Positions 1 through 64,000 of a stretch of DNA of 64,000 bases are shown here, in pieces. Made by a program: the position numbers and the translations under genes. The DNA is taken from the NCBI RefSeq assembly GCF_035594765.1, contig NC_085844.1:163386107-163450106 (forward strand), written 5' to 3'. The notes under the pieces are model-generated. The model saw nothing but the letters and a program-made list of their open reading frames with translations, was not told where the DNA came from and searched no databases. Position 1 is the stretch's first letter. Every line of letters begins with the position of its first letter. The stretch comes from Anolis carolinensis (lineage: Eukaryota).

Positions 1-2191
1 GCTGAAACGAAAAAAATTCAAACCCGCATTCTGGACTTTAAGAGAGCTGACTTCCAAAAAATGAAGGAAATACTGAGAAACATTCCGTGGACACCAATAT
101 TAAAAGACAAGGGAGTTAAGGATGGGTGGGAGTTTTTTAAAAGTGAAATACTCAAGACGCAAATGCAAACAGTGCCAACAAAGAAAAAAAATATGACACG
201 TGCGAAGAAGCCAGAATGGATGTCCAAAGAACTTCTAACCGGGCTAAGATTCAAAAGAGACATGCACAAGAGGTGGAAAAGGGGAGAAATCACCAAAGAG
301 GAATTCAAACGTATAGCCAACTCCTGTAGGGAAAAGGTTTGCAAGGCTAAAGCACAAAATGAGCTCAGGCTTGCCAGGGACATTAAAAACAACAAAAAGG
401 CTTTTTTGCTTACGTTGGTAGAAAAAGGAAGAAAAAGGAGGCGATAGGGCCTCTGCGAGGAGAAGATGGGGTAATGGCGACAGGGGACAGGGAAAAGGCA
501 GAACTGCTTAATGCCTCCTTTGCCTCGGTCTTCTCAAAAAAAAGAAAGCCATCTTCAACCTCAGCAACATGAAATGGATGAAGGATTTGGGGAAATCCAA
601 CCCCAAATAGGGAAACAAGTTGTCCAGGAACACCTGGCCACTCTAAACGAATTCAAGTCGCCAGGGCCAGATCAACTGCATCCAAGAGTACTGAAGGAAC
701 TAGCTGAAGTTATTTCAGAACCACTGGCAATCATATTTGAAAGTTCTTGTAGAACGGGAGAAGTCCCAGAAGATTGGAGAAGGGCAAATGTGGTCCCTAT
801 CTTCAAGAAGGGAAAAAAGAACAACCCAATTACCATCCGGTCAGCCTCACGTCGATACCAGGCAAGATTCTGGAAAAGATCATTAAGGAAGTGGTCTGCA
901 AACACTTAGAAACAAATGCAGTCATTGCTAATAGTCAACACGGATTTACCAAAACCAAGTCATGCCAGACTAATCTGATCTCTTTTCGATAGAGTTACGA
1001 GTTGGGTCGATACAGGGAACGCTGTGGATGTAGCGTACCTAGATTTCAGTAAGGCCTTCGACAAAGTCCCTCAGACCTTCTGGCAAACAAACTAGTAAAA
1101 TGTGGGCTAGACAAAACTACGGTTAGGTGGATCTGTAATTGGCTAAGCGAACGAACCCAAAGGGTGCTCACCAATGCGTCGTCTTCATCTTGGAAAGAAG
1201 TCACGAGTGGAGTGCCGCAAGGCTCCGTCCTGGGCCCGGTTCTGTTCAACATTTTTATTAACGACTTAGACGAAGGGTTAGAAGGCACAATCATCAAGTT
1301 TGCAGATTACACCAAACTGGGAGGGATAGCCAACACTCCAGAAGAAAGGAGCAGAATTCAAAACGATCTTGACAGACTAGAGAGATGGGCCGAAACTAAC
1401 AAAATGAAGTTCAACAGGGACAAATGCAAGATACTTCACTTCAGAAGAAAAAATGGAATGCAAAGATACAGAATGGGGGATGCCTGGCTAGACAGCAGTA
1501 CATGTGAAAAAGATCTTGGAGTCCTTGTGGACAACAAGTTAAACATGAACCAGCAATGTGATGCGGCTGCTAAGAAAGCCAATGGGATTTTGACCTGCAT
1601 CAATAGGGGTATAGCGTCTAGATCCAGGGAAGTCATGCTCCCTCTCTATTTTGCCTTGGTCAGACCACACCTGGAATACTACGTCCAATTCTGGGCACCA
1701 CAGTTGAAGGGAGATGTTGACAAGCTGGAAAGCGTCCAGAGGAGGGGAACTAAAATGATCAAAGGTCTGGAGAACAAGCCCTATGGGGAGCGGCTTAAAG
1801 AACTGGGCATGTTTAGCCTGCAGAAGAGAAGGCTAAGAGGAGACATGATAGCCATGTACAAATATGTGAGGGGAAGTCATAGGGAGGAGGGAACAAGCCT
1901 GTTTTCTGCTGCCCTGCAGACTAGGACACGGAACAATGGCTACAAACTACAGGAAAGGAGATTCCACCTGAACATCAGGAAGAACTTCCTCACTGTGAGG
2001 GCTGTTCAGCAGTTGAACTCTCTGCCCCGGACTGTGGTGGAGGCTCCTTCATTGGAGGCTTTTAAGTAGAGGCTGGATGGCCATCTGTTGGGGGTGCTTT
2101 GAATGTGATTTCCTGCTTCTTGGCAGGGGGTTGGACTAGATGGCCCATGAGGTCTCTTCCAACTCTACTATTCTATGATTCTATGATTCTA
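1..2191 (+). mobile_element. CR1 LINE, 3' part of ORF2 (RT) plus 3' UTR; degenerate, extends left of the window
   Basis: ORF pieces 61-447, 511-909, 774-992 and 1164-2069 carry CR1 motifs (PEWMS, KSPGPDQLHPRVLKEL, SGVPQGSVLGPVLFNIFINDL, LVRPHLEY). The end is the CR1 octamer (ATTCTATG)n at 2170-2191. Frameshifts are present, the catalytic FADD is mutated to FADY (1299-1310), and there is a premature TAG at 2067-2069. Confidence 0.95.
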
Positions 2192-2633
2192 GTCAGTTTA
2201 CTAATCAATACTATATCTGTAGCATTCCCACCATCTGCTAAACTAGTAATCCGATTCAAAGAAGATTCAAGATTAGTTTGGCAGGGCATAATCCTATGCA
2301 GGTTGCTAGTAATAGTTGTATTATCATCAAGATATTTGCAAACACATGCCTGTATCATCTATTTTAATAATGTTTCCTGGTATTGAGATCAGGCTGACTG
2401 GTCTCTAGTTTCTTGGATTTTCTTTTTTGCCTTTTTTGAAGTGAGGGCCAATGTTTGCTCTTCTCTAGTCCTTTGGCATGTAATCCATTCTCCAAGATTT
2501 TACAGAAATGATGACAAGTGGTTCTCTGAGTATGTCAGCAAGTGTCTTCAATACTATGGGATGCACTACTTCTGAACCTAAAGATTTGAACTCATTTAGA
2601 TTAACTCTGTGATTCCTAACTAACTTCCTATCA
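2192..2633 (-). mobile_element. Older CR1 fragment (antisense); host of later insertions, appears to resume at ~5606-5770
   Basis: Minus-strand translations LNEFKSLGSEVVHPIVLKTLADILREPL and CQTNLES...ATDIV parallel the CR1 RT at 640-1050. Confidence 0.8.
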
Positions 2634-2768
2634 CAGTGGTTCTCAACTTGTGGGTCCCCAGATGTTTTGGCCTTCAACTCCTAGAAATCCTAACAGCTGG
2701 CAAACTGGCTGGGATTTCTGAGAGTTGTAGGCCAAAACACCTGGGGACCCACAGGTTGAGAATCACTG
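2634..2768. mobile_element. Non-autonomous hAT (Charlie/Buster-like) palindromic MITE
   Basis: Termini CAGTGGTTCTCAAC...GTTGAGAATCACTG; perfect 8-bp TSD TCCTATCA (2626-2633 / 2769-2776). Confidence 0.92.
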
Positions 2769-2782
2769 TCCTATCAGTATTA

Positions 2783-5596
2783 TTTATTTATTTATTACAA
2801 TATTTATATCCCGCCCTTCTCACCCAACAGGGGACTCAGGGCGGCTTACAATAAAACAGACATATAAAAACAGTACAATACACTATAAATCAGTTAAAAA
2901 ATTAACTTACATATAACATTCATAAAATGCATTTATAAAATATAGATAGGCGTGTACAAGTTTAAAAGACTGGGTCTGTCAATTGAGTTCCAGTATACAT
3001 AATAGTAATTAATGCTGCTGATTCTTATTCGAAAGCCTGGCCCTACAACCAAGTTTTTACCTTCCTACGGAAGGATAGGAGGGAGGGAGCCTGCCTGACT
3101 TCAATGGGCGGGGAGCCACTACTGAAAAGGCCCTGTCTCTCGTCCCCGCCAGCCGCACCTGTGAGGCTGACGGGACCGCGAGCAGGGCCTCATCCGACGA
3201 TCTTAAGCTTCGAGGTGGGTCATAGCAGGAGACACGTTCGGACAGATAAGCTGGGCCAGAACCGTTTAGAGCTTTATAGGCTAAAGCCAGCACCTTGAAT
3301 TGTGCTCGGTAGCTAATCGGCAGCCAGTGGAGCTGACGTAACAGAGGAGTAGTACGCTCCCTGAACGCCGCTCCAGTTATTAACCTGGCAGCTTCCCGTT
3401 GGACTAATTGAAGCTTCCGAACAGTCTTCAAAGGCAGCCCCACGTAGAGTGCGTTGCAGTAGTCTAAACGGGATGTAACAAGGGCGTGGACCACCGTGGC
3501 CAAGTCTGGCTTCCCAAGGTACGGTCGCAGCTGGCACACAAGTTTTAATTGTGCAAAGGCTCCCCTAGCCACCGCTGAGACCTGGGGCTCCAGGCTCAAC
3601 GATGAGTCCAGGATCACCCCCAGACTGCGCACCTGCGCCTTCAGGGGGAGTGTGACCCCATCCAGCACAGGCTGTAACCCTATACCCTGTTCGGCCTTCC
3701 GACTGACCAGGAGGACCTCTGTCTTGTCTGGATTCAATTTCAATTTGTTGGCCCTCATCCAGTCCGACACAGCGGCCAAGCACCGGTTCAGGACCTGAAC
3801 AGCCTCCTTAGTGACAGGTGGGAAGGAGTGACAGAGCTGGACATCATCTGCGTACAGATGACACCGGACCCCGAAACTCCTGATGATCTCTCCCAGCGGC
3901 TTCATGTAGATGTTAAACAACATGGGAGACAATACAGAACCCTGCGGGACCCCACAAGTCAACGGTTGTGGGGCCGAGCAGGCGTCCCCCAATGACACCA
4001 TCTGGGACCGACCCTCCAGGAATGAGTGGAGCCACTGCAGGACAGTACCTCCAAGTCCCATTCCTGCGAGGCGTCCCAGAAGGATACCGTGATCGACCGT
4101 ATCGAAGGCCGCTGAGAGGTCCAGCAGAACCAGCAGGGACACACCTCCCCTGTCCAGTTCCCGGCGAAGATCATCGACTAAGGCGACCAAGGCTGTCTCG
4201 GTACCATGCCCCGGCCTGAAGCCAGACTGTGCCGGATCCAGAAAATCAGTGTCCACCAAGAATCCCTGGAGCTGCGGGGCAACCACATGTTCCAAGACCT
4301 TGCCCAAATAGGGGAGATTGGAAATAGGCCGAAAGTTTCCGAATTGAGTGGGATCCAATGATGGCTTTTTCAACAGCGGCTTGATCACAGCCATTTTTAG
4401 GCTCGCTGGAAACTTGCCCTCCCGAAGGGAGGCATTCACCACCACCTTCACCCACTCGGCCAAACCCCCTCTGGCTTCTCTCACCAGCCAGGATGGGCAG
4501 GGGTCTAGGATGCATGTGGTCGGTCTCGCCTCTCCAAGGATCTTGTCCACATCCTCGAGCTCAACGAATTGAAATGAATCCAACAAAACTGGACAAGCAG
4601 GTGCACTCGTTACATCCTCAGAGACTGCCGTTAATATGGTGTCAAAGTCGGAACAGATCAGAGCGACTTTGTCCGCAAAGAACCGAGCAAATGCTTCACA
4701 GCAGGCTGCCGAGTTATCAGGGCTCCCACCTTGATTGGTGGGAGTTAACAACCCTCTGATAACACGGAACAGCGCCACCGGACGGTTCTGTGCGGACGCA
4801 ATGTTGGCCGCAAGGTGGACTCTCCTTGCAGCTTTGATTGCCGCGGCATATGCCCTAAGATAGGAGCTGAGCCGTGTTCGGTCTGACTCGTTATACTCTG
4901 ATCGCCACACGCACTCTAGTTCCCTCTTCTTTCGCTTCATCGCTGCCAGCTCCTCAGTAAACCAAGGAGCTGGTTTAGCTCGGTTACTTGAGAGGGGACG
5001 CTCCGGAGCGATCATGTCTATTGCCCTAGTCATCTCTCCATTCCAGAGAGAGACCAGAGCATCAACAGGATCACCTGCCGAGGAGGCGGGAAATTCCCCA
5101 AGAGCCGTCAGGAATCCTTCTGGATCCATAAGTCTCCTGGGGCGGACCATTTTAGGTCCACCACCCCTGCAGAGGGTGGGGGGCGCAGTAAGTCTAAACC
5201 TGATCAGGTGATGGTCGGTCCATGGCAAAGGAGCGATGGTGAGCTCCTCCACACCGCCACCTTCCTCCCATCCCTGACAGAAGACCAGGTCTAGTGTGTG
5301 CCCCGCACTGTGGGTGGGACCAGATACGAGTTGGGACAGCCCCATGGTTGCCATGGCGGCCATGAAGTCCTGAGCCGCACCTGAAAGGTTAGCCTCGGCA
5401 TGGACATTGAAGTCCCCCAGCACTATGAGCCGCCGGGACTCCAACGCCAGGCCCGAGACCACCTCAACTAGCTCAGGCAGGGAGACTGTAGTGCAGCGGG
5501 GTGGTCGGTACACTAACAGAATCCCTAATCTGTCCCGGTCTCCCACCCTCAGGTGGACACATTCAAACATGGTCGACTGTGGGATGGGGCACCTGG
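2783..5596 (-). mobile_element. Young, 5'-truncated L2-clade LINE with 837-aa APE+RT ORF (3057-5570)
   Basis: APE motifs VYRPP, LGDFN, GHTLDL, TDHH. RT motifs QSGFR, LLDLSAAFDTVDH, GVPQGSVL, YADD. L2 C-terminal motifs RLDYCN and LHWLP. (TAAA)n tail at 2783-2796. Flanked by 9-bp direct repeat TCAGTATTA (2774-2782 / 5597-5605). Confidence 0.95.
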
Positions 5597-7053
5597 TCAG
5601 TATTAATCTTCAACCCGGATTCCTTGCAAAAGTCTCTGCTACTGCATAGAAGCCCACAGTCTTCTTTTATGGGGTGAAGTAAAATAGATATTGAACAATT
5701 CTGTGATCTATTAGCATTTTACCATCCTTATTGAGCAGGACCATTTCCTTCATCATCTTGCTTTGAGTATTCTATCAATGCAAGGCATATTTATATTTTT
5801 CTTCACTCTTCAAGGTGGCGGTATCGTTTCTGTTAGTTAGTATGACAAAAACAACATCCGTGTCTTGAAATGTTTTCTACCTCCTTCACAGTTGAAGTTC
5901 TTTCTTTGTCTAGAAGACTAATATCAGCATCAAGCTTTTGCTGGTGATTTTAATCAGAGGCTGCAGGTTTAAACAGACATTTTCTCCTTTGTTTATGTTT
6001 TTTATAAGCTGGTGGGATTTTCATTATTACATAGTTCTGTGCACTCAGAATCCAAAATATAAAGCAAGGTTTATGTCTTCTTATGGACTATTAAAAGAAA
6101 ACCAGCTTCTTTAGGCATGAATGCCGATGCAAACAAACACACAGAGAGACACACATGGATGGTGCTTTCAAGCAAGGAAGAAATGTGAAAGCTGAATTGT
6201 GATAATTAATTGTGACAATCACACATTATCTTTTTTCACCGCATGAGTAGGTTGAGAAGCTGCAAATGGTTTGAACATTCTGATTTATATCCTCAGTGGT
6301 GATAGCATTTCCATGCTTTTTCCTGATAGCTATCTCCATAGAACAGGGTTGGAAACATACGACCGACCCTCTAGGTATTGTGAGACTAAAACTTGAATCG
6401 ATCCCATCGTTTCCAGTGATGTAGATCTAATGGGAGTTCAAGTTCTACAGTACCTAGAAGGCTACGTGTTCTACATCAGTCATGAAGGGAAGCTATGTTT
6501 GAAATGAGTTGCAGATATAAATTAATTGATATTTTTCTCCTAATCTATGGAGCATTGGGGACTGATGTGAACAGGATGTAGAAATGATCTCAAGATACAC
6601 CCCTGGCAACATTTTATTTAGAAGTCTCAGTGGGTGAGATTTGATTGTATTCTTGAACAGATTGGTTTTCTACATCAGATCAGACAAACGGTTCAAACAT
6701 AAAAAGAAAATATGGCTACAAATGTGTACTCACTTACATTAAGACCCATAGAATGCACTAATGTTTACTTCAGGTTAAAGATGTATTGGATTATACTGCT
6801 AATTTCTACTCTTGCACCACAATACATGACGTACATTACAAAAACTTTAAAAGGGATCAGAAAGCGGAACCAAAACTAAACCATGCCATTTTAAGCCTAA
6901 GTCTTTAAAAACCTGGAAGAACAGAAGGAAGGGCATTCACAGTAGTCTGGATTACATTGTGACGAGCTGGTGAGCCTTGCCTTTGAATACAAAGTTATTC
7001 TTTGTGGCCCTTCTCGTATAACACTATGACTGTATTATGTTTTCTTCCAAAAG

Positions 7054-7185
7054 GTATCTGGCATTGCTACTGGGAATATCACCACCTTCATGGAATACCT
7101 GGTTCTGATCTTACTATCTATGATATAGGATTCCAAACAGACTTCAGGGTATACCTGCAACTGAGGCAAACATGGTTAGCATTTA
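7054..7185 (+). CDS. SLC44A5: Choline transporter-like protein 5, internal exon (GIWHCYWEY...QTWLAF)
   Basis: AG at 7052-7053, GTAAGT at 7186; phase 1/1. The peptide matches the SLC44 family; GIWHC and LTIYDIG favour CTL5 over CTL2/CTL4. Confidence 0.88.
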
Positions 7186-7581
7186 GTAAGTGGATTTATG
7201 AAAAGTCTATGATTTGAGAATGAGTTTATATTCATCTATTTAAATGATTATTTTATTTGTTGGTTATTTTATTTAAGTTATACAGCATTAGCATGGTGTC
7301 ATGTGGTTCCTATCCTAAACTGGGGTGGACAAATTCCTAGGTTCAAACACAGTATGCACACCTCATCTTGGAACGACATTTCACTCTGCTCCACTTTTAA
7401 TTTGGGGAAAAAAATGATCCTAAAACAGCCTGGGGGGGGGGGGGGGGAATTAAATTTACTTCATGCCTGTAAAATGCCTTTTAGTGTAGGGAAAAGTATA
7501 AAAACTGAGTGTATGTGATCAAGAGAGATGATTGAGATGTTTTATTTCACTCTCTGAAGGAAATGTGAACTCATGAGTTTA

Positions 7582-7632
<51 letters not shown>

Positions 7633-7715
7633 CACTACTATTACTATTATCTTTATTTATACCCCCACTTTTTCTCTCCACAAAGGAAATTCAAAAGGGG
7701 CTTATGTTAAAAGCA
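7582..7715 (-). repeat. (ATT)n microsatellite attached to a short L2 3'-end remnant
   Basis: ATT run 7582-7632, followed by TTTATACCCC...TTCTCTCC...AAGG, similar to the L2 3' end at 2800-2850. Confidence 0.7.
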
Positions 7716-9504
7716 TGTCAATACAATTTAAAATAAAAAATATACATTTGAGTGAGGGTGATGTCAGTCATCCAACTCAAAGGCTAGAGACTCAGTCTCA
7801 TCTCCAGTTGGCAGGAAAGCATAAAGAGGCTTTAACCCATTTGGCACCCTATTTCATGACTTCAGTGGCATATAACATGTAGGTCAGGTTTGTTTATCAG
7901 ACAACAAGTGAATAGTTGTTGTAGGATATTAATCTTATATAGTCCAAGCCTTCTACAGCAGTAACAAAAAAGCTGTAGCATTTTATATCCAAACCCATGA
8001 TTGTGCATGTGATCACTTGCTTAAGAACTTTCCTCCATATTTTGCTGCTAGATGATACAATTTACATAAAGCATTATACTTCCCCAAAAAACAACCACAA
8101 TATGTGCCCATTAGTCTTGTGCATTTGTAAGGAATCGCTAACCATTTCTATTTGTCCACTGCTTACAGAAACGAGCACCTATACAAATGAGTTTTTCTGC
8201 CCAAGGTCCAAAAAAACCCAAATATTTTTTTGGCCTTGGGTTGCAAAATGCCAGGGCGTACCAGGGCCTACATCCAACTGGGCCTACGAGCATCGAGCCT
8301 GCTGGGCCTATGAGCATTGAGCAGGGCCTGCAGCCGAGCGTTTGAGGCTTGACTGTAGTCCCTATGAGTTGGGCCTATGAATGTTGAATGCCCAATGCTC
8401 GGCTGTAGGCCCTGGCTGGCAGGGCCTACAGCCAAGTGCCGAAAATCACCCAACCAAACAGCTACCATTCCCCTCTTTTCCCATTTCGATGCTCCTTTCG
8501 TTCCAGAGGGGGTTGTAACGTTCTGTGCCATCCGAATGGATGGAACAGTACAAAACCACGAAAGAAACAGGTGAAATGGGATTCAGGCCCAACCCCAGTG
8601 TCCATTGTCTTAGGTTAGGGAACAAAATAATGGCCGCCGAATAAACTTGTGCTCTAGCATCTCTGTTTTATAAATAAAACACCATAGTTGAATTTAGATT
8701 TATATCTTCCACATTTTCAACCTGGCAGCATTTTAAACTTTTTATAATCCCCATACAGATTTTTGTTATACATTTCCTCCAGGTGGAAGATAGAAATCAT
8801 CAGTTGTAATATTTATAAAATGAATCTTTGATTAAAAATAGCAGGTTCTTGATATTCATCTTTCCTGGAGGCTTTGCACAATTGTTTTCAAGCTTCTGTC
8901 AGTAAATTCAACTTAGATATTGTCTGTCTGTTTATCTATAGAATATAATAACTTCATGAGCCTTCATCAAATCTTTGAAATCACGGACGCTGCAATTAAA
9001 GCATGGGGATGAGTCCTTGGGGACTATTTGTTTCTAGAGAAAATGAGAGAGTTGCTGAGAGCAATGAATTTGCATAAAACATTTTCCACATGATTATTGA
9101 GCCTGTCATGCAATTTTCTGCTTTTACACTTTCTGCTTTCACAGATTGTTTTCAGTTGTATAAGGCACTGATCAGTTTTTTTGATTATACAAGATATGTA
9201 TATGAATTATTGTACATAAAGCCACTATCAATTTTTATGTAAAATTGGTCATTGTAAATTTCAGTCTGCTTCATGTGTAAGAACTGGAGCTGTGTAAACT
9301 AGAAGGCTTTTCCTTGGTGATTAAAGAGAGTAGGAGCAATGTGAATAGCCTTCTTCTTATGGAAACTGTTGGCAGGAATTGAAAAGTGATGCAGTGGTTT
9401 CATCTTATCTGGGATGCTAATACTCAAGAAAACAATGTAAAAAAGACAAAAAAGCAATGTTGTACAAAAAATGAAAATAGTTTAGGGCTACATTTAAATA
9501 TATT

Positions 9505-9666
9505 GTGGACTGGAATGGTATAGTCATTTGGATTTTGGGCTAGACTAGGAGGTGAAGTATTATTCCCTTCTCATTTATGGAAACCACTGGGTGACCTTGG
9601 GCAACTCACACTCTCTCAGCCTCAGAGTAAAGCAATGGCAAACCTCCTCTGAATCAACCTTGCCAA
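9505..9666 (+). mobile_element. Degenerate SINE with MIR-core-like box; related copies at ~37128-37330 (-) and ~62995-63190 (+)
   Basis: Contains GGGTGACCTTGGGCAACTCACACTCTCTCAGCCTCAG; the related copies share the CTTGCCAAGAAAA and (G)CACACAACAA-type tail. Boundaries approximate. Confidence 0.6.
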
Positions 9667-9671
9667 TAATA

Positions 9672-9987
9672 CAGTAGAGTCTCACTTATCCAACATAAAC
9701 GGGCCGGCAGAACGTTGGACAAGCGAATATGTTGGCTAATAAGGAGGGATTAAGGAATTAAGGATTAAGGATTAAGGAAAAGCCTATTAAACATCAAATT
9801 AGGTTATGATTTTACAAATTAAGCACCAAAACATCATGTTATACAACAAATTTGACAGAAAAAGTAGTTCAATACGCAGTAATGCTATGTAGTAATTAGT
9901 GTATTTACGAATTTAGCACCAAAGTATCACGATGTATTGAAAAATGTGTTGGATAATCCAGAATATTGTATAAGTGAGACTCTACTG
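9672..9987. mobile_element. Tc1/mariner-pogo (Tigger-like) MITE
   Basis: TIR CAGTAGAGTCTCACTTAT...ATAAGTGAGACTCTACTG, flanked by TA on both sides; three more copies in the window. Confidence 0.92.
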
Positions 9988-10519
9988 TACCTCATTATAG
10001 GCTTGTGTTAAGGTACTATAAGTGTAGAAATGATTCGAACATCCACAAACACAACAATAAATGTATTCAAAACTAACAAAATTATGATTTTAAGACAGAA
10101 ATGTTTAAACACTGTTCTTAAATATAGACAGTAAATGATGGATATAACCAGTTTGCTTGGCAAATAATTTCTATTGCTAGATGTTCTTCTACATTGCAGT
10201 CCTCCAGAAGAGTAAATGTAGCAAACAATAGTGATAGGACAGTTCAGGCTTGGTTGAGAAATCATGTTTTTGAAATTAAAACATCGTTATATTCCACTTG
10301 TTTTGTATTAAATCTTAAAACATCCTCCCTCTCATAAATATATTGTGGCTCAGCTGTACTGTAGGCCTTGCAGGTTGGAGATTATGGGAAATGAAGTGTG
10401 AAACATCAGCAGGAAGGACAGTAGGCTGGGCAAGTGTTCCTTAAATAGATTTATAATGGGAGATCCTCTCCATTATCCAAAAACCTAAATCTGCAGAAAG
10501 TAATATACATGCCAATATA

Positions 10520-11214
10520 CAGTAGAACCTCGGTAGTCCGAGTTAAACGGGTGGACCTCAGCTCGGCCAACCCGGATGACTCAGATTACCAGGCCTCTCC
10601 GTTGGGAGGCAGCTTGAATCCAGAGGAGCTTGCAGCCCCTCCGGAACCACGCTGCCTCCCAACGGAGGAGAGGCCTCTCGTTGGGAGGCAGTTTGGATCC
10701 GGAGAAGTTTGCAGCCCCTCCAGATCCAAGCTGCCTCCCAACGGAGGAGAGGCCTCTCGGTTGGGATGCAGGCGGTATCGGGAGGAGCTTGCAGCCCCTC
10801 CGGATCCGGCTTGCATCCCAACCGAGCAGAGGCCTCTTGGTTGGGATGCAGGCAGGATCGGGAGGAGCTGCAAGCTCCTCCGGATCCGGCCTGCATCCCA
10901 ACGGAGAGGCCACCCGCCCACCCATGCCTCAGTTCCTTCGTCATGCCGGGGGCCGGCAGCACCGGCGCCCGGCGTGGAGAAGGAGCCAGCCGTGCGTGTT
11001 GCTAGGTAGATAGCAAGCTACCTAGCAACACGCAGGGGGCGCTCGCCCCTTGGGAGGTGCCCCCTGCGTGTTGCTAGGTAGCTTGCTATCTACCTAGCAA
11101 CACACACGCCAGCGAGCGGGTGAACGGGGAGGGCCTTTGTGGCCCTCCCCGTTCACCCGCTCGGATTACACAGAGGCTTGGACGAGCGGGGCTCGGACGA
11201 GCGGGGTTTTACTG
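10520..11214. mobile_element. CpG-rich non-autonomous pogo/Tigger-like element made of internal palindromes
   Basis: TA flanks; imperfect TIR CAGTAGAACCTCGGTAGTCCGAG vs CAGTAAAACCCCGCTCGTCCGAG (reverse complement of the right end); four ~80-bp palindromic units plus further hairpins. Confidence 0.8.
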
Positions 11215-14045
11215 TACATGAATGTATAGAATAAGCTTGTAAGTATATGTAAAATACATGATCACAAATTGACACATAAACATTGCACTCACTCCCAGTG
11301 AGGTTTATCAAGTTGCAAATATTACTGTGAGATCTATTTTGTATGACAAGAACCTTAAATTACAAAACAATCCTCCACATCTGCAGGAATTAGTGGTGCC
11401 AGAGCCACACAAAAGTGGAAATATCACAGATTTAAAATACTTTTTTTAACTTGTGGGAACAGCTTTCTAGGAATCTCTAGGTCCTTTAGGGCAACTGTAT
11501 GGTCAACGTCCACTGGATGTTGACTATAGAATTTCACTGTAGGACCTAGATATTCCTTCTCTCTATGAAACTTTAGGTCCTTCAGGGCAACTCTTAGTCA
11601 ACTTCAATGGGGGGTTCACTATAGAGTCTCTCTGAAGCTCCAAGATATTCTCAGAGGAGATGTACTAAACAAATTTGCAGATAATTAAACCTGCAAAAGT
11701 TAAGCCCACAATTGGGGAGTGATGGCTGTATTTGTTATGCAGTTATATTTAGAAATCCATTCCTTTGGCTTTTACCAAGCAGACCCTGAGTTAGACACTC
11801 ATATCAGACTCGCTTAGTTTCCAATAAGTCTTATGATTACCCTAGAATTATTTTTGAGTGACACTGGGATAATAGGAGTCACAAGCAAAAGCTTCTTTTA
11901 AGACATCAATTCCATTTATCATCATATACACTAAAATAGCTGCAGAAAGCAACCACTGAACAATTACCATCTAATCAAAAAGAAACATTTCTTCAAATGG
12001 AATGCATTAAGCCTAAATGTCATTTAAAGCAAAGTACAGCATTTAATTGCTTTATTTTCAGACAAATGGCCTTCTTCATAAACACTTGAGTGTGCTGTAA
12101 TACTCATCAAGTGTCAAGCTTATACACACATAATTACACACATAAATATTGTCATTAAAAGAGGACACATTCTGACTGTTATCCTGCTCCCTGAAGCATT
12201 TGTGAAACGTGTGACATATATGAGACCACTGTAGTTCAGTTCTTTGCAAAAAGAGAGGTGGAGATTCAGCTGTAAGAAACAGATCACGCAAATGCACAAA
12301 CTTTAAAGGAGCTATTCAAGGTGCTGAATCTGCTTTGCTGTTAGTTCTTTTTAATTCAGACTGAATGGAATACAAACTCACAATTTCACTGGCTGTCACA
12401 GCTTTTGTCTGTATAAAAGCTGCTCTTTTTTGTTTCTAGTGGTAATATAAGTACAACGCTGGTAATAATGACAAAATATTGTTAAGACAAAGACCATTTT
12501 AATAGAACTTATGACTATACATGTATATTAGACTGCAACCCATCACCATTTGTAACTTCCACTTTCGTTTGTATTGAGTATAAGACAAATTAGACTGAGA
12601 AAAAGAAGTTTGTAGCATAATCTTTTTTTACACTGAATCTGTTTCACCAGATACTAGGAGTAAAGTTCCTATGGGCAAGATATTTATATCTATGAATATG
12701 CATGTTGTATGCGTGAATAGTACAATATAACCCCTGTACCTATGCTTTCACCTATCCTCATCTGACAAAATATGACCTCTCTAGAAATGTTATAGAGCCT
12801 TCAGGTGATTCTGTGGCATACTTTCATTGCATGTTACCATAAAGTCACTCTGGAAGGCATAGCAAATTGCTACAGAAGATACCTCTACAAAAATATTCTC
12901 TCTGTTGATTTTAATGGTAACATCCAGTGGAAACAGTTCATTTCAACAGAGTTTGCTGTTATCCATGATTTCCTGTTTCCACTGTAAATTGAGGAGCATA
13001 GCCCCTGGGATATATGGGCCATACTGTAATAGAAATTCAAAAACAGAGTGGGTATGATGATTAGGTGACATGCTCAGTTTCTCAATATACAAATACGAGG
13101 TGCAGAACACTCCAGTTTTCCTGTACGTTCTGCATGGGACCTCAGAACAGCAATCACTGAACAAAAAATGTCAAGAAATACAGCAGAGTTGGGAAGTATA
13201 CACAAACTCCCGTCTATCAACAGTGCATTGAGTTGGGGCAATGGTTTCCTGCCCCACTACATATACTAGAACACAGATTAATACTCCAGCTTCATGAGAG
13301 CTGTTTTGCTCATTGTATTGCATCTCCTTTATGGTTCTCTGCCAGCACTATGCTATATTCCAAGAACACTCTCCACCATGCCTTCCTCCCAACCCTGTCC
13401 CCCAAACTGAATTTGTGACCTCAATATCATACCCACATTATTTAGAGTGACAGAAACACACATAAAGCTGCTCATTCATGGGCATAATTGTCTATCTGTA
13501 GCACTCCTTGCTCCAGATTGTCTCAGAGGTGCTACAATATCCCTATGCTACTGATCCAAATTAACTCAGGTATGTTTTTAAATTCCAAGGCAACCTATGT
13601 AATCTCTATGCCACCATCCTCCTTCACATAACACACTATCTCTTTGAGGGTGAATCCAGACTGCTCAAAAAGGCCAGACAGTCCAAACGTCTGTTCCTAT
13701 ACCAGCTCCCCAGATTGGTTTGTTCTATATGATCAAAGCAGGAATAAAATCAGACTTTTCAATCAGTTTGGATGTGGCCTCTGTCTGACCTTGCCTACAT
13801 CATTCCAACAGCATTTTTATCTTTCTTTCATTCAGTCAATCTCTACTCTTATGCAAGTTCACTTAATTCAATATTTTGCACCTATTACTGGGTTTTCATG
13901 CATTCCTGACTATGCTTACCATCCAGTCTTATAATGCAGGATCACAAAAGTATGTTTTTAGTTTGTGTAATGTCACAGCTAGTAATGTAAAGAGGCAATG
14001 AACTGCTTTGATGTGTGTTGACAAACTTGATTTTCTTGCTTTCAG

Positions 14046-14145
14046 TGATACTGCTTTGCATAGTGGAAGTTGTCATTATACTGATGTTAATATTTCTGAG
14101 AAATCGAATCCGGATTGCCATTGCACTTTTGAAGGAAGGTAGCAG
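14046..14145 (+). CDS. SLC44A5: SLC44A5 internal exon ([34 protein letters not shown])
   Basis: TTTCAG acceptor, GTAAAT donor at 14146; phase 1/2. Family motif FLRxRIxIAIAL. Not in the ORF track on this strand. Confidence 0.92.
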
Positions 14146-17132
14146 GTAAATATGTTGGTGAGAATATCTCAGTGTATCATTGGATTTCTCATATTTGCTT
14201 TTTTGGGACACTTCTCATATTCTTCTATATGAATATATGCTTTGGTTCTTATCTTCACTTGAGGATGAAATAAGCACAATGAAGTTGCAAAATACATCCT
14301 GACCTTTCATCAGGCTATTAGTCTTGTGTGTAAATGAAATCCATTTGCACAAATGCCTAATTGTGTGTTTGTATTTCACTCCTACAAGAAAACAGGGAGG
14401 AGTCACATAAATTGTATATCTGTACTATCAAATTTTCCAACAGTCAGCACTACCAGCCAAGAAATTGTGCTCTGAGAGAAGTTGGAAATTAATGCAAGGA
14501 TGAGATCATTCATGTGATGTATTTTGTGTATCTGCATTTAGTAAGAACAGCAAGCCAATTTTGGACTGCTTATAATTTAAAGATACAGAAGTCATTTTAA
14601 TAGTTGGTCTGAATCCCCACAACTGAAGAACAGCAAACACATTTTGTACTGGCAGTAATTAAAGGCCATTTTAATAATCTGCAAGGTTATTATGGTGTAA
14701 TTGCTATTTGACAACCACAGATCTAACTAAGAAAATGATTGTAGCCACAGCAAGGTCTGCCTCACATCGTGGTGCAATTATTAGTCAAGGAGGGTTCCCT
14801 GAAGGCAAGCTTGATTAGATCTTATTTAAAATACATAAACTGACTTAAAACAGATCAGATGTATTATGGATTGATAATGATAAATGGAAGCTCTGATGTG
14901 TGCCCGCGATCCAGAGTCACCTGCAGAACAATAACATGCCACTCAGGTTTGCAGAACAAAAATACAGAAACTTTACCAATTCCAAGAGATAAAAAACAGT
15001 AGTATTTACAATGGTCCCTCTGATCACTTACAGAAGTCCACAGTCATAAGCAGTCCTTTCTCGGTCCACAAATCCACTTCAGAGAAGAATACAGCCCTGG
15101 ATCTACACCCTCTTTTCTCAGCAGCAAACAGGCCTCAAAATAGCAAGGCTCTCTCTGAGTACACTGCTCTCTTCACCAGCAGTACTCAGTCAGCACTGAA
15201 AAACTTGTCCAAACTGGTTCTGCAGCAGCATAACAGAAACAGTATCAAATCAATTCCCAGGTCTTTGCAGGCTCAGCCAATCAGCTTCATGCACTTCATT
15301 TTCCAGTTAACACACACAGCACAGTGCCTTTGCAAACCATGACAAGATGGACCACCAGTCCTTCTCTATATCCTCATCCAGACTGAATAGCAGTTTACAA
15401 TCATTCATCAGGTCTTTTATCAAGTTGGATGGTTTTTCTGTTGCCACACTCCACAATGATAAGAATTTCCTGAAAACTAGCAGCAAGGAGGTTTACTAGC
15501 TCAGGCTGTTGAAATGTGGATTCTACTGGTACATAAATGGACATTTAGACTTGGACACAGAGCTGGGATTTTGACCATCTAATCAGCTGCTATATGCAAA
15601 TATTTATCACCAGAGGTAGCCAAAAAACCAGAGGGTCATATAGAAGACATCTCCATGTGTGGCCAAGAAGTCACCAAGTGCCACCCAAGTTGACAGCATA
15701 ATATAATCAGTTGGTCTCATATTAGTTAGCTGTTGTTCAAACATTGCTTTTCTTGTATTTAAGACAGTTATTTTCTTGTAAACAATCTTATTTTTAGAGT
15801 GAATTCAGTGAACCATTCTAACCAAATTCTCACATTTGCTTCCTGTGAAACTGACTATAAGTGAAAATAGATTTTGTCCCAGTGGAAAGCTGTGGATGAG
15901 TAGCCAAGCACATATATTTTTTGAATCTGTTGTCATGAACAGCATTACAGCTAACAGCTTCATCAGAGGAGTTCTAGTGTGTGAATGCATTCCTGTGTCC
16001 TTGGTCAGACCATGTCTTTTCTCACACTGCTAGTGTCAAAATATGGAGGCTCTTATGGAATAAAGGAGTCCTGCGGTTTCAACATGTAGTAGTTCTTTTT
16101 CATTAATGCTATAACCCTAATGCTATAAACATGGGGATTAGCAGTTATTTGTTGCAGCTCTAGACTGCACCATATATTTTTCCCTTTTTCATTACAATTC
16201 AGGACCACTTTATAAAATAAGATGCTTTTATTCAAATATGTGCCAAACAGAAACACTCTTGAAACTTCATAAACTTCCTGGTGCAAGGTAATAATGCCTT
16301 GTAGTTCTGCAGCTACATTTAAAGGTCACTTGAGGGCAATAGTTTCCAATATTTATGCAGAATGCATGAAAAGAAGCGCGGCATGTAATTATTATGAACG
16401 CAACAGACCATACCCTATAGTCAATGTCTTGAAAAATATGTTGCTAATGACTGAGAGCTAAATTATTTTCCCCCAGATCAGTTTAACTATTTTTTTCTGT
16501 GAAATGGCAATTTATATTAGCAATAAAGCACTCTCAGTCTATAGCTAGAACAGTTAACAAGCAGTTTGTTAGAATAAACTGTCTGTGACTTAACCATCAA
16601 CCAACAGGTCTATCATTATTGCCTGAAAACCACTGATTTGCAGTGATTATTTCTTAAGTAGCATAAGGTGATACTTTTTTTAAAAAAAATGATTCTACAG
16701 CTATTCAAGGGGTTTCAAGCACAAGTCATGATTTTCCTGTGCAGAAGTGTAATTTGACAAGCATGCTTGATTTAAGCCCAATTTCCGCAGTGGCTTGTGG
16801 AAAATAATGATGAAGAAAATCATGTGCAGAGTGCATTTCCCTCATGAGCAAAGGCTGCTTCATAATGCTCTTATATAGAAGGCAATACTATGTAGGAAAA
16901 GGTGTAAAAATATTGGGAGATATATACATTGATGCTTATGTGTTGGACCTCCCATCCCTCCTTGGTGAAGATGTGCCTGCCATTGTCAGCTACTATAATA
17001 AAATCAAGCTGACACACACTATTTACACTTTTCATTGACCTTCACCAGTTTCGGCCAACAAAACTCCCTCAAATATTTTTGCCTTTGGTGATGTAGCGAG
17101 GAGGAGATCCAACCCTTGGCCTCTCCAGTGTT

Positions 17133-18446
17133 GAATCATAGAATCATAGAGTTAGAAGGGACCACATGGGCCATCTAGTCCAACCCCTGCAAAGCAAGAA
17201 AAGCACAATCAAAGCACTCCTTACAGATGGTGATCCAGCTTCTGTTTAAAAGACTCCAAAGAAGAAGCTTCCACCAAATTCCAAGGCAGAGAGTTCCATT
17301 GTTGAGCAGCTCATACAGTCAGAAAGTTCTTCCTAATGTTCAGGTGGAATATCTTTTTCTGAAATTCGAACCCATTGCTCCAAGTCCTAGTTTCCAGGAC
17401 AGCTGAAAACAAGCCTGCTCCCTCATCCTTATAACAGCCTTTCACATATTTATACATGGCAATCATGTCTCTTTTCAACCTTCTCTTTTGCAAACTAAAC
17501 ATCCCTTGCTCTTTAAACCGTGCCTCTTAGGGCAGAAGTCTGCAGACCTTTGATAATTTTAGTTGCCCTCCTCTAGACACCTTCTAGCTTGTCAATATCT
17601 CTTTTGAACTGTATTCCAGGTGAATAAAAGAATAAAGAGGCACTATGACTTTCCTTGATCTAGACACTATACTCCTTTTGATGCAACCTAAAATCCCGTT
17701 GATGTTTTTTAGCTGCTGCATCTCACTGTTGGCTCATATTCAACTTGTTATCCACTTGGACTCCTAGATATTTTTTACATGTACTGTGAAACTTTTTCAC
17801 ATGTACTGTATATTGTTCCACATATACTATGGACGTCACCCATCCTATAACTGTACATTTCATTTTTTTTCTGTCTAAGTGAAGTATCCTCCAGTTCTGG
17901 TTGAAATTCATTTTGTTCATTTTGGCCCAGTTCTCTAATCCGTTGAGGTCATTTTGCATTCTGATCTGCTTTCAGGAGTATTAGCTATCCTTCCTAATTT
18001 CGTGTCATCTGCAACTTTAATAAACATGCCTTCTAAACCGTCATCTAAACATTAATAAAGATGTTGAACAGCACCAGACCGAGTACAGAAACCTCTTTAT
18101 GGCACCCTACTAGCCAGTTATCTCCAGGATGAAGATGACTGGACGGTAATTCTTTAGGTCCTCTTTTTCCCTTCTTGAAGAATGAGACAATATTTGCCCT
18201 TCTCCAGTGTGCTGGAACTTCTCCTGTTCTCTGAGAATTCTAAGATTTTTGCCAGTGGTTCTGTAATCACTCCTGCTAATTCCTTCAATTCTCTTGGATG
18301 TAGTTCATCTGACCCTGGAGACTTGAATTCATTTAGAGTAGCCAGGTATTCCTGGACTACTCCATTACTTATTTTGGGTTGCATATCCCCTATTACCTCA
18401 TCCACTCCATGTTGCTCAGGTTGAACACTGATTTCCTTTTGGGACA
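17133..18446 (-). mobile_element. Old CR1 LINE 3' fragment with internal deletion
   Basis: GAATCATAGAATCATAG (reverse octamer tail) at 17133. Minus-strand ORFs 17311-17502, 17723-17959 and 18154-18492 match the CR1 RT at 1-2069. Confidence 0.9.
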
Positions 18447-19179
18447 AGATGTACAAGATGTGGAAGATATTTCTGAGCCAATAATATAACAAGCCCTCAA
18501 GCCATGCTTCTCCTGTGATATTCTGTTCTTCTCATGATGGATGGTTGGGACTACAGGTTGGAAAAGTTAATTGCTGATTAGTGCTTCAACCAGCCTAAGA
18601 CAGCTGGTGCTAAGAGGCTGGATTTTGAGAACAGAGAATTTTAATTGGTTTTCACTAAGCTTGAGTTCTGTTAACATTCTCTTTGGAAACCTCGTATTGA
18701 AACAAGTCATCTGGCATTCTTTCTTTGGCAGCAAAAAGTGGGGTCCATTTCACAGAACAGACTCTGCTGCAGTATTTTTGTAGAGTGTTCCGTTGTCAGA
18801 CAACAAAGAGAATCAGATACATGATGTCACCTTCAGAATATGGACATGCCGGACACTGAGAGTGATGCCTTCATGAAGTACATAGGAAGAATATAGTTAG
18901 TACAAAGCTGGCATCTATAAAATGTGTAAGAAAATGAAGAAGAAAAGTCATTAAAGCTGAAGCCAAACACTGCAGTACAGAAAAATCAATATCTCCATAT
19001 GTAATGCTTTAAAATGTTCATCTGAAAACAATAAGCAAAAAAGTATATTAGAAGAGTATCATTAATATATCTTTCTTTGTTATTTAATGCTGTTGTACAT
19101 TATTACTTAATGGAAGAAGTGATCAAAGAGACTTGAAAAGAATGAAATAATATTGAGAAATATTTTACAAAGACTTGCA

Positions 19180-20106
19180 CAATTGACTGTTAGTATCCAC
19201 TGGGATTTGGCTCCAGGACACTGCACCCTATGAGGGTTGAATGAAAAGTAATGCCTCCACCTTGTTTATTTAGGTTTGGATGGGAATATTTTAATAAATG
19301 AAACGCAGAAATAATCCTTAGAATGTGCTCTTTAACTACCACTATTCACTTTTCCACATAAACACCAGACAATTGGATATATTTATGCCAACGATGAACA
19401 AGTTTTCTGAAGCCTTCACCGAAGAAGTCGACACTGTTTCTGCAACCAGCATCTCACAGTACCCATCATGCACAGATCTTCTGATAGCCAATCAAAGCAA
19501 TAATGTGACTCACACATTCTTGTGAAATGTTGATGATGATTGAAATTTCTCTCTGAGTGATACGACGATTGTCCTGAATCAATCTGTCAACCTTTTGCTT
19601 GTGAAACTCGGTGGTTGCTGTCACAGGACATCCAACTCTTTGTTTGTCATGCAAGTCAGATGTTCCCACCTCAACATCTTTAAACTTACTCACACACCAA
19701 TGCACAGTACTCGCATCAACACAATCACCATAAACAGCTTGCATGCTCTGATGAATCTCCTTTGGGGTGATACCTTCTGCTGTCAAGAATTCAATGACTG
19801 CATGTTGCTTAAGTTGCATTGACCGACCGTCTGCGCAGGGTTCCATACTTTGCACTTTAACAAAACAACTATTCAATGCTAAAGCTTCCCACCAAATGGA
19901 ACTGTAGAGGAGAGTCTATTGAACAAGCCAGTACCTGCCGCATACCAGTACTGCCATATGTTGAGGAGTTATGAAGGTGGAGGCATTACTTTTCATTCAA
20001 CCCTCGTAAATACAAAACCTGTGGATGCTCAAGTCCCATTATAGACAGTAGTGCAGTAAAATGGTGTCCCTTAGATGAAATGACAAAATGAAGGCTTGCT
20101 GTTTGG

Positions 20107-20167
<61 letters not shown>

Positions 20168-20229
20168 TATTCAAGCTATGGATGGTTGAATCCACTGATA
20201 CAGAATCTGTGGATACAGAGGATCAATTG
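19180..20229. mobile_element. Degenerate Tigger-like MITE interrupted by a mariner; contains (AGAT)n at ~20107-20166
   Basis: Termini CAATTGA...GTATCCAC and GTGGATAC...TCAATTG, followed by TA. Confidence 0.6.
19231..20006 (-). mobile_element. Internally deleted mariner transposon
   Basis: ~33-bp TIR (T/C)GAGGGTTGAATGAAAAGTAATGCCTCCACCTT with TA TSD. The minus ORF 19466-19876 encodes the mariner HTH region (AVIEFL...EIH...VYG...RRIT.REI). It is joined directly to the C-terminal FF.EGFRKLVHRW.KYI...YVEK*. Confidence 0.93.
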
Positions 20230-20341
20230 TATAGCACACAAAAAGCCTGAAAAAGTCTCAAAGATTAAAGAAGCATGTAAATGTGTGGCTTGAGATTTAT
20301 GTCTGTTGCTTGCAAATTTTTATGTTCTTTCTCTCTTTCAG

Positions 20342-20434
20342 GGCCATTGGCTACATCATGTCTACACTGTTCTACCCAATCATCACCTTCATTCTCATTG
20401 CAATCTGCATATCTTACTGGGCTGTGACAGCTGT
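20342..20434 (+). CDS. SLC44A5: SLC44A5 internal exon ([31 protein letters not shown])
   Basis: Pyrimidine tract plus CAG acceptor; ends at the U12-type donor GTATCCTTT; phase 2/2. Confidence 0.92.
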
Positions 20435-20611
20435 GTATCCTTTTTGGACTCCAAGGGCAAATGAGGGCAGGATCTTCTCACATTTCCTATTCTCCACTTC
20501 ATTACTAAAACAGAAGTGCAGGAAATGTTTCACCCCCTCCACAAGAAACTGTATTCTTTGAGTAGAGAAGACTGCTGAGCTTTCATTACTTCTCATTCAG
20601 GCTGTCTTGCC

Positions 20612-20671
<60 letters not shown>

Positions 20672-21386
20672 TATACCCCACTTTCTTTCCACAAGGAGAC
20701 TCAATCCTAAGGCCCATTTATGGAAACAAGTGTGTGTGGCTTGTGGAAGTCTAACATTATAAAAAATCCCAATGAAATGTATAGTACAAGAATGTATTAT
20801 TTTCTTTATTCACAAGGCAGTTATATGTTCACTTCTTCATTGCCTTCCTCAGTCTCCAACGCAAGCCTAGCAAGAGTTGAGGGGGTTGATAATAAATTTC
20901 GGGTGAAAGCCTCATGGAAAATCCCAGTTGTGGATTACTGAGATGGATAAATGGTTTTGGGTAAAAATATCATGGAAGATTAATACTGATATGTTCCCCT
21001 CCCCAACACCAATGCAACAATCACCTGAAGATGTATTTTTATTTTATTTTTCTGTATTTGCCCAGTATCTTTCCCTCTGGTCTCCATATATGAGTTCATT
21101 AAATCATACTGTTTCCTTGTCTGTTACCCCTATGGCAATCACTGTTATTAAGTAAAAGCATGACAGTATTTTACTCTCCTGGTGATAATGCCTTCAGGTA
21201 CAACCAAACGGGGTTATAGTAAGTGCATAAACACTGTGGTATGATATATACACTAGCCATGGGAAAGCAGAGATTAAGTGTATTCTCTGGGGGCTTTCCT
21301 ATTTGTGCTAAGTGTCATTTGCTATGCTGCTCACTCCGGAAGGAAGCCTGTGATTTTTGTTTCCTACTTAACCCAATTAAATTAAG
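20435..21386 (+). other. SLC44A5: U12-type (minor spliceosome) GT-AG intron
   Basis: 5' splice site GTATCCTTT; branch-like TTCCTACTTAAC at 21361-21372, ~15 nt before the AG; no polypyrimidine tract; splicing keeps the frame (TAV-FLATSG). Confidence 0.9.
20612..20705 (-). repeat. (ATT)n microsatellite plus short L2 3'-end remnant
   Basis: ATT run 20612-20670, then TTATACCCCACTTTCTTTCCACAAGGAGACTCAA. Confidence 0.75.
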
Positions 21387-21474
21387 CTTCCTGGCTACAT
21401 CAGGGGAACCTGTGTACAAAGTCATGGCTAATCAGAGCCTGTGCAAGTATGCAAATTTGACCTGTTACCCAGAG
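21387..21474 (+). CDS. SLC44A5: SLC44A5 internal exon (FLATSGEPVYKVMANQSLCKYANLTCYPE)
   Basis: AG at 21385-21386, GTAAGC at 21475; phase 2/0. Confidence 0.92.
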
Positions 21475-22141
21475 GTAAGCGTGCATAATTCCTTTCTTGC
21501 AAAACCCTGTATAAAGTTGAGCTTTTCCGTTAATGACCTCAATGTCAGCATTGTAAGTTTAAAAGCAAGCTCCCTGTTCTTTCTATTAGAATTGTACATT
21601 TATCAACAAATAGATCTGATCCTATTATTAATCTTTTAGGCTAGATAAATCATATTGAACTCAATTGAGTTTACATCTGAGTAGACACATGTAGTTGATC
21701 ATTTTATTAGCTCTGCTGGAAATCTTCTGTGGCACTTGTGTTTAGCTGGTACACAAGATAGAAGAGTGGGCAGTGCATACCATAGGGGAGATCTACATAC
21801 TCCTTAATACTGATATGGGCAACTTATGGCTTTCTAGAGCAATGTTTCTCAAACTTTGCTCCTCCAGATGTTTTGGACTTCAGCTCTAGAGAACTGTGGG
21901 CCCCAACCCCAAATTGGGTCTCCTTGACTCAGTGTTGGGGTCATGAAAAATTTGGCAACAATGGAAGGTTCCTGAACACCCCCATTTGCACGAATCGGTT
22001 AGCAACAACTTGCAGTGTTTACAGTGGACACTGCACTAAACGCTTCAGCTGTACTCCACAAAAAGGAAAATCAGCCTGTTCAGCAAACCTTGAAAATGCT
22101 TATTTATTATTAGTAAACGTTTGATTTTTAAATACCTATTA

Positions 22142-22464
22142 CAGTAGAGTCTCACTTATCCAACATAAACGGGCCGGCAGAACGTTGGATAAGCAAATAT
22201 GTTGGATAATAAGGAGGGATTAAGGAAAAGCCTATTAAACATCAAATTAGGTTATGATTTTACAAATTAAGCACCAAAACATCATGTTATACAACAAATT
22301 TGACAGAAAAAGTAGTTCAATACGCAGTAATGCTATGTAGTAATTACTGTATGTACGAATTTAGCACCAAAATATCACGATGTATTGAAAACATTGACTA
22401 CAAAAATGCATTGGATAATCCAGAATGTTGGATAAGCGAGTGTTGGATAAGTGAGACTCTACTG
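22142..22464. mobile_element. Tc1/mariner-pogo MITE (same family as 9672-9987)
   Basis: TIR CAGTAGAGTCTCACTTATCCAACA; TA TSD. Confidence 0.92.
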
Positions 22465-23922
22465 TATATACGTATACTCAGCATTGCATAAAATTTTACT
22501 GGGTAGAAAGGGGTTGTGAATGGAAAAAGTTTAAGAAGAAGTGCTCTAGAAAAGAACTTCTTAAACTATGCATCAGGACCGCAAATGATCCTTTCTTGTG
22601 CTTATACGCATGCATATCTCTACTTTTCCTTTCTTCCTCCTCTCTCTGCCTTCCCTCTTTCCTTTCATGCATTCGCCTCTCTGCCTTCATTTTACTCTGC
22701 TGAAAATGGCAACTTTCTCAGGCCCCCACTAGTTATATGTTGTGTATATAATTCAGATTGCTTACTGTATTGTATATGTGTGTATTGGTTTGTCATTTTC
22801 CTTAACTCTTTTGTTGTGGGAGGGGCTGCAGACCCTGCGATCAGGTCTGGGCTTGTTCAGGACTCCGATTCCATTTTAGAAACAGTATGCTTTAGACTTC
22901 AGTAGGAACAAATGTATGCTTCAGACTTCAATGCAGGAACACTATGCTTCAGACTTCAGTAGGAACAGTATTTTTACAGGCTCCACTGGACATTTATTTA
23001 TTTATTTATTTATTTATTTATTTGTTTGTGGCTCTTTTATCCCGCCTTTCTCAACCCTGGAGGGGACTCAAGGCAGCTTCACAACATAGGCAATGCCTTT
23101 AAAAACATAGTACAATAAAAACAACTGCACCACTAAAACAAATAAAAGCATTAGACAAGACAAAGACTCTGTTAGACTCTCAGAACAGAGAGATGCTTTA
23201 GATTATGGACTATTGATTCTAAGAAAGATGCCCTGTGTTATCTACACAGAGAAACTACTTCAAATTCTATTTGTAACTGGATTGATAAGCAAAGTACTTG
23301 TATGCTGAATACATAAAGCTGAATTCGTAAAGTAAGCCAACAATGTTACTTTTAAAGTCTGCTTATTTTGTCTCTTGAGAGCATGATTTAAACCAAATAT
23401 ATTTTAAGAGAGAGTAGATGCTTTTGGGCAACTGAAAAAGAATGCTACATTTATCAGTCTAACAGCTGAGAAACCTGATTGCCTTGCATGGATGCCATTT
23501 TCCCAAAAGGTTATGACTCTAACAAGTCATGCTTTTACCAAGAGGTTATGGCATCATTTTTCAAAAGGTTGTGACTTCTAACAAGGTCATGCCTGTCCAA
23601 AAATCATAACATCTCCAAAAAGATATGCAGATTTCCATTTTCTGAAACACTCTCTTTCTCTCGCATATGCACACATACATTTATCTCCTCTTCCTCCCTC
23701 TGTCTTTTATATACTTGGGGTTGCACAAACATTTCTCTCATAAAAAAGAGTTGTGAGTCAAAAAAGCTTAAGAAGCTCTGCTCTAGAAGATGTTGGACTT
23801 CATTTCCCATCAGTATTAGCCAGCATAACCATTCACAGTGAGTAACAGCAGTTGCACTTCAGATACAATTTGTTCACTCCTGATTTGGGACTATGTCAAA
23901 AGAATTACTTACTGGTCCATAT

Positions 23923-23923
<1 letters not shown>

Positions 23924-23966
<43 letters not shown>
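23924..23966. repeat. (AAT)n microsatellite
   Basis: Directly visible, ~65 nt upstream of the exon acceptor. Confidence 0.95.
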
Positions 23967-24031
23967 TCAGAATTGGTCTGAAATGTTTGTTTAATCTGGT
24001 ATTGACTAACTCTTTTCTTATCATTGAACAG

Positions 24032-24294
24032 ACTTTCAACACAACGAATGTAACCAAGCTTTGCCCAGGGGCCCAGTGCACCTTTGCTTTCTATGGAGGA
24101 GAAAGCTTGTACCACAGATACATCTTAGTCTTTCAGATCTTCAATGTTTTTGTCTTTCTTTGGTTGGTCAATTTTGCAATTGCACTGGGTCAGTGTACCC
24201 TTGCTGGTGCCTTTGCCTCTTACTATTGGGCCTTTAGAAAACCTTCTGACATCCCAACATGCCCACTTTTTGCCTCATTTGGACGAGCAATACG
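24032..24294 (+). CDS. SLC44A5: SLC44A5 internal exon ([16 protein letters not shown]...[17 protein letters not shown]...FGRAIR)
   Basis: CAG acceptor, GTAAGT donor at 24295; phase 0/2; hallmark SLC44 motif [10 protein letters not shown]. Confidence 0.95.
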
Positions 24295-24578
24295 GTAAGT
24301 TAAAGATGTGAATTCCAATTTAAATTAGTTTTTGCTTTCAGAAATGTGTGCTAGATTATGGAGGAAGATGTTTTATAGTCAAAATTGTTGCACTGTGATA
24401 CATGCATGTTCACTGTGGTCTGTCTGTTTGAATTCTACTTCTATACCATTGATTCAGCTGTTGAAGATGAATCAATGTCTATTTATACATCCATCACTTT
24501 ATTTGTATCCCTCCTTTCTCCCAAGCTGGAACTCTAGCCAATTTCCAAATAGGCAGAGAGTCAAATGAAATGCCAATA

Positions 24579-24902
24579 CAGTGGAGTCTCACTTATCCAA
24601 CGTTCACTTATCCAGTGTTCTGTATTATCCAGTGCAATCTGCCTCCTGCCCGGATCCACAGTTGTTTCTCTAGACAGCAGTGTGCAGTGGGCCAACATGC
24701 CCAACAACAACACAAGTGCAGCCACACTCCCAAACAAGTGGCAGACTTGTTGTAAAACGTGATGTTTTGGTGTTTAATCTGTAAAATCATAACATAATTT
24801 GACATTTAATGGGCTTTTCCTTAATCCCTATTTATTATCCAACACTTTTTCTTATCCAACCTTCTGCCGGCCTGTTTATGTTGGATAAGTGAGACTCTAC
24901 TG
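24579..24902. mobile_element. Tc1/mariner-pogo MITE, inverted relative to the other copies
   Basis: TIR CAGTGGAGTCTCACTTATCCAAC...GTTGGATAAGTGAGACTCTACTG; TA TSD. Confidence 0.9.
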
Positions 24903-24939
24903 TAGTTTAAAACATACACATTTAAGATTAACATTTGTA

Positions 24940-26402
24940 TTAAATAACAGCAGGATTAAAGCCGATTAGAATTTTACTTTAAAACAAGATAAAAATGGTA
25001 TCATAAAAGCACTGTTCTTATACCCAAAGGCTTGCTAGAATGAGGTATTAACTTACTGGTGTAAGGAAAACAAAGAAACAAAGTCTTCCTGGCATCCCTA
25101 GGGAAGGAGTTCTAAAACAAAACGTGGAAGCAATCACAGAAGAGGTCTTCTGTCGTGTTTCCACCATTCGTGCCTCTGAAAGCAGCATGATAGAGAGATG
25201 CCTCCTCTGCAGATCTTAAAGCTCAGGCAGGTTCATGTGGGAAGATATTGTCCCTCCTGAGCCATATAGTGCTTTGTAGGTCAAACAACACTTTTAATTG
25301 TTATTAGAAACAAACCAGCTGCCAGTGGAGAGCGTTGCAAAGAGAGAGTTGTGTACTTCCTGTGAGAGTTTGCAAAAAGACACCATGATGGAATGAGTTG
25401 ACTGGAAAGGCATGTGGCAACAGCTAATTCGCTGAGCCAGTTAGGAGCCAAAATTCCAATTGGCTGATGTCTCTAGCTCGCTGTAGAGACAAACTACCAC
25501 TTTCATCTCGGAGAGGGAGGAGAGCAGCTGACTGGAAATTGGTCAGGAAGGAAATGGCTGCCATACTCTCCAAAGCCTGATTATTTATAAAGCAAATTAG
25601 GCATATTTAAAGAGACTGCTTATTCCCTATATTCTCTGTGTGAATTAAAAACACTGTTGTATATATTGTTGCCCTGTCCAAACTTTTGAACTAAAGTAAA
25701 GATATTCTTACCTGTTGCACAAGCTTGTATGACATTTTATTGTACTGCAGGGTTTATCTTGATTCAGAAACTGTGGTAAAACTTCTATTTATTTATTTCT
25801 ACAACCATCAACATTTCCTGTAAGCAGCCCTGCAAATCTTTGGCCCAGTTGAAGTTTTTGAACATTCTTCAAAGGCAGCTTCATGTAGAATGCATTAAAC
25901 CAATTGGGATGTAACTACGGTAGTACAGTACATCATTCAGAGCGAGGAATTATATCTTAACTGCCATAGCTCCATCCTATGGGTTTCTTGGATTTGTAGT
26001 TTCATGTGGTATCAGAGCTATCGGACAGAAAGGAGCAAATGTTTCACAAACCTACAAATCCTAGAATTCTGTAGCATTGAGTCAGTTAATGGGATGTCAG
26101 ACTGCTATAGTTGTGCAGTGTAGATACAATATATCTCTCTACAGCCAAGTTAGACATCTCAAGGAAGGGGTGCAACTGGTGTACAGGCCTTAATTGTGCA
26201 AATGAGCTCTTGGCCGCTGCAGAAGCCTGGACGTGCAAAGCCAGAGCTGAATGCAGCACTGTGCCCAAGTTGCAGACCTGGATTTTCAAGGGGAATGTAA
26301 TCTTATCTAACATAGACTGATTCACTGTTTCTTGATCTGCATTACAACTGACCAGGAGCACCTTCGTCTTGTCTGGATTGAGTTCCAACTTCTTCACCCT
26401 CA
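24940..26402 (-). mobile_element. Old L2 3' fragment split by a solo LTR and a degenerate palindromic MITE (~25921-26130)
   Basis: Minus ORF 26086-26403 (KLELNPDKTKVLLVS...SFAQLR) matches the L2 RT at 3540-3760; nucleotide similarity to 3290-3480 continues on both sides of the LTR. Boundaries approximate. Confidence 0.75.
25361..25813 (+). mobile_element. Probable solo LTR (453 bp)
   Basis: TG...CA termini; flanks CTTCC / TTTCC (4 of 5 match); removing it restores the host L2. TATA-like TTTATAAA at ~25585 and AGTAAA at ~25695. Confidence 0.65.
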
Positions 26403-26759
26403 TCTACTTCAACCACAAACCCTGGATGTTCATTCAATGCATGTGATTTAGCTAATGCTACCAACAGCATTTAGCTCTCAGGCATTGTTTTATATTAGGT
26501 GCCTTTCTAGTGATAGAAATAAAGGTTTTAAAAATAATTTCTGTACAAGTTTCATGTATCAATAAAAAGATAAAAGCTACAGGGAGAACCACAGTTTGTA
26601 GTCTGTTACTATAATCACACTAGGTTTTTCTCTCACACAAAGTTACTGTAAAGGGTGTTTGGCATTTTTAAAAAAAAATCAGAATTACTGTCTAGTCACA
26701 GTAGCTCTCAGTTTTTAATAAGATTCACATTACTGAATTGTGCCATTTTTTTCTACTAG

Positions 26760-26854
26760 ATATCATACAGGTTCCCTAGCATTTGGCTCTTTAATTCTTG
26801 CCATAGTGCAACTGATTCGAGTAATCCTGGAATATCTGGATCACAAACTCAAAG
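26760..26854 (+). CDS. SLC44A5: SLC44A5 internal exon (YHTGSLAFGSLILAIVQLIRVILEYLDHKLK)
   Basis: TAG acceptor, GTGTGT donor at 26855; phase 2/1; hallmark RYHTGSLAFG. Confidence 0.95.
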
Positions 26855-27231
26855 GTGTGTTTCCTGAAATTGCACAATTTTTGTTTCTGTTTGATAGTGT
26901 ACATTTGTCATAACATTTTTGAGAACTGTATCTTGATGTGATAGAATTTAAATAAATTGCTCAAAAATTGGAAACTATCTTGGCATGATACACTCTATAT
27001 ACATTTCTCAGAAGTATCATTTATTTAATTTTGTTATTTTAAATAGGAAAAACAAGGGTGGTGCGGTATGGGAAACACTAACGTGTCTTGTGTGCTGTAA
27101 TTCCAACAGTCCAGCAGGCTGCTGGGAAAATTCAGTGCATTGGTATTGTCCTAATACACAACTGAATTTTAATATGGTATTTTGCACAATATTGTTGCAG
27201 ATCAACACAAAAGTATTAGTGCAAACAGAGT

Positions 27232-27366
27232 CTGTGGTTCTCAATCTGTGGGTCCCCAGATGTTTAGGCCTTCAACTCTCAGAAATCCTAACAGCTGGTA
27301 AACTGGCTGGGATTTCTGGAAGTTGTAGGCCAAAACACCTGGGGACCCACAGGTTGAGAACCACTT
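27232..27366. mobile_element. hAT MITE (family of 2634-2768)
   Basis: Near-identical body; termini slightly mutated; TSD not evident. Confidence 0.88.
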
Positions 27367-27460
27367 GTCCAAGCCAAGGTGCATGTCATTTTTGCCTTTG
27401 AATGGCAGTTCTTCATTCTTAATGTGGTTTTTTGGGATTTTTTTTTGTATTTTGGGTTAG

Positions 27461-27564
27461 GCTCACAGAATGCCTTTGCTAAGTTCCTCCTCTGCTGCCT
27501 GAAATGCTGTTTTTGGTGCTTGGAAAAATTTCTCAAATTTATCAACAGAAATGCCTACATCATG
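27461..27564 (+). CDS. SLC44A5: SLC44A5 internal exon ([34 protein letters not shown])
   Basis: TAG acceptor, GTATGT donor at 27565; phase 1/0; hallmarks CCFWCLE and NRNAYI. Confidence 0.95.
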
Positions 27565-29331
27565 GTATGTATTTTGGTCTCCTTTTCTTGTATGCTACTA
27601 TAGCATTTCCTTTTCTAAAGAATGGCTAATAGTGTACCAAACACTGTCCCCACAGGCTTGATTTAAACTATAATATTTAGATTTATTTCTAGTAGCTCTG
27701 GGGTAAAAATCTCTGATGAGTTTCTTTACTGCTGCTTACAAAGATAAGTATTTTCACACAGCTAAAATTGGTCCTTAGAAAAATGTAGCAAGCATGGTCG
27801 ATCGATTATTGGATAACATTGCCCTTTTCCTGCAGGCTACGGTAAACCTATCCAAATCATATTCATGGAACTAAAAATTAGAATGGTAGCAAAATGAAAA
27901 ACTGTTTGATTTGGGGGGGGGGAGACAAAATGTAAAGTAATATTTAAAATTCTGTATGACAAATGAGAAACATTACACCTAACTAGGTTGTTTTACCAAC
28001 TAATATGCATATTATTTCAGCAGAGGCCAATTGAGAAACTCATCAGGAATGAATAAAAGGGGCTTCTTGCAGTGCAGTGGGATTTTATGAGTCCAGGGTA
28101 TTGTGATAAATATCTTATTTCAATTTGATCAACACAGGGTTAGATCCCCAATCTGGCACAAGGTGGCTTTCATTTTGAATGGTGGCTTCCTTGCCTGACA
28201 CATTTGGGGCAAGTATGAAAAACAAAGATATAAACCTAATCCAAGTGTTAGCCCAAATTAGAGCAAACCACTTGATTTAATGGGATTTCTATAAGTGTGA
28301 ATATACCTTGCCACAATTGTTTCAATAGGTCCACACTAGTTGAGACTAATAATTGGATTTAGGTTACAAAAGGGTAACATGGCTTGCAGACCTATGCATT
28401 TTTGATGTTTGCAATGTAGACAGTGGGGCTTACCTCTGAGTAGACATAAATAGGATTGTCCTGTAAACGTGAAGTAAAAATGTCAGATGATATCCTGTCT
28501 CAGAATATAAAGAATAATTGTAGCCATACTTGGACTGACTTCATTATTAAAGTAGTATCCAAATGAAAAGCACAGTTCTGCTTTTCTACCTATCCAGTCA
28601 CAAAGGCATGGAAGATTGTAGCTGTGTGAGTGTTGTAAAAGCAAACAAACACACCCTCATCTTTATCCATCCTTGCTGTTCAGTTGTTTTGGGTCTTAGA
28701 AATGAAATCTAGTCTCTTGAATTTTGCCCAGAGGATTCAAAGACGCCTGCATGGATCACGGAGCATGGCTATGGTGTGTACTCTCAGTAACCCAGTGGGC
28801 AAAGCAATATATTCTGAACCAGCTGAGACTGCCAGACATATTTCTTCTTTAGTGCCATATAGAAGGCATTAGAGTCGCTTAATCTTGAGGCTGCTAAGGT
28901 TGTTTGGGGTCACTCGCTGTAAAGTGTCAGAGGGAGATGTAGTTATTCCTGAAGGTCAGAACAACTGTAAGGCTCCCTTTGCCCGTCAGCATTGAGTTGT
29001 GTCATGTATTTTTTCATTTCTCCAAAAATCACACAGCTTATTCCAAGCCATCTAGAAACAAAAGCAAATTTCCAGGATCATTTTTTGTGCTCCTTTATAA
29101 TGACCTGAATACTTTACATATGTACAGTTTAGCTTCTATGAAATATATTAATATCCCTCTGTAAGTGGCTAAGATCCAGCCTTCTGGGATGCAAAAAATT
29201 GGATGATTTTGCCCATACATTGAGAATATAATGCCATACATTTATTTATTTCCTGGTGTCATTAGTCCAACAACATGTTTCTATAAGTGGATTTTCACAC
29301 AAATACGTTAACAGCTGTTAATATTTTGCAG

Positions 29332-29405
29332 ATTGCAATATATGGTAAAAACTTCTGCGCCTCAGCAAGAGAAGCTTTCTTTCTTCTCATGAGAAATGTA
29401 GTAAG
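29332..29405 (+). CDS. SLC44A5: SLC44A5 internal exon (IAIYGKNFCASAREAFFLLMRNVVR)
   Basis: TTTTGCAG acceptor, GTAAGG donor at 29406; phase 0/2. Confidence 0.95.
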
Positions 29406-29835
29406 GTAAGGAAGGGTTCAACACACCGTGCTTAAAATTTCGTGTCACTTATAAATAATACTCTTTTAATTTATTTAATATATATTTTAACACCTGAGTC
29501 ACAGAACCAGAAAATTAGGGATTAGAACCCAAGTGGAGGTTGGTCCCAGCTAAATCCGTGTCATCAGATTTGGATGACATTTACCATTTCATCTATTTTT
29601 CCTTTGTATCCCCATGGAATTTGCAGTACCTCTTGAAGTTCTCTTACCAATTTCCTTTGCAAAGTTACAAAATGCAGTAAGAAAATAAGCACTATATAAC
29701 ATCCAGAATAAGGAGAAATAAGTGTAAAATCTATCAAGTTGCTATTCCAAAAAGAAGTAAACAGAATGTTTTCCATGTAGCCATCAGTGCTTAAGTAAAT
29801 ATAATTCTTTGCCTACTATATAATAATACTGTATA

Positions 29836-30549
29836 TAATAATAACTTTATTTTTGTATCCCACCTCCATCTCCCCTAGGGGACTCGGGGCGGCTCACACA
29901 GGACAAGGCCCAACAAACAATTAAAATGTAAATTACATAAAAATGCAATTCAGAGTGTTTACAGAATAAAAATAACATTCTAACAATAAATAGTAGGATT
30001 AGTCAGCAACCAAACAACAGTCTCTGTTATCTTCATGGGTGGGTGGACTAATTGCAGCAATGAAAGATAGTAAAGTGCATAATCATATGGCAGCAGAAAG
30101 GGCAGTGGTAAAGTGCAAGAATAGATTATTGGTCCCATTTGGGCCTGACTGTCTGAAGGACCGTCTATTCAAAAGCACAATGAAACATCCAGGTCTTTAA
30201 TTCTTTTCAGAAGGTGGACCGGGGGGGGGGGTGCTAGCCTGATCCCCCTGGGGAGGGAATTCCAGAATTGGGGGACCACGGCTGAGAAGGCTCTCTGTCT
30301 TGTCCCCACCAATCGTACTTGTGATGAAGGGGGGAGCAAGAGGAGGGCCTCCCCAGAGGGTCTTAGAAATTGTGCAGGTTCATAGGGGAAGACGCGGTTA
30401 CGAAGATAGGCAGGTCCCAAACCGTTTAGAGCTTTCTAGGTAATAACCTGCACCTTGAATTGGGACTGGAATGTTATCGGCAGCCAGTGGAGCTGCTTAA
30501 ACAGGAGGGTTGACCACTCTCCGTAAGTTGCTCCGGTTAATAATCTGGT
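29836..30549 (-). mobile_element. L2 3' fragment
   Basis: Minus ORF 30169-30420 (GPAYLRNR...RAFSAVVPQFWNSLP) and an L2-type 3' end GGGACTCGGGGCGGCTCAC. Confidence 0.88.
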
Positions 30550-30550
30550 G

Positions 30551-30565
30551 CTCTCTCTCTCTCTC

Positions 30566-30613
<48 letters not shown>
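30551..30613. repeat. Compound (CT)n(AT)n(AC)n microsatellite
   Basis: Directly visible. Confidence 0.95.
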
Positions 30614-30616
<3 letters not shown>

Positions 30617-30639
30617 TATACTATATATTAATGCTAACA

Positions 30640-31098
30640 GGGGCCGGGCTTAGCACAGTGGGTAAACTACTGTGCTGCAGAAAAATCCTGCCAATCGAAA
30701 GGTTGGTAGTTCAAGCCCAGATTGGGGTGAGCACCCGCCATTAACCCCAGCTCATGTACCCACCTAGCAGGTCAAAAGCAGAAATGCAAGTAGATAAATA
30801 GGTACCGCTTTTATCAGAGAGATAATAAAGATGCCTTTAAGGACATTGATTGGGAGGAAGCTCCTTGGCATGGAAGATGGAGCCACAGCACCCCCCCTCC
30901 CCCCACTAATGGCTGGTATCGAGCACAGACTCCAAGATGCCAGAAATAAGATGGGAAAACTGTATTTACCCTCTGTCTGTCCTGTCTGTCCTTGTTAATT
31001 GTATAATTGGCATTGCATGTATGCTGTTTTTGTGTTCTGTAAGCCGTTCTGAGTCCCCTTTGGGGTGAGAAGTGTAGGAAATAAATACTGTAAATAAA
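30640..31098 (+). mobile_element. tRNA-type SINE with L2-derived 3' tail
   Basis: A/B-box-like head (TAGCACAGTGG...GTTCAAGCC); body AGTAGATAAATAGGTACCGCTTT; tail TAAGCCGTTCTGAGTCCCC...AATAAA resembling the L2 3' end. Antisense copy at 47419-47842. Confidence 0.8.
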
Positions 31099-31359
31099 CA
31101 GCAAGATGAGAGAGGAACAGCCATTTTCATGCACCATATTGAATTAGCCATTTTCTAATAATTTGAAATGCTAATTTTTAACATTGGGATGTTAATTAGG
31201 AATTTTAGGGAGTGGGGGGATTTTTTCCTATTAAACTAGATCCTTCACTGTGCTGAAACTTTTGGGTCACATTAGTCTTAATAATTTCAGAAGGTAGCTG
31301 AAAGCAGACAGTTTGGAAAAGAAAAGCTTTTCCACTCTTATCAATTCTTTCTTTCATAG

Positions 31360-31430
31360 AGTTGCAGTGTTGGATAAGGTGACAGACTTCTTATTATTCT
31401 TGGGGAAAATCCTTGTTGCTGGAGGTGTGG
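31360..31430 (+). CDS. SLC44A5: SLC44A5 internal exon (VAVLDKVTDFLLFLGKILVAGGV)
   Basis: TAG acceptor, GTAAGT donor at 31431; phase 2/1. Confidence 0.95.
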
Positions 31431-31924
31431 GTAAGTCAGTGCATTATTTTGATTCAACCACTGATTGAAGACAACAGGCAATTTGGCAAAAAGAGTTTTC
31501 AATGAAGTCTTTCTAGTTTGTGCCAATATAATTCAGTCTTGCAGCATTTTTATAACCTGTATGTAAATCATTACAGGAAAACCTCGTTATCTTGGTGTCT
31601 CTCAGGGCATCTGTTAATCAGATAAACAAGGAACTGCTTAGATTATTGTATTGGTGTGAATCTAAAGAGAGCACAGGCAAAATAATTTGTTCAAGGATGA
31701 GTTGAAACCAAAGGCTGAACCACTATAAAAAGAAAAATAAAGAAAAATGTGTCCTTCCAGCAAGACTTGAAAGATGGGATTTCTCAACCCATTATCTGCC
31801 TTCAGATTCCTGTTTTCTAGAGTTGTTGTTAGAGGAATTCTGAACCAAAATAGGAATCATTCAAACAAATTTGGCTGCTATCTAAATCAAAATGGAACTT
31901 ATTTAAAGTGGACTGCACCTAAAA

Positions 31925-32070
31925 TGACTTCTCTTATGTCCCTGCATAGGAAGCTAGAGCTTACAGACAGGAGCTCACCCCACTCCCTGGATTTGAACTG
32001 CCAACCTTTTGGTCAGCAGTCCTGCTGGCACAATGGTTTAACCCATTGCACCTGGGCCACCAGAGGCTCC
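31925..32070 (-). mobile_element. SINE 5' fragment; overlapping family fragment at ~38470-38660 (-)
   Basis: Both share GCTAGAGCT(T/G)ACAGA...GGAGCTCACCCC...CCCTGGA; B-box-like GATTTGAAC in reverse orientation. Confidence 0.6.
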
Positions 32071-32887
32071 ACTACCTTCTGAATTATTTGACTCTAGGAC
32101 TCTTATCTTGTGTATAATGAAGTATATTTACTGTTATTGCTTGTACATTCCTTTATAACGCAAATGAGATTTGTCTAAGATGAAACCATGAAATAGCAAA
32201 ATTGATTAATATTTGCCTTGTGCTTAAGGACACATTCCTTGGGCTAATTAATTTACATGGCTTTCTCTCCCTGCTTAGTATAGATGCTATCATAAGCTAA
32301 TATCTCAATTTATCATGAACTACGTATATTGAATCAGATAAATGAAAATAGTTAAAAAGCAGTCCAAGAGAAAAATGAGAGTTGTTTTAAAAATCAGATG
32401 TTTCTTTTTTTCTCTTTTTCAACTGGCTATTTTATTTTACTATCTTTTCTTATTTGTAAAACCCAGTTTTGTTGATATAAAATACCATATCACTGATTAA
32501 AATCTGGTTCTACAAGCCTCCTATGAATAATTCATCTGAATGTCAGTTTTTGTTCCACTGAAAATAGTGGAACTAGTTCATGTGATGATTTGTTGCTCAG
32601 AAAATTCAATATCAATTACTTCTCCCCAACACATGTGAATTTACTTTTGTATATTGCATAATCTGCTGTTATAAAAAAAAGATTTTAAGGGGGTTTTCAA
32701 CTTATTCCTTGTCTGAACATGTGTTGATTCTAAAATGTATGGTGGTGTATTTGTATGGACTCCTAGAACTGGTATTGCCTTGTGTAAGTCGTCAGGTATC
32801 TTTTAGAATAGCATGGGAGATAATGCCTTTAAGTGCTGCCAAGTGCATTTGTTGGCATCTGATATCCTGTGTTTTCTCCTCCTGCAG

Positions 32888-32976
32888 GTGTCCTAGCCTT
32901 CTTTTTCTTCACACACAGGATACCGATATTCACACACGAGGCACCATCGCTGAATTACTATTGGGTCCCACTCTTG
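32888..32976 (+). CDS. SLC44A5: SLC44A5 internal exon ([29 protein letters not shown])
   Basis: CCTGCAG acceptor, GTGAGG donor at 32977; phase 1/0; hallmark LNYYWVP. Confidence 0.95.
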
Positions 32977-33341
32977 GTGAGGACAGTTTGGATCTTCTTA
33001 GAATTTAAAAATCCAGGACTTTGTGTCAATATTCAGCTTGGTGTGGGCCTGAAGAGGCCTGCCAAGGTCCACCCCAAATTGTTTTTAAAAATTTGTCTAT
33101 CTATTTATCATCTAGCTATCTAGCTATCTGTCTATCTATCTTTCTTGGAAAGGGAACAATACCTAGAATTTTATGCATCAGGAAATGAAAAGGAAATAAA
33201 GGAAGAAACAAAAGGAACAACTCCATTAGCAAGCAACTCAGTAAGGGGAGATGAAAGCAAATAATGGTATTTTAGGCTTTCCTCTTGCTGCACAGGTGCA
33301 GATTGATTATAGGCCTCTGGTTTGGTTACTTTCCTCCATGG

Positions 33342-33476
33342 CAGTGGTTCTCAACCTGGGCTCACCTGATATTTTTGGCCTTCAACTCCCAGAAATACCA
33401 AACGCTGGTAAGCTGGCTGGGATTTCTGGAAGTTGTAAGCCAAAAACATCTGGGGACCCCGGGTTGAGAACCACTG
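33342..33476. mobile_element. hAT MITE (family of 2634-2768)
   Basis: TIR CAGTGGTTCTCAACC...GGTTGAGAACCACTG; TSD degraded. Confidence 0.9.
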
Positions 33477-33728
33477 CTCTACTGAGACAGTGTTGCTGAA
33501 TAAAAGCTATCATGAGTTACCTATTCTTCTCTTCTTCACATTCCTCTCTGAATCCTTCTTGATCTCCCTTCTTTCTGGGCTCAGTCTCTCTATCTTCTTT
33601 CTAACCTTTCATTCAAGATGATGCTCTCTCTTTCTTCCTAAAACCTTGACAATATTTTCTAAGACCTGAAAGGACTCTTCTATGGTCCATATTTACACCT
33701 GTACACGTGCAATGGACCTCTTAGTAAT

Positions 33729-35004
33729 TGTCAAGAGTCAGACGCCAGTTAACAAACAAAACAAAGTTTATTCTGAAGATAAGCCAAAAATAACACAAAA
33801 ACAAGCCATGCTATTTTCCCATGCTGGCATTCAATAAAAACTAAGAACGCTTCAATTCAGCTTTGGAAAAACAAATAGAGTTGACTGCAAGATAACATGC
33901 AAAATAAACGAAGGCTTGCAACCTTCCAAAAGCTGCAGAGTATAACAGAAAGTGCAAAAGCTTCTTTTAGCTTCAAACCGTTTCTGAAAACAGACAGACA
34001 GCTCTGCGGAGTTAAAGGGACAGTTCCCAAAAGAAAAACAGCAAACTGGCTTAAAAACAAACAAACTAGAAGAGCAGTAAACTGCTTCCACGGTGCAGAT
34101 AAAGCCGAAGCTTCAAAGGGATGATGAATAGCAGTCGTCAGGAGAATCCAAGGTCAGGTCGAGAGGCAGCAGCAAATTCCAGAAGTCAGAAGCCGGGAGT
34201 AGTCGTCAGTCAGGGAGCGTAGACAGAAGCCAGGTCAAATTCAATCCAAAGTCCGAAGAGGGTGCAGTCATCCAAACCAGGTCCACGATAAGACACAGCG
34301 AGAGCCAAGCCAGATGGTATCAGCAGCTAGAAATAGTAATCAGAATGCAGTCCAGGGAAACCCACACAGTTCCATCCCTCTGCCGTAAAGCAGTCCCAGA
34401 TAACTTACATCCGAATCACAGTCCAAGTCCAGTCTTCACGGAAACACAGAGATCCCAATGGCGCCTCAGCAACACCTTGCCACACGCAAAGTGCATTGGC
34501 CAAACATTCCCATTTTATTCCCCTTCCTCCTGGGTGAACCAAACACTCACACCCAAACACCAGGTGTCCCAAATCTACTCAGAGTCCGAACTCCACACAG
34601 CTAGAGCTCGTGGATCCAGAGTACCTAGCAATTCATCGGAGTACCAATCATCCTGCCCACACTTAGCCCCATGAACACTTAAAGAACCATCCTCCCTTCT
34701 CCAAGCATCCCAAGTGGGATCAGCTCCTGCAGAAACCCCAGGTTCAGTAGTATCCATAGGCCCCAAATCCCCAGACATCTCTGGTGGCTGTGCCCATTCA
34801 GTGCCCACTTCCCCAGCCACCACCTGTTCCTCAGCATCCATTTCCCCAAACTCCCCATCTGAATCTTCCTCAGAAGATCCCCCATATAGCTCTCTAAGTC
34901 GCTTCCTGCGCAACTCCTCCAGTGAACTCTCATCACGAGGGTTTTTTCTTCCTCTTCGGATCCCATCACCATCAACCATAATCCCCGAAGGCGCAGTCAC
35001 AACA
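33729..35004 (-). mobile_element. Solo LTR (1276 bp; Gypsy- or BEL-type, unresolved)
   Basis: TG...CA termini; perfect 5-bp TSD GTAAT (33724-33728 / 35005-35009); minus-strand AATAAA at 33767-33772 near its 3' end; CpG retained. Confidence 0.85.
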
Positions 35005-35558
35005 GTAATGCTTGTGTTTCTGTGGTGTGATGTGCCAGTGACTACACTGATATTAATCCTTATAATCCTCTCCTCAATATATCTGCCAGGGGAATTTTAA
35101 CCAATATTGTTTAAGGCTGTTGCTAGTTTATAGCACCAATATACCAGTGATCAGAAAATATAAGCGCCTTGAACATTCAAAGCATGGAGTCAAAATTATT
35201 TGTTGCTTTAACAATGTAAACATGACTTTCAGGTAAGGGCAGATGTCCCAATGACCCTGGTGTGAGCAATAGGGGAGGTTTAGCCATTCTCACAGTTGCA
35301 GCCTCAGTTTAGATCAGGCATTGTGGCACTTTCAATTACAGTGGCCCAAACCAATTCAGGGTCCTGTTATCAATGCAGAACAAAGGTTTGAAGCATCTCT
35401 GATCTTCCACATCAGGTTCCAATTGTATGGAAGAGAGACAAGGTCAAAAACTTAACACAACTGATGATGGAGCAGGATTCAGTGTATGGCCAAGAAGCAT
35501 GTAATCCATGTGGATTTTACCTTAGTGCTAACAGCCTACTAGCCAGGGAAGGTTAGCA

Positions 35559-35930
35559 CAGGGGTCCTCAAACTTTATGAGCTGAGAGCTGGTTCACAGT
35601 CCCACAGACTGTTGGGGAGCTGGACTATACTTTGAGGAAAAAAATGAATGAATTCTGATACACATTGCACATACCTTATTTGTAGTGCAAAAAAACACAA
35701 AACAATATAATATTTAAAATTAAAAACAATTTTAACCAACATAAACTTAGCTATTTCAATGGGAACTGTAGCCCTGCTTTTGCCTGATGAGTCAATTAGG
35801 ATTGTTGTTCTTGTGCACCTTCAAGTCGTTTCAAAATTAGGGCAACCCCAAGTCAAAAGTTTAGGGCAAGGCTGGGTAAATAACTTGGAGGGCTACATCC
35901 TACCTGCGGGCCTTAGTTTGGGGACTCCTG
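35559..35930 (+). mobile_element. Non-autonomous hAT, OposCharlie1/OC1-like termini
   Basis: CAGGGGTCCTCAAACT...AGTTTGGGGACTCCTG; perfect 8-bp TSD GGTTAGCA. Confidence 0.88.
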
Positions 35931-36207
35931 GGTTAGCAGTAGTACTAAAAATGCTCCGACATGACTTTTACCGAATTTACAAAAGCACTTTAGAGCTGCA
36001 CGTTTTCTGTATTTAAACTAAGAAGTGCTTCATGTCAACTTTTCCAGCCTAGTGCTTTCCAGATGCATTGGACTACAATGTCTTAACATCCCTGGCTAGG
36101 AATAATGGGAACTGTTGTCCAACCCATCTGGGAAGAACCAGCATAGCGGTAGGATTGCTTTATATAAAATAAGGTCTAATCAACATATATTTTCTTCCCT
36201 CTCTCAG

Positions 36208-36292
36208 ACTGTCATTATAGGTTCTTACCTAGTTGCACATGGGTTCTTCAGTGTCTATGCAATGTGTGTTGACACACTTTTCCTCTGCTTTT
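36208..36292 (+). CDS. SLC44A5: SLC44A5 penultimate coding exon ([28 protein letters not shown])
   Basis: CTCTCAG acceptor, GTAAGT donor at 36293; phase 0/1. Confidence 0.95.
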
Positions 36293-39200
36293 GTAAGTAG
36301 CACTTTGTTTATTTTTCTCTTTGGGTAACACTTAGGTAAAGGGCCTCCCAGTTAACATATTCTCATGGAAGTTCATGAGACATGAAGAAGCAGTTATTCC
36401 TCTTCTTGTGCAGTTTGCAACATGGTAGTCTTCACTGATGAGAAAATATGAAGCTTATATACCCTAGATTTGGCTTCCTTAGTTCCACAATGTGCTCACT
36501 GGAACAGTTGGCTTTTTAAACAAATGAGTGCTCTAACTACTAACAGGTTGCTTCTGGGTACTTTGTAGCTTCTTCTTGTCTAGTGATACTTTATTTAGAT
36601 GTCTGCTATCTGTTCTTGCTGATAACACATTTTACTACAGTATTTCAATAGCCACAAATAAAGTTGGGTGAGTTTAAAGTAACATGTTTTAACTTTCAAA
36701 AGTATATTCCCCTTTAAGAGAGCCGAAAGGTTACTACAAAGGCCTGAATCTGGTTATTAATCCCAACTACAGCTGCCACAATCAATCAGTTGAATGTAAG
36801 TGTTGTATTGCCAAGTTGCCACAGCATTCATTGGGTCTCCTCCAGTTGGGACTGGCAATAGAAATTGGGCCTGTCGCTATAACATTGTTTAGCATTAAGG
36901 GCATTGTTAAACAATTTGTGCTTCAAACCTTGAAGTGTTATATTGGGAGGAAAAAAAATTATTTGCTATCATTTAAAAAGTTGACTCATTAATATGGCTC
37001 TTTTAAAAAACACAATATTAATGTAAAAAGACACAAGAGAATCTTGTAGCATTATTGAAACTAATGGTGAAAAATATATTTCAAGCATTAATTTTAATGG
37101 CTCACTCCCACTCAATCCAATGTGTCTGGTTTGTTGTTGCTGTGTGCCTTCAAGTCATTTCTGGTTTATGGTGAACCTAAAGCAAACCTTTCATAGGTTT
37201 TCTTGGCAGGATTTGTTTAGGAGTTGCTGTTGCTTTCCATTGTCACTCAATGGGTTTCCATGGCTTAGTGGGGATTCAAACCTTAGTTTCCAAAGTCCTA
37301 GTCTAACACCAGTCCACTGCACCATGCTAAGGCTCCGTATCTTGCCAGTAACATGTTTCTTGAACATTTGTTAATAAAAATCCTTTAAAATACTAAAATT
37401 GATCCTAGTCCTCCCAAATGATCTTTCCCAATACAGTGATATCAGTGTTATTTCATTAAAGGAGCTCAGTTATACCCTCATCTGCCCCCAATATTTCACT
37501 GCTCTGCCTTTTTAATGTCCTAATCTGTTAACTTAATCTGAGTTGGGTTTCTGTGTCAAGACTTTTTAGCATGGCAATATGTGATGCCATCATAAAAGGT
37601 TGCTAGCCTTGCTAACTGTATGTTCCCTTTGGGATTATTCTGAGCACCAAATGCTGGGAAGCACAACCAAGAAAGTGTTGTTGCATTCATGTCACGTTGG
37701 GAGCCTCCCATGGGCAACTGTGGGCTAATGTCAGCATAACAGTAGATGAGATTCCTCAGATCCACCCGACTCTACTCTTCTTGAATATACCCAGAGTGCT
37801 GTTTTCCATTAGCATTGCTATAACTCAGCCCACAAACACCTGGAATGTACAACCATGTCTGAACAACTAAAAGCTTGCTTTTATCCAATTTGCCTTTAAT
37901 TGTTTTCTCCCCTTAAAGTTTCCTTTTTTTATCAATATGAGTTTCCAATAGCACTTCCTCTTTAACTTGCTAGCCCTGGACAAAGTCAGCAAAATATAAT
38001 TTCCACAAACCTGTAGTTTGCAATTTGTTATCTAAAAATTGTTGTCAGACCATATGTAAAAGCTGGTTGCAATAGCATGAGTGGGCTTTTTTTCCCTTTC
38101 ATGTCTATATATGAAAATGATCTTGTAATTGCTCCAGCAGTTGTGATCTACTGTCTCCATTTTTAAATGGCTGAGTGAGAAGGTGGTGAATTGCAATCTT
38201 TAAATGCATGCTTAATACTGACTGATCGTGTCGGAATGGACAGAAAAAGCTGAACTGCACTGACCTCTGACTTAACTTGTTGTGAAGAGTCAAGTTCATT
38301 ACCATTACTTACATTTTAGAAATTATGTTGAAGTATTGGACCATTTTTACATACTTTTTTGGTAGCTAAGAGGGAGTTGAGGTATTTTTCCACACTGGTA
38401 ATACTGGTTAGGGCTTATGGGAGCTGCAGATCAAGACACTGGGAGGGCTTAAGATTTGTAGAAGGCTGACTTTATGGGTTTTTTGTGTGTCAGGAGCGAC
38501 TTGGGAAACTGCAAGTAGCTTCTGATTTGAGAGAATTGGCCGTCTGCAAGGGCGTTGCCCAGGGGATGCCCGGATGTTTGATGTTTTACCATCCTTGTGG
38601 GAGACTTCTCTCATGTCCCCGCTAGAGCTGACAGATGGGAGCTCACCCCGTTCCCTGGACTTTATGTATTTGAATGAGTCTTCAAGTCACCTGTCAACTT
38701 ACAGTGACACCATGAATATCATGGACTTTGGCAGTTCCTACAGCACCTTTGGTAGTATTTTTGGCAGTTTCCCATCCAACCAGAACTTACCCTGCTTAGC
38801 TTCCAAGATACATGGTTCCTATATCCTTGTGCAATACTTCCAGATATCAGTACAGTCTGACCTCTTGTGGCAAAAATAAAAATTAGATGAAGAAAGAGAT
38901 AGAAATAATACATTTCACTGTCAGAGAGCAAAGAGTACTCAACCTAGCCAAATATAGTGTGTCCTTAGTGTCACCATAGCCACGTTTTGCCATATCATTG
39001 ATAATGTGTGCCAAGGGTTTTAATTCTGAAAACAAAAAAGCCACCCTTAACTGCTTGCACAATCAGAAGTAAGAATGACAACAGGTCCCGACAGTGGCTT
39101 GGCTATGAGCTGCTTTGTATTGCTAAGGAATGAAGGAGAGTGATGGTTTTGGGGCATCTTGCAGTGACACAGCGCTAAAGCTCACCTCTGTTGTAACAGG

Positions 39201-39304
39201 ATTTCTAACCTTGACTCTTTTCATCTCTCTCTGGCTTTCTCTCCTTTGTTTTGATTTGTGTTTGACTGCATGACTGCTTGCTGCTTTGGCTGTTTCGTAT
39301 TCAG

Positions 39305-39417
39305 GTGAAGACTTGGAAAGGAATGACGGATCGACAGCGAAACCCTACTACATGTCAGCTAGTCTGCACCGCATTTTGGGAAAGAAGGAACTGAGTCCAA
39401 AAAAGTTAATGGGATAA
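39305..39417 (+). CDS. SLC44A5: SLC44A5 proximal alternative last exon, coding part ([37 protein letters not shown])
   Basis: TTCAG acceptor; phase 1 matches the previous donor; stop TAA at 39415-39417. Confidence 0.93.
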
Positions 39418-40241
39418 TATTCAAAAAGAAATTGTGAAAATGGCAGCAGTGTTACTTTTAAGAAAATAACAATAATAATTGAGCAGGACACATTGAATTT
39501 AGACAAAGGAGGTGTTTAAAAAGTACAAATGATGCTTATGATGAAGGAATTATTTGTATTTGCTTTGTACTATCTAAAAACGAGCTGACAGGCAACCGTT
39601 AAAATAAGTCTTTTTAACAGCTGTGATACAAGGCCACATCATAGTTTTTATAGAGTGCCTATGGACAAGTGTAAATGTGAAGCTTTTTTAATCTTTAGCT
39701 CTTAGTGTTTTCATAACTTTTCTAACTTGAGATTTTGCTGTTTTACACAACAGCCATTTTGATAACTTTTTTTATAGGTGTATATTTGTAAAGGATATTC
39801 AGGCAATTTTTGAAAGCACTACAGTGTATCCCAATTAGCCATAAACAGGTCAAAACTATAGATAACCAGCAGGTGGTCCTAAATTTGTAATTATGGTGCT
39901 ATGGCTGTATTTTTATTGTACATGCTGGTTGACAGCTATTTAAACTGTGATGAAAATGTATTAATGGTTCCCTCTGAAGAAGGGCACAGTGCTATGTCAG
40001 TTGCCTCCACTACAAAAAATGGTGTGCTAAAAAAAGTGATTAGTGTCATACTGATTCCTCTCAAAGGAGGTATAATGAAAGAGTACAAATGGTTCAAATT
40101 GCATAGAACAGAAGCATATTATTAACAATAAGCCTTTTAAGAAGAGGAATCTATCTGCATGAAAAGGGTTGGCCAAATAATAGCCTCTGTTGTCCATTAT
40201 AGTATGACTACAAATGTAATTAGAGGTCCTATGCTATATAG

Positions 40242-40374
40242 CAGCCATGGGCAAACTTGGGCCCTCCAGGTGTTTTGGACTTCAACTCCAACAATTCCCA
40301 ACAGTGGTAGGCTGTTAGGAATTGTGGGAATTGAAGTCCAAAACACCTGGAGGGCCGAAGTTTGCCCATGCCTG
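40242..40374. mobile_element. Palindromic hAT MITE (CAGGCATGGGCAAACT-type); deleted copy at ~61353-61442
   Basis: Long inverted arms; flanks CTATATAG / CTATATTC. Confidence 0.85.
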
Positions 40375-40733
40375 CTATATTCAGATTAAACTTTAGCTCA
40401 ATTCAAAAAATCAAGCTCTATGGATGAATTATGATCCTTTTCTCTCCCCCACAAACCATGGAAGAAGTCCTTCCGGACTTTATAAACCAAGATACTGCTC
40501 TTTTATACACACATAGAAAGAGAATGAAATATGTGGGTCTGAAGATGCCTTTGAGCCTCCTTTGCACTATTCATGTAACATCTGATCATTTTTCATACAC
40601 ATGAGGAAGAACAAAGAGACATACGAAATACGAATCAGCATTCTGGCCAATTACCCATTGAAGCAAGAACCACTTCTGAGTCTCCTGTGAGAAAACACTC
40701 AGCAACTAAATAGCAAAACTCCGTGCTTTGAAT

Positions 40734-40739
40734 AATAAA
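40734..40739 (+). promoter_or_regulatory. Candidate polyadenylation signal for the proximal last exon
   Basis: First AATAAA I noticed after the proximal stop; others at 41250 and 42049. Usage unproven. Confidence 0.3.
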
Positions 40740-40985
40740 GCTGCACACTGTCTTGAATCAGATCCCTGGTGACAAATGCAGTTTGTATTATTTAAGCTTT
40801 CAGAATTGAAAGTCGGAGGCATTGTAAAACCATCATTACTCTTGAAAAGCATGGCAAAAGAGGGAACTGCTAACTGTGGGCTACAGCTAACATTGCATGC
40901 GGGGCTGCCATCTGGACTCTCTTCCTCTCGCCTCCTCCTCCCCTCTCCAGGTGGAAAACCAGGACCTCCAGAACAGGCTTTAAGG

Positions 40986-41114
40986 CAGTGGCTCTCAACC
41001 TCTGGGTCCCTAGATGTTTTTGGCCTTCAACTCCCCGAAATCTTAAAAGCTAGTAAACTAGTTGGGATTTCTGGGAATTGTAGGCCTCTGGGAATCCCAG
41101 GTTGAGAACCACTG
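40986..41114. mobile_element. hAT MITE (family of 2634-2768)
   Basis: TIRs present; TSD CTTTAAGG / CTTTAATG. Confidence 0.9.
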
Positions 41115-41517
41115 CTTTAATGATACAAGGGAGAATGTTTGCCTGGAAGTCATTTTATGAGATAAGTGAGATTTTTCAGCTGAATATATTGAGTTGGAGA
41201 GCTTACATCAATATGGAACTACAAAGGATTTGAGAAAAAAATAATCTGAAATAAAACGGACTATGCAATCAACTAAACAAATGCTTCAAGGAATAATGCA
41301 ACTTTTCACTATATTAATCTTCCTGTGATTGGATCACAATGTCTTCCCAGGGAAGTGTGCGAGGGAGGAGCTCCACACCCTTTAGATTATTATTATTTTT
41401 TGCTCTTCCTTCTGTCCCTTGTCTCATTCCACACCCTATATCCCCTGGATAGTTGTTCTGGGAATTGATAGATTTGCCATAAAAGCATGGGGAAAGCTGG
41501 TGTTGAAGTTGCTAGAG

Positions 41518-41640
41518 CAGTGGTTCCCAGCCTTTGGGCCTCTAGGTGTTTTGGACTTCAGCTCCCAGAAATCCCAACCAGCTTACCAGTTAGGAGCTGA
41601 AGTCCAAAACACCTGGAGGCCCAAAGGTTGGGAACCACTA
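41518..41640. mobile_element. hAT MITE (CAGTGGTTCCC variant)
   Basis: Perfect 8-bp TSD TGCTAGAG; palindromic body. Confidence 0.9.
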
Positions 41641-41760
41641 TGCTAGAGGAAGGAAGAATGGCTTGAAATAACACCCTCTCTTTCCCCAGTATGAATGCAG
41701 ATTGCTTCTGCAAATGGAAGAGGTTTTTTCGTTTGAAGGAGCAGGACCCTGAACCCAACT

Positions 41761-41982
41761 ATTTATTTATTATTTATTTATTTACAGCATTTATATTCCG
41801 CCCTTCTCACCCCGAAGGGGACTCAGGGCGGATCACATTGCACACATAAAGGCAAACATTCAGTGCCATAACATAGAACAGAGACAGAGACAAGACGCAG
41901 GCACGGCTGGCCTCGAACTCATGACCTCTTGGTCAGAGTGATTTGTTGCAGCTGGCTTGCTTTCCAGCTTGTGCCACAGCCC
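41761..41982 (-). mobile_element. Short tRNA-type SINE with L2-derived tail
   Basis: (TTTA)n followed by CCGCCCTTCTCACCCCGAAGGGGACTCAGGGCGG, almost identical to the L2 3' end at 2810-2845; the minus-strand head has a B-box GTTCGAGGCC. Confidence 0.8.
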
Positions 41983-43015
41983 GTCTAGAAATATACAAAT
42001 TGTATATACTTATATATAACTCTAGAAATTTTAGTCAAAAATCAACCCAATAAACTTCAATTGACATATCTATGGGTCAATGGAATGACTGTACCTTAAC
42101 TCCTATTTTTTTTTAAAAGAATCACCCTTTCTCTGAGTAGAATGCTGAAAGATGGGATTTTAGTTCATCCTGAGAGAACCTAAAAGAAACACCAACCCCT
42201 TCTACTCTCTCTCTGTGGTGCTCTTGCTAGTCTTTTTTAAATGCCTGGGTGAAGAAATGGCAGCAGTAACCAAAGGCAGTTCGCCCCGAGACAGCATTGA
42301 CACTTTCCTCTCTGCAGAAGGATCTTTGATTTATCCTCTCTGTTGACATCCTCAAGATCCATACTTGCCTTTGACTTATACATGAGTATATACAGTAATG
42401 AAAAAATCCTTCCCTAATAGAAATAAGCAGTCATTTGTATGCTCTAGATGCCATGCATTGCGGTTACAGTCAAACTGTTCCGTGACAGCCAAATTATATT
42501 GTCCCAAATTCAGCTGCAGTTACAAGCAATTAGTTATGCCTATCAGCTGGTGGTCCTGGAAGCAGATGTGCTATGCCATCCAAAGATGCATCCAGCCACA
42601 TCATCAGAATTGCTCAGTTGGGTATCACTTTGTAGAAGGGGGAAGAGCTACACTGATACAATGTGCAGCGAAGATGTACGATGTACGGGGTTATGTAAAT
42701 ACTTCTCAAGGGAGTAGAATCCAATTCAACACTAAGAGTGAATGGAAATCAATCTTCCTGCCCACCCTTCTCTCTTGACATCCTTGGCATGCTCTCCAAA
42801 ATGCTCTGGAGGCTTGCAAGACTCTCCAGGTCAGATGTGGGGAGGTGGCAGAAAGTCCTATTGCATAATATCTTTCCATTTATGAGATGTTGGTTTTGGC
42901 CCACTATTGCAAGTTCCTTGGTTTTGGCCTCTGAATGAACCCCTTTCCTTCTTAAAAAAAATTGAATAATTTGAATAATGCAATTTATTGTATGCAAGAT
43001 TGAGTTTGTGTACAG

Positions 43016-43149
43016 CAGAATTTCTCAAACTGTTCTCCTCCAGATGTTTTGGATTTCAACTCCCACAATTCCTAACAGCTGGTAAGCTGTTTGGGATTCT
43101 GGGAGCTGAAGTCCAAAACTCATGGAGGAGCACAGTTTGAGAAACACTG
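43016..43149. mobile_element. Palindromic hAT MITE
   Basis: CAGAATTTCTCAAACT...AGTTTGAGAAACACTG; perfect TSD GTGTACAG. Confidence 0.9.
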
Positions 43150-43869
43150 GTGTACAGGATTGGGTTTGCCAGTGGTTGCTCCATCAGTATATCCCAAGGT
43201 ATGACCCTATGTTGGCAATACAGTTAAGATGCATTTGCAGAAATAATTAGAATCAGTATGAATAGGATTATCCATAGTCCTTTGAAGCAAACAATTTAGA
43301 GCCATGTTGTTGAATAAGCAACTGAAAAAAATGGAAAATGCAAAGCAATAGCACTGAAATTGGGTGGCTGTCCATTCAACCAAAACATAGCTGTTCAATT
43401 ATTGCAAAATCCAACAGACAAAATTCCTGAATATCTTTCTCAGAATTGAATTAGCATTGATTGATGTGCAAAGTTAGGTAATAATTTATTTTTGAAATAC
43501 AGAATCTTTTGGACTTGATTGGTGTATTTCTTAATGCCCAGCCAAATCCTGCTGTTTATTCTAATGTCAGTTTTATGCATAACATGCTTTAACATAAAGC
43601 TTGAAAAAAGATGCACTTCCTCGCTTTCGAGAAGTAGTGTAATGGACGAATCATTTCATGATGAGATGATAAATTTTAAATAGACTTTGATCCTGCACTC
43701 ATTCTAGTCAAGGACAAGACACATGTCTTTGCTTGAACAGGTGCAGCATCTGGTCCATATAATGTTAAAGGGCTGATTATATTATTGCATCAGTGTTTAC
43801 TGTATAACAAATGCCAAAACATACTGTATTTAATGCATACTGAGACTTTTGCTGTTGTGCACAAAAGGG

Positions 43870-43943
43870 CCAGCAGGGGGCAGTATTGTTTTCATGGTGC
43901 GTTGCTTTGACGACTTGCTTTCTGCCGTTCTGCCCCCTAGTGG
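43870..43943. promoter_or_regulatory. Inverted pair of CTCF-like motifs
   Basis: CCAGCAGGGGGCAG at 43870-43883 (+) and CCACTAGGGGGCAG at 43930-43943 (-); both fit CCASYAGRKGGCRS. Confidence 0.6.
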
Positions 43944-44047
43944 AAGATTTAGAAAGTCACGATGGCTCTCCTGCAAGACCTTATTACATGAGTAAATCTC
44001 TGCTGAAGATCTTGAACAAAAAGAACATGCAAACCAAGAAACAATAG
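43941..44047 (+). CDS. SLC44A5: SLC44A5 distal alternative last exon, coding part (L-EDLESHDGSPARPYYMSKSLLKILNKKNMQTKKQ*)
   Basis: CCCCCTAG acceptor; phase 1; 21 of 35 aa identical to the proximal last exon with no indels; stop TAG at 44045-44047. Absent from the ORF track. Confidence 0.9.
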
Positions 44048-45740
44048 AAAATACCCACTGTCCTGTCCACACAGTCCCATTTGGTTACAGCGCATTGTTT
44101 CTTCAGTATGTTATTGACCGTCAGCTTTTCTTTGTGCATGTTTTATACCAAAGCTATTGTACACGTGAAGCCATCAAAAATTGTTGTGAGATTGTTTTGA
44201 AAATTCCAGCAGAAATTGTAAAGGAAAAAAACCTCTCCCATGGGAGCATTTTTTAATATATATCTATCTACTGAAAGTTTCCTCCTTTTTTCCATTTTGC
44301 CTTTAATTCTTGTGGCTTCAATGTTTTGGAGTGACCGATTTAAAAGTGTTGGCTGCTTTAAAAATATATGGAAAAGATGTGGAATGTTCTACTGTTTCAG
44401 ATTATCTTCTAGGTGAGTGAACAGTTTTTTTAACAAAAAGAAGAATATGGAAATTTCCCTAGAAACAGAGTTTTTAAAAACACTTTTTCAGTTTAAGTTG
44501 TCATAGAATATATAAATGTTTCCAGATTGCATTTAATGTCTTATCAGTTTCCTAGCTTGTATGGTTGTGTGCTCCATGACAAAGTGCCTTACTGGCTATC
44601 AGTATGATGTTAACTAGCTTGGTTTTGAAGTTTACAAGCACCATTGAACCACAAACCTACCACTGCTTGCCATGAAAATATATTCAGCTTACTTGAAATT
44701 TATAGGCAGAAACCTGGCTCTTTGCCCTTCTATACATTTTTTTCCAGCTTCTGCATTTTCCTATAGGAAGCAGCAGAGAACAGCATTCTTTAGAGCAGGA
44801 GCTGTGCAAAGTGGAGGTTGGACTACAACTCCCATCAGTCCTAGCATGTGTTTGCTGTGGCAAAGAATGCTGAAAGCTGCAGTCTGGCAACTTTTAAAGA
44901 GGTACACTTTGCTCACCTTTATGCTTTATAGATGAGTTTGTGGCTATTGGGATTTTCTTAACAGTTATTTTTACTTCTGTCTAATTTATGCTGTAAGAAA
45001 ATTCAAGCTCTGTCTCTGCTGGCTCTCCATTTGGACACGTAGCACAATCTGCATTGAAGGTTATATCCACACTTTAGAATTATAGCAGTTCTATGTCACA
45101 TTAACTGCCATGACTCAATGCTTTGAAATTACGGGATTTGTAATTTTGTGAGACCCTGCTGTGTCAGAGCTCAGGTGCTACAACAAACTAAAGATTGCAG
45201 GACTCCATGCAATGGAGTAAAACTGCTATAAACATCAAGCAGCTGTTAGATTGAACAACAAGAATCAGCTATAATCTTGGAAACCCACTGCAGAGCTGCC
45301 ACCTTAAACTTTCAGAAAGATTGCTCCTTTCTGACTTTGCAAATGTTTGCTGAGTTTTTCTGTTTCTACAGGTGACAAAAGCCACTCTGTAGTTACAGGA
45401 ATGAATGTTATATTAATATCAATGCCAATTAAGCCCTGTTAGTATTAGTTCCTAAGTGCAAGTGGGTTTGCATTCCTTTGAAAATGGAAACACTTTTGCC
45501 TACATCACTCATCGTAACCACAATTAGCAATGACATTGAAGTCACCAAATGGCCAATCCATACAGAAGCCCCACTGGTTCAGTGGGTCTACTCTAATTTG
45601 AAGTAAGGACAGGACTCAGGTTGCAATAAGATAGGACTTGAGCATTTTATGCCTATGGGGCGAGTGTGGGCACCATTCCTATACGGATGAAATTCTTTTT
45701 CCAGATTAGTTTCAAGTGATATTGCAATAGTAAAATTGTT

Positions 45741-45980
45741 GAATCATAGGGTTGGAAAGGACTACAAGGGCCATCCAATCCAACCCCCTGTTATGCAGGA
45801 ACATACCATCAGAGCACTCCTGACAGACAGCCATTCAGCCTCTGCTTAAAGATCTCCGGAGGTGGAGACCACACACTCCAAGGCAGCATATTCCACTTTC
45901 AAAACAGCTCTTACCAGCAGAAATTTCTTCATAATCTTCAGGTGGAATCTCTTTTCCTGCTATTTGAATCCAGTGCTCCT
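45741..45980 (-). mobile_element. CR1 3'-end fragment
   Basis: GAATCATAG...GGCCATCCAATCCAACCCC...TTCAGGTGGAATCT matches the reverse of 1960-2180. Confidence 0.85.
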
Positions 45981-46109
45981 AATTTTGTTGGGGTGTGGGT
46001 GCATGTAAGTTTGTTTTCCTTACACCCCAATTGTAGGTCATAGCTGATTTCAGTGGTGCTTATTGCCAAGTAAACATTATTAGAATAAGAGAGTTAAGAT
46101 TAGGATTTA

Positions 46110-46453
46110 CAGTAGAGTCTCGCTTATCCAACATAAGTGGGCCAGCAGAACGTTGGATAAGTGAAAGTGTTGGATAATAAGGAGGGATTAAGGAAAAGCT
46201 TATTCAACCTCAAATTACGTTATGATTTTACGAATTAAGCACCAAAACATCATGTTTAATAACAAATTGACAGAAAAAGCAGTTCAATACATGGTAACAT
46301 TATGTAGTAATTACTGTATTTACGAATTTAGCACCAAAACATTGCAGTGTATTGAAAACATTGACTACAAAAACATTGACTACTCAAAGGCAGACTGCGT
46401 TGGATAATACTGAATGCTGGATAAGCGAAGGTTGGATAAGTGAGACTCTACTG
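46110..46453. mobile_element. Tc1/mariner-pogo MITE (family of 9672-9987)
   Basis: TIR plus TA TSD. Confidence 0.92.
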
Positions 46454-46809
46454 TATTAAGATTGGATCAGTGTTTCTTGCTAGACACTGGGACTAGGGTT
46501 TAAGTTTCAAAGCCACCTTCTCCCTTCACATGCTGGTTAACAGGCCATAGGGGACTGTGTGCCATTCTGTTGTGTTAAATCTTATGTGTCTAAGGCCTTG
46601 CTACCTAAATAAGGAAACATGGGAACAAGGAGATACATATGATATAACAAAGTATTTATTGCTTTGTTAACCCTTTTAAAATGGATGCTTCATTTTTAAG
46701 ACTCTTCTTAAGAGAAGATTTTATTTTATAAAAAGGATGTTTTATTTTCTAACTTTTTATACGGATTCTTGGTTTCCTTGTGAAATATTGGTAATTTGCA
46801 CTTCACTGT

Positions 46810-47234
46810 AATAAAACTAAGAACCTTGTGGCTTCTTCGGTTTTTGAGATGTGTAACTAATGGTACTAATATTAATCATTAATGCAGTCTGTTTGTTTGT
46901 TTTTGAGAAAGAGTCCATCAGCATTTCAAAGATATATTCATAAATTGCATGGTGGCAAAAAAAAAAAAAAGATCTGGTCAGTCTCCCCTATGATCACATT
47001 TTTATTTTATCAATGATTTTAGACTGTGTGGTTTAGTCAGGAGAGAGAAGTGCCCAAACCAAAATAATGTGAGCACACATCTGTCTGAGCTCTAAAACCG
47101 TTTATTTGCTTCTGCTGTGCAGAAATATTAGGAACATATTGTTGAAAATATCTTTTTAGAACTAAAATGTTTAATATTTAACACAATTTGTTGTTACTTA
47201 TTGTTTTACAACTCTTGGGGTTTGTTCTAATAAA
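46810..47234 (+). promoter_or_regulatory. Candidate distal polyadenylation signals (AATAAA at 46810-46815 and 47229-47234)
   Basis: Each follows U-rich UTR-like sequence and precedes a GU/U-rich stretch. Confidence 0.4.
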
Positions 47235-47418
47235 AAGTTTAGATACAAAAGGATGCCTCTCTCTGTGTCTGTCTTTCTTTTAATTATTTTTATATGTATT
47301 CTCAAAAGAGACTTCATGTTGTATTACTTGATCAATCTTCTCACCTCACTAAAGCACACCATCTATCGGACTGATTAATCAAATGCCCTCACCCAAAAAA
47401 TAAATTGTAAATTGCAAA

Positions 47419-47842
47419 TATTTATTTACTTACAGTATTTATACCCCACCTTACTCACTCTGAAAGGGACTCAGAGCAGCTTTACAGAACACGTATATGG
47501 TAAACATTCAATGCCGATTACACAATTAACAAGGGCAGACAACACAGAAGAGGTAACTGCAGTTTTTCCATCTTGTTTCCGGCATCTTTGGAGGTTGTGC
47601 TCGACTTCGGCCACAGCATCTTCCATGCCATCCATCGAGCTTCCTTGATCAGCCGCCTTTAAAACCTCCCTGTTTTTAAAAGCAGTACCTATTTTATCTA
47701 CTCGCATGTCTGCTTTCAACCCTACTAGATGAGCAGGTGAGCTGGGGCTAATGGTGAGTGCTCATCCCCAACCCAGGCTCAAACTGTTGACCTTTCCATC
47801 AGCAGGCACAGTGGTTTTGCCTGCCGTGCTAAGCCCGACCCC
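47419..47842 (-). mobile_element. SINE with L2-derived tail (family of 30640-31098)
   Basis: Reverse-complement similarity across head (GTGCTAAGCCCGACCCC), body (GTACCTATTTTATCTACT) and tail. Confidence 0.8.
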
Positions 47843-48167
47843 ATATTACCCTATTTGCTCAAGTCTAATGCTCACCTCTTTTTGGCTAAGTTAAATTACC
47901 AAAATTGACATGCACATTAGATTTGATGGTGCATTATAAGCACACACACATAAACCTACCTGTGTAAAAAGACCTGGAGGAAGCTGAAACCCCGGATTAT
48001 TATACATTATACTTGAGTAAATACAGACACATCTCTTTCTCTCTCAGCCAATGTGGCTAGTGGTCATGCTGGTTGAAAGATTCTGAGGGCAGAAGTTCTT
48101 CTACGGACTATAAGAACTTTCATCAAAGTACTCTAGCTCTAGTCATTATCATCCTGTGGTTCTAGGG

Positions 48168-48303
48168 CAGTGGTTCTCAACCTGTGTGGTCCCCTGATGA
48201 TTTGACCTTCAACTCCCAGAAATCCTAACAGCTGGTAAACTGGCTAGGATTTCTGGGAGTTGTTTGCCAAAACACCTGGGGACCCACAGGTTGAGAACCA
48301 CTG
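48168..48303. mobile_element. hAT MITE (family of 2634-2768)
   Basis: TIRs; TSD TTCTAGGG / CTCTAGGG. Confidence 0.92.
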
Positions 48304-48885
48304 CTCTAGGGCGACACAAGTGTTAAATGAATTTGAAAAGCTCCTTTCGAGTGGGGAAACTTGACCTCCTAAACACACTGTCCCTCTCTACCATTTCACC
48401 CAAAAAATAGGGAGAATCGTGGGCAGGCAGAACTTTTGGCTTGAGTGATATCTACCACCATCTTGAACTCTGCTAATGGTTACCAACAGTTGGTTCTCCC
48501 AAGGGAATGTAACCTCTGGAAGAAAAATAAGAATTTTTGCCCACATATGGTATTTATATTTACATTGTAAGAACCTTTGGAGCAAGCAGACTTTTAGAAG
48601 GTGTTTACACTATGACAAGTCCTCAAGGGATTAAGTGAAAACCAGCCATTCCATCACACAAATCGGGAAGCAAAGTTTATTTCATCTATGATTCTAACTC
48701 TGGTCATTCTGGGGGTCTAATGATTATGCGACCTGCAAACAGTTTGATGTGACTGATGTGAAATTCAGCACAAGAAGCATGGTGGACACAAACTGTGTCA
48801 GCAAGCCCTTTCAACACCAGCTCTTTCAAGTAAGTCTGATTTTTTTTTAGACCTAATGTAAAGTTATGTCTAAGAAAAAAGATAT

Positions 48886-49174
48886 TACTGGTCAACACAC
48901 ATTTTGATGACTCAAATATTAAACTTGTTTCTGGGTATATTTGACCTGATTCCAAAAATGGCACAGGTTTCTCCCTATATGCTCTAGTTTTTGAGATATA
49001 GAACATATGGCATATATGTACCAGTCTTCATCTCCTAGCCCATAAAAATAATGATAAGCACATCTAAGGAACTAGAGTTTATACAGTCTATCCAATGCAA
49101 TTTACTGAATTAGTGCCCCAAATAACCCTCAGAACCAGCCTAAAAACCAAGAAATCTTTTGTTGTTGGGCTATG
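48886..49174. mobile_element. Possible Chapaev3-like non-autonomous DNA element
   Basis: Ends (T)ACTGGTCAACA...TGTTGGGCTATG and internal GATTCCAAAAATGGCAC / TAGTTTTTGAGATAT resemble Chapaev-type subterminal sequence. From memory only. Confidence 0.35.
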
Positions 49175-51092
49175 TTTAATTTTCATCCAGGCATTTGGTG
49201 GGCATGCTTCTTTACCAATCACTCTCTCTGTTGGTATGAGATTGCATACCAAAGGAGCCTATGCTGAAATAGTATTGTAATCACATAGAACTTCCTCCGT
49301 AGAGCTCCATAATCGCATAGAGCTTACATGTAGAATTACCCCACTGCATCACTGTTAAAATAGTCTCCCCTCATCACAAGCCTAACGTTAGAATGAATCC
49401 TGAATATTTATTAGAATATTTACAGGCAGTAAACGTTGGTGTAAACTTAGCTAGCTCTTCCATTTTTAGCCACTACCTACTCGTCAGAACGCCTGCTCAG
49501 GACAACTGAGTTTAATTCAATATTATTCCCCTTCTGTAAACAATGCACAGCTTCTTCCTTATTTCATCCCTCAGGACCATCTGAAAATAGTCTAAGAATA
49601 ACCGGGGGCGGGGGGGGGGGGGGGGGGGGGAGAGAGAGAGAAAAGGTGGATAATATGGAAAATTGTAATGTCACCATCTAAAACTATACTATAGAGATAT
49701 ATAGATTATTTTAAATCATGTTTCAAGGGCAGCAGCAGATGCTTTTGAGATTCTTTCTAGAAGTATTACCACAATATAAACTTTGGAAATAGGCCGTACA
49801 AAAAGTGCATTGCTGTCTGTTTGAAACTCAACGGGATGTTCAGAGACCATCTGCTTATTCTGAAAAACACCTGGAACACGTCTAAGCATAACAATAACTA
49901 TTAATAATAATAGAACAACATACTATATATAGTCGCCCACAATGTAATCCATCAAATTTAAATTCAAATAATGTACCATCTGAGGCTAAAGCAAAGAATG
50001 CATTTATAATCTCAATGTTCAGGTAAAGGGTTGCTGAGAGTCCGTGGCCTTTAATGTTTGCCCCATATGTACAGAGTTGTTTTTAATTAAATCTGGATTT
50101 CTTCAAGTACTCCAGCCTTTGCTTGCGTCATGTGGAGCCTCCCAGAATGGTCTGCAGTTATTGATTATTGTGTCGCTGCTCATTCGCAAGACATAACTTA
50201 TTGCAATCCTGCTTTCTTTCTCCTCTTTAAGGCATGCTCATAAACAGTCTTCCTATGATTGATGTGTTTTATGTATCACATAGTTTTCTTTACTTTCATA
50301 TTACATTTAAATCTACCATTGGCTGAAGGCCATAGATATCTTAATCCACTTCCAGATGAATTTTAAAACTAGGATCCATGCTTAGCCTCTCTTGCTTTTG
50401 CTCTTTCATACGCTTTCATACTCTCTGGGCACTGCATCTGGTGTCACATTCTTGAAGCCATGACCTCTCTTGTTTAAGCACAGGTCATGTTAATATTCCT
50501 GCATCCCCTAAATGTAATGGAAGGGAGGTGGCCCTTTATTTGAAGATGGAGGCATCTTTTGATTCTACAGATTGGTTGTGGTGCCCAGTTTAAAATTTGG
50601 GATTGTGAGTGTTGGAAAGATATGTCATAGTTCTGCTTGTGTTGAACTTTGAAAGACTGTACTTCTGATCCAGGCTGCTCATGTTGAATATTTGAAGGAT
50701 ATGAACAACTTTAAGAAAGTAATCAACTACTTCATGCTCTTCCACATGACTTCCCCCTTAGAGATGACATTAAGCCCAGAGACAGAAACTGTTTTGTACA
50801 TAGATGGTCTTAATTCTTATCCTCATGCCAAGAAATTTCAACCCAGCATTGTATATTTTGACCAGTAGACCAACGTTGGTAGTCCTGCCCATTAGTGACA
50901 ATATGCAATCCTGAATTTACAATCCCTGCCAACCACAAGACTTCCTGGTCTGCCTTAAGTCTTTCTTTTCCTGCCCTTCAACATACCCTATTCCTGCCCT
51001 TCAACTAAGGATATTCACCCACACTCCTAAGAACTGGTGATAGCTGACCTTGATTTTGATCCTGTCATTTGTAATCTCATCTATCCCTCCTT

Positions 51093-51967
51093 ATACCAAA
51101 TTAGGAGGGTTGCTAATAATCCAGTGACAGGACCTGGGTTCAAAATAACCTTAACAAAAAGTACAGATATGGGATGGGCAACATCTGGCTTGACAGCAAT
51201 ATGTTAAGCTGTGAAAAAGATCTAAGAATCTTAGTAAACTACAAGCTGAACATGATCTAGCAGTGTGATCTGGAAGCCTAAAAAGCCAATACAATCATAG
51301 TCAGCATAAGTAGGAGTTACAGTATTTAAATGGAGAGAAGTAACAGTACCCCTAATAACACTGTGTTCTGAACACCTCAATTCAAGAAGCATATTGACAG
51401 CCTGGAAAGTGTCTAAAGAGGGACAACCAAAATGGTCAAAGGATCTGTAAGCCAAGCTGCATGAGGAGCATCTTAAGGGGCTGGGTATGTTTAGCTTGGA
51501 TAAGAGATGACATGATAGCCATGTTTAAATATTTGAAAGATATCATATTTAGGAGGGGTTAGCTTGTTTTCTGCTTCTCTAGAGACTAAGACACAGTGTA
51601 ATGGGTTCACAGATTCCACTCGAACATTAGGAAAACTTCCTGTTGAAATAGCTGTTTGACAGAGGAATATGATGCTTTAGAGCAGTGGTTCTCAACCTGT
51701 GGGTCCCCAGGTGTTTTGGCCTACAACTCCCAGAAATCCCAGCCAGTTTACCAGCTGTTAGGATTTTTGGGAGTCGAGGACCAAAACATCTGGGGACCCA
51801 CAGGTTGAGAACCACTGCTTTAGAGTGTGGTGGAATCTCTTTCCCTTGAGATTTTTTAATAGAGACTGGACGGCCAATTTTTCAAGAGTATTTTTATGTG
51901 TATTCTGCATGGCAGAAAGTTGGATTGGATGGCCTTAATAGTTTATTTCAACTCTATGATTCTATGA
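51093..51967 (+). mobile_element. Old CR1 3' fragment, interrupted by a hAT MITE
   Basis: Similarity to 1310-2190 (ACCAAATTAGGAGGG, GACATGATAGCCATG, AGATTCCAC) ending in CTCTATGATTCTATGA. Confidence 0.85.
51683..51817. mobile_element. hAT MITE (family of 2634-2768)
   Basis: Perfect TIRs and 8-bp TSD CTTTAGAG. Confidence 0.95.
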
Positions 51968-54900
51968 GCTGCCATGTTGTAGAACAGTTTTGCCATCAAA
52001 AGATGTAATTTCAATAACACTAATGACCACCAAGAATTAATACTATATTTTCTATCCACATGAAAACCAAACTACGTTTAAGATGTGCCTTTTGTTACAT
52101 TAATTCTTATATAGTATCTTCTCACACGAGATTCAACTCTACTGAAACCCAAAATTTAGCTTTCCAGATACTCAGAGTGCAAATAACACATTAATCAAAA
52201 TGCAATACTGGCATAGACTTAGTAATGAAGACTTGGACTATTGCTGAAGTTTACAAGTCCAAAATTTATCATTCCATCCAGAATAAAAAAATATTTTAGC
52301 TGTAATAACATACCATTGACTCTTCTTAAAGATTGAAAAGTCCTCTGGACAACATAATTAGAGCATAAAATACACAGCACATGATTGTAGCACAAGGACT
52401 GAGACTGTATATGTCCTTGAAGCTGTATCTTGAACATTTTAATACAGATACACATTTTCAATAACATAGATAGAAAGAAGAAAAACAGATGTACTAATCA
52501 AAAGTATTGTCAGTGGGGATGGTTTATTGATTATACAGAACCTGTTTTCTGGAAATATAGCACTGAAGACTACAAAGGGTTTTTTAAAGTCTGCACCGGA
52601 GCATAATAAATAACCATAATAAAAAAAGGAATTTCACAAAGCCCAAACTTTATTTCTCGGAGGTTTTAATGATGCAATATGCCAAGTTTTTGTGGCCTCC
52701 CAGAGGACTTGGAGAAGGCTATGACCTCTCAGAAACTATAGGTTGTCAATCCTGAATTTATTTATATTGTTCTCAGGAAAACACATTTCTTTTAATTTTA
52801 TCAGGATTGGCACTGTAATCGTTGGAATTTGTATATATGATATGTAAGAGTTATTGCAGGTTTACATTCTGAAAGTATCTTGCAGCATGCAGTTGTCTTT
52901 TATAGCCCAAATGTAAGCTGTCTTAGGTTTTCAAAGTTAGGATAAATATACATTTTGTGATCAAAAACCTATGCAACACAGTCCAGTAGTTTCCAGTGGT
53001 TGAATGATTTGCTTCAAATTGTATAATGGATTATTCAGACTGGAAAGACTCATCTGAAACCCTGCAGAGTGTGAAGCAATGGCCAAGTTCAGTATAGAAG
53101 GCAGCTTCCTATGTTCTTAATATTGGGTATCATAGCTGCCGAGACATATTAAGGGAGCCTATGCAAGTTTATTTTCTAGCATGAATGATATGATTATATA
53201 TGCCATACATAATAAACACTTTTATAAATCTCTGTGATCAATTAACTTTAACTTGTCCATAGTCAGACTCATATGTATAGATACCATTGCCTACAACCAA
53301 TGATAGGATGACTTGAACGCCTCTCATTCATAGGACTGCCATAAACTGGAATTGACATGTAGCAATTAACAAGTACTACTAAATGAGATGCACAAAAGCA
53401 TTCAATGCCAAAGTCCTGTGTTTAAAGCTAAACATTACAGATATAGTGGTTGTATTGTTCCTCTGATTGAAAACAGTCTGAGAACCAATGGTCTGAAGTG
53501 TGATATGAACATATATAGGAGACAACAGGAACTGCACAAGGTAGTACTGGGCTAGAAGAAAACAGAGCTGCCTTTTTCAAAATAAGTCTTTTGTTTTTAA
53601 TAATTCACAATTCCTATATCCTGGGGTAGCCATGCCGGTCATGCAACAAAATATAGCAAACTCCAGAGAAACACATTTCAGTGACATCTTTATTAGGCCA
53701 ACCAAAAGACACAAAACAGAAGCTTTCAAAGTTCATAATCTTCTTTATCAGGTAAGGATTTTTAAAATAATTTCAGGAAAAGAGATGTGACAAAAAAGGG
53801 TCAAAGGACTGCATCTTTCTTGAGCTGTTAACATTGAGTTTAATACAGTGGAGGATGGAGCTTTGATGTCAGTAAAATTTGACCTTGATATCAGTAAAGG
53901 CTCCTTGCTGACCATGAGACATTTGACCTTAGGGCCATCATAAGTTGGAAATGACTTGAAGGCACAATTCAGAACAAGGTCTACATATCTATAGCACCGT
54001 GATTCCATCTTAAACATGACAACATCCTGTGGTATGCTGGGATTGGTAGCTCAGAAAGGGGCATTCAAAATTATCTGCCAGAGAGCTCCTTTAGTGCCCC
54101 ATCAAACTACAAGATCTTTCAGTGCCTCACCAAACTACAAGATCCAGAGTTTAATAAAATGCAGCCATGAAATTGGAATCGTAGAGCAAAAATTATGTAG
54201 TTTGAAAAGCCCCAAAACCTTGTGCTCCAGATACATAAACATATACTTTTATGCTTGAAGTGCTACCTACCTACATAATGCATGATTTTGCCATTAAGAA
54301 GAGAAAATCTGTACATAACTGACATGATTTTCTCTGTGATTACTTGAGGTCAATGGTTTGAATAAATACATCTACCACCTACAGACAACTTTTCTGTTGT
54401 CTACATACAAAAGATGTTAGTGGAGCATTAATGTTGAGAAAATCACAGTTTAGTGGAGAAATGGGGATAGATGACTACACATGAAAGAGATTACAAAGTT
54501 CTGCATGAGGTGAAAGAAATAGGGGATGTTGATTACTGTTCTTTGCCTCCTAATACAAGAACCCAGGGTCTTCTACAATCGTAGCCAATTCAGGCCTGGC
54601 AAATAGAAATAGTACTTCTCTAACACAGTGGTACAGTGACAAATAGTACAGCAACCAAAGAGAATCGTTCAAGATATGTCAGCAATGACTACCCACTTAT
54701 CCTTTAAAAAAATAGCGAAGAAGCTTCATCAGCTACTAGTCATGATGGTTGAATGCAACTCCAGGTTTCAATGCCAGTTTAGAATGAGAGACTATTGACT
54801 TCAGAGATCCAGCTTTTAGACCCCCAATGTGCAGTGAAATGCACTGGATCACCTTAGGCCAATGGAACCTCATCCTGATTTACAATACAATACGACAATA

Positions 54901-57900
54901 TATTACTCAGAACACAAGAGATAAAAACCAACATATAAAATTAATAAAAGCAACCTCAATTAAATAGAGACAGTAATTTATGGTTGTAGCTGTAATTAAA
55001 AGATCCATACAATGGTTCAGCATCTCAACTTTATTACATTAAACAATGTAAGGTGCTATTATAATGGCAATTATGTTGGCAAATGTCTAAACCATGTGAA
55101 AGTCCTGGATAACTACAGGACATTTTCAAGCAATGGAGCACCTCAGTTTCATACCCATCTTGAGGACAAAGGAATTCAGAGAGAGAGGGGGGAAAGACAG
55201 AGAGAGAGGGAGTGTGTGTGTGTGTGTTTTGTGAGCTTTCAAACACACCTGGAAGGTTCTCTAGATACGTGAGGTGGAGCATACATACATTCCTACAATG
55301 AGCGAATGAGCAAATGGGAGAAGTTTTAGAGACAGGATATACAGGATAGAGACATACAGGATAGAGACACCCTTTCTGTCTAATGCCACATTGCTCTAAT
55401 ATTAAATGGTGAAAGGGATTTAACAAAATGCTTGGTTAGGAAACATTTTCCAGCAAAAAATAATATAAATTGACAGTACATGACCTGTATCTCTAAGAAA
55501 TACACTCCATTGCTTTGCAGCAATATTTCCAAGCACAGAGTCCCACTGGAGGACTTAGAAAATGCCTAGAGAGGACATATTTTGTGCACTGGGGATAAAT
55601 GAAACCATGAATACCAACCACACAGAAAGGGGGTCATGCTGTAGTTTTAAAATAAGAAGAGCATGGGGAATCACAGATTGAGACACCTATGCAGGACAAA
55701 TGTTAAGGAAAACTGACTTACAGCAAACACATTAGTGAATCATAATTGTTGTGTCAAGAAGATATTTTTTAGTCAAGACTTCACATTAGTTTCTTTGAAA
55801 CAGTACCTTTAATGCTTTGTATTCCGACAGCAAAAACTATATTTAACAGCTCTCGCTAGAGGATTCAAAAAGACAGAGGCTTGCTTGTTTCACTTGCCAC
55901 ACATTCAGTTTAAATTATGTCTCAATGATACTTTATAAGTCAGTGGTTTTTTTGGCTGACCTGATGACTAGAATTCAAAGGCTCTAAATATTGTGCAGAT
56001 TTGATACAAAAGCTCATGCCTTTAAAAGCAACATTTTAATTTAAACCAGAAAAAATATCTTAGTATTTGCTTTATGTGCAAGCCTGCATTTCTTGCTCAA
56101 AGTTGATCTAGTAATAGAGTTTATATGTAGGAGGGCTGGTGCATAAAGGGCTCTCCCACCCCTTTGCTCCCCTTCCCACTCACAAGGCAATTGGGAAAAT
56201 AATAATATTGGTGTGGTTTGCAAGCACAGCTGTTACAAGAAAGAGGGGTGGGGGTGGCTACAGTATATCCCACTGAGACATTATAGGAATATTTTAGGGT
56301 GGTTGTGTGTGTGTTTTAAAACCACAGAATTGTTGCTGCTGACATGTGGTAACATATATATTAAACAGAGGAAAACTCTGCTAGAGGAGCAGGGTCAAGG
56401 AGAGAGGCTAAGGAAGCATCAAGTTGCCACAGAACTAGTTTTTACGCATGACATCTATAGAAAAGGAGAAAGAATTTTAATTAAAGGTATACATTTAACT
56501 TTCCTAAGCTGTGCAGTGGATTATGGAGGGGGGTCTTTAGCAATTTGACAATTAAATTGTAATTTTTCTTAACTGACAGTTGTTTTCTGGGTGGCCGTTT
56601 AGTACTTCTTCATCCTCAAGCAAGATTCAAGACAAGAGACCAGCACATTGTGGAACAGGGCAGGAGATCCTAAAATGTTAATCACAGCTGGGGGAGTGGG
56701 CATTAGTGCATGCATCCACCCACATACATCATTTCCTCTGAAACCTGATGCACAGAGAAAAATACGCAAGCATTGTATTTTTATAGATTCTTGGGTATTA
56801 GAGTGGATTCAAATAACATCAAATTGGGATAATATCATGGAAGGAAAAAATAAACTGGCCCTTTTCTAAGCTCGTGGGGGCCCAATACAGCCCCTCTTTT
56901 AAACATGCTGTCAAGAACTATCAACGTCTAATCTTATTTGGCCCTTATTTCTTGGTCTTTGTGGCTTACTTTGCAGTCAGGGTACCTCAATTTTGCCCTG
57001 GATAATGGCTGACCTGTTTTAGAACTTATCCTGCTAGAAATAGATTATAATTCAAAAGAAGAAAGTGTAATTGCACACACACACACCACAAAAGAAAACA
57101 ACAACAGTTGTCTCTCTTGGCAATGCTGATAGTGCGGCTGTAGGAATTATGAAATGTGAAAAATTATGACATGCAGGTGTCATCCCAAAAAATCCCTAAT
57201 CTTTCAAACCAAAAGAGAAAATAGTTATAATATTTGAGGAGTGCAATTCAGTTTTCTCAAAGACTATTCCATAAAGGGTTTTTTGTTTGTTTGTTTGTTT
57301 GTTTGTTATAGAACTAGCCTGAAACTGTAGAAGCTCTCCCTACCTTTCTAACATGGCTCCACTCCAGGAGGAGAAGGCAAGCTACAAAAAATTCTTTTGA
57401 GCTGGTATCTCGTCTTCAATACTTTCCCCTCCCAGGATCTGAAATAACTGTATAACTTTAAAAAATTGTTTTTTGTAAAGAAGGTTTGAATAAAAAGTGC
57501 ATTTGTGCTGGTAGGTTTTTTATGGGAACCTCTTGCCTAATGTGTAAGTAGTTAGGAGCAAAACTGAAGGGTGACAACATGTTGGGTTTGCTGATGTGTT
57601 TATTTCAGTGATGTGTCTGCCACTTCTAATACAATTTGGAGAATTGTGTCCCAGCATAGGTGAACTTCTAAAATGCTATGTTAGTTCTCACCACAGAAGT
57701 TATGATGAGCCTCAAGACCACCCCCAGTTAGGAATCCAGTTTCCTACCCTCTACAAGACCTCCTTTACCAGGAGTTTGGCTCGGCCTACCATATTAAGCA
57801 GCCAAGTTCATGTATGCAAGCTCCCCCAACCCTGCTTCCCACGCTTGTATTATTGTTTCATTCTGGCAAATCTGGAGGTGCACAGCGTGAGAGCAATGCT

Positions 57901-58794
57901 AAAGCACCCTATGGGAAGTTGTGTTTTTTTCTCCCCTGTCAACTCAGTTTGCTTAAATTATGAACAAGTGTGACATACACATAACAATAAGGAAGCTTAG
58001 TTGATGTCAGCTAGACAGGAACCAGAACAAAACTTGAATTTAAAAGTATGGGGCAAGACAAACTAAATATGACCTTTATCTATGAAATCTAAGCATCTTT
58101 TACCACTAGTAGTCAATCCATGCCTAAATTCTTGGCTGTCCATAGACAAAAGTAAGGTCAAACAAAATTATATGCAATGAGCAGAGAACTGTTCTAAAAC
58201 ATGAGACAATGTTAGTTGGATTCCTTGTTCTCAAGGCTTCTGCTCCTAAAATATAAATCCTTTGCAATATTGTAAGGCCATTTATAATCCAGAACCCTAT
58301 CATTTATAATCATTAGAAACAGGCATCTTTCCCTAAATCTGCAAATCATTTTCTTGGAATGGGTGGTCTCCATGCACATATACGCGTCTCCCCTTTTTCA
58401 TAGAAAATTCTCATTTATAGTATTTTGAAAAACACTTTATCTTTTCTACACAGAGCTTTGACAGTTAATAATCTGAATATTAAGGGGAGGGGGAGAATAA
58501 GAACTGTAGATCATGCCAACATTTTTCTTCCAATATGAACTTTGTTCTTGAAGCTGGAGTCAGAACCAAGTCAGCATGCCTTCACTTCTCATTCAGTTCT
58601 CATTTGCTTTATCCAAAGAAGGTAAAAAGCAAACTCTTATAGAAAAACTCTGCTACCATTTAAGGAGTACAGTGTGTCCCCATACTCCATATATCTGATA
58701 CGTTTCAAGAGTTGGATTACATTCTACACAGTTAAAAAAACTATTTTACAACCCTTAAATGCCAGGATGGAGGAAATCCCCATAGACATTAGGG

Positions 58795-58929
58795 CAGTGG
58801 TTCTCAACCTGGGGTCCCCAGATGTTTTTGGCCTTCAACTCCCAGAAATTTTAACAGCTAGTAAACTGGCTGGGATTTCTGGGAGTTGTAGGCCAAAAAC
58901 ATCTGGGGACCCCAGGTTGAGAACCACTG
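58795..58929. mobile_element. hAT MITE (family of 2634-2768)
   Basis: TIRs; TSD CATTAGGG / CAATAGGG. Confidence 0.93.
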
Positions 58930-59829
58930 CAATAGGGGCATGGGCCCTGGGGTGTCATTTCATTCATGTTTCCCCAGAAAGTCCCCCCTGACTAACTTCA
59001 CTCTCTGGAAGCTTTCTGCATAGCAGATAACCTGAAGACACTGAATGAAAGTGCTCAGATTATACACAAACTGCAAAAATGCTCCTGCAACCATTGCACA
59101 AGTGAGGATGGCATCACCCCTTTCATATCTTCCTTTCATGAAACAGGTAAAACACACTATTCACTATTACCTACAATCACCAGCAATGTTATGTTAAAAT
59201 TCTGAAGGGCAGGCATACTGACATCTTGATGTTTCCCAGTGGCATGGCTCCAAGAATCAAAAAATATACAAACAAACAAATAACCAAAGAGCTGATTAAT
59301 TCATGTCAATAAACCAGCCCTGATAATTTCCATCACAAATATTTTATAAAACAAATGCATTGCAATAGCCTACTGAAGGCCAAGTGCCCCTAATCTCTAT
59401 AAGCATTACATCAAGAATACTCACAATATATCATTGCTTGGAAAATACATCTCTCTATGCTGTCATTGTGAGAGTTGCAACTAAATACAAAGGGAACAAG
59501 AAAATTGATGAGAGTATAGATGCAAATGATATCATTATTCCAGAACTATAAACCAATGATACACAAAAGGTATGGCTCCCTACATATTGCTAAACTGCAT
59601 CTTCCAGTGTTTCCCACCATTCACTATGCATGATTCACCACTTATTAGAGATAGTGGGAATTTCAATTGGAATTGCAGCAACCTTGCCCACCTCTGTTGA
59701 AAACTGTGGACTGACTACACCACTGCTGATGACTGATCTGACTTCAAAAGTGGAGCTTCTTCTCCTGCTTCAACTGAGAAACCCAGTGACAGATGGAAGA
59801 ATCTACCCAGCTAACATCTATCCACATTA

Positions 59830-60170
59830 AACGATTTAAAAAGAGCAATATAAAAGTTTAAAAACAATTAAAAAATAACAGTGTGGTGAAAACAGAATTA
59901 AAATACAGCAAATACATTAAAATGGACTTTAAAACTCACATCTCCACCAATCCCACCCACCCTCCCCAGGGCTTCCCCTTCCATAAAAGCCTGTTGGCAG
60001 AGGAAGGTCTTGACTTGCTTGCGGAAGGCCAGCAGGGATGGGGCCATTCTAGTTCTCTTGGGAGGGAGTTCCACAGCCTGGGAGCAGTCACCAAAAAGAC
60101 CCTCTCCCGTGGTCCCACCAAATGTGCTTGAATGAGTGGTGGGACCAAGAGAAGGCCCTCTCCAGTAGAT
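59830..60170 (-). mobile_element. L2 3' fragment
   Basis: Minus ORF 59936-60148 contains RVFLVTAPRLWNSLPRE. Confidence 0.8.
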
Positions 60171-63100
60171 TGTAGATGTCTCCTAGGTTCATAGAAAGAG
60201 ATGGGCCAGAAGTCTCCCTCCTTTTATGTACAAAAACTCAGCATCTTTTAAATGACCACTTTGGTTTTGATAGTTTTGCTGATCCTTGCTATTTTGAATT
60301 TAAAGTCATATGTATAATATTACAGTCCCATAACCAAAAACAAATGCTTTTAAGGAACTGCTCTTAAATCTTGAGCGTAACTAAAGGAATGTCTTCCTAT
60401 ATACCCTGAAGATTCTTGTTCATGCATTGAAATGGCATGTCTGATCTATACCAATCAGTTAGTTGCTTTAGTAAAAATATGTACAGATTCATGTACTGAA
60501 GTGTTGCACACAACCTTGAAGTGATATCTACATGTACAACCGAGATTGCCCATATACATAGGTATATCCCTATCTGAACCAATAGTTCCAACATTTATTA
60601 TTTATTTTTATTTACTTTATTTTTATCTTACCTTTCTCCCAATGTAAGAACACAAGGCTGAACTCAGGATTTTAAGTCCCATGACAACAGAAAGGCAAGC
60701 TTTAGATGAGGCAGTGAAGACTTTCTTAATGGCAAACCAATGCACACTACATTTCAAATCACAACTATATGCTGGAATCCCATGGAAGATCTCAGCTATT
60801 CTAAAAATTATTTCCAAAGAGGGCATTTTCCATAGATTTCATGAGAAAAGTGTGGCATTGTATAGATTACATTTATTTGACATCTAAGACACCCAACTTA
60901 CATTTTCAGGACTCACTGCCAGAGCAGAATATAGCCTCTTAGGAGAAATAGTCACTGACAATTTTATGTCCCAGATGACATCAAGCAGCATTAAGCTTGT
61001 CCAGGTCAGTTCCATCAGAATACATGGTCAGAAGGCAATCATAAGTTCTTGAACGCTTAAAATGCCAGCTGTCAGCACAGAATTAGTGCAGCTGTGAGGA
61101 AGAGCCATCACATCTCTGTGAGAAGATGTATTAATAGCATCTTCCAATGCTATGCTGTATCAAAAGAAAAGCAAGGGATCTGGGCCTATAGAAGCTTCTA
61201 ATACAATCATCTATAAACCTGCATTCCTTTATGTTTTTATTAATAGAGTACTTTTTAAACATACTGAAAACATTCCTGTTTCTAACACACATGTTTTGCA
61301 CATAAAAGGTGAATCAAATAAGGGAAATACCCAACAGATGCAACATCTACTGCTGCATGGGCAAGCTTCGGCCCTCCAGGTGTTTTGGACTTCAACTCCC
61401 ACAATTCCTAATAGCCTACTGGCTGAAATTTGCCCATGCCTGGTGTACTGTGATTTCTCGGCTCTCTGTGGTTGCCTGACATTTGGTCTTGGGTCTGAGA
61501 TGCAGCCATTTACAAGGCTCCCTGGTAATATCTATCGATCATAGATTTGCATGTAACGTAGAGGGGAGGGGGAACCAAGAGGCTCATGTTAGCATCCCCA
61601 CTGGTCTTCTAGTCAGGGATTTCAATGGAAACCTATAATCAGAGAGTATCACTAAAAATAATGTGATCAGGAAAAAACATGAGAAATGCATGTATAAGAG
61701 TGAAATAAAAGGAAAGGTTTCTTTTCAAGAGGTCGCTTATTAAATCTACAATTCCCCACTGCTGGATTTCCACACTTTGGTTGAATGAGGCTTTTGGTCC
61801 CCTTACTAAAATTATTTGTGGTCATTACAAATATGAAAAGGGCTGGCCAGCTCCCCCTATAATCAGAAAGGGGATGAAGAGGAAACAGGAAATTTGAATA
61901 CCATAATGTAACCCTCATAATGATGCACATTGCTGAATACCTTCCTTGTCAAACTGGCATAATTTCTGTTCCATCACCCACAAGAATTTTAAACTGGTTC
62001 AGGTAGATGTCTATAATTAAGCTCTTCAGAGAGCTCTGTAAGAACTTTTCTTCTGACCTCTGTCTCTCCACATTCACCTTCCTAATGTAGGGATACATTT
62101 TATACGCTGTTATTTCATTCCTGAAAAGATGGTATATCAGTCCCAGATAATGAATTATTGCTTTTATGAGTGCTGGTTAGAATTCTGTGAGCACAATTTG
62201 TAATGGAAAAAAAATAAATTTAACAAATAGAACAAGGTGTGATGGAAAAGACAGCTTGGAATGTTAACTTTTAAAAAAGTAATTTGCTATGATTCCAAAA
62301 CTCTGAAAAGTTCAAAAGCCACTCATATTACAATTTTATGAAAGGAACTATTATTTCTCAAAAAAGAGAGATAGCTATTTTAAAACATGATTAAAAAACA
62401 GCACAGATCACAGCATAGGGAAACACTTTATTCGTTGATTGATTGATTGTATTTATGCTCAGCCTTTCTCCTGGGATGAGATCAGCAGCTTATCCACTAC
62501 TCACTGGCACAATTTCTTCTCCACCGTTTCCTGCTACCACATCTATTTAACTATAACAGTTAGTGAAAAGTTAGCTGCACCACAGAAAGATATGATGGTA
62601 TTCCTCAATGAATTAAAATTCTCATGTAATGTATTAACACCTTAGTTAGTAAAGACACCAATTCATTAATAATAATTGCATATAAAACCAATTATTGCAA
62701 ACCTCTGGAAATACTATTAAAACATATTATTGATTTTTGTTTTCACCAACTCTTTGTCATTAAAAACAAAAAACCTCCAGCAGAGCATTCACTTCTGCTA
62801 TTTGTCAAAGAATAAGAGTGAAATATGCTGGTCCCCTTTCTTCCATTACATGATCAAGGTATTTTAAGTGAACCAAGACAAGTAACTGAAAGATTATCAG
62901 TTTTAACGATCAAGCTGAAAGACCCGGTCATATGATATACAAATTTTTGGACACTTCAGTAAGTATACAATGTGTATTTATTGATAGACAACATATTGTA
63001 GTAGTTCGGGTGCTGGACTAGAACTCTGCAGACCAGGGTCTACATCTCTGCTCACTGGTTTCCTTGGCCAGGTTACACTCTCTCACACTCAAAGAAACGT

Positions 63101-63378
63101 ATGGATAAAGCCACTCCAAACAAATCTTGCCAAGAAAACTGCACAGTGGGGTTGCCGTAGATTGAAACGGCTTGAAAGCACACAACAAACAATTTATATT
63201 TGAATGTGAAATGACAATTTGTTTGGACAGCAAAAGAAAAATTTCCCCTTAATATTACCATGATACCTTGACTGAGTACCATAAGCATGTTAATGTTACA
63301 AGCATGAGATAGAAGCAAAGCACACTACAGAACAAAAACATTTTTGGCTGTAATTTGCAGCAATGCTTTGTAGTAAAC

Positions 63379-63735
63379 CAGGGGTCCCCAAACTAAGGTC
63401 TGTAGGCCGGATGCAGCCCTCCAAGTTTATTTACCCAGACCCCACCCAAAACTTTAGACTTAGAGTCACCCTGAACCCTGAACACAACAACAACAATCCT
63501 AATTAACGTGACTATCTCATCAGCCAAAAGCTGGCACAGAGTTCCCATTGAAATACTGGTAAGTTTATGTTGGTTAAAATTGTTCTTCATTTTAAATATT
63601 GTATTGTCCTTTCATTTTTTTTTTTGCATTACAAGTAAGGTATGTATAGTGTGCATAGGATTTGAACTGTAGTCTGCCCCCAACAGTCTGAGGGACCATG
63701 AACCAGCCCTCTGCTTAAAAAGTTTGAGGACCCTG
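63379..63735 (-). mobile_element. Non-autonomous hAT, OC1-like (inverted copy of the 35559-35930 family)
   Basis: CAGGGGTCCCCAAACT...AGTTTGAGGACCCTG; perfect 8-bp TSD TAGTAAAC. Confidence 0.9.
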
Positions 63736-64000
63736 TAGTAAACAAAGAGGACCTTTGTGAATATACTGTTCTCTGCATCTGGCCTACCACACTTGGTACT
63801 CTCTGACAGTCTCCCACTCAGATACTAACCAGGCAGCTTCTAAGATCAGAGGTTTTGGTTCCTTCAGAGTATGGAGGCAATTTGGACACTAACTGGCAAC
63901 TATGCCATTTGCAGCAGTTTGTACACTCATCTAATACAGCAGTACCATCCAGGACTCCAACAGCTCATTTTAGATTTTATAGTTCAGGTGTAAGGTGTTT

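What the first reader, a model, noticed from the sequence alone, without database searches (positions are those of the whole stretch)
43870..43943. Inverted CTCF-motif pair that overlaps, and could fold over, the 3' splice site of the distal last exon
Seen in sequence: CCAGCAGGGGGCAG (43870-43883) and CTGCCCCCTAGTGG (43930-43943) are reverse complements at 12 of 14 positions, 46 nt apart, in otherwise AT-rich non-repeat DNA. The second arm contains the pyrimidine tract, the acceptor AG (43939-43940) and the first exon bases; the two mismatches fall exactly on that AG. Established: both arms match the CTCF core CCASYAGRKGGCRS. Inference: this is a dual-use element. It could be a DNA-level CTCF/insulator or Pol II pause site at the gene 3' end, and/or an RNA stem (9 bp + 2x2 loop + 3 bp) that masks the splice site and biases last-exon choice. 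I am not aware of this being described.
Basis: partly seen in the sequence, partly recalled or inferred. Interest (0 to 1): 0.7.

Follow-up and report, generated by a model that had tools for sequence, protein, structure and literature searches.

The report
Ancient CTCF site, recent mirror copy
A CTCF-type DNA motif just before the far alternative last exon of the choline-transporter gene SLC44A5 is kept in reptile-like and mammal-like relatives and likely anchors a chromatin loop beside the LHX8 gene, while its mirror-image partner over the splice site is absent from those relatives, so the proposed hairpin is likely a recent add-on in this lizard, not an ancient splicing switch.

Summary
The two arms are not equivalent. 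Seven unnamed ORFs that read from this intron into the orthologous exon report the DNA of other amniote-like species. All 7 keep the upstream arm (0-2 core mismatches at best, 73-75 nt before the Glu codon in 6 of 7, changes mostly at degenerate positions). None keeps the downstream arm as a CTCF core (at least 2 mismatches) or as a strong pairing partner (best duplex -10 to -17.5 versus -23.2 kcal/mol). Pairing ends at the motif edges, and the two mismatches sit on the motif's degenerate positions. Best reading: one old, forward-facing CTCF site acting on DNA, plus a lineage-specific mirror copy made by two changes in a pyrimidine tract already close to it. The hairpin is predicted to fold in this lizard, so a local splicing effect is not excluded. 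No ChIP, RNA reads or orthologue DNA were obtained. The scan had not noted this before.

The parts
43870..43883 (+). Upstream CTCF core (arm 1), forward, same direction as transcription, pointing towards LHX8; the conserved element
   Evidence: Exact core; flank score 2.5, reached by 1.2% of random positions; kept in 7 of 7 informative orthologous ORFs
43930..43943 (-). Downstream CTCF-core match (arm 2) made of pyrimidine tract, acceptor AG and first three exon bases; not a core in the orthologues seen
   Evidence: Exact core; flank score -1.4, reached by 70% of random positions; at least 2 mismatches (core positions 9 and 12) under any codon choice in orthologues
43884..43929 (+). 46-nt spacer with 3 CpG and a candidate branch point (TTTGAC, A43910; inferred from recalled consensus)
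   Evidence: 6 of 1130 46-nt tiles have 3 CpG, 5 of 60 control CTCF flanks have 3 or more; 11-18 forced mismatches against four in-frame orthologues
43707..43940 (+). Intron end that still aligns to a reptile-like orthologue over about 230 nt
   Evidence: Codon-aware alignment of P0245 to the window
43939..43940 (+). 3' splice site AG of the distal last exon
   Evidence: Phase and protein match; paralog exons also start AG|TGGA; no RNA reads obtained
43941..44047 (+). Coding part of the distal (Leu-type) last exon of SLC44A5; candidate AATAAA at 46810, 47229, 47399
39305..39417 (+). Coding part of the proximal (Cys-type) last exon; candidate poly(A) signals at 40385, 40734, 41250, 42049
36208..36292 (+). 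Shared penultimate exon

Best explanation
The upstream arm is an old CTCF motif, kept in reptile-like and mammal-like orthologues, that likely binds CTCF on DNA and likely serves as a loop anchor facing LHX8, while the downstream arm is likely a recent look-alike with no ancient role. Shown: motif, position, orientation, neighbours, and the pattern of conservation. Inferred: CTCF occupancy; stalling of cohesin arriving from the LHX8 side, which would bound the LHX8 enhancer landscape inside a larger domain; origin of arm 2. The acceptor context fixes TAG|TGG, so a plain pyrimidine tract already lay 2 changes from a reverse CTCF core; T>G at 43932 and T>C at 43935, with G instead of T at 43878 in arm 1, raise pairing from 10/14 to 12/14. 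These arose by drift or by one template-switch copy from arm 1, and changes over the AG would have been purged, which would explain why the mismatches sit there.
For: Arm 1 best-case core mismatches 0,0,1,1,1,1,2 in 7 orthologous ORFs versus 1 of 45 other ORFs with at most 1 and 8 of 45 with at most 2. Forced changes fall at core positions 9 (G/T), 8 (G/A), 13-14, 1 and once 12. Orthology is independent of arm 1: with it masked, these ORFs and their cluster mates fill 12 of the top 14 of 75 intron alignments. In four in-frame orthologues arm 1 has 1-3 forced mismatches against 11-18 in the spacer. Pairing stops at the core edges. Only these two exact cores in 424 kb around the locus, plus two 1-mismatch sites far away. 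LHX8 lies tail-to-tail about 23-38 kb downstream. In mouse neural crest all 75 local Lhx8 promoter contacts among 86 rows lie on the side away from Slc44a5 (PMC13376775 supplement). Three of the four other inverted core pairs examined pair beyond the cores, which points to local inverted copying as a common source.
Against: No ChIP, ATAC or Hi-C for this lizard. The search query contained the intron translation, which favours in-frame carriers of arm 1 (three of the seven are in other frames). In mouse one interval, chr3:153.9-154.6 Mb, spans both genes (PMC10497529 file 8, read as a TAD list) and Lhx8 contacts the Slc44a5 promoter at -356 kb, so this is no strong boundary there. All three lizard-specific arm changes improve pairing, which drift alone makes unlikely for any one locus. 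Neither arm shows the upstream TGCAG module at the offset seen in controls.
Confidence: 0.62

Rival explanations
1. The conserved motif is kept mainly as a transcription checkpoint: Pol II slows at the forward motif just before the distal acceptor is made, giving the proximal exon and its poly(A) site time to be used.
For: The site lies between the candidate proximal and distal poly(A) signals, at near-constant distance from the acceptor although the spacer diverges. Forward motifs stall Pol II even without CTCF (PMC7999233 passages). CTCF between poly(A) sites favours the proximal isoform (PMC12162027 passages).
Against: The paralog with the same two last exons has no core within 2 mismatches near its distal exon (L009). 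The cores have no CpG, so the methylation switch of the known cases is missing. SLC44A5 was not found in the 3 supplement files of PMC12162027. Acute CTCF loss changed elongation little.
Confidence: 0.17
2. In this lineage the pair works as an RNA hairpin that hides the pyrimidine tract and lowers use of the distal exon.
For: Stem pair probability 0.38-1.0 across six contexts, tract mostly paired. In short co-transcriptional windows opening the acceptor costs 11.5 kcal/mol against at most 8.1 for 11 other acceptors, and about 5 when arm 1 is replaced. z = -2.6 for the 74 nt alone. A U.U mismatch in four in-frame orthologues is a G-C pair here.
Against: z falls to -0.9 and -0.2 with 10-20 nt of flank. 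In a 160-nt window the cost is 7.6, inside the range of the gene's other acceptors (1.8-8.6) and of 31 homologous acceptors (mean 6.6, max 11.8); shuffled arm 1 does as well in 46 of 100. The short windows were chosen to fit the stem. The two-exon switch is vertebrate-wide (PMC4494069 table row) but the stem is not. No Rfam match at the element.
Confidence: 0.11
3. Arm 2 was selected in this lineage as a second, opposite-facing CTCF site, giving a two-way anchor.
For: Both changes in arm 2 restore core positions. Several motifs in one peak add to binding and mark strong boundaries (PMC10497529 section 7). Close core pairs are enriched genome-wide.
Against: Arm 2 flanks score like random DNA. 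Only 2 of 60 control cores have a second core within 150 bp. Most close tandem pairs are minisatellite arrays, so they are a poor control.
Confidence: 0.1

Closest known systems
Intragenic CTCF sites between alternative poly(A) sites (CTCF/cohesin roadblock, e.g. DNAJB6; PMC12162027, PMC8373115, passages seen)
   Same: CTCF motif between a proximal and a distal 3' end of one gene.
   Different: No CpG in the cores, no CpG island; binding, looping and isoform effect untested here.
CD45 exon 5 CTCF roadblock (as described in PMC8373115)
   Same: CTCF motif next to an alternative splice site.
   Different: There the site is in the exon, downstream of the weak acceptor and promotes inclusion; here the conserved motif is 57-70 nt upstream of the acceptor of a terminal exon.
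Multi-motif CTCF binding sites at domain boundaries (PMC10497529, section 7 and file 8 seen)
   Same: Two motifs within one peak width, next to a developmental transcription factor gene.
   Different: Only one motif is conserved; the mouse interval list puts no boundary here.
RNA pairings that control mutually exclusive 3' exons (Drosophila PGRP-LC, via passages of PMC9013439)
   Same: Duplicated last exons with a predicted stem at a splice site.
   Different: Those pairings are conserved and competing; this stem is local and absent from the orthologues seen.
SLC44A2/SLC44A5 homologous 3' exons (PMC4494069, table row seen)
   Same: This is that known exon pair.
   Different: The row says nothing on regulation.

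Membership tests
Vertebrate CTCF binding site (arm 1) | Match to the core motif | tested here: met
   Exact match to the consensus given in the finding, which is about 40-fold enriched over its reversed control in this genome; no JASPAR matrix was available
Vertebrate CTCF binding site (arm 1) | Conservation with change at degenerate positions | tested here: met
   7 of 7 informative orthologous ORFs, protein-level inference
Vertebrate CTCF binding site (arm 1) | CTCF occupancy in vivo | not testable with these tools
   No ChIP data reached; the mouse peak table of PMC10497529 was too large to read
Vertebrate CTCF binding site (arm 2) | Match to the core motif | tested here: met
   Exact match; flanks like random DNA
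Vertebrate CTCF binding site (arm 2) | Conservation of the motif | tested here: not met
   At least 2-3 mismatches in 7 of 7 orthologous ORFs
TAD boundary | Insulation at the orthologous position | tested here: inconclusive
   Mouse ESC interval spans both genes; Lhx8 local contacts are one-sided, 75 of 75; nothing for lizard
Conserved splice-regulating RNA stem | Both arms conserved with compensatory change | tested here: not met
   Longest possible run 3-6 bp and best duplex -10 to -17.5 kcal/mol in orthologues versus 9 bp and -23.2
Conserved splice-regulating RNA stem | Predicted to fold over splice signals | tested here: met
   Pair probability 0.38-1.0, tract paired, A of AG mostly free
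Conserved splice-regulating RNA stem | Pairing changes exon choice | not testable with these tools
   Needs a minigene
Methylation-switched CTCF control of poly(A) choice | CpG within the motif or a CpG island between poly(A) sites | tested here: not met
   No CpG in either core; 3 CpG in the spacer only; no CpG-rich 500-nt tile nearby
Transposon terminal inverted repeats | Dispersed copies of the element | tested here: not met
   One match in the genome for 43800-44100; the other convergent pairs have unrelated spacers

The most novel reading that the evidence does not exclude
An amniote-old CTCF DNA site was re-used in anoles as the 5' arm of an RNA hairpin: three substitutions, perhaps one template-switch event trimmed by selection on the AG, turned the splice acceptor into its mirror image, so one 74-bp stretch both anchors chromatin beside LHX8 and sets SLC44A5 last-exon choice.
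Probability: 0.12. Interest if true: 0.65.

Novelty: new member of a known kind. Interest (0 to 1): 0.3.

Why it matters
The conserved motif is a precise, editable site to ask whether an intragenic CTCF site is kept for chromatin folding of a neighbour (LHX8) or for choosing between two ancient last exons. The mirror copy shows a general trap: any acceptor followed by TGG with a C-rich tract resembles a reverse CTCF core, and two opposed cores pair for free. If the hairpin did act in anoles, it would be a dated case of a DNA protein-binding site giving rise to an RNA switch.

Tried and rejected
Sequencing runs: one search with a PacBio filter, none was listed, so no reads were laid; this says nothing on expression. 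Metagenome scan for the acceptor pattern: 43 loci, mostly invertebrate-like and fish-paralog-like exons, none recognisable as amniote SLC44A5, none with the pair. Paralogs in the own genome: no core within 2 mismatches at their distal acceptors. Fish-like and newt-like ORFs P0335, P0351, P0268: no arm 1 detectable (3 or more mismatches), the last too short to judge. ADAR idea (acceptor A opposite C in UAG): untested, set aside because the stem is short and not conserved. Transposon TIR: rejected. Rfam: 4 weak hits below gathering score, none on the element. Tandem pairs as an orientation control: weak, most of the 78 matches are arrays. Literature: no paper on this element in searches for SLC44A5+CTCF (12 listed), SLC44A5+alternative last exon (0); listings only. 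SLC44A5 not found in the 5 readable supplements of PMC8052449, but its 3 large tables could not be read and may bear on this. PMC3415389 and bioRxiv 10.64898/2026.10.19.759930 passages and the PMC7760686 abstract added nothing. Earlier scan notes: nothing on this locus or this kind of pair.

Full report
Observation. The two 14-mers are at 43870-43883 and 43930-43943, pair at 12 of 14 positions and are 46 nt apart. Both match the consensus CCASYAGRKGGCRS exactly and are the only exact matches in the window. I used this consensus as given in the finding; no JASPAR matrix was available. The motif is real in this genome: 2280 and 2248 matches per strand against 62 and 46 for the reversed control.

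Gene context. An exon at 24029-24292 is 99% identical to Anolis carolinensis SLC44A5. The penultimate exon ends at 36292 in phase 1 and can join a proximal last exon (acceptor 39303-04, [11 protein letters not shown]) or a distal one (acceptor 43939-40, Leu-EDLESHDG). Both tails occur from fishes to turtles among the 120 listed homologues; the exon pair is listed as vertebrate-old for SLC44A2 and SLC44A5 in PMC4494069 (table row). LHX8 lies tail-to-tail about 23-38 kb past the element. In 424 kb around the locus the pair are the only exact cores; two 1-mismatch sites lie over 140 kb away.

Is the pairing special? Inverted repeats of at least 12/14 are common, 45 axes in 52 kb. Among 60 control cores (chosen by me from the first 100 of 4528 listed, leaving out two abundant repeat-like variants) 46% of pairs differ at 2 or fewer positions, so two opposed cores pair this well about half the time. 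The two mismatches are core positions 4 and 5, the degenerate S and Y. Pairing stops at the core edges. Close pairs are rare but enriched: 3 convergent, 3 tandem and 1 divergent at 36-56 nt against about 0.06, 0.12 and 0.06 by my arithmetic. With a 12-nt core there are 4 convergent loci, 1 divergent and 78 tandem matches, most in arrays. Three of the four other inverted pairs pair beyond the cores.

RNA level. The stem is predicted with probability 0.38-1.0 in six contexts; it pairs the pyrimidine tract, and A43939 stays free in five. z is -2.6 for the 74 nt alone, -0.9 and -0.2 with flanks. Opening the acceptor costs 7.6 kcal/mol in a 160-nt window, within the range of the gene's 11 other acceptors (1.8-8.6) and of 31 homologous acceptors (mean 6.6), and shuffled arm 1 does as well in 46 of 100. 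In short windows fitted to the stem it costs 11.3-11.5 against at most 8.1, and arm 1 supplies about 6 of that. The hairpin can form; nothing shows that it matters.

Conservation, the key test. Orthologue DNA could not be had directly. But the intron end is open in frame with the exon for 33 codons, and gene callers on raw contigs produce such read-through ORFs. Searches with this 67-residue frame found 2 hits and 160, of which 150 were listed. Of 151 sequences examined, 53 were unspliced-looking with at least 26 residues before the exon: the query, 7 SLC44A5 distal-exon orthologues and 45 others. Four are nearest to Anolis or tortoise exons and three to whale or sheep, the last (P0271) weakly. 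With arm 1 masked, these and their cluster mates take 12 of the top 14 of 75 intron alignments, and P0245 aligns over about 230 intronic nt.

Arm 1 is kept in all 7: best-case core mismatches 0, 0, 1, 1, 1, 1, 2, at 73-75 nt from the Glu codon in six and 62 in one. Of the 45 others, 1 reaches at most 1 mismatch and 8 at most 2, at scattered distances. Codon-forced changes are mostly the ones CTCF sites allow: G to T at position 9, G to A at 8, changes at 13-14 and 1, and once A at 12. Arm 2 is lost in all 7: at least 2 mismatches, at core positions 9 and 12 in the typical F-F-L-L-V form. The best possible arm-arm duplex is -10.0 to -17.5 kcal/mol against -23.2 here, the longest possible run 3-6 bp against 9. 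One snake-like ORF could reach 12/14 under its most favourable codons, with a run of 5.

Mechanism. Arm 1 behaves as a protein-binding site under selection: motif kept, spacer diverged (1-3 against 11-18 forced mismatches), good flanks, and retained CpGs beside it (3 in 46 nt; 6 of 1130 tiles), which would fit low methylation at a bound site (inference). It points towards LHX8. In mouse neural crest all 75 local Lhx8 promoter contacts among 86 rows lie 12-253 kb on the far side (PMC13376775 supplement), which fits an anchor on the Slc44a5 side. Against a strong boundary, one mouse interval spans both genes (PMC10497529 file 8, headerless, read as TADs) and Lhx8 contacts the Slc44a5 promoter. 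I therefore favour an intra-domain loop anchor. A pause role is the main rival: forward motifs stall Pol II even without CTCF (PMC7999233 passages) and CTCF between poly(A) sites favours the proximal one (PMC12162027 passages); the paralog with the same exon pair lacks the motif.

Origin of arm 2. Splicing and coding fix TAG|TGG, and a pyrimidine tract supplies most of the rest, so the inferred older state was already 10/14 complementary. T to G at 43932 and T to C at 43935, with G at 43878, complete it. Drift plus ascertainment can give this. So can one template-switch copy from arm 1 (mechanism recalled, not from a call), with copies over the AG removed by selection; the other inverted pairs in the genome suggest that such copying happens. 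Selection for a hairpin or for a second CTCF site is not excluded, since all three changes improve pairing.

Comparison and verdict. It works like an intragenic CTCF site at a gene's 3' end and meets the motif and conservation tests for arm 1; occupancy is untested. It fails the defining test of a conserved splice-regulating stem. I found no paper on this element in ten searches of the held library (listings only), and large supplementary tables that could list it were unreadable. New member of a known kind; interest 0.3. The dual-use reading survives as a lineage-specific possibility at about 0.12.

Noticed in passing
L136:545-1974 (G000:C9:34.057 Mb): Minisatellite of 69 bp, 20.7 copies, each unit with a CTCF core; next to it a 78-bp array with a core-like motif facing the other way.
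   Followed up: partly
L135:604-1555 (G000:C11:27.947 Mb); also C9:3.92 Mb, C24:378-383 kb, C24:902-908 kb: Further CTCF-core tandem arrays with different units (53 bp and others) on small contigs: repeated, independent amplification of CTCF motifs.
   Followed up: partly
L002:1501-1575; L133:1001-1068; L134: Other inverted CTCF-core pairs whose pairing extends past the cores, 25 bp perfect in L002; likely local inverted duplications.
   Followed up: partly
L053:2969-9076 and L054:7939, minus strand: LHX8 exons tail-to-tail with SLC44A5, with CpG-rich stretches at its 5' end.
   Followed up: yes
window 43009-43156: 148-bp hairpin, 72-nt arms, 83% complementary, resembling short dispersed elements seen at 40250-40370, 40990-41115 and 41510-41640; likely a MITE.
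   Followed up: no
L008 and L009 (G000:C2:191.76 Mb): Paralog with the same two last exons 7 kb apart; a partial motif TAGAGGGCAG lies about 130 nt before its distal exon, 3 mismatches from the core.
   Followed up: partly
L023 and L013: Fish-like paralog exons with 1-mismatch cores 351 nt upstream and 115 nt downstream of the exon start; not shared by similar loci L038 and L049.
   Followed up: no
window 11029 and 11057: Two degenerate cores (2 mismatches each) facing each other about 30 nt apart at the end of a CpG-rich repeat.
   Followed up: no
method: Read-through ORFs called on raw contigs can report intron sequence of orthologues when no genome alignment is at hand.
   Followed up: yes
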